Positions 1-29,933 of a DNA stretch of 29,933 nt are shown piece by piece. The DNA comes from Candidatus Thorarchaeota archaeon (lineage in GTDB: Archaea; Asgardarchaeota; Thorarchaeia; Thorarchaeales; Thorarchaeaceae). The stretch covers positions 1,979,459 to 2,009,391 of the forward strand of contig CP070761.1 of NCBI GenBank assembly GCA_020348985.1, in the 5' to 3' direction. The notes below the pieces were generated by a model. The model did no database searches, was not told where the DNA came from, and saw only the letters and a list, made by a program, of their open reading frames with translations. Within the stretch, counting starts at the first letter, position 1; each line of letters begins with the position of its first letter. Position numbers and translations under genes: made by a program.

Positions 1-1261
1 GATGGACACGCGAGGTGCACCTTATGTAAAGAAGAAGCTTGGTGGTCTAATCAACATTCAGGGTTATGGTGTGCTCAACGTCTTGCGGTGGTTGCGTAAG
101 ACTGGCGGAATTCCAACCGGTAGTGGAAAGGATCCCATCGCACATATTCTATTCATCAAGAACAAGTATCCCGAAGTCTATGACAACACACACATGTTCC
201 TGGAGTGCAAAGACTACCTTAATCTCCGACTTACTGGAGAGTTCGCGACCTCGGTAGATTCAATCATGTTGCACTGGGTCACTAATACGAGAGACATCAT
301 GAATGTCCGGTACGATGATTGGCTAATCAAGAAGATTGGCGTCGATGGTGACAAGCTGCCGCCTTTGAAGCAGGCAATTGATGTACTCGGACCCGTGAGA
401 GAAGATGTAGCCTATGAGATAGGCATCTCCAAAGACACACAGGTCGTCATGGGATCTCCAGACCTTCACTCTGCAATAATCGGCTCTGGCGCAGTTCAAG
501 ACTATGAAGGGCACATCTACATTGGAACAAGTTCATGGGTCATCTGCCATGTTCCGTTCAAGAAGACCGACATCTCCCACAACATGGCATCATTACCGTC
601 CGCTATTCCAGGACGCTACTTCGTGGCCAATGAGCAAGAGTCAGCTGGAGCCTGTTTGACATTCCTACGAGACAATCTGTTCTACCCAGATGATGAGACA
701 CGCTTCGGGAAAGAAGAAGTCTATCAGGAGTTTGACCGGATTGTCGAGCGAGTTCCGCCAGGTAGTAACGGCCTCCTTTTCACGCCCTGGCTTTACGGAG
801 AGCGGACCCCTGTAGAGAATCACACTCTGAGGGGCGGTTTACATAACATCTCTCTTCCAGTGAAGCGTGAGGACCTAATCCGTGCAGTCTTCGAGGGCGT
901 GGCCTTCAACAGTAGATGGTTGTTTGAGCTTGTGGAGAAGTTCATCAAGAGGAAGATGGATCCTGTCAACATAATCGGAGGCGGCGCACAGTCTGACATC
1001 TGGTGTCAAATCTATGCCGATATCCTCAATAGAACAGTCCGTCAGGTCAAGGATCCCATTATGGCAAATGCCAGAGGTGCAGCGCTCATAGCTTCAGTAG
1101 GACTGGGCTACTGCACATTTGATGAGATCTGTCACATCGTGCAATTCTCGAAGACGTTCGAACCTAATCATGACAACAGAAGACTCTACGATACTTTGTT
1201 CGAAGAGTTTCTCAATGTATACAAGAACAACGAGAAAATGTACAGAAGACTGAATGAGTAG
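1..1261 (+). CDS. FGGY-family carbohydrate kinase (xylulokinase-like), 5'-truncated by window edge
   Basis: ORF opens with the (W)MDTR motif normally ~80 aa into FGGY kinases, so the start is outside the window; IYIGTSSW, FTPWLYGERTP, RAVFEGVA and IIGGGAQSDIWCQIYAD are FGGY motifs. Reading frame starts at 2. Confidence 0.9.
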   Translation, partial: MDTRGAPYVKKKLGGLINIQGYGVLNVLRWLRKTGGIPTGSGKDPIAHILFIKNKYPEVYDNTHMFLECKDYLNLRLTGEFATSVDSIMLHWVTNTRDIMNVRYDDWLIKKIGVDGDKLPPLKQAIDVLGPVREDVAYEIGISKDTQVVMGSPDLHSAIIGSGAVQDYEGHIYIGTSSWVICHVPFKKTDISHNMASLPSAIPGRYFVANEQESAGACLTFLRDNLFYPDDETRFGKEEVYQEFDRIVERVPPGSNGLLFTPWLYGERTPVENHTLRGGLHNISLPVKREDLIRAVFEGVAFNSRWLFELVEKFIKRKMDPVNIIGGGAQSDIWCQIYADILNRTVRQVKDPIMANARGAALIASVGLGYCTFDEICHIVQFSKTFEPNHDNRRLYDTLFEEFLNVYKNNEKMYRRLNE

Positions 1262-1267
1262 GCAGAA

Positions 1268-1780
1268 ATGATGGAAGAACGATTCTCATTCGAGTTTGTC
1301 GAGAAGCAAATCAGGAAGAAGACTTTCGGAGTACTCTCGACGATTGACAAAAAAGGGAGACCTCACTCTACTGGCGTGCTCTATGGTGTTTCCCCTCCCG
1401 AGTCAAGCTTTGCACTATACGTGATTGTCGGGGAGGACTACGTCAAGACCAAGAATGTACGACGCAATCCAAATGTTTCTCTAGTTGTCACATTTCCCCA
1501 TTATTGGGTACGGTTTGCGCCTGCAGCATATGTGAGGTTTCGAGGAACAGCAGAGATTCTGCCGCTCGATGACCCCGATGGTCAATGGGCATTCCAACAG
1601 CAGAGAATTCTCCGCATGGCTGAGAGAACTGAATTGTCTGAGGATGAAGCAGCGGTCTTCATCAAGATCAATTCTGAACCCACAATCTTCTGCTATGGCC
1701 TTGGTCTAAGTCTAATGGAGTTCCGTCGCACCCACACCGAAGCTGGCTATAGAGTCAAGATACCTGAGAACCGAAGATAG
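1268..1780 (+). CDS. Pyridoxamine 5'-phosphate oxidase-like split-barrel flavin/F420-binding protein
   Basis: GVLSTIDKKGRPHS and KTKNVRRNPNVSLVV match the split-barrel pattern; 6 nt after the kinase stop, so probably co-transcribed. Confidence 0.8.
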   Translation: MMEERFSFEFVEKQIRKKTFGVLSTIDKKGRPHSTGVLYGVSPPESSFALYVIVGEDYVKTKNVRRNPNVSLVVTFPHYWVRFAPAAYVRFRGTAEILPLDDPDGQWAFQQQRILRMAERTELSEDEAAVFIKINSEPTIFCYGLGLSLMEFRRTHTEAGYRVKIPENRR

Positions 1781-1805
1781 CACATAAATTCCGATCCACG
1801 GCATA

Positions 1806-2801
1806 CTATCCATAGTACCTCTTCAAAACACGTAATGCTCTGAGCGTTATCCACTTGGATGGCTGCCCTTTGACATCAATATCACAATGCATTTTTCCAT
1901 TGAAACTGTGTTTGAGAAGCCACCTGCCGTCTTCACTCATCGCGCTGATAACGAGGTCAATGGAATCTTGCATTCTTTCATCATTTGCTCCTAGATGAGT
2001 CAAGGTGTCGAGTACCTCTAGAATGTCAGACTGATAGAACAATGGGAAACCGAAACGTTTCCATCCTGCTTTGTCTTTGCGGCTCCCATCGACGTTCTTG
2101 AGGTATCTGAAGATGCCATTGTCAAGGATCAACTCTACTTCCGTCTCAATGATGTTCTTAACCGTCTTAGACCGTTTCTTGCTTGGAATTCTTGACAATC
2201 CTCGTAGCGCCTTGAAACCGCCCATGTAGCAGTTGGCAGGAAACACTTTGGATGGGTCTATCGGAAACGCCCTACACCTCCATCCGCCGTTCTTCTCTGA
2301 GTGATCATCAGAAAGAAACTGAATGAGGCGTTGAACTCGAGAATCATCGAGGTAACCGAAGTGTATGGCATAATACAGGATGTTTCCGTCCAGGCAGCAG
2401 CCATCAGTCATTTTACTTGCCCGGCCTCTTTCCGTCTTTGGAACATTGGTTAGAAAGTGGCCCGAGTCACGCTGGCACGAAAAAACGAACTCCATACCTT
2501 GCTCAATGGCTGGTGTTCGTTTTGCTCCAAGCTCTGAGAGAATGAGTAGACTGTGAGTGCTTGCAGTGTACTTTGGAAGATACATGTCGTTTGGATCGTC
2601 CCAGTGACCCTCAGCCTTCTGAGCTCCCAGGATGGCTTTGACACAAGGCGACTTCATTAGCTCGGTCTGCGAATCTGTAACCTGTTTGTCATCCGTCTTT
2701 TTGCCCTTGAGGTATTGAAGAGCCCAGAAACGAACGCTAGGATCTGAAGGGTCCAGAATCCAGTCAAGAACTCCCTCTTTCAGAAACTCTGTCCACGCCA
2801 T
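1806..2801 (-). CDS. Prenyltransferase/squalene-cyclase-repeat (alpha/alpha)-barrel protein of unknown function
   Basis: QW-like repeats QKAEGHW, QRDSGHF, EKNGGW, SEDGRW; FGFPLFYQSDILEVL and C-terminal GQPSKWITLRALRVL typical of this uncharacterised family. Confidence 0.7.
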   Translation of the reverse strand: MAWTEFLKEGVLDWILDPSDPSVRFWALQYLKGKKTDDKQVTDSQTELMKSPCVKAILGAQKAEGHWDDPNDMYLPKYTASTHSLLILSELGAKRTPAIEQGMEFVFSCQRDSGHFLTNVPKTERGRASKMTDGCCLDGNILYYAIHFGYLDDSRVQRLIQFLSDDHSEKNGGWRCRAFPIDPSKVFPANCYMGGFKALRGLSRIPSKKRSKTVKNIIETEVELILDNGIFRYLKNVDGSRKDKAGWKRFGFPLFYQSDILEVLDTLTHLGANDERMQDSIDLVISAMSEDGRWLLKHSFNGKMHCDIDVKGQPSKWITLRALRVLKRYYG

Positions 2802-2845
2802 AACAGCGTCGGTATACCATCTCGGTATTAAACTTGTGAGTCCTC

Positions 2846-3910
2846 CTACGTTTCCATCGAGTCATCCCATGGGAGAATCGTGTCTCCCTTTCCGGACAGC
2901 ACTTTTTCTGCGAAGTTTGGATCAGCGAGGATTCCTCTTCCCACAGCAAGTAGATCGCATAGGTCCTCATCCATTATCCTCTCCGCAAGAGTAGCATCTC
3001 TCACCATTCCCACTCCGATAACTGGGACATTGACGTGCTCTCGTATCTTGGCCGCGGCTGGAGCCCAGCAATCATACGGGTAGCCATTCATGATATCGGG
3101 TGGTGACTCTGGAGAGAAGATGGACAACTCCTCTGGTCGGTAGAGATGGTCAACAATCCCGGATATATGAAGCATGTCAACACCTGCTTCCTCGATGATT
3201 CGTGCTGCCTGTACGGCCTCCTCAATGTCTATACCGCCTATCACATTCTCAAGACAATTCATACGATAGATGATCGGATAATCACCAAGTTCTTCTCGAA
3301 TAGCCTTGACGACTTCGACGGCGAACCGCAATCTGTTTTCGACGGATCCACCATAATCATCGGTTCTCTGATTTGCATATGGTGACATGAAGGCACTAAG
3401 TAGGTAGAAGTGTGCTGCGTGTACCTCTACGCCATCAAACCCAGCCGCCTTTGCTCTCTTAGCGGCAGCAACGAACTGTGCCTTGATTTCGTGGATCTCA
3501 GTCACCGATAGCTCACGAGGTAGCGAACCATCCTTTATTCGAACAGGCGAAGGTCCAACGAGCTCACCCCCTGAGAAGTTCTTGGGTCCGGCGTGCACCA
3601 ACTGGATGAACGCTTTCGCGCCGTGGGCCTTGATTCTTGATGCCAGCTCAGTCAGTCCTGGGATTGCTTCATCATTATGAATACAGATATTCTTCTTCAT
3701 AATTCTGTGTTCCCAGGATATGGCGGTTGCTTCAACAATGATCAAACCCACCTGGCCTTTCGCTATTGCTTCGTAGTGTTCAAGAATCTCATCAGTTACG
3801 GATCCATCAAGGCCACCCTTTTGTGTGACCATTGGGGGTAGTACAAACCTGTTCTTCAGGGTCATTCCTGCAAACTCTAGGGTGTCACTTAGCTTCGCCG
3901 TTGAAATCAA
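2846..3910 (-). CDS. NADH:flavin oxidoreductase, old yellow enzyme family
   Basis: LKNRFVLPPM, IQLVHAG, AGFDGVEVHAAHFYLL, NQRTDDYGGSVENRLRF, GRGILADP; TTG start. Confidence 0.92.
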   Translation of the reverse strand: MISTAKLSDTLEFAGMTLKNRFVLPPMVTQKGGLDGSVTDEILEHYEAIAKGQVGLIIVEATAISWEHRIMKKNICIHNDEAIPGLTELASRIKAHGAKAFIQLVHAGPKNFSGGELVGPSPVRIKDGSLPRELSVTEIHEIKAQFVAAAKRAKAAGFDGVEVHAAHFYLLSAFMSPYANQRTDDYGGSVENRLRFAVEVVKAIREELGDYPIIYRMNCLENVIGGIDIEEAVQAARIIEEAGVDMLHISGIVDHLYRPEELSIFSPESPPDIMNGYPYDCWAPAAAKIREHVNVPVIGVGMVRDATLAERIMDEDLCDLLAVGRGILADPNFAEKVLSGKGDTILPWDDSMET

Positions 3911-3943
3911 CTCCAGTCCGTCAAGGAAATCTCTGGATTAGTT

Positions 3944-5248
3944 CTAGAGGTCGAATCCTGTTCTCTCTGATCCCCAGGTCTCCATGGCTCTCTTGAGCTC
4001 TGGATGTTCCTTGGCGTATCTGCTTACTGGTATTCCTTGCATTTTGGCATCGATTGCCTGTCTGAAAGCTATTGCGCCTGCCGTTGGGCCGTCTGGGTGC
4101 GCATGTATTCCCGCTCCCGTTCCTATGACGATGTCTGGGCCAAGATCATCCATCACATCCTCCACGTGTCCCGGACTAATACCTCCGCTTGGCATTGGTG
4201 CAGTCTGTTCTATGTGATGCAGCGGCATGATCATATCATGAGCCATCATCAGGAATCTCTCTTTTAACATGGGTGCCTTGCCATAGGGGGCCGGAAACAC
4301 GGTGATGTCCGATCCACATATTCTCGGTAGCTTTCCAATCACTATGTTTGTCGATATCCCAATGTTCGGAGAATACGAAATCGCTCCCGTGACATCCATG
4401 TGCGCTAGAACGGGCACATTGATCGACGGGTCTTCACAGACCTGTCGAAATGCTGAGTACCCAACTGCCAGGAAGTTGATCATGAGGCCGTTGGTTCCGA
4501 GCTCAATCGCTCTTTCAGCATTCTCCATCAGCTTCGTGACATTATCAGTTATGTTGACAGTGAAGAGGGTCTTCTCTCCCTTCTCTGCATCCGCTCTATC
4601 GATAGCTTCCATAAAGAGCGGAATTCTCTCCTCTAGCGTGTTGAACTCTGGATTTGCCAGAAGCTCATCATCCTTGATTATGTCGGCGCCCCCTACAGCA
4701 GCTTGATAGCAGAGGTCCGCCCCCATCTTTGCCGAGGTGTAGACACAGGGCTTGATCATATTGTTGACGAATGGTCTCTTGTTGATGCCTAACAGCTTCC
4801 TGAGACCCTTGATACCAAACTTCGGTCCCTTGAAGCCCTTCAACCAACTCTTCGGAAAGCGCATGTCCAAGCACTTGATTGGGCCCAAAGAGATATTCCC
4901 AATCACGGTCGAGAGAAGCATAGGAATCTGTTGTCCGAAATTCTCCCATGGAAAAGCCACCTGAATTATGTAATGCCTTCTGTCCAAATCGCTAGGCAAG
5001 CTATATTCGTATTGTGGGACCTCATAGAGCCCGACTACCTTGGCAACGTGCCTCTTCCTCACAGCTGCGGTCTCACCAGGAACAAGTGTCCAAGTCCCAG
5101 TGCTCTGTTCTACAGCTGCCGCCCATGCAACTTCTCTAGCATCCATGAAAGGAGGAAGTCGGGCGTAGTAGGTGCAGATTACATATTTCTCCACATCAAT
5201 CGCATCAGGAAGCGCATCAGGAAGCGCATCAAGTGGTAGTCTAGTCAT
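3944..5248 (-). CDS. rlp: RuBisCO-like protein (form IV)
   Basis: EQSTGTW, GN, IKP, GADIIKDDE (carbamylation/Mg motif), SGG and HPDGPTAGA present; K177, R295 and H327 equivalents appear replaced (C, M, V), as expected for a non-carboxylating RLP. Confidence 0.92.
   Translation of the reverse strand: MTRLPLDALPDALPDAIDVEKYVICTYYARLPPFMDAREVAWAAAVEQSTGTWTLVPGETAAVRKRHVAKVVGLYEVPQYEYSLPSDLDRRHYIIQVAFPWENFGQQIPMLLSTVIGNISLGPIKCLDMRFPKSWLKGFKGPKFGIKGLRKLLGINKRPFVNNMIKPCVYTSAKMGADLCYQAAVGGADIIKDDELLANPEFNTLEERIPLFMEAIDRADAEKGEKTLFTVNITDNVTKLMENAERAIELGTNGLMINFLAVGYSAFRQVCEDPSINVPVLAHMDVTGAISYSPNIGISTNIVIGKLPRICGSDITVFPAPYGKAPMLKERFLMMAHDMIMPLHHIEQTAPMPSGGISPGHVEDVMDDLGPDIVIGTGAGIHAHPDGPTAGAIAFRQAIDAKMQGIPVSRYAKEHPELKRAMETWGSERTGFDL
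5201..5231. repeat. Perfect 12-bp tandem repeat (CGCATCAGGAAG x2.6) inside the RLP 5' end
   Basis: Direct reading: 5201-5212, 5213-5224, partial 5225-5231; encodes DALP-DALP-DA in frame. Confidence 0.9.
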
Positions 5249-5331
5249 TCACATCGCCGGTCTACGTCTGTTACATATCCGGCTTATGTCCTTTTGGACC
5301 GAATTGTGTTCTTTTACAAGTCGGATTTCTA

Positions 5332-6387
5332 TCATCTTCTTCTTGCCAGAAACACCACTACCAAAGCTGCCAAACCAATGCCGCCGATTACCAGATAAAA
5401 TGTGTAGTCGCCAGGCGGCATCTCTATGTTTAGACTAGTTGCGTTTCGAATGACCTCCAAGATGCGGTCTTCGTCTTCAATTTCCACGTCAACGTCGAAT
5501 GTGCCGAGACCCTCCTGTGTGAATGTCCCCGTGTAGGTGCCATTGCCAAACTCGTCAAACAATTCAACGGTCTGATTGTTTGTCGCGTTTCCCCGTTGAT
5601 GTACAAAGGCTGTTACTTCTGAGACGTCCGAGCAGTTCACACCGGGACACATCTCGATGAAGTCTGCTGTTCCCACACGAATAGAATACTCGCCGCTTTG
5701 GTCGGCCAATTGCTCGACAGTGATTTCAGCCAGGTGCGAATACTCCAGAACCTCTTTCACAATCGTCGTACAAAACTCACGTATTGGGGCTGCCGTGTAT
5801 CCTCCACCCTGAAGCCCACCACCAGCTCCGCCTGAAACAACCCTCTTGTCAGAAATCACGCGGACGCCTGAGACAGGAATTCCTCCAGCATTCCTTACAT
5901 AGCTATTGGACATCACGAATGAGACCACCTTCGTACCATTAAGCAAGTTATCCATTCTAGCCAGAGGTACAAGTCCAATGCAGAGGGAACCCACAACCAG
6001 CCCCTCCTCGTATGCCGTGGAGACCAGCTCGTTGACATGAGGATGGGTGGAGAGAATCGGCCAATTGCCGCCGCTAGGAATAATCACACAGTCGTACTCT
6101 GAAATCATCTCTCTGGACATATTCTCAACAAGAATGTCTGCAGATACTGGAATTGGATCCCGGTTTGGACATGCTGTGACTTCCATTTCTAGGCCAGCTG
6201 TAGTAACATTGCAGCCCCAGGACTCCATCAACTCCTTGATCTCAAAATAGCTATAACCTACGCCGTCTGTGACGATAACTATTACACTGATATCTTCAAG
6301 CTGGGCATTTGCGATGCCTTGTGCCTGACAGTTCTGAGGTACAGTGAAGAGTAGCAAGGCAAACAGGATCAGGAGTTTGAATTTCAT
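5332..6387 (-). CDS. DJ-1/PfpI-family protein with signal peptide and C-terminal membrane anchor
   Basis: MKFKLLILFALLLF signal; YDCVIIPSGG and VGSLCIG (nucleophile-elbow Cys); VISDKRVVSG; beta-rich C-terminal domain; TM helix followed by RRR. Confidence 0.8.
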   Translation of the reverse strand: MKFKLLILFALLLFTVPQNCQAQGIANAQLEDISVIVIVTDGVGYSYFEIKELMESWGCNVTTAGLEMEVTACPNRDPIPVSADILVENMSREMISEYDCVIIPSGGNWPILSTHPHVNELVSTAYEEGLVVGSLCIGLVPLARMDNLLNGTKVVSFVMSNSYVRNAGGIPVSGVRVISDKRVVSGGAGGGLQGGGYTAAPIREFCTTIVKEVLEYSHLAEITVEQLADQSGEYSIRVGTADFIEMCPGVNCSDVSEVTAFVHQRGNATNNQTVELFDEFGNGTYTGTFTQEGLGTFDVDVEIEDEDRILEVIRNATSLNIEMPPGDYTFYLVIGGIGLAALVVVFLARRR

Positions 6388-6546
6388 TCACATCGCAAAG
6401 GCACATGTGCTTCTGCCATATTAAGCACAACATCAACGCGATGCGGCTTTTCACGTCGGTAGGGCCAATTGGTTTGGTTTATCAATGAGTTTGAACTCAC
6501 CTTCCCAGACAACATCTGTGTTACTGTGACTCGGAGGAGGAACCAG

Positions 6547-8145
6547 ATGCTACACATTTCAGAAGTTGCAGAGAGAGCAGGAATACCTAAGGAATACATA
6601 GAGCTCTATGGTAATCACATTGCCAAGATTGACCTTAGTGTTCGAAAGAAGCTTGGGAAACGGAAAGGCAAGCATATTCTCGTTACAGCGATGACACCTA
6701 CTCCTGCTGGTGAGGGAAAGACTACCACATCCATTGGTCTCTCGATGGCACTGAATGCGTTAGGCCACAATGCAGTTGTGACGCTTCGTGAACCATCTCT
6801 TGGTCCAGTCTTTGGAGTCAAGGGAGGTGCAGCCGGCGGGGGCAAGGCTCGAATTCATCCTTTTGAGAAGATTAACCTTCTCTTCACCTCCGACTTCCCT
6901 GCAATAGCCGCAGCACACAATCTATTGTCGGCAATGGTCGACAATCATGTTCACCAAGGCAATGAATTGGACCTTGACATAAGACGTGTCTACTGGCCAA
7001 GAACTGTTGACATGAATGACCGCGCTTTAAGAGAAGTCATTGTGGGCCTGGGTGGCAGGACGGATGGTTTTCCAAGAGAAGAGACATACGTGATCACCGC
7101 GGCATCTGAAATCATGGCCATTGTGGCACTGGCTAAAGACTACAAGGACTTGAAGGAAAGATTGGGCAACATCCTCGTGGGACGGACTCCGCGGCTGAAG
7201 GAAATCCAAGCAAGGGATCTGCAGGCCGAAGGTGCTATGGCTGTTCTACTACGAGATGCAATGAGGCCTAATCTTGTCCAGACATCAGAGGGAACTCCAG
7301 CTATCGTTCATGCAGGTCCTTTTGCAAACATTGCGCATGGTACAAACTCAGTTGCGAGCACAGACATTGGGCTTCGTCTGTTTGATTATGTCGTATGTGA
7401 GGCTGGTTTCGGAGCAGACCTGGGTGCGGAGAAGTACTTCAACATTGTAACCAGGGCTGGAGACTTCCATGTCGATGCAGTCGTAATTGTTACTTCAATT
7501 CGTGCATTGAAACATCACGGAAATGGAGACCTAGTGACTGGATTCCCGAATCTCCAGAAACATGTAGAGAATATGATGGGTTTTGGCGCACCTGTTGTCG
7601 TAGCCCTCAATCGCTTTCCGACAGACACGGATCAGGAGATCGCAGCGCTGCAAGGATTGTGCACGAGCTGTGAAGTTCCTATGCAGATCTCTGAGGTATT
7701 CATGAAAGGAGGAGAAGGCGGCAAGGCTCTGGCTCAACAAGTCATCGATGTCATTGGAAGCGGGCAGAAGAACCATAGCTACACATACATGCTTGAAGAT
7801 GACCTTCGTACTAAGATTGAGAAAGTTGCCACGAAGATCTATGGCGCAGGAGAGGTAGACTACACGAGCACTGCAAAGGGAAAGATCCGATCATTGGAGA
7901 AGAGAGACTATGGCAATCTTCCCATATGCGTCGCAAAGACACAGTTCAGTCTGTCTGACAATGCACGGCTTCTTGGAAGACCAGAAGGCTTTGAAGTCGA
8001 AGTGCGTGATGTCGACGTGAGTGCTGGTGCCGGCTATATCATCGTATACATGGGCGACATCAATCTCATGCCCGGTTTGCCGAAGGAACCTGCTGCAGTT
8101 GGAATGGACATCGACGAAGACGGAAACATAACTGGAGTGTTCTAG
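6547..8145 (+). CDS. fhs: Formate--tetrahydrofolate ligase
   Basis: TPTPAGEGKTT, LREPSLGPVFGVKGGAAGGG, HAGPFANIAHG, EAGFGADLGAEK, ICVAKTQFSLSD, MPGLPKEPAA. Start moved to ATG 6547 behind SD GGAGGAGG (6533-6540). Confidence 0.97.
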   Translation: MLHISEVAERAGIPKEYIELYGNHIAKIDLSVRKKLGKRKGKHILVTAMTPTPAGEGKTTTSIGLSMALNALGHNAVVTLREPSLGPVFGVKGGAAGGGKARIHPFEKINLLFTSDFPAIAAAHNLLSAMVDNHVHQGNELDLDIRRVYWPRTVDMNDRALREVIVGLGGRTDGFPREETYVITAASEIMAIVALAKDYKDLKERLGNILVGRTPRLKEIQARDLQAEGAMAVLLRDAMRPNLVQTSEGTPAIVHAGPFANIAHGTNSVASTDIGLRLFDYVVCEAGFGADLGAEKYFNIVTRAGDFHVDAVVIVTSIRALKHHGNGDLVTGFPNLQKHVENMMGFGAPVVVALNRFPTDTDQEIAALQGLCTSCEVPMQISEVFMKGGEGGKALAQQVIDVIGSGQKNHSYTYMLEDDLRTKIEKVATKIYGAGEVDYTSTAKGKIRSLEKRDYGNLPICVAKTQFSLSDNARLLGRPEGFEVEVRDVDVSAGAGYIIVYMGDINLMPGLPKEPAAVGMDIDEDGNITGVF

Positions 8146-8146
8146 A

Positions 8147-9037
8147 GTGGCACCTGAAGCTTCTGAAGACATTTGCGAAGACCATGTACTTAATGGAAGA
8201 AAGCTGTCCAAGAAGATTAGAAGCGAGATTAGAGCCGAGGTGGAGAAACTTGTTGAGAAACACAGGATCTCCCCAAAACTGTTGACTGTTATCGTTGGTG
8301 AAGACCCTGGTTCTCAGATGTATGTTCGGATGAAGACAAAAGCATCAAACAAGGCTGGGATTCTGTCTGAGCACTATGACCTGCCAGCAAGCACAACCCA
8401 AGATGAGCTTCTCGCCCTTGTGGACAAGCTGAACAATGACCCCAAAGTCCATGGCATACTCATCCAGTTGCCATTGCCGAATCACATTGACGAGAAGACA
8501 ATCATCGGAGCAATGACTCCACTCAAGGATGTGGACGGTTTCTCTCCGTCGAACATTCACAGGCTCTTCTACGGCGGAGAGTTGTTGAGTTCTGCTACTC
8601 CCCACGGAATAGTGACAATGCTGGATGCTGTAGGTCTAAGCGATCTAACTGGGAAGCATGTCGTCATCATCAATCGATCCACAATAGTTGGCAAGCCGTT
8701 GATTATGTTACTTCTGAATCGAAATGCAACTGTCACAGTCTGTCATTCGAGGACAAAGGACCTGGCATCCTTCACAAAGCAAGCAGATGTACTTGTGACT
8801 GCGATTGGTCGTCGGAAGTCGAAGGACGATCCTTACTTCATTACGGCTGACATGATCAAAGAGGGCGCCGTTGTCATAGACGTTGCGACACCTAACGGTG
8901 ATGTAGACTTTGAGAACGTGAAGATGAAGGCAAGATGCCTAACACCCGTGCCTGGAGGAGTTGGGCCGATGACTATCACTATGTTGCTCCGTAACGTCGT
9001 TGACGCATATGTTGCTCAGGTTTCTGGATCGAAGTAG
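8147..9037 (+). CDS. folD: Bifunctional methylene-THF dehydrogenase / methenyl-THF cyclohydrolase
   Basis: YVRMK (YxxxK), HGILIQLPLP, KDVDG, NRSTIVGKP, ATVTVCHSRT, TPVPGGVGPMT; GTG start 1 nt after the fhs stop. Confidence 0.96.
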   Translation: MAPEASEDICEDHVLNGRKLSKKIRSEIRAEVEKLVEKHRISPKLLTVIVGEDPGSQMYVRMKTKASNKAGILSEHYDLPASTTQDELLALVDKLNNDPKVHGILIQLPLPNHIDEKTIIGAMTPLKDVDGFSPSNIHRLFYGGELLSSATPHGIVTMLDAVGLSDLTGKHVVIINRSTIVGKPLIMLLLNRNATVTVCHSRTKDLASFTKQADVLVTAIGRRKSKDDPYFITADMIKEGAVVIDVATPNGDVDFENVKMKARCLTPVPGGVGPMTITMLLRNVVDAYVAQVSGSK

Positions 9038-9052
9038 GTCTTCACATCTTAT

Positions 9053-9068
9053 CCCAAACGCTTTTGAG
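9053..9068 (+). promoter_or_regulatory. Putative BRE/TATA-like promoter of ftcd
   Basis: CCCAAACGCTTTTGAG about 25 nt upstream of SD AGGTGA (9091-9096); similar CCCAA-led motifs at 11863 and 19395. Confidence 0.4.
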
Positions 9069-9101
9069 TGGAGGCGTAACGGGCGCCACAAGGTGACTCA
9101 T

Positions 9102-10661
9102 GTGAAGATCGTTGAATGTGTGCCAAACTTCAGCGAAGGTCGAAGAAAGGATGTCATAGATGCAATCGCTGATGCCATAGGCAGTGTGGAAGGCGTTAGG
9201 CTTCTAGACGTTGAGTTCGACACAGACCATAATCGTTCCGTTTTTACCTTCATAGGTGAACCACAGAAGGTCAAAGAAGCAGCTCTCAAAGCTTCAGATG
9301 TGGCTGTCAAGAAGATTGACCTTACCAAACACGAAGGTGCTCATCCGAGGATGGGTGCAGTGGACGTTGTTCCGTTTATTCCTCTCCACGGTACCACAAT
9401 AGGGGAGTGCATTGAACTCTCGAAGCAGTTTGGTGAGGAATTCGCTGCCAAACATGAGGTTCCTATTTTCCTCTATTCGAGTTCTGCGACACGTCCTGAA
9501 CGCGTTGATCTTCCAAACATTAGAGAAGGAGAGTTCGAGTTACTTCGCGAGAAGATTGGAACAGATCCGGCAAAGAAACCAGACTATGGTCCCGACAAGA
9601 TTCATCCTACGGCTGGAGCGACGGCCACCGGTGCACGCAACTTTCTGATAGCGTTCAACATGAATCTCAATACAACTGATGTTGAGGTAGCCAAGGCTTG
9701 TGCAAATGCAGTCCGCAATACAACAGGAGGGTTTGTCTATGTCCAGGGCATTGGACTAGATCTGCCGGAGAAAGGAATGGTTCAGGTTTCCTGCAACCTC
9801 ACACATCCGAAGCGGACCAAGATTCATCAGGTGCTCGAGGTTGTGCGAATGGAGGCACGTCGCTTTGGTGTCACAGTCGTTGAGACCGAGATCGTCGGAA
9901 TGGTTCCGTTGTTCGCATTGATTGATGCTTTGAAATACTACCTACAGCCCGAGAAACTTGACGAGTCGATGATCCTTGATCTGTATTACCTCGGCGGTGC
10001 ACAAGACCCCACAGAAAGGACCTTCACAGAGATGTCATTAATCGAATTTGGAAACCAGGTTCGTCGTGCACGGGCAACTCCTGGTGGCGGGAGTGTTGCG
10101 GCAGCACTCGGTTCCTACGGAGCGGCCTTAGTCTGCATGGTCACAGGTCTTTCATTGTCAGGTCGCAGATTTGCCGCAATTAAGGATGAGATGCTGGGAG
10201 TTCGTCACACCGTAGAGAATGACAGAGGCGTGCTCATGGGTTTGGTTGAAACAGACTCTGCCGCCTTCGATGATGTCATGGCTACATTCAAGCTTCCCGA
10301 GGAATCTGATGATGACAAGAAGAAGAAAGAAGCGGCCACAGAGGAAGCTACAAAGAAAGCAGCTGAGGTTCCTCTGAAGACCATGCTTCACTCATTGGAA
10401 GCTCTAAAAGGTGCAAAGCCAGCAGCCGCAAAGGGTAATATCAACTCAATCACAGACGCTGGCGTTGCGGCACTTGCTCTAATGGCCGCCATAGAAGGTG
10501 CATCACTCAACGTACGAATCAATCTTGGGAACATAAAGGACAAGAAGTTCGTTGCAAGGGTGGACGGCGAAGTAGAGCGCATCATAGGAGAGGGCACTGC
10601 ACTAAAGGAAGAAGTAATGGCTCTTGTCGAAGCACGAATGAAGGAGCTTGCAGAAGGCTAA
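9102..10661 (+). CDS. ftcd: Fused glutamate formimidoyltransferase / formimidoyl-THF cyclodeaminase
   Basis: KIVECVPNFSEGR, DTDHNRSVFT, GAHPRMGAVDVVPFIPL (transferase); TPGGGSVAA, GNINSITDAGVA, NVRINL (cyclodeaminase). Start moved to GTG 9102 behind SD AGGTGA. Confidence 0.95.
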   Translation: MKIVECVPNFSEGRRKDVIDAIADAIGSVEGVRLLDVEFDTDHNRSVFTFIGEPQKVKEAALKASDVAVKKIDLTKHEGAHPRMGAVDVVPFIPLHGTTIGECIELSKQFGEEFAAKHEVPIFLYSSSATRPERVDLPNIREGEFELLREKIGTDPAKKPDYGPDKIHPTAGATATGARNFLIAFNMNLNTTDVEVAKACANAVRNTTGGFVYVQGIGLDLPEKGMVQVSCNLTHPKRTKIHQVLEVVRMEARRFGVTVVETEIVGMVPLFALIDALKYYLQPEKLDESMILDLYYLGGAQDPTERTFTEMSLIEFGNQVRRARATPGGGSVAAALGSYGAALVCMVTGLSLSGRRFAAIKDEMLGVRHTVENDRGVLMGLVETDSAAFDDVMATFKLPEESDDDKKKKEAATEEATKKAAEVPLKTMLHSLEALKGAKPAAAKGNINSITDAGVAALALMAAIEGASLNVRINLGNIKDKKFVARVDGEVERIIGEGTALKEEVMALVEARMKELAEG

Positions 10662-10670
10662 TTTGCCGCA

Positions 10671-11753
10671 TCATATGGGCTCAATTGATGCTCCCTGTCC
10701 AATGCTCGTTAGATACGGAACACCCCCGGACTTCCGCATGGCATCCGCTACCTCTTGCTCTCTGCCTGGCGCGTACGCTATCATTGTGCCTCCACCGCCA
10801 CTTCCATTTATCTTGCAGCCTAGAGCTCCTGCTGCCTTGGCAGCAGCAATCATTGATTCTATCTTCGATGTTGACCTATCAAGTCCATCCCGGAGAATCG
10901 AGTGATGTTCATCTAGTAGCTTCCCAAGAAGACTCGGATTGGGGTCTCTGGAGATTAGCAGCTCTAGGGCGCTAGCCGTCAAATCTCGATTTCGAAGTGT
11001 GGCCTCTGCGACTCTCCTGCCACTAGATGGACGGCCCTTGAAGAGCTCATAGACTTGATTGATTGGAGTGGTTCTATGATTGAAGTCTCCAATATGCTCT
11101 GAGATAGCCGCATATTCCTCTACGACTGTGGACTTGATGGCCTCGATATCAGAGACCGTATCAGCCTTCTTCTCAAGTGAGTCACCAATAACAATCCCAT
11201 CCATAGTTGCGGCCAACCTGGTGACTTTGCAGTCCTCTCCAAAATCCAGATGAATGATACCTCCGTAGACTGAAGCAAAGTGGTCCTGCATTCCTCCGCT
11301 TTCGCCAAACTCTGTGACCTCTGCATCAAATGCTGTCAGAGCTGTATCTCTAAGATCCATCTTATGGTCGGACAAGTATGCCGCAGCCATTACTGCAGCC
11401 ACAGACAGTGCTGATGAACTAGAAAGCCCTGCAGCAATAGGCATCTCTCCACGGACTCTCAAGTCCGCACCGCGAATCGGTGTGCATCCCTTCCTTCTCA
11501 TAATATTGAATGCACTTCGCAAGTAGTCTCTCTTGTGACGATAGGACAGTTTCTGTCCAACTCTGAATTCATCATGCTCGTCTAGATCTAGGTACTCCAC
11601 CTCAACTACTTTGTCTTCTCTCGGAGAGACCTCGATTGTGATCGACAATGTGATAGCAGAGGGTATTACATCGAGCCCGATATAATCACTATGCTCCCCA
11701 AACAATACGATCCGACCAGGAGCTCTGATTCTGACGGGCTTCAGCGAAGTCAT
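10671..11753 (-). CDS. Galactokinase-family GHMP kinase
   Basis: APGRIVLFGEHSDY, PIAAGLSSSSA (GHMP ATP loop), GGMQDHFAS, GCKINGSGGGG. The exact sugar is uncertain. Confidence 0.88.
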   Translation of the reverse strand: MTSLKPVRIRAPGRIVLFGEHSDYIGLDVIPSAITLSITIEVSPREDKVVEVEYLDLDEHDEFRVGQKLSYRHKRDYLRSAFNIMRRKGCTPIRGADLRVRGEMPIAAGLSSSSALSVAAVMAAAYLSDHKMDLRDTALTAFDAEVTEFGESGGMQDHFASVYGGIIHLDFGEDCKVTRLAATMDGIVIGDSLEKKADTVSDIEAIKSTVVEEYAAISEHIGDFNHRTTPINQVYELFKGRPSSGRRVAEATLRNRDLTASALELLISRDPNPSLLGKLLDEHHSILRDGLDRSTSKIESMIAAAKAAGALGCKINGSGGGGTMIAYAPGREQEVADAMRKSGGVPYLTSIGQGASIEPI

Positions 11754-11862
11754 TGTCTGATTCTCGCAATTCCGATGTGGATGAATCCCAGTAAGAGTCT
11801 TCCCACTGCAATCTAATATCTAGTGTTCTTTGCTTGCGTTGTGTCCCAAGGTACGCTCTCAT

Positions 11863-11878
11863 CCCAAGGCATAAAACG
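11863..11878 (+). promoter_or_regulatory. Putative BRE/TATA-like promoter of the ABC pair (possibly leaderless mRNA)
   Basis: CCCAAGGCATAAAACG ending 24 nt before ATG 11903; no SD in front of that ATG. Confidence 0.4.
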
Positions 11879-11902
11879 ACAAGAAAATGACTCTAAACAT
11901 CG

Positions 11903-12667
11903 ATGATAGAGGCTATCAAGTTAACCAAGGTCTTCAGCAAGTTTACCGCGGTGAAGGACCTTTCATTCCAGGTACAGCCTGGAGAGATCTATGCTCTCTT
12001 GGGGCCCAATGGTTCAGGCAAGTCCACAACTATGAGGATGCTTCTCGGCCTTCTTCGACCAACCCTTGGGACAGCACGTATTATGGAGTACAACATAACC
12101 AGCAATCCGGAAGATGCTAAGAGGGTCATGGGCTATGTTCCCGAGGAGCCCGTATTGCCAGAGAGGCTAACTGGCTATGAGTTCATAAACTACACAGCAG
12201 ACATCTGGAGAATTCCGAGGGGTGAGAAGCGGGAGAAGGAAATCACTGAACTCCTAACGCTGTTGGACATTGAAGATGCAAGTAATGACTTGATAGAAGT
12301 CTACAGCAAGGGAATGTCGCGCAAGATAAGCCTGGCCGCAGCATTGATTCATAGGCCTCGGGTGATAATCCTCGATGAAGTTCAGGCTGGCATTGATCCA
12401 CGAGGCGCAGCCACAATAAAAGAGATTATGACTGGTTTGGCATCGCAAGGTGCCACGATACTAATGTCAACGCACGTTCTCGAGATTGCAGAGCAAATGT
12501 GTGACCGAATAGGTATTATAAATGAAGGCCAGATGATAGCAGAAGGGACCATGGACGAGCTAAGGGCTCAGGCACGAGGACAGAGCAGCCTAGAAGAGAT
12601 ATTCCTAACCCTTACGGGCGGCCCAGATATGCAGAGAATTGCGGATTACCTTGGTGAAGTGACTTGA
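11903..12667 (+). CDS. ABC transporter ATP-binding protein (exporter type)
   Basis: Walker A GPNGSGKST, signature YSKGM, Walker B IILDE, H-loop STH. Confidence 0.96.
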   Translation: MIEAIKLTKVFSKFTAVKDLSFQVQPGEIYALLGPNGSGKSTTMRMLLGLLRPTLGTARIMEYNITSNPEDAKRVMGYVPEEPVLPERLTGYEFINYTADIWRIPRGEKREKEITELLTLLDIEDASNDLIEVYSKGMSRKISLAAALIHRPRVIILDEVQAGIDPRGAATIKEIMTGLASQGATILMSTHVLEIAEQMCDRIGIINEGQMIAEGTMDELRAQARGQSSLEEIFLTLTGGPDMQRIADYLGEVT

Positions 12668-14373
12668 GCCTCTCAGACTTGTGGTTTCTTCTACGATTAG
12701 AATTGAGACAGTCTTTCCGCGTCACTGGGCGAACTGGGCTAAGGACTGAGCAGAAGAGTTGGATTCGCAGAATGCTCCCGGTTATCGGAGCTATACTAGT
12801 AGGTGCTCTAATCTACACAGTGGTTGTGTCAATCGTTCCAATCTTTTGGGCGGATCTTGTGCTGTTTCTAAGAGCAGACTTGGGAATTGCTGCTACGATA
12901 TTCAATGCCATCCTGCTCTTCGGATTTGCTGGCTCAATCATGTTCTCTGCAACTACTGTAGGTAACAGCGCTCGTATGGAGTACCTCCTTGTCATGCCAA
13001 TGCGAATGCGTATCATCTTCCTTGAGAAGACAATTGTCATCATTCTCTACAATTGCGTGCTTTGGATGGTGATCGGATTCCCAATCCTACTAGGCCTTGG
13101 TACAATCTCGACGTATCCTCTTGCCCTGCTCGCGGCACCTATCTTCCTAGTTCTTGTATTCATGCTTGTGACTATGGGAGTATCAATCGGTGGCCTTGTG
13201 GGACTGCTATTCTCACGGCTTCTAGCTGGCCGAAGAACATTGAAGCAGATTGGTTACTTTATACTGTCCACCCTTGCGATAGTCGTAAGCGTCTTCTGGT
13301 ACTACAGCTTCTACTTCTCTGATAATGGCACCGTCTTCTTTGACGCTATCTTCAGGATTGCAGACATGGTGGGGCTATCATCACATCTCAGTCCGGGATA
13401 TACGGTGAGCGCCATTTCGATTGGACTCGTGGTCGGCGCACCATTTGGCATTCCGGACATAGTCGCGGCCATCCTCTTTCTGATCATTGGAATATCATTG
13501 GTCTATGCAAATTCGTATGTCTGTGAAATTGCCCACTACAGTGGCTGGCTGGCCTCTGGTTCACAACGCACCTCCAAATCGGAATTCAGGATTAACCACA
13601 CGTCATGGAATCCGCGAACCTATCTTCCCTTCACCTTCAACACCACAACTAGCACATCGATTTGGTACAACATAGCTTCGATAAGACGTGAAGGCCGTGT
13701 GATTGCCCAATATCTTGTTGGCCCTATAAGATGGGTCATATGGATTGTTCTACCGGGCTTGTACATGGCTGATCAGATGGCTGCATTCACGCCGTACCTT
13801 TTTGTTGCCGCGTTGATTCCCTTTGCTACTTCGTATGGGCTTTCATTTGCAGGGTATGAGCTTGTGTATGAAGGAAAGAATCTGATGAATCTGCAGTTGG
13901 CTTCAGCCAACCTTGTTGACTACGTCAAAGGAAAGGTGCTCAGTGCAACTCCGTTTGTTTTAGGGGCAAGCTCCGTTGTCTCAATCATGATTTTGATTCT
14001 TTACACCTCAATGTGGCCATTGCTTCCTGCTGTGATCTTGGGTTGTGTATTTGCGAATCTTGTGGCCGGTTCAGTTGCTGCAAACGCGGCGGCGATGGGG
14101 GGTGACTTCAGGGCTGAAAGGAAAATCACACGTCAAAGGGGCGCAGCCGTTCAGATGCCCATCCGAGGCTGGTCAATGCTTCGTGCAACTCTCATGCCCA
14201 ATATTGTTGCCTATGTCGGTGTCTTCTCCATTCTGGGCGTGGGGGCCTTGAATCCACTCTATGCCTACGTCGCACTGTCAGCTTTCGCTCTAATCTGTTA
14301 CAGACTCTTCCTTAGCTACTCGCGAAGCGCTGGGAGACGACTTAGTCAGATTGAGGCTTCTGAATACCTATAG
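12664..14373 (+). CDS. ABC exporter permease (multi-pass membrane protein)
   Basis: Many hydrophobic segments in two halves; MEYLLVMPM motif; TTG start overlaps the ATPase TGA by 4 nt. Confidence 0.8.
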   Translation: MSLSDLWFLLRLELRQSFRVTGRTGLRTEQKSWIRRMLPVIGAILVGALIYTVVVSIVPIFWADLVLFLRADLGIAATIFNAILLFGFAGSIMFSATTVGNSARMEYLLVMPMRMRIIFLEKTIVIILYNCVLWMVIGFPILLGLGTISTYPLALLAAPIFLVLVFMLVTMGVSIGGLVGLLFSRLLAGRRTLKQIGYFILSTLAIVVSVFWYYSFYFSDNGTVFFDAIFRIADMVGLSSHLSPGYTVSAISIGLVVGAPFGIPDIVAAILFLIIGISLVYANSYVCEIAHYSGWLASGSQRTSKSEFRINHTSWNPRTYLPFTFNTTTSTSIWYNIASIRREGRVIAQYLVGPIRWVIWIVLPGLYMADQMAAFTPYLFVAALIPFATSYGLSFAGYELVYEGKNLMNLQLASANLVDYVKGKVLSATPFVLGASSVVSIMILILYTSMWPLLPAVILGCVFANLVAGSVAANAAAMGGDFRAERKITRQRGAAVQMPIRGWSMLRATLMPNIVAYVGVFSILGVGALNPLYAYVALSAFALICYRLFLSYSRSAGRRLSQIEASEYL

Positions 14374-14379
14374 GCGAAT

Positions 14380-15099
14380 CTATTCCATTGGAATGAGTAC
14401 TCTTGCCTTGGGCAAAAGAATATCCGTATCGAAGTAGAGGCCTATCATTGGGCTTTCAACTTCAACAATTGTCACCTTGTCATGTGGGCCATCCTTTATT
14501 TCGATTTCAACTTCACCGGAACGCCCATTCTTGACATCGTACTTAAGGTCAGCCGCAGAAATGTATGAGGCATCGAATCCATCGCCCAACGCATTCTGGA
14601 TTCTCTTTATGTTGACGTTGGGTCCGCTATCTATCCACTCGCCCTCATCCGTGAATGTGCATGTTGCTTTGAAGAGAGTTGCACCATGTCTGACTGTCTT
14701 GGCTACAAGCTTGTCCCCCTTCCATTTCATAGAGATATCGGCGAGTTTTCTTGGATAGCCCCAGAACTCTCGACCAATCGCCATTGCCACATCAGTGTCC
14801 ACGTAGTTGTGAGCAAAGTGGACTCCAATCTCGTCCTCTCCGGTTTCTGGATTGTCGAACATGCATTGCACAAGAAGTCCTGATTCCATGAACGTGCCAG
14901 TCTCATTGCAGGGCATTTCTCCGCACATCAATCCTGCTAACTTCATTTCTGAAGGTCTAAGAGGATCAGGGAGTATCTTCGCAAGGGACTCTTCAGTTGC
15001 GAAGAACAGTCCCAAGTATAACTTGGCGTCGATATAATGCAATGGTGGCTGCCCGTAGAGTGGGCTCGCCAGTGGAACACTATGTGCATCCTTCATCAT
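14380..15099 (-). CDS. Acetoacetate decarboxylase-like superfamily protein
   Basis: LAKILPDPL, GTFMESGLLVQC, AMAIGREFWGYPRKLA (family motif GRExxGxPKK with a K-to-R change). Confidence 0.85.
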   Translation of the reverse strand: MMKDAHSVPLASPLYGQPPLHYIDAKLYLGLFFATEESLAKILPDPLRPSEMKLAGLMCGEMPCNETGTFMESGLLVQCMFDNPETGEDEIGVHFAHNYVDTDVAMAIGREFWGYPRKLADISMKWKGDKLVAKTVRHGATLFKATCTFTDEGEWIDSGPNVNIKRIQNALGDGFDASYISAADLKYDVKNGRSGEVEIEIKDGPHDKVTIVEVESPMIGLYFDTDILLPKARVLIPME

Positions 15100-15174
15100 A
15101 AGAACCGGAGGCTTGATTTGAGGGGTGGCTATTGAATCTGCCGAGGTCCCAATGAGCTGTTAGGCCTTTGAGTT

Positions 15175-16995
15175 TCATTTCAATTCATCAAGACCAAGTT
15201 CCTTCAGTCTCTTCTTTGGTGGTTTGCCGGTCCTACGGTCCCACCCTCGATGAGCGTACCACGTATTCAATTGCTCGTCTACATCAGGAACATGGCTCTC
15301 AGTGGGGCCCTCGAGAGGCCGAAGAAGAATCTCAGGCAACTTTTCCCCACTGGTATCATATCCAAGCTTCAGATTCATCATGCGCATCAATGTGAATATC
15401 CTCTCTCCAGTCGTTTTGATGTCGTCTACTTTGTATTCCCAGCCAGTGGCGAGCGTTAGGAGATCAGCTAATTCATCACCAAAGATTGGATAGAATGTGC
15501 AATGAAGCGCAGAATTCGTGATGCATCTCAGATCCTGAACCTTCGCTGCAGAATCTGCATCGTTCTCGAACCTATCCTTGCATTCAATTCCCAAAGATTC
15601 GTCCAGTGTGCCCATTTGCCACATGTACATCTCTGCATTCATGTGGCACGCTCCTCTAGGTGAGGTTGCATACGTGACGGCCATAGCAGAGAATCCACGT
15701 GAGTCGTGCATGGGGGTTTCGAGGCCATTCACTTGAGCCGCAAGCTCCACTGCATCAAACTTCTCTCCCATTGCTAGTGTGCCTTCTGCCAGCAAATCGC
15801 CGACACCCTCCCTCTTGGCAGTCTTGTCAAGTAGAATCAATGCAGAATCGATTTCTCCCCATTCTGGAGATACCCCGTCAATATCGTCGCTTGTGATTCT
15901 ACCCTCACTGTAGAGATAGTATGCAAAGGCTACAACATTCCCACCAGAAATTGTATCCATTCCCCAAAGATCCAGCTGTTTGCTTGCGTATGCTAGCGCA
16001 TCTAGATTGTTGTTAAGCAGTAGTGATCCCATAGTCCCTGTTACTTCTAGCTCGGGTCCTGCAAAGACGCCGGTAGCATACTTACCCTCCTTGACCTCTA
16101 TTACACGACCGCAGCTTATTGGACATCGATAGCAGGCATGCTTCCCCACGAGAATCTTTTCTCGGACAGTTGTCCCGCTTATGTCGAACGGATCAAAGTC
16201 AGAGACCGTATAATATCCTGCAGGCATTGAACCATACATCGCACTAAACATATCTGCCGAGCCCGCGGTTCCGACGTCTCCGTACATCCTGACGTTTGCG
16301 TCTTCTTTTCTATCCTCATGTATAGTCTTACTCAGACTATCGAACCTCTCTTGTTGAGCCAGATCGACCTTTCTATTAGATCCATGCACAACAATGGCCT
16401 TGAGCTTCTTTGATCCCATGACTGCGCCAAGACCTGTCCTCCCTGCCGCTCTGTAGTGATCTATGATTATGCTAGCATACTTGACGAGGTTCTCACCTGC
16501 GATGCCGATTCTTGCAACACCGGGATTCCTGTACCCAGTTTCTTCTTTGAGAATCTCCCAGGTCTCTTGTGTGTCTTTTCCCCAAAGATGATCTGCCGAA
16601 TGAAGCTCGACGACCGAATCATCCACGAACAAGAAAGCTGGTTCTGAAGCGGCACCTCGGATAACAATTGCATCCCATCCTGCAAACTTGATGTCTGGGC
16701 CAAGGTGTCCTCCGATTGTGCTGTAACCTAGAAGTCCAGTCTGAGGTGATTTCGAAACGACCGACGATTTGCCACTTGTCGGAAGCATTGTTCCTGTAAA
16801 TGGGCCAGTCATGAAGATGAGTGGATTCTCAGGTCCAAGTGGGTCAGTTTTTGCGTCGACCATTTCATAGAGCATTCTTACTCCCAAGCCCGCTCCTCCA
16901 ACGAATTGCCTTGCAAACTCCGCATTCAAGGGCTCTTCGGTTGCATTCCCGCTAGTCAAATCGACGTGCAGTATTCTTCCTCTGTATGCGAACAA
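15175..16995 (-). CDS. aor: Aldehyde:ferredoxin oxidoreductase (tungstopterin AOR family)
   Basis: RILHVDLT, DPLGPENPL, KSPQTG, AAGRTGLGAVMGSKKLKAI, CYRCPISC (4Fe-4S), DLWGMDTIS, RGACH; TTG start. Confidence 0.95.
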   Translation of the reverse strand: MFAYRGRILHVDLTSGNATEEPLNAEFARQFVGGAGLGVRMLYEMVDAKTDPLGPENPLIFMTGPFTGTMLPTSGKSSVVSKSPQTGLLGYSTIGGHLGPDIKFAGWDAIVIRGAASEPAFLFVDDSVVELHSADHLWGKDTQETWEILKEETGYRNPGVARIGIAGENLVKYASIIIDHYRAAGRTGLGAVMGSKKLKAIVVHGSNRKVDLAQQERFDSLSKTIHEDRKEDANVRMYGDVGTAGSADMFSAMYGSMPAGYYTVSDFDPFDISGTTVREKILVGKHACYRCPISCGRVIEVKEGKYATGVFAGPELEVTGTMGSLLLNNNLDALAYASKQLDLWGMDTISGGNVVAFAYYLYSEGRITSDDIDGVSPEWGEIDSALILLDKTAKREGVGDLLAEGTLAMGEKFDAVELAAQVNGLETPMHDSRGFSAMAVTYATSPRGACHMNAEMYMWQMGTLDESLGIECKDRFENDADSAAKVQDLRCITNSALHCTFYPIFGDELADLLTLATGWEYKVDDIKTTGERIFTLMRMMNLKLGYDTSGEKLPEILLRPLEGPTESHVPDVDEQLNTWYAHRGWDRRTGKPPKKRLKELGLDELK

Positions 16996-17006
16996 TGTGT
17001 AACCCC

Positions 17007-18182
17007 CTAGAAGTCGATTGGCTTCCCTTCATACATGTATTCGTAGACTCTGCGAATTGTCATGCTGTCAATGAACCGCGGGTTCATGGTGATGCTTGAG
17101 TCCATCATAGTGAACTCTACGAGCTTGTCCAGTCCCTTGTCGAAGTCTTCCTTCGACATCCCTGCTTCCTCGAAACTTGTGGGGGCTCCGACCTCCTTCT
17201 GCAGATCTCTAATCTTTGCTGCGAACCTCCTGGCTGCCTTCTCGTCGTCTTTTTCTTCAATTCCCACAAGCCGTCCTAGCTCCGAGTACTGCCTCGCAGC
17301 ATCTGGAGTATCGTGAGCGTTATACTCGATTGTGTAGGGGAGCGCCATTCCGACTGACATGCCATGTTGAAGCCTATGGACAGATCCCATGCAGTGCCCG
17401 AGTGAGTGTGATAGGCATACTTGGGAATTACTGAATGACATTCCAGCTAAGTTGGCTGCAACAAGCATCTTCTCTCTCGCTACGGTATCTCCAGGATTCT
17501 CAACAGACTTCGGAAGCCATTCAAAGACCATCCTGACTGTCTGCATTGTACAAGCATCTGAGAAATCATTCTTCCACACAGAAATGTAAGCATCAACGGA
17601 ATGCGCAAGAGCGTCCAGGCCAGTGTATGCAGTGAGGTCCCTTGGAAGCCCTGTTATCAGCTCGGGATCCAGAATTGCCAAATCAGGAACCAACTCGTTG
17701 TTGTTTGTGGCAAACTTGCGGCCTGTTTCATCCTCTCGTATCACAATTGCTTTCGTTGCTTCTGAACCAGTTCCCGCCGTTGTTGGAATGCAGACAAGCT
17801 TCGCTTTATTCCTCAAGTCAAGCGGCTGAAGCGGATTGACAGACTCAAGATTCTCGTCAGGATGCTCGTACAGTATCCACGCGGCTTTTGCAGTGTCCAT
17901 AACGCTCCCGCCACCGACTGCCACTATCCAGTCTGGAGCAAACTCAGTCATTGCCTCTGCAGCATTCTTCACGATTGAGATTCGTGGATCTGGTTCCGCT
18001 CCGTCCCAAACTGAAACTTCCCAACCATTCTCCTCAAGTATTGACTTGACCTTGTCCACATGACCTAGGCTGTTGATAACTTCGTCAGTGATAATGATAG
18101 CTTTCTCGCCGCCTAGAAGCTCCAAGTCAGTCAGTGCGTCCTCTCCAAAGGTCACCTTTGGTACAATGAACCACCAAACCAT
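17007..18182 (-). CDS. Iron-containing (group III) alcohol dehydrogenase
   Basis: GGGSVMDTAK, IPTTAGTGSEAT, GLDALAHSVD, HSLGH and HG metal ligands. Confidence 0.95.
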   Translation of the reverse strand: MVWWFIVPKVTFGEDALTDLELLGGEKAIIITDEVINSLGHVDKVKSILEENGWEVSVWDGAEPDPRISIVKNAAEAMTEFAPDWIVAVGGGSVMDTAKAAWILYEHPDENLESVNPLQPLDLRNKAKLVCIPTTAGTGSEATKAIVIREDETGRKFATNNNELVPDLAILDPELITGLPRDLTAYTGLDALAHSVDAYISVWKNDFSDACTMQTVRMVFEWLPKSVENPGDTVAREKMLVAANLAGMSFSNSQVCLSHSLGHCMGSVHRLQHGMSVGMALPYTIEYNAHDTPDAARQYSELGRLVGIEEKDDEKAARRFAAKIRDLQKEVGAPTSFEEAGMSKEDFDKGLDKLVEFTMMDSSITMNPRFIDSMTIRRVYEYMYEGKPIDF

Positions 18183-18255
18183 CTCTTACCGCATCCTAGA
18201 CCTCACCCTAGGAGAACCCTCCTTATCTTTCCTGCGGGAGATAGTATCGTACGTC

Positions 18256-19329
18256 TCAGAGTAGGCCGGTCACGTTCTTCAGAGTGGACAGAGCCTCTGT
18301 GATTATCATGTTCACGAGTTCCTTCACAGTTGGCAAATCGTCAATGCGTCCCACACATTCGCCGCCAAACATCAGGGCGGTATCCTCTTTTCCATCCATG
18401 AGATTGTCAAAGCCATCCCTTTCAAGATCTAGTACTGCTTCATTGGATTCAACTGGCTCACCTAGATAGAATCTAGGGATATCTGCAAGAGTCTGCTCCA
18501 CAATCTCCTCTGCTCTCCTATTGCGGATGAATCTCATAGGCCCGAACAGACCTCTTCCCGTCAAAGTCTGGCGTTCTTCTCTTTTGATTACAGCTTCTTT
18601 CCAAACAGGCTCGAAGTCACTCTCCTTGGTGGCAATGAACCTAGTACCCATCTGTACTCCTACAGCCCCCAAGCAAATGGCTGCCGCAAGAGATGCTCCA
18701 TCACAGAATCCTCCGGCTCCCACCACAGGTGTCTTGACAGCCTTAGCAACTGCGGGAACCAAGACCATCGAATGAACTGGATCCCAAGAGACATGTGCGC
18801 CACCCTCATGGCCCGAGGCCACAATGACATCCGCCCCAGACTTCTCAGCCTTCTTGGCATGATAAACAGAAGGGACAACATGTATCCAGACTAGTCCGTG
18901 CTTCTTCACTTCAGCCCAAGGCTCAGGATTTCCGGCCGATGTAATCAGCACTCTCAGCTGTCTCTCCACATCCGAGCTAGCCTCTCTCGATGCAACAACT
19001 TGCTCCAGAAACATCTTTGATGCAGGGATGAACTCCGCTGCCACAGGCACATTCACACCGAAGACGCCGTCAGTTGCCTTAGTCACGGCTTCGATTGACT
19101 TCTCCATGATCACCATCGGAGGATCATTGCCAAAGAGTCTCACTGCATCTAGCGGCGCGGCCTCGGGAATCAACGTTGCTGCCATACCTATGCTGCTTAT
19201 GACTCCCATAGCACCAGCATTGGAGACCGCTATGGCCAGTGACTCTGTCTTATAGGGTCCCATTCCTCCTTGCAGGATTGGATGTTTGATTTCCAGTATG
19301 TCGCATAGCTCAGTATGGAGTAATGACAT
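18256..19329 (-). CDS. Nitronate monooxygenase / FabK-like FMN-dependent oxidoreductase
   Basis: HPILQGGM, AVSNAGAMGVI, FGVN, GHEGGAH, PVVGAGG, GAVGVQMGTRFIATKES. Confidence 0.9.
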   Translation of the reverse strand: MSLLHTELCDILEIKHPILQGGMGPYKTESLAIAVSNAGAMGVISSIGMAATLIPEAAPLDAVRLFGNDPPMVIMEKSIEAVTKATDGVFGVNVPVAAEFIPASKMFLEQVVASREASSDVERQLRVLITSAGNPEPWAEVKKHGLVWIHVVPSVYHAKKAEKSGADVIVASGHEGGAHVSWDPVHSMVLVPAVAKAVKTPVVGAGGFCDGASLAAAICLGAVGVQMGTRFIATKESDFEPVWKEAVIKREERQTLTGRGLFGPMRFIRNRRAEEIVEQTLADIPRFYLGEPVESNEAVLDLERDGFDNLMDGKEDTALMFGGECVGRIDDLPTVKELVNMIITEALSTLKNVTGLL

Positions 19330-19394
19330 AGTCTTTGGGACATTAAGCCGCCTAATATGGATGAGCCTTGTCCATCACTGAAACATTGCTTTGA

Positions 19395-19410
19395 CCCAAG
19401 CCTTATTGAC
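19395..19410 (+). promoter_or_regulatory. Putative BRE/TATA-like promoter
   Basis: CCCAAGCCTTATTGAC in the divergent gap, upstream of SD AGGTGA (19464-19469). Confidence 0.35.
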
Positions 19411-19474
19411 GCGCTAGAACGGCGCTCGGTCGAGGTACAAACGATCAGGGGAAAGAACGAGGCAGGTGAACGAT

Positions 19475-20308
19475 ATGAAGTTGGAGAAATATGGAAGACC
19501 GGTTGACAAGATTACTGAGAAGATTCATCCTATTGAGAAAGGACATGAGTTCTGTTTCCGACGACTTGACAGTCTATTAGACTACGTTCTACTACGACAC
19601 CCTGAGATATACTTTGATTACGTTGACGCCCTGGAGAATCGGGCCAGAAGCCTCCTCAAGAGAGAGTACTTCGAATCATCATCAGAAAGGATTGAAGAGC
19701 TAGCCTCAGAGTATCCTACAATCAGGAACCAACCAAGCTTGGCAATGACTCAACTGGGTTTCTTTCTTCAGATTCTAGACATTAGCGAAAACGAGTTCTG
19801 GACGAACGATTTGATGGAGATTGACAATTCAAACTTTCATCAGTCAGCTGTCATTCCGGAGTACAACTGGCTTGATGTGCTGATTGAGATACTAGGAAGG
19901 GAAGAGGCTATCGCGACCTACAAGGTGGCAGCTGAACGATACTGTGTGAAGTACGACGGTCCTACTATCACCAGATTCGAGAGCCTAGATGAACTGAGAG
20001 AAGCCTATCTCAGATTCTGGGAAGGCGGTCGACTGGGGAGGATTCGGCTTGCAAGCAACGTTGAGAACGGTGTTTTTGTCAAGCGCTGTGAAAACTGCGA
20101 AAAGGTTGATGGACTTGGTGACCTCGAGAAGTATGACAGAGAGATCCTAAAGTCAGTCATGTGCCACGCCGACTTCCAGGTCTTTCGTCTCCACAATGAT
20201 AGCTTCGTTCTTACTCGATCTAAAACAATCGCAGCAGGAGACCCCTACTGCGATTTCGTCTATCATGACATTCGATTCGACAAGAAGCTCGAACACCCAT
20301 CAGTGTAA
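19475..20308 (+). CDS. L-2-amino-thiazoline-4-carboxylate hydrolase-like (V4R/HNOX-like) domain protein
   Basis: C-terminal CHAD and LTRSKTIAAGDPYCDF pattern with upstream CENC; ATG 19475 preferred over GTG 19466 because of SD spacing. Confidence 0.75.
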   Translation: MKLEKYGRPVDKITEKIHPIEKGHEFCFRRLDSLLDYVLLRHPEIYFDYVDALENRARSLLKREYFESSSERIEELASEYPTIRNQPSLAMTQLGFFLQILDISENEFWTNDLMEIDNSNFHQSAVIPEYNWLDVLIEILGREEAIATYKVAAERYCVKYDGPTITRFESLDELREAYLRFWEGGRLGRIRLASNVENGVFVKRCENCEKVDGLGDLEKYDREILKSVMCHADFQVFRLHNDSFVLTRSKTIAAGDPYCDFVYHDIRFDKKLEHPSV

Positions 20309-20340
20309 TTGAACCCCAACCAGATGTGAAGCACGTAACG

Positions 20341-21168
20341 TCAACTCACACTTGATCTGCGCCTCAGAAGGACCACAACTAGGATGACTACGACCGCAGC
20401 GCCGCCAATTACTACGACGATTAGTTCTAGGGGGAGTCCGTTCGCATCTGTACCAGTAGTTGTCGTTGTAGTAGTAGTAGGTTCGATATCTACCGTGTCG
20501 CTCAAAACCACATCGTCTATGGCTGGACCGCTTTCAGCAGCAAAACAGAAGTCTTCTGATGTTGTGTACGTCGAGTCCTCCACCTCTATCCGGAGTGTCC
20601 CATTGATGAAGACGCGGAACAGTCCTGACTCATTGCGTGTTACATCAATCTCCTGCAATCCAGAAAGATCTCCGGGGTATTCGTAGCTGCCAATAGTTGG
20701 TATGGGTGGCATACCGTCATGCCTTTTTAGATTGAAATCGCCATCCATATGTACAATCAGCGAATAGCCAGTAATGCCGGTTAGGAATTGACTGAAGTTG
20801 CTGACTACAAAGAAGATAACTAAGTAACCCATGGGAGTGTCCACCACGTCCAGACTAAAACTCCAGGTGCCATAGGCAACTGTGCTAGGACGGGCTGCAT
20901 AGTTGTACACAGGACCAGTCGCCTTCAAGTTGTTGTCAGCAGCAGAGAAATTGCCGTAAGAAGGCACGGGAAACGGCACGTCTGTGAAGTTGTATCCATA
21001 TATCGTCCAACCATCATAGTCACCATCATTGAAATTATCAGACCAAACAACATCTGCTGATACCGGCATTGTTCCAATAGTGCTCATCAGAACGGCAAGG
21101 ACCAGCCAGACCATCAATCCGCTGACGGCGCTTCTGGTGTGTCTATAGTTTCCATACGCTTGTTTCAT
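20341..21168 (-). CDS. Cell-surface beta-sandwich (possibly ConA/LamG-like) protein with Thr linker and C-terminal anchor
   Basis: Signal peptide ending PVSA, WSDNFNDGDYDGW, FRVFING, PTTTTTTTTGT linker, TM helix then RRR; ATG 21168 follows SD GGAGAGGAG. Confidence 0.75.
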   Translation of the reverse strand: MKQAYGNYRHTRSAVSGLMVWLVLAVLMSTIGTMPVSADVVWSDNFNDGDYDGWTIYGYNFTDVPFPVPSYGNFSAADNNLKATGPVYNYAARPSTVAYGTWSFSLDVVDTPMGYLVIFFVVSNFSQFLTGITGYSLIVHMDGDFNLKRHDGMPPIPTIGSYEYPGDLSGLQEIDVTRNESGLFRVFINGTLRIEVEDSTYTTSEDFCFAAESGPAIDDVVLSDTVDIEPTTTTTTTTGTDANGLPLELIVVVIGGAAVVVILVVVLLRRRSSVS

Positions 21169-21450
21169 ACTCTCCTCTCCTACCAGTGTTGAGATCAAGA
21201 AGTCGCTGCAATCTCTCAGGCCAGCCGAGAGAGTCTCGAAGATACGTCACAGATATGACAACACTGTGACCCGGATTGTGTGCGAAACTTTGACAAAAGA
21301 CTTCCTACTCATGTACTCAACAGTCCATCATCCAGAACATGAGCCACGACCCGACTGTTGCTCTCCCCGTCTACGTACCTCTTACAGGAGGCTGCCCTAA
21401 GACCTCACTATGGGGTCTCCAAATCAATTATTCTCTTCGCGAGAAACTGA

Positions 21451-21879
21451 CTATTCCTCGTCGATGAATTTCGTGGGCACCATTGTAGCCGTCTTAACCA
21501 ACTCTGCGGCTGCTTTAGTCGCTCTCATCACCATGCCCATGTCGCCGTCAAGCCTGAACTTTCTGGCCATAATCCCCTTTATCGGGTCAATCTTCCCCTC
21601 AAAAAGGAGCTTCCAGTTCTTATAAGGTCCTGAATACTTGTACTCTGCCGTTGTGCTTTCGTCAACCATGTGGGCTTTTCTACATTTTCCGTGCCAGAGG
21701 TCTAGGTAGAATCTTTGTGGCTCAGCGATCACTTCACCATCAGCCGTGATCTCGAAAACAAAGTCTCCCTCCCACCATGATGCGGCGTCTGCGTACGCGT
21801 CGTTTGCATTAAGCAGTTCCACGTACTTCTGAATCCATTCTTCCGAGGGGAATAGCAATCTATCGTCAGTCATTGACAT
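21451..21879 (-). CDS. SCP2 sterol/lipid-binding domain protein
   Basis: FPSEEW, YADAASWWEGDF, LDLWHGKC, WKLLFEGKIDPIKGIMARKFRLDGDM. Confidence 0.88.
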   Translation of the reverse strand: MSMTDDRLLFPSEEWIQKYVELLNANDAYADAASWWEGDFVFEITADGEVIAEPQRFYLDLWHGKCRKAHMVDESTTAEYKYSGPYKNWKLLFEGKIDPIKGIMARKFRLDGDMGMVMRATKAAAELVKTATMVPTKFIDEE

Positions 21880-21946
21880 ACACCCGTTTGTAGACGTTTA
21901 ACATCCCTGAGAATCGTGAGAGAAAAGCCTTCTGGGGCGGCCAAAT

Positions 21947-22606
21947 TCACAAATGCGAAGGATCTAGTAGAGGCAGGTCTAACGCTTCAGCCAGCATCAC
22001 TTGCTCCTCCACATTTCCGACGTTACTTGTCCAATGTGCGTCACTTCCCAAGGAGAAAACACACCCCGCATCTCTTGCTGCCTCAAGAAAGTCATTGTGG
22101 ACTGGTCTGTATCTGGTGCTTAGTTCAACGGCCACATTGCTCTTCGCCAGAGCCCGTGCAACGATTCTGCCATCCTCTTGACGATAGTTCGAGAGATAGC
22201 CGTCGAAATGCCCTAGGATGTGTATCTTCCCCCTCTCAGCTGCTTTTTTCACTGTACTCGCCCATGTAGTGGAATCACAGCCCCAGTGTAGCGAACCGAT
22301 AGTCAAATCGAACTGTTCTGTGCCGCCAGCAATAGGGGCCAGAGTGCCATCGGCATTGATGTCCACCTCAGTGGCATCAAGTATACGGAGTCTGCTTGAT
22401 ACCGAATTCATCTCTCTCAAGAGCCGCCGTCTCTCTTCTATGAGTTTCATGCCCCCTCTCCGGGAGCCCAACGAAGGCCAGAAGTGATCTGCGATAGCTA
22501 TGACGTCTAGTCTTAGCTTCGCAGCCCGCTCGACAATCTTCCATACCGTACTAGCGCCGTCTGAATAGTCTGAATGGATATGAAGGTCACAGTTAGATTG
22601 GGACAT
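21947..22606 (-). CDS. PHP-domain metallo-phosphoesterase
   Basis: DLHIHSDYSDG, IAIADH, GSLH, ILGH, GSDAH. Confidence 0.92.
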   Translation of the reverse strand: MSQSNCDLHIHSDYSDGASTVWKIVERAAKLRLDVIAIADHFWPSLGSRRGGMKLIEERRRLLREMNSVSSRLRILDATEVDINADGTLAPIAGGTEQFDLTIGSLHWGCDSTTWASTVKKAAERGKIHILGHFDGYLSNYRQEDGRIVARALAKSNVAVELSTRYRPVHNDFLEAARDAGCVFSLGSDAHWTSNVGNVEEQVMLAEALDLPLLDPSHL

Positions 22607-22786
22607 TGGTGCTTCAGAGAAACCCGTGGAATATAACTCAATTCCATAGCGGCAATATGGTGTTTACTGCCTGTGACACGGCAGTTTCGAGACTATAGGC
22701 AGCGTTGAACTAAACCCTATTATCATAGATTCTAAAGTTTCATTGAAACCTTCAAGTTGACAAAACCACGTTTGAGGTGACCCGGG

Positions 22787-24490
22787 ATTAGGACAAACAT
22801 CACCAAGCTCTTTCTTCTATCTCTCATGCTGACGGCAATTGTATTGCCAGCTGATTTCGCAGCCGCTCAAGTGGAAGCCTCCCCCCACGTGACAATAATC
22901 TTGGCTCCATCAGTTGAGCGCACATGGTCTGACATTGACCTGCTGTACGATGGACAGTGGCACGACTCCGACGAAGTACAGGAGGAAATTGACCGAATCC
23001 ATGATCTTGTACCTGAGCTCGTCGATATGGAAGTGATTGGGCAGAGCTTTCAGGGCAAGAACATAACAAGCATGCGTATCACCAATGAGCTCTATCCGGG
23101 ACAAAAGGCTAAGACTTTGGTAGTCGGCCCACACCACGCTCGTGAGCAGATTTGTGTCGAAATGGCATTGAGATTCACTCTGTATCTTCTGAACTCTTAT
23201 GGTGTGGATGAGACCATCACAGACTTCGTCGACACAGTAGAAATCTTCGTCATCCCAACAGTCAACCCTGATGGCCTCGATGGCGTAGTGAATGGCGGAA
23301 ATCACTGGCTAAGGAAGAACCTTCGGCCCTTCGATAATGACGGTGACGGTCTCCTCGATGAGGATCCAATAGAGGATGTAGATGGGGACGGACACATCAC
23401 TGCATACGATCTCTATACGAAGACAGGGCCCGGTGGTTCTCTCGAGTGGCAGTACACATACTTCGAAGGCATTGACAATGACGGGGATGGTCTGGTCAAT
23501 GAGGACGAGATTGGTCTTGTCGATTTGAACAGGAACTATGAAGTGGGATGGGGTAATGACCAAGAATCCTCCAGTGATCCTCTAGCACAAACCTATAGGG
23601 GAGAATCATCCTTTTCGGAACCCGAGACTGTAGCATTCAGAGACTTTGCGCTGCAACACAGGTTCGCAATGGCTTATGCACTCCATTCCGGGATTAACAC
23701 AACTTACTTCCCGACCACGTACGGCAATAACTGGGTAGAACCCTCATTGTACTTCTCAATCGTTGATGACCTACGTGACATTCTTCCACCCAGCTTCAAC
23801 GAGATATACCATCTTGCTGAAGCACAGAAGAGCCGAATAATGACCGCCCCGGGTGGATACTGGGGCGACTGGATGTACTCCACACGTGACACTCTTGTGC
23901 CAATCACTTTCGAGCTGTATCACAATGGATCGGTTGATGGCCCTGGAGTGGTTACGGTCATCGAGGACAACTCGACGCATCAGATTGTCGAATTGATGCC
24001 TACCTTCATCTACGACTACTTCGCCCCTTCAGAATCACGCATCAACGATCTTTGGGAGGAGATTAGGGGAGGTTTCGACTACCTTCTTGAGATGACTCCC
24101 CGACTTGAGGTCAGCAGCGCTACGGTCTCAGGAGGTGTCGCTCACGGCGATGGCGTCACCCTGGGCTTCACAATGACATGTCATGGTCATAGGCTTGGCA
24201 CAATAGATCAAGTGGAACTTATCGGGGCTAGCGATCTCTCTTTTGGCACTTGGGCTCCCTTAGATGCCGACAACACAGTTTCAACCACTGCAACGTTTCC
24301 TCTGCCTTTTGATTTGGTAGATATGAACTACACAATTAAGATTGGCAACGAATACGCAGGATATGCAATATTGGAAATCTCCGCAGGAGATTTCCAGACT
24401 GCAGATTACACTTTACAGATTGCTACAGGCATCGGCATTCTGTCGATTGTAGTTGTTGTCGTACTAATCGTGAGGAGAACCCGAACCTGA
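22787..24490 (+). CDS. Membrane-anchored M14 zinc carboxypeptidase
   Basis: HHARE, WLRKN, VDLNRNY, FSEPET, LHSG, FELY; C-terminal TM then RR. Start proposed at ATT 22787 (SD GAGGTGA, completes the signal peptide); the first ATG is at 22826. Confidence 0.88.
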   Translation: MRTNITKLFLLSLMLTAIVLPADFAAAQVEASPHVTIILAPSVERTWSDIDLLYDGQWHDSDEVQEEIDRIHDLVPELVDMEVIGQSFQGKNITSMRITNELYPGQKAKTLVVGPHHAREQICVEMALRFTLYLLNSYGVDETITDFVDTVEIFVIPTVNPDGLDGVVNGGNHWLRKNLRPFDNDGDGLLDEDPIEDVDGDGHITAYDLYTKTGPGGSLEWQYTYFEGIDNDGDGLVNEDEIGLVDLNRNYEVGWGNDQESSSDPLAQTYRGESSFSEPETVAFRDFALQHRFAMAYALHSGINTTYFPTTYGNNWVEPSLYFSIVDDLRDILPPSFNEIYHLAEAQKSRIMTAPGGYWGDWMYSTRDTLVPITFELYHNGSVDGPGVVTVIEDNSTHQIVELMPTFIYDYFAPSESRINDLWEEIRGGFDYLLEMTPRLEVSSATVSGGVAHGDGVTLGFTMTCHGHRLGTIDQVELIGASDLSFGTWAPLDADNTVSTTATFPLPFDLVDMNYTIKIGNEYAGYAILEISAGDFQTADYTLQIATGIGILSIVVVVVLIVRRTRT

Positions 24491-24604
24491 AGAGTTGTGT
24501 AAACGCCTCATCTCTTGATGCGGCAGGTGGTTACAACAGTCACAGGGCGCCTAAACTCATATGTGTGCCCTTGCTTCTCAGTGACGACACCGGAGGCGTG
24601 AACT

Positions 24605-25735
24605 ATGCAGCTCGAGGTCTTCGAACTAGAGAGAATCCAGTCAGAATGGGAGCACTTAGTCAGGTTCAATCTGACTGAGAGTGGCGTCGAACCCCTAAAG
24701 ATAAGCGAATTGGTGAGCGAAGATCAGATTGTGAATTGGCTGGCTGACACGAAGCTAGGATATTCTCAAACGAATGGCACAATACCTCTGCGAGAATTAA
24801 TCAGTAGTCTGTTTCCGGGAACGGATGCGGACAATGTAATTGTCACAAACGGCGGTGCCGAAGCCAATTTCCTGAGCGTATGGAATCTTCTTAATGAGAA
24901 TCCGGAACGCAATGAGATTGTGACGATGCTGCCTAACTACATGCAGATTCATGGTCTCTGCAAGGCTTTGGGCGGTATTGTGAAACCGTTCTATCTGAGA
25001 ACACATGATGACACTTGGGTGCCTGACATAGAGGGTCTAAAGGAAGCGGTCACTAGCAAGACGATCGCCATATCCATCTGCAATCCGAACAACCCTACGG
25101 GTGCGGTTCTGCATGAAACCCAGCTGAAGGCTATCGCTGAAATCGCGGATGAGGCAGATGCATGGATTATTTCTGACGAGATATATCGGGGTGCAGAAAT
25201 CGGTGGTCCAATGACCCCTTCGATGTTCGAACTCCACGACAAAGTCCTTGTGACGAGCAGCCTCTCGAAGGTCTATGGATTGCCAGGATTAAGACTTGGT
25301 TGGATAGTAAGCATAGACAAGGACATTATCAAAGGTCTCTGGTCCTATTCTGACTATACAACAATCTGCCCCTCAAAGTTGAGCGACATGTTGGCGACTG
25401 TTGCGCTTCGTCCAGACATCCGTGCTCGGCTATTGGAGCGGACTATGAACAAAACACGAAACAATTGGGAGATTATGCGTGACTGGCTTGATACACACTC
25501 TGACATTTTCGAGTATGTTGTTCCCCGTGCTGGGCCATTCTGTTTTCCGAAGTACAATCTGAACATCGGCTCAGTAGACCTTGTTTACCGTTTGATCCAT
25601 GAGAAGAGCGTACTGATTGTTCCTGGCGACCACTTCGGAATGTCCAAGCATCTTCGAATTGGTTTTGGGTACGGCGAAGACAATCTAAGGTCTGGTCTTG
25701 GTCTGATAGGAGAGCTCATTCAAACAATCAAGTGA
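24605..25735 (+). CDS. PLP-dependent class I/II aminotransferase
   Basis: VTNGGAEAN, NPNNPTG, SDEIY, SSLSKVYGLPGLRLGW; SD GGAGG. Confidence 0.95.
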   Translation: MQLEVFELERIQSEWEHLVRFNLTESGVEPLKISELVSEDQIVNWLADTKLGYSQTNGTIPLRELISSLFPGTDADNVIVTNGGAEANFLSVWNLLNENPERNEIVTMLPNYMQIHGLCKALGGIVKPFYLRTHDDTWVPDIEGLKEAVTSKTIAISICNPNNPTGAVLHETQLKAIAEIADEADAWIISDEIYRGAEIGGPMTPSMFELHDKVLVTSSLSKVYGLPGLRLGWIVSIDKDIIKGLWSYSDYTTICPSKLSDMLATVALRPDIRARLLERTMNKTRNNWEIMRDWLDTHSDIFEYVVPRAGPFCFPKYNLNIGSVDLVYRLIHEKSVLIVPGDHFGMSKHLRIGFGYGEDNLRSGLGLIGELIQTIK

Positions 25736-25745
25736 CCTAGCACCA

Positions 25746-26210
25746 CTATGATGTCAGGAGTCTCTGCCCGAAATCGCTTCCAAACTCTCGTGCCTTTTGG
25801 AGGGCATCATCAGCCAGTGGGCCTCTGAAACCTACCACAAGGGCAGACAATCCTGGCTTGACAAGCGTGAGCCCCGACAGCTTTTCGGCTATCATCCCTT
25901 CCATCTTCCCAACCGCCCTGGACTTATGGTCGCCCATATATGTTTCAAAGCAGGCGGTTAGTTTTCCAGAGAGACCTTCCTTCCCTAGCTTGCCGATGAA
26001 CTTCTTCATCCCACGTGTTGGACCTCCAGCATGTACGGGACAACCGAAAAGAATTGCGTCGGCTGCATGAATCTCCGTCGGCTCGATTTCCTTTGGCTTA
26101 CTGAGGAACGTCCTAATCTCTCCGGTCTTCTCGATTCCTGCTGCAATCTCCTTGGCCAGTTGCTCAGTGTTACCAAACTGGCTTTCGTAAACAACCACGA
26201 CTGATTTCAT
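25746..26210 (-). CDS. Flavodoxin-family protein
   Basis: VVYESQFGNTEQLA (FMN phosphate loop), ADAILFGCPV, ACFETY. Confidence 0.9.
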   Translation of the reverse strand: MKSVVVVYESQFGNTEQLAKEIAAGIEKTGEIRTFLSKPKEIEPTEIHAADAILFGCPVHAGGPTRGMKKFIGKLGKEGLSGKLTACFETYMGDHKSRAVGKMEGMIAEKLSGLTLVKPGLSALVVGFRGPLADDALQKAREFGSDFGQRLLTS

Positions 26211-26264
26211 TAGGAGTCCACATCCGAAGTGGCATCTATGGCATACAAATAGTACGTAGCCGTC

Positions 26265-27176
26265 TCAGACTCCTCCTATTAGCTCCTTCAATCTTGCGCT
26301 TCTTAGTGAATCATAGATTCTCTCAGTGAAGAAGAGCATCGATCTCACTGAAACGACTCCACGGAATGAATGCACTCTTCTCATTACTTCCTCAATGTCA
26401 CGTATGTGTTCGACAACGAATACGCAGAACATTGTTGGATGAATTGCAGAAACTGATGGATACCAGAACTCAAGCGGGTAACTCTTCCTTAGCCTATCAA
26501 TGATCTCTTCATAGCCCGTGATATTCTCATTCCAGGAAACTTTCAGAGAAAACACTACACTTTGCCCTGTATTGATATTCCTCCAAATCGTGAATCTGAT
26601 GACTTCCCCATCAACTAGGCGATTGATGATGCCTCGCACTCTTTTCGAAGTGAGCCCCGTTTGTCTAGCTATTTCTGATATTGGACTTCTTGGATTCTTC
26701 ACAAGCATTTTGAGAACCTTGAGATCCAAATTTGTTAGGTCCTTTTTCTTTCCCCTATTGATCAAAATCGGATGGATCTCAACGTCCGCGACCCCCGGCT
26801 GCACACGTAGCAAGTTTCCAAGCTCCCCTATTCCGTCGGTTCCCACACAGTCACCATCGACCATAATGTCTCCCGAAGCGAGTGGCAAAACCACACTAAT
26901 CATAGGATTCTCTCCCAAGCCATCGAATGTCTTGTCGTCGAAAAGCGTTCCATCTGTTTGTGCAATTGCCACTACATAATCGGCATCTATCATTGCGTAG
27001 CTAAGAACAACATCAAACCTTTCGATTACGCCTTCTTCAATCAAGTTGTCAATTCGTTTCTTGATAGCATTGGCACTCACTCCGTATCTGTTGGACAGGG
27101 TTTGATAAGATAGTCTGCAATTCTCCTCCAAATCCGTGAGAATGCCTTTGTCAATCAAGTCCAAAAGAGACACCAC
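26265..27176 (-). CDS. Tandem (duplicated) Lrp/AsnC-type winged-helix transcriptional regulator
   Basis: Two HTH modules: LDLIDKGILTDLEENCRLSY...KKRIDNLIEEGVI and LTNLDLKVLKMLVKNPRSPISEIA...RLVDGEVI, each followed by a RAM-like domain. Confidence 0.88.
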   Translation of the reverse strand: MVSLLDLIDKGILTDLEENCRLSYQTLSNRYGVSANAIKKRIDNLIEEGVIERFDVVLSYAMIDADYVVAIAQTDGTLFDDKTFDGLGENPMISVVLPLASGDIMVDGDCVGTDGIGELGNLLRVQPGVADVEIHPILINRGKKKDLTNLDLKVLKMLVKNPRSPISEIARQTGLTSKRVRGIINRLVDGEVIRFTIWRNINTGQSVVFSLKVSWNENITGYEEIIDRLRKSYPLEFWYPSVSAIHPTMFCVFVVEHIRDIEEVMRRVHSFRGVVSVRSMLFFTERIYDSLRSARLKELIGGV

Positions 27177-27253
27177 GCAGCTTTAGCAAGACTGAGAAGG
27201 CCTATTGAAATTACCTGACCAAGCCGAAGACGAATCCTCCGCTCGATTTGCTG

Positions 27254-27508
27254 TTACTCTTCTATCTGTCCGGGTTCAACAGCAAATGTGATTATGACAA
27301 AGAGATTGTCCGGGCTGTTTGGAAGAACGGTCATCTCATGCAGATCAATTGATTCTTCTTTCTTGACTCTGTCTATGCATCTCTTCAATTGACTGAAACT
27401 AACGCCTTGGAGGGAGTACGTGAATTGATAGCCCTCCGTCCCGTATCCAGAGTTGATCTTTTGTCCAAGGCTGCCGATTTCTTCTTCAACTATTTTGACT
27501 AGGCCCAT
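27254..27508 (-). CDS. Small hypothetical protein (84 aa)
   Basis: Fills the gap between co-oriented genes, ATG start with purine-rich upstream GAGATGA, globular composition. Confidence 0.65.
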   Translation of the reverse strand: MGLVKIVEEEIGSLGQKINSGYGTEGYQFTYSLQGVSFSQLKRCIDRVKKEESIDLHEMTVLPNSPDNLFVIITFAVEPGQIEE

Positions 27509-27591
27509 CTGTTATCATCTCACAATGTCAGATTGCGCAGGAGATACAGAATTCGAGATATTAGGGTTGCTGGTGCCTCTAAAGCGTGATT

Positions 27592-28635
27592 TTACGGCAG
27601 AAGAAGTGTTGGATATCTATCTACGCTCTCTGCCGCTCCCGGAACTAGGTAACTCCCTGACCCGTTATAGTCACTCCAAGAATTGCCTATCTCTTTGCCA
27701 TCGTCCCAATAGTTCTCTGAACCATTGTCTAGAGCATTTGTCTCATTGTTCCATCCGATGCTGTTCAACCAGCTACGAATGACGTAGCACTTCTCTCCAA
27801 TGCAGATTCCTACTCTCTCGTTATGAACTACTTTGTTTTGCTGTATCATCCAGTTTGTGCATTGGTAGTCAATTTGGATTCCTTGAACGTTGTGCCAGAG
27901 TGCGCTATGCGAGATTGAGCAGTTGTTGCTGAACTGGGCTAAGACTCCCCATTCATAGTTTGTCAGGTTCAGAGAGCATGTGACCGTGTCATTTGAACCA
28001 ACGATGAATGCCCCAACGGCTCCGCGGGGACATGAGACCTTGAAATCATCATAGTACCAATCACCAGACCCACCTGCCATCACACAATCGTAAAACCCAA
28101 CGTGGGCGGAGAGTGTCGCATTCACTCCTGTGTTCACCTCCAGGAATGTGCAGCTCGATACATTCGAATGCTCAACGAAAAAGAACGTTACTCCCTCATC
28201 GATCTGATTGAAGAAGCATTCGTATACGAACACATTGCTTGCACTCTCGACATAGACTCCCTTTGAGTACAGCTGTTTGTCACCATGGAAGAAGCAGTCT
28301 TTGATTACGATATTGAGACTTACGTTCCTTATGAAAACACACCAACGATCCGCAATAATATAGTAGTCCTCGATTACGTACGGATATTCAAATGTACCAT
28401 TCCCTCGCCATTCTTCACTAATCGCCTTCTCATGTAATTCAGAATCGTTAGTGATTCGAATTGGTGCATGGTCTTCTTGCCAAATCTCCGGGAGAGTCAC
28501 GGGTGTTGTTGTCAGGGATGGCCCATTCTCTGGCTGAGGCATGAACACACTCGAAATGCCAAGTGTAGCAGCCACAACAACCACAATCACAACAACTGCG
28601 ATTCTTTGTGAGCTCCCGCCAGAATCGTACCCCAT
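27592..28635 (-). CDS. N-terminally anchored right-handed parallel beta-helix (NosD/pectate-lyase-like) protein
   Basis: TM IAVVVIVVVVAATLGISSVF; HAPIRI, GNGTFEYPYVIE, repeated G-V/I-x-x...S-N-x-x-I/V turns, NYWDDG..GNSWSDY, DRYP terminus; SD GGAGG. Confidence 0.85.
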   Translation of the reverse strand: MGYDSGGSSQRIAVVVIVVVVAATLGISSVFMPQPENGPSLTTTPVTLPEIWQEDHAPIRITNDSELHEKAISEEWRGNGTFEYPYVIEDYYIIADRWCVFIRNVSLNIVIKDCFFHGDKQLYSKGVYVESASNVFVYECFFNQIDEGVTFFFVEHSNVSSCTFLEVNTGVNATLSAHVGFYDCVMAGGSGDWYYDDFKVSCPRGAVGAFIVGSNDTVTCSLNLTNYEWGVLAQFSNNCSISHSALWHNVQGIQIDYQCTNWMIQQNKVVHNERVGICIGEKCYVIRSWLNSIGWNNETNALDNGSENYWDDGKEIGNSWSDYNGSGSYLVPGAAESVDRYPTLLLP

Positions 28636-28659
28636 AGAAGCCCTCCATCATAGTTCTTT

Positions 28660-28837
28660 CCATTGCCACGCATATTACGGTTTCCCTTGACGACCTCTTT
28701 GTGCAGTAGCTGACACATTTCAAGGAATCCTCACGGATTCCTTGACTCAATGACTCTGCTCCTGAAGAGTAAACGGCTTCGTACAAGCCTTGGCAGTGAC
28801 CGCCAACTCACATCCTTTACTGAGAACGTGGCAATGG
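28660..28837 (-). ncRNA. Candidate structured non-coding RNA or palindromic element of unknown family
   Basis: Perfect 11-bp terminal inverted repeat (28660-28670 / 28827-28837); perfect 11-bp hairpin with GUGA loop (28720-28745); further helices at 28700-28717, 28775-28789, 28790-28806, 28807-28824. Pairing is seen directly; RNA function is inferred. Confidence 0.45.
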
Positions 28838-28848
28838 TCGACCTCTGA

Positions 28849-29933
28849 TCAGTGAGTTTCAGTAATCTCAATCGTTTCAGATTCAGCACTAGAATGTGAG
28901 TCTTTAGTTCTTCCAAAGAACCAGTAGAATAGAAGGACGCCAACAATATAGAACAGACTTGCAAAGGCGAAGGGAGCTCTGACCAAACCCGCAGCTAAGA
29001 GCATTCCTCCTATGTTTGCACCAACTCCACGAGCCAAAGCATCTCCTGCATTGATCAATCCCATTGCTGTAGACTGTTCCTCTCTCTTCAGCCCTTCCAT
29101 AAAGAAGACCTCCATGACAGGTAGCTGAACATTCATGAAGACATTCCTGCTTACGTACGCAATGGCAGCAATTCCAATGTTAGGAGACCAAGATAGCATC
29201 AGAAGGAATGGTATTGAAAGAGACTGTGATCCAATGATGGTCCATGTCTTTCCAATGCGTTCTGTCAGAATCGGATACAGAAAATTCGCACTGGCTAAAA
29301 CGACTGTATTGATTCCAAAAATCAATCCGATGGTTGAAGAGTCAACATTGAAGGCCTTGTTGAAGAAGATGTTCATAAACATGATGAAGAAGCCAGCACC
29401 AAGACCCGTGATTGTCCAATGTGATGCATACTTTCCGATGAACTCTGAATTCTCAAGGTTTCTGATGTTGAAAGTCAGTTCCTCTGAAGTTGGAGTGTCT
29501 TTTGTCATTGGGAGGATTGCTAGCAGACTTGCAAACAAAGGGATTAGTCCAGTATAGAGTGTGAACTGGTACGAAGACATCAGTGTGTCCGCAAATCCAA
29601 AGTGAAGCCACAGCTCAGGAAGATATCCTCCAATGATGAAGCCAAAGAAGTTTGCAATAATCCAGAATCCAAATCTTACACTAAATAGGTGAACTCGTTC
29701 TTCCTCAGTTGTTACTGAGACAGTATAGGGGGTGAAGGCTACATTTTGAAGTGCCCATCCTATACCGATGATGCCTTGAGCTATCAGAAGCAGTATTGGG
29801 GATGGTGTTGTATAGAGAAGAGCTGTAGCTAGGATTACAAGAGAGGATCCACCAAGGAGTGTATTCTTCCGAGATTTCCGATTAGTATAAACTCCTGCAA
29901 GAATCGCGATTGTAGCAGTTACAAAGAGAGAGA
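28849..29933 (-). CDS. MFS transporter, 5'-truncated by window edge
   Basis: Hand translation shows the frame stays open above Met 29580 to the edge (AGVYTNRKSRK motif-A-like, TTEEERVHLF); second half has LTERIGK and EEQSTAMG. Confidence 0.9.
   Translation of the reverse strand, partial: SLFVTATIAILAGVYTNRKSRKNTLLGGSSLVILATALLYTTPSPILLLIAQGIIGIGWALQNVAFTPYTVSVTTEEERVHLFSVRFGFWIIANFFGFIIGGYLPELWLHFGFADTLMSSYQFTLYTGLIPLFASLLAILPMTKDTPTSEELTFNIRNLENSEFIGKYASHWTITGLGAGFFIMFMNIFFNKAFNVDSSTIGLIFGINTVVLASANFLYPILTERIGKTWTIIGSQSLSIPFLLMLSWSPNIGIAAIAYVSRNVFMNVQLPVMEVFFMEGLKREEQSTAMGLINAGDALARGVGANIGGMLLAAGLVRAPFAFASLFYIVGVLLFYWFFGRTKDSHSSAESETIEITETH

Follow-up and report, generated by a model that had tools for sequence, protein, structure and literature searches.

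The 213-nt spacer between an MFS transporter gene and a beta-helix protein gene, both on the minus strand of the Thorarchaeote DNA studied here (29,933 nt in all, the window in what follows), holds a 178-nt element, positions 28660-28837, whose whole predicted fold is a genuine outlier in its genome. The explanation that we favour, and to which a probability of about one half can be given, is that it is a young, species-specific structured spacer set on a conserved promoter-like block, that it has no promoter of its own, and that it would be present in RNA only through read-through from the MFS gene. The initial annotation, made from the letters alone, had proposed an undescribed ncRNA, a cis-regulatory leader or a non-autonomous repeat element in a probable Asgard genome; the guess as to the genome was right, the MFS homologs being named Candidatus Thorarchaeota.

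The features of the region are given below by window coordinates, in the order in which they are read on the minus strand. Orthologs of the beta-helix protein were found at 73% identity on a JGI contig (P0002, locus L042) and at 52% in a same-genus genome (G002, locus L031); L055 is the locus of an 88% ortholog of the MFS protein.

28849..29931, minus strand: MFS transporter gene, 3' part, which runs off the window; stop codon 28849-28851 (Pfam MFS_1, E=1.4e-28)
28687..28837, minus strand: lineage-specific part of the spacer (local alignments to the L042, G002 and L055 flanks are at shuffle level)
28827..28837, minus strand: 5' arm of the closing stem, CCATTGCCACG, of lineage-specific sequence (perfect 11-bp inverted repeat, also in the MFE)
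28775..28824, minus strand: three adjoining short hairpins, CTCA/TGAG, TTGGCGG-TCA-CTGCCAA and GGCTT-GTACG-AAGCC (in both MFE and centroid, with mirror hairpins on the plus strand)
28693..28769, minus strand: long arm with interruptions, at the tip of which stands the perfect 11-bp hairpin TCAAGGAATCC-GTGA-GGATTCCTTGA, 28720-28745 (from the fold and a repeat search)
28641..28686, minus strand: conserved block, 36/46 identical to the locus of the 73% ortholog, L042, with BRE-like GGAAACC, TATA-like TAATAT, a spacer and an SD
28672..28677, minus strand: TATA-like box TAATAT, the sole A/T hexamer in the 213-nt spacer
28660..28670, minus strand: closing stem, 3' arm, CGTGGCAATGG, past the TATA-like box and before the putative transcription start (~28648)
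28641..28646, minus strand: SD-like GGAGGG, 5 nt before the ATG and unpaired in the fold
27592..28635, minus strand: beta-helix (NosD/Beta_helix) protein gene, first of a three-gene module (Pfam; 73% and 52% orthologs)
27254..27508, minus strand: gene for an 84-aa protein without a Pfam match, partner of the beta-helix gene and 88% identical to the L042 copy
26265..27176, minus strand: double winged-helix (AsnC/TrmB-like) regulator, third gene of the module (Pfam HTH_24, E=8.6e-21)

Anatomy and stability of the fold

Using RNAfold, the minus strand of 28660-28837 is predicted to form a five-way junction with an MFE of about -73 kcal/mol; over 201 nt (28650-28850, minus strand) the value is -74.5 kcal/mol, and the centroid is almost equal to the MFE. 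Both of the perfect 11-bp stems that had been described for the element are present. The closing stem is an inverted repeat, 28660-28670 / 28827-28837, with 156 nt between its arms, and in the MFE it consists of 11 Watson-Crick pairs and one G-U; the inner hairpin, 28720-28730 / 28735-28745, has a loop of 4 nt, which on the sense strand is a GNRA tetraloop (GUGA). The margins had also been placed correctly, at 11 nt from the MFS stop codon (ORF end 28849) and 24 nt to the ATG at 28635, and the three adjoining helices of 28775-28824 were reproduced by RNAfold on the minus strand. Two further helices that had been proposed, ACTCT/AGAGT and TGTG(T)CAG/CTGCACA, appear in the plus-strand fold but are replaced in the minus-strand MFE by the long arm at 28693-28769. 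The last one, GG-GAAA-CC, is paired in the minus-strand MFE but sits in the BRE/TATA-like block conserved among the orthologs, and there it probably forms no RNA tetraloop hairpin; what had been read as a GNRA hairpin is probably the BRE. Neither the SD nor the ATG of the beta-helix gene takes part in pairing in the minus-strand MFE. A near-copy of the hairpin arm TCAAGGAATCC, reading TCAAGGGAAACC, lies at 28679-28690 and offers a possible alternative pairing. No bulge-helix-bulge (two 3-nt bulges, 4-bp helix) is found at the closing stem, which is an uninterrupted helix of 11-12 bp with no pairing outward from it, and neither of the C/D-box sRNA boxes sought, TGATGA and CTGA, was seen when the minus strand of 28660-28837 was read by eye.

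When compared with dinucleotide shuffles, as the initial annotation had suggested, the minus strand has z = -4.90, with 0 of 200 shuffles as stable. The plus strand, with an MFE of -65.4 kcal/mol -- that of the minus strand lies ~9 kcal/mol below it -- has z = -5.61. Of the 58 pairs in the MFE, 56 are Watson-Crick and 2 are G-U, so that the fold is nearly strand-symmetric and both strands are significant. The argument that the structure works on the minus strand only, which had been drawn from GNRA loops and a G-U pair, is accordingly weak, the plus-strand z being even lower and only 2/58 pairs being G-U. Structured RNAs that have evolved for a long time are usually richer in wobble pairs, and in this respect the element is unlike them.

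That two perfect 11-bp stems are improbable by chance does not hold for the closing stem taken alone, but it does hold for the local hairpin and for the fold as a whole. Inverted repeats of 11 bp spaced 100-250 nt apart number 117 genome-wide as against 73-82 in block shuffles, and ~0.7 of them are expected per 30-kb window; hairpins with an 11-bp stem number 8 genome-wide as against 2-4 in shuffles, only 2 of them being in non-coding DNA. From these repeat counts it can be estimated that ~0.01 cases per genome would be expected in which a long-range stem of 11 bp encloses a hairpin of 11 bp. For a scan of the genome, ORFs of at least 120 aa were masked and 5,762 windows of 180 nt were taken from the 1,114 segments (427 kb) that were left. 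When the non-coding segments of the 3.16-Mb genome, about 1,100 of them, were ranked with window positions optimised for the top candidates, the element came 5th. Among random windows (64 non-coding and 64 coding) the lowest z is -4.3, whereas the element reaches -6 to -7.7 by the same noisy 12-shuffle estimator. The palindrome at 28720-28745 occurs once in the genome, even when up to 3 substitutions are allowed. Perfect hairpins in general (stem of at least 9 bp, loop 3-8) number 101 genome-wide, compared with 59 in a block-shuffled genome, and one third of them fall within the 13.5% of the genome that long ORFs leave unmasked.

Relatives, orthologous loci and the promoter-like block

The element had not been matched to any known class of RNA, and the searches with Rfam and ARAGORN bear this out. 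Rfam 15 at the gathering threshold gave no match in the whole window, and ARAGORN found 0 tRNA or tmRNA genes there; at E <= 10, over 28400-29100, Rfam returned three chance-level matches, the best with 17.9 bits against a threshold of 72 bits, and no riboswitch. The suggestion of a non-autonomous repeat element fared badly. By BLASTN and by a covariance model (built from the single sequence and its own fold, 58 pairs) the element is single-copy in the 3.16-Mb, single-contig genome; its flanks (...GGTCGA / AAAGAA...) contain no direct repeat that could be a target-site duplication; no copy of it was found in ~210 Asgard genomes or in viral, phage and plasmid sets; and its 3' arm lies in sequence that aligns with the promoter region of the L042 ortholog. 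BLASTN against 60 relatives produced short chance matches and no homolog of the element, and the covariance model, run on 40 genomes of the family and 150 of the phylum, matched only the element itself. Nothing was found in IMG/VR with the palindrome or in phage and plasmid collections by BLASTN. Metagenomes scanned for the beta-helix protein, and for the pattern of conserved promoter, SD and start, likewise gave nothing. When the terminal-repeat pattern, with an interior of 140-170 nt, was sought in all GTDB genomes, it was met in six bacterial genomes, which are unrelated, as are the interiors of the pattern in them, and this is about as often as chance would have it. A repeat family and the described RNA classes are thereby ruled out. 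The orphan status of the element is weak evidence when taken alone, since same-genus orthologs are 40-52% identical in protein and non-coding DNA is not expected to align at that distance. Small ORFs hidden in or across the spacer (112, 77, 49 and 43 aa) were also considered and rejected; they have no Pfam match and run out of frame over real genes.

The genes on either side have different histories of neighbourhood. A decayed C-terminus of the MFS protein was considered and rejected, the C-terminus being intact and aligned with those of orthologs at 88, 87 and 76% identity; each of these MFS orthologs has another downstream neighbour. The 5' part of the MFS gene is translated as X, owing to masked bases (N) just past the window end (L001:~2780-2890), and the comparison covers the C-terminus. 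The beta-helix, 84-aa and regulator genes form a conserved module, found at 26265-28635 (minus strand) of the window and at L042:820-2452, where the regulator gene is cut and the N-terminus that it encodes is 75% identical; the 84-aa protein is better conserved with respect to L042 (88%) than is the beta-helix protein (73%). In both L042 and G002 the upstream neighbour of the beta-helix gene is a different gene, divergently oriented. Because the module is kept, the MFS C-terminus is intact and the neighbours differ in the orthologs, the MFS / beta-helix junction is a species-specific synteny breakpoint. The spacer that follows the 88% MFS ortholog (L055:4138-4331, 194 nt) is unrelated in sequence and has z = -2.98, a weak parallel; it contains a perfect 8-bp hairpin, GGGTCACA-TCA-TGTGACCC, and the downstream gene there encodes a GNAT-domain protein. 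Parts of the locus are also contained in sediment metagenomes of nine studies. In three of the sediment studies the contigs match the locus at 99% identity or more, and the element in them is free of substitutions, indels and joints; the flanks carry 5 SNPs in ~920 nt, in view of which 0 in 178 nt is not significant.

An alignment of the three upstream regions, with shuffle scoring, limits the homology with the L042 upstream region to 28641-28686, where the local alignment score is 38 as against 16.2 +/- 2.2 in 300 shuffles. The block has the layout GGAAACC-G-TAATATGC, 22 nt, TGGAGGG, in which GGAAACC is conserved with L042. Its TATA-like box is aligned as TAATAT here, TAATAT in L042 and TTATAT in G002, in each case 36 nt before the start codon; the 3' closing arm is aligned with CTCAGGAATCG of L042, at 6/11 identical positions; and the GGAGGG stands where SD-like motifs have their genome-wide peak, at -13 to -11. 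From this conservation and the usual archaeal layout we infer that 28641-28686 comprises the BRE/TATA promoter and a short leader of the beta-helix gene. Transcription in Archaea usually starts ~25 nt past the TATA box, which would put the start near 28648. TATA-like hexamers before start codons have no sharp positional peak genome-wide, so the promoter assignment rests on three orthologs only. The element has this TATA-like box in its 3' end, so that a beta-helix transcript made from the putative promoter would begin downstream of the element. This, together with the unfolded upstream regions of the orthologs (z +0.48 for the 73% ortholog, L042, and +0.18 for the 52% one, G002), tells against the cis-regulatory leader that had been suggested.

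Origin of the spacer and competing explanations

According to the favoured explanation, the spacer would be a young composite. Its last ~45 nt (28641-28686) would represent the ancestral core-promoter-like region of the beta-helix gene, and its first ~150 nt (28687-28837) species-specific DNA that fills the junction formed when the MFS gene came to lie upstream of the beta-helix / 84-aa / wHTH-regulator module. The simplest account of the perfect, nearly all Watson-Crick stems is that they may be young local inverted duplications of the template-switching type, one stem being apparently an inverse copy of the TATA-to-start spacer and the other resembling sequence beside the BRE-like block. Within the ancestral block there is sequence of which the 5' closing arm is an exact inverse (local P = 0.007). 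For the inner hairpin, the 5' arm, GTCAA-GGAATCCGT, matches GTCAAGGGAAACCGT, beside the BRE-like block, at 13/15 positions (P = 0.06), which is no more than suggestive of a duplication origin. Such an origin would also agree with the roughly 2-fold excess of perfect hairpins in the genome and with their enrichment in non-coding DNA. Template-switch mutation is a documented one-step source of perfect RNA stems (PMC8794818, PMC5453318). The stems so described (PMC8794818, PMC5453318, PMC10710096) are like those of the element in having perfect Watson-Crick arms with almost no G-U, in that one arm is the inverse of nearby older sequence, and in being absent from orthologous loci; they are single hairpins, whereas the element is a 178-nt five-way junction. 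The 3' block, for its part, resembles an archaeal BRE/TATA core promoter in the purine-rich segment directly upstream of an A/T hexamer, in the fixed 36-nt distance in the three orthologs and in the short leader with an SD, and departs from the norm in that its start site is inferred and the genome has no sharp TATA position peak.

No TATA-like box placed to start an RNA at the 5' end of the element is found in the 213-nt spacer; as the spacer thus lacks a promoter of its own, the full 178-nt fold would form in no RNA other than a read-through product of the MFS gene. In such RNA it would be the 3' UTR of the MFS transcript or the intercistronic part of an MFS/beta-helix transcript, and the compact five-way junction would leave the downstream SD and ATG free. 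Plausible roles would be that of a barrier to 3'-to-5' decay or an insulator between cistrons, or there may be none; the strongly structured spacers of the genome have no clear 3'-end preference and do not favour a general role at 3' ends. Bacterial clusters of stem-loops in 3' UTRs and between cistrons, of the REP/BIME type, offer a comparison, in that they too come after a stop codon and between co-oriented genes, contain several stable hairpins, are non-coding and leave the downstream ribosome-binding site free. They exist in hundreds of copies and are bound by known proteins, whereas the element is single-copy, archaeal and species-specific.

A fold this extreme could instead reflect selection for RNA function, and the GUGA loop and the minus-strand MFE lower by ~9 kcal/mol can be held against the young composite spacer on that account. 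A lineage-specific functional small RNA, coming from MFS read-through or an unrecognised promoter and acting in trans or as a protein scaffold, would agree with the exceptional stability and well-defined ensemble (centroid close to MFE), with the GNRA loop that caps an 11-bp stem on the sense strand, with an interior that is identical in contigs of three independent sediment studies when the flanking genes have SNPs, and with the further unannotated multi-arm folds in the same genome. It is nevertheless a doubtful reading: there is no TATA-like box upstream of the 5' end and no homolog in relatives, covariance model included; G-U pairs number only 2, and the plus strand is equally significant; promoter-like sequence, which orthologs without the fold also have, makes up the 3' arm and the GGAAACC 'hairpin'; and zero SNPs in 178 nt is not significant next to 5 in ~920 nt of flanks. 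The location of the element, immediately ahead of the beta-helix SD and ATG, the alternative pairing available between TCAAGGAATCC and its near-copy TCAAGGGAAACC, and 5' UTR lengths that appear variable in this genome might speak for a cis-regulatory 5' leader of the beta-helix module, similar to a riboswitch or thermosensor and transcribed from an upstream promoter or by read-through. Such a leader is improbable, however, as the conserved TATA-like box at the 3' end of the element means that the normal transcript excludes it, the 73% and 52% orthologs do without a structured leader, the SD and ATG are not sequestered in MFE or centroid, and no Rfam riboswitch was found even at E <= 10.

The scar or solo copy of a mobile element, be it a MITE-like one bounded by inverted repeats of 11 bp or one terminus of an integrated element, is suggested by the perfect repeats around ~156 nt and by the location at a synteny breakpoint. 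MITEs are indeed similar to the element in size (100-300 nt), in being non-coding and foldable and in their terminal inverted repeats of ~11 bp. The element differs from them in that there is one copy in the genome, with no target-site duplication (flanks GTCGA / AAAGA) and no relative in ~210 Asgard genomes, IMG/VR or the phage and plasmid collections; the six bacterial genomes that have the same repeats at a spacing of 140-170 nt are unrelated, as are the interiors, which agrees with chance; and the 3' repeat is ancestral promoter sequence, within the ortholog-aligned region, and so was not brought by an insertion. We therefore give a mobile origin little credence. Equally, a DNA operator is unlikely, that is, a 26-bp perfect palindrome, perhaps with a third half-site, serving a dimeric regulator such as the wHTH protein of the module. 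In its favour, the palindrome precedes the TATA-like box by ~58 nt, the half-site near-copy abuts the BRE-like block, a double-wHTH regulator is encoded in the same conserved module, and the fold is almost strand-symmetric; yet the genome has no second such palindrome, none similar is present in the promoter region of the 73% ortholog although the regulator is retained there (75% over the visible N-terminus), and the other four helices and the long-range stem would be left unexplained. If the element were just neutral sequence at the extreme of what chance produces, with neither a particular origin nor a function, this would agree with the chance level of the 11-bp long-range repeat alone and with the selection of the element after the fact, out of a scan of the whole genome. 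Structure prediction on one sequence is in any case no evidence of function (PMC8250186). Chance is still a very improbable explanation given z -4.9 with 0/200 shuffles as stable, rank 5 in the genome, and the ~0.01 cases per genome estimated for such a nesting of two 11-bp stems.

Structured spacers elsewhere in the genome

The spacer contains no oligo-T intrinsic terminator (at least 5 T), its longest T run being 3. This says little, because oligo-T is not enriched after stop codons in the genome as a whole: runs of at least 5 T within 100 nt occur in 7.5% of 761 regions, compared with 6.2% for A runs as a control. The canonical archaeal oligo-T terminator signal thus seems to be rare in this Thorarchaeote. 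Spacers with z < -2.5 make up 3.4% of convergent, 7.5% of tandem and 5.1% of divergent ones, with a small sense-strand bias, and a class of structured spacers acting as 3'-end terminators is not supported by gene orientation.

Folds as strong as that of the element or stronger occur at G000:C1 1674412-1674591, 2957384-2957563, 2334770-2334949, 1340800-1340979, 1641828-1642007 and 1186471-1186650 (loci L057-L062). Each of these other top-ranked folds has its own sequence, and none has a match in Rfam or to a tRNA; for the top three, BLASTN in 20 relatives gave no homolog except that 66 nt of the third are matched in G008. Part of the second most structured spacer recurs in inverted orientation ~300 nt away, 83% identical over 45 nt (G000:C1:2957885-2957930, minus strand, versus 2957530-2957574). 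One possibility, which we regard as a long shot, is that the element is one of a population of multi-arm RNA structures in the larger spacers, forming a class by shape and not by sequence, with an Asgard-specific part in ending, processing or stabilising transcripts. Structures of such a class could take on these tasks given that oligo-T is not enriched after stops.

The element provides a caution, in that a striking single-sequence fold, with two perfect 11-bp stems and z about -5, is here that of a species-specific spacer fused to a promoter-like block, without homologs, copies or strand asymmetry in the searches made. Transcription termination and RNA processing in the Asgard archaea are, to our knowledge, largely unstudied, and if the element is transcribed and defines mRNA ends, it would be relevant to both. 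If the origin proposed here is the true one, the spacer would be a clean natural case of a complex RNA fold built de novo from an inverted promoter-proximal duplication.
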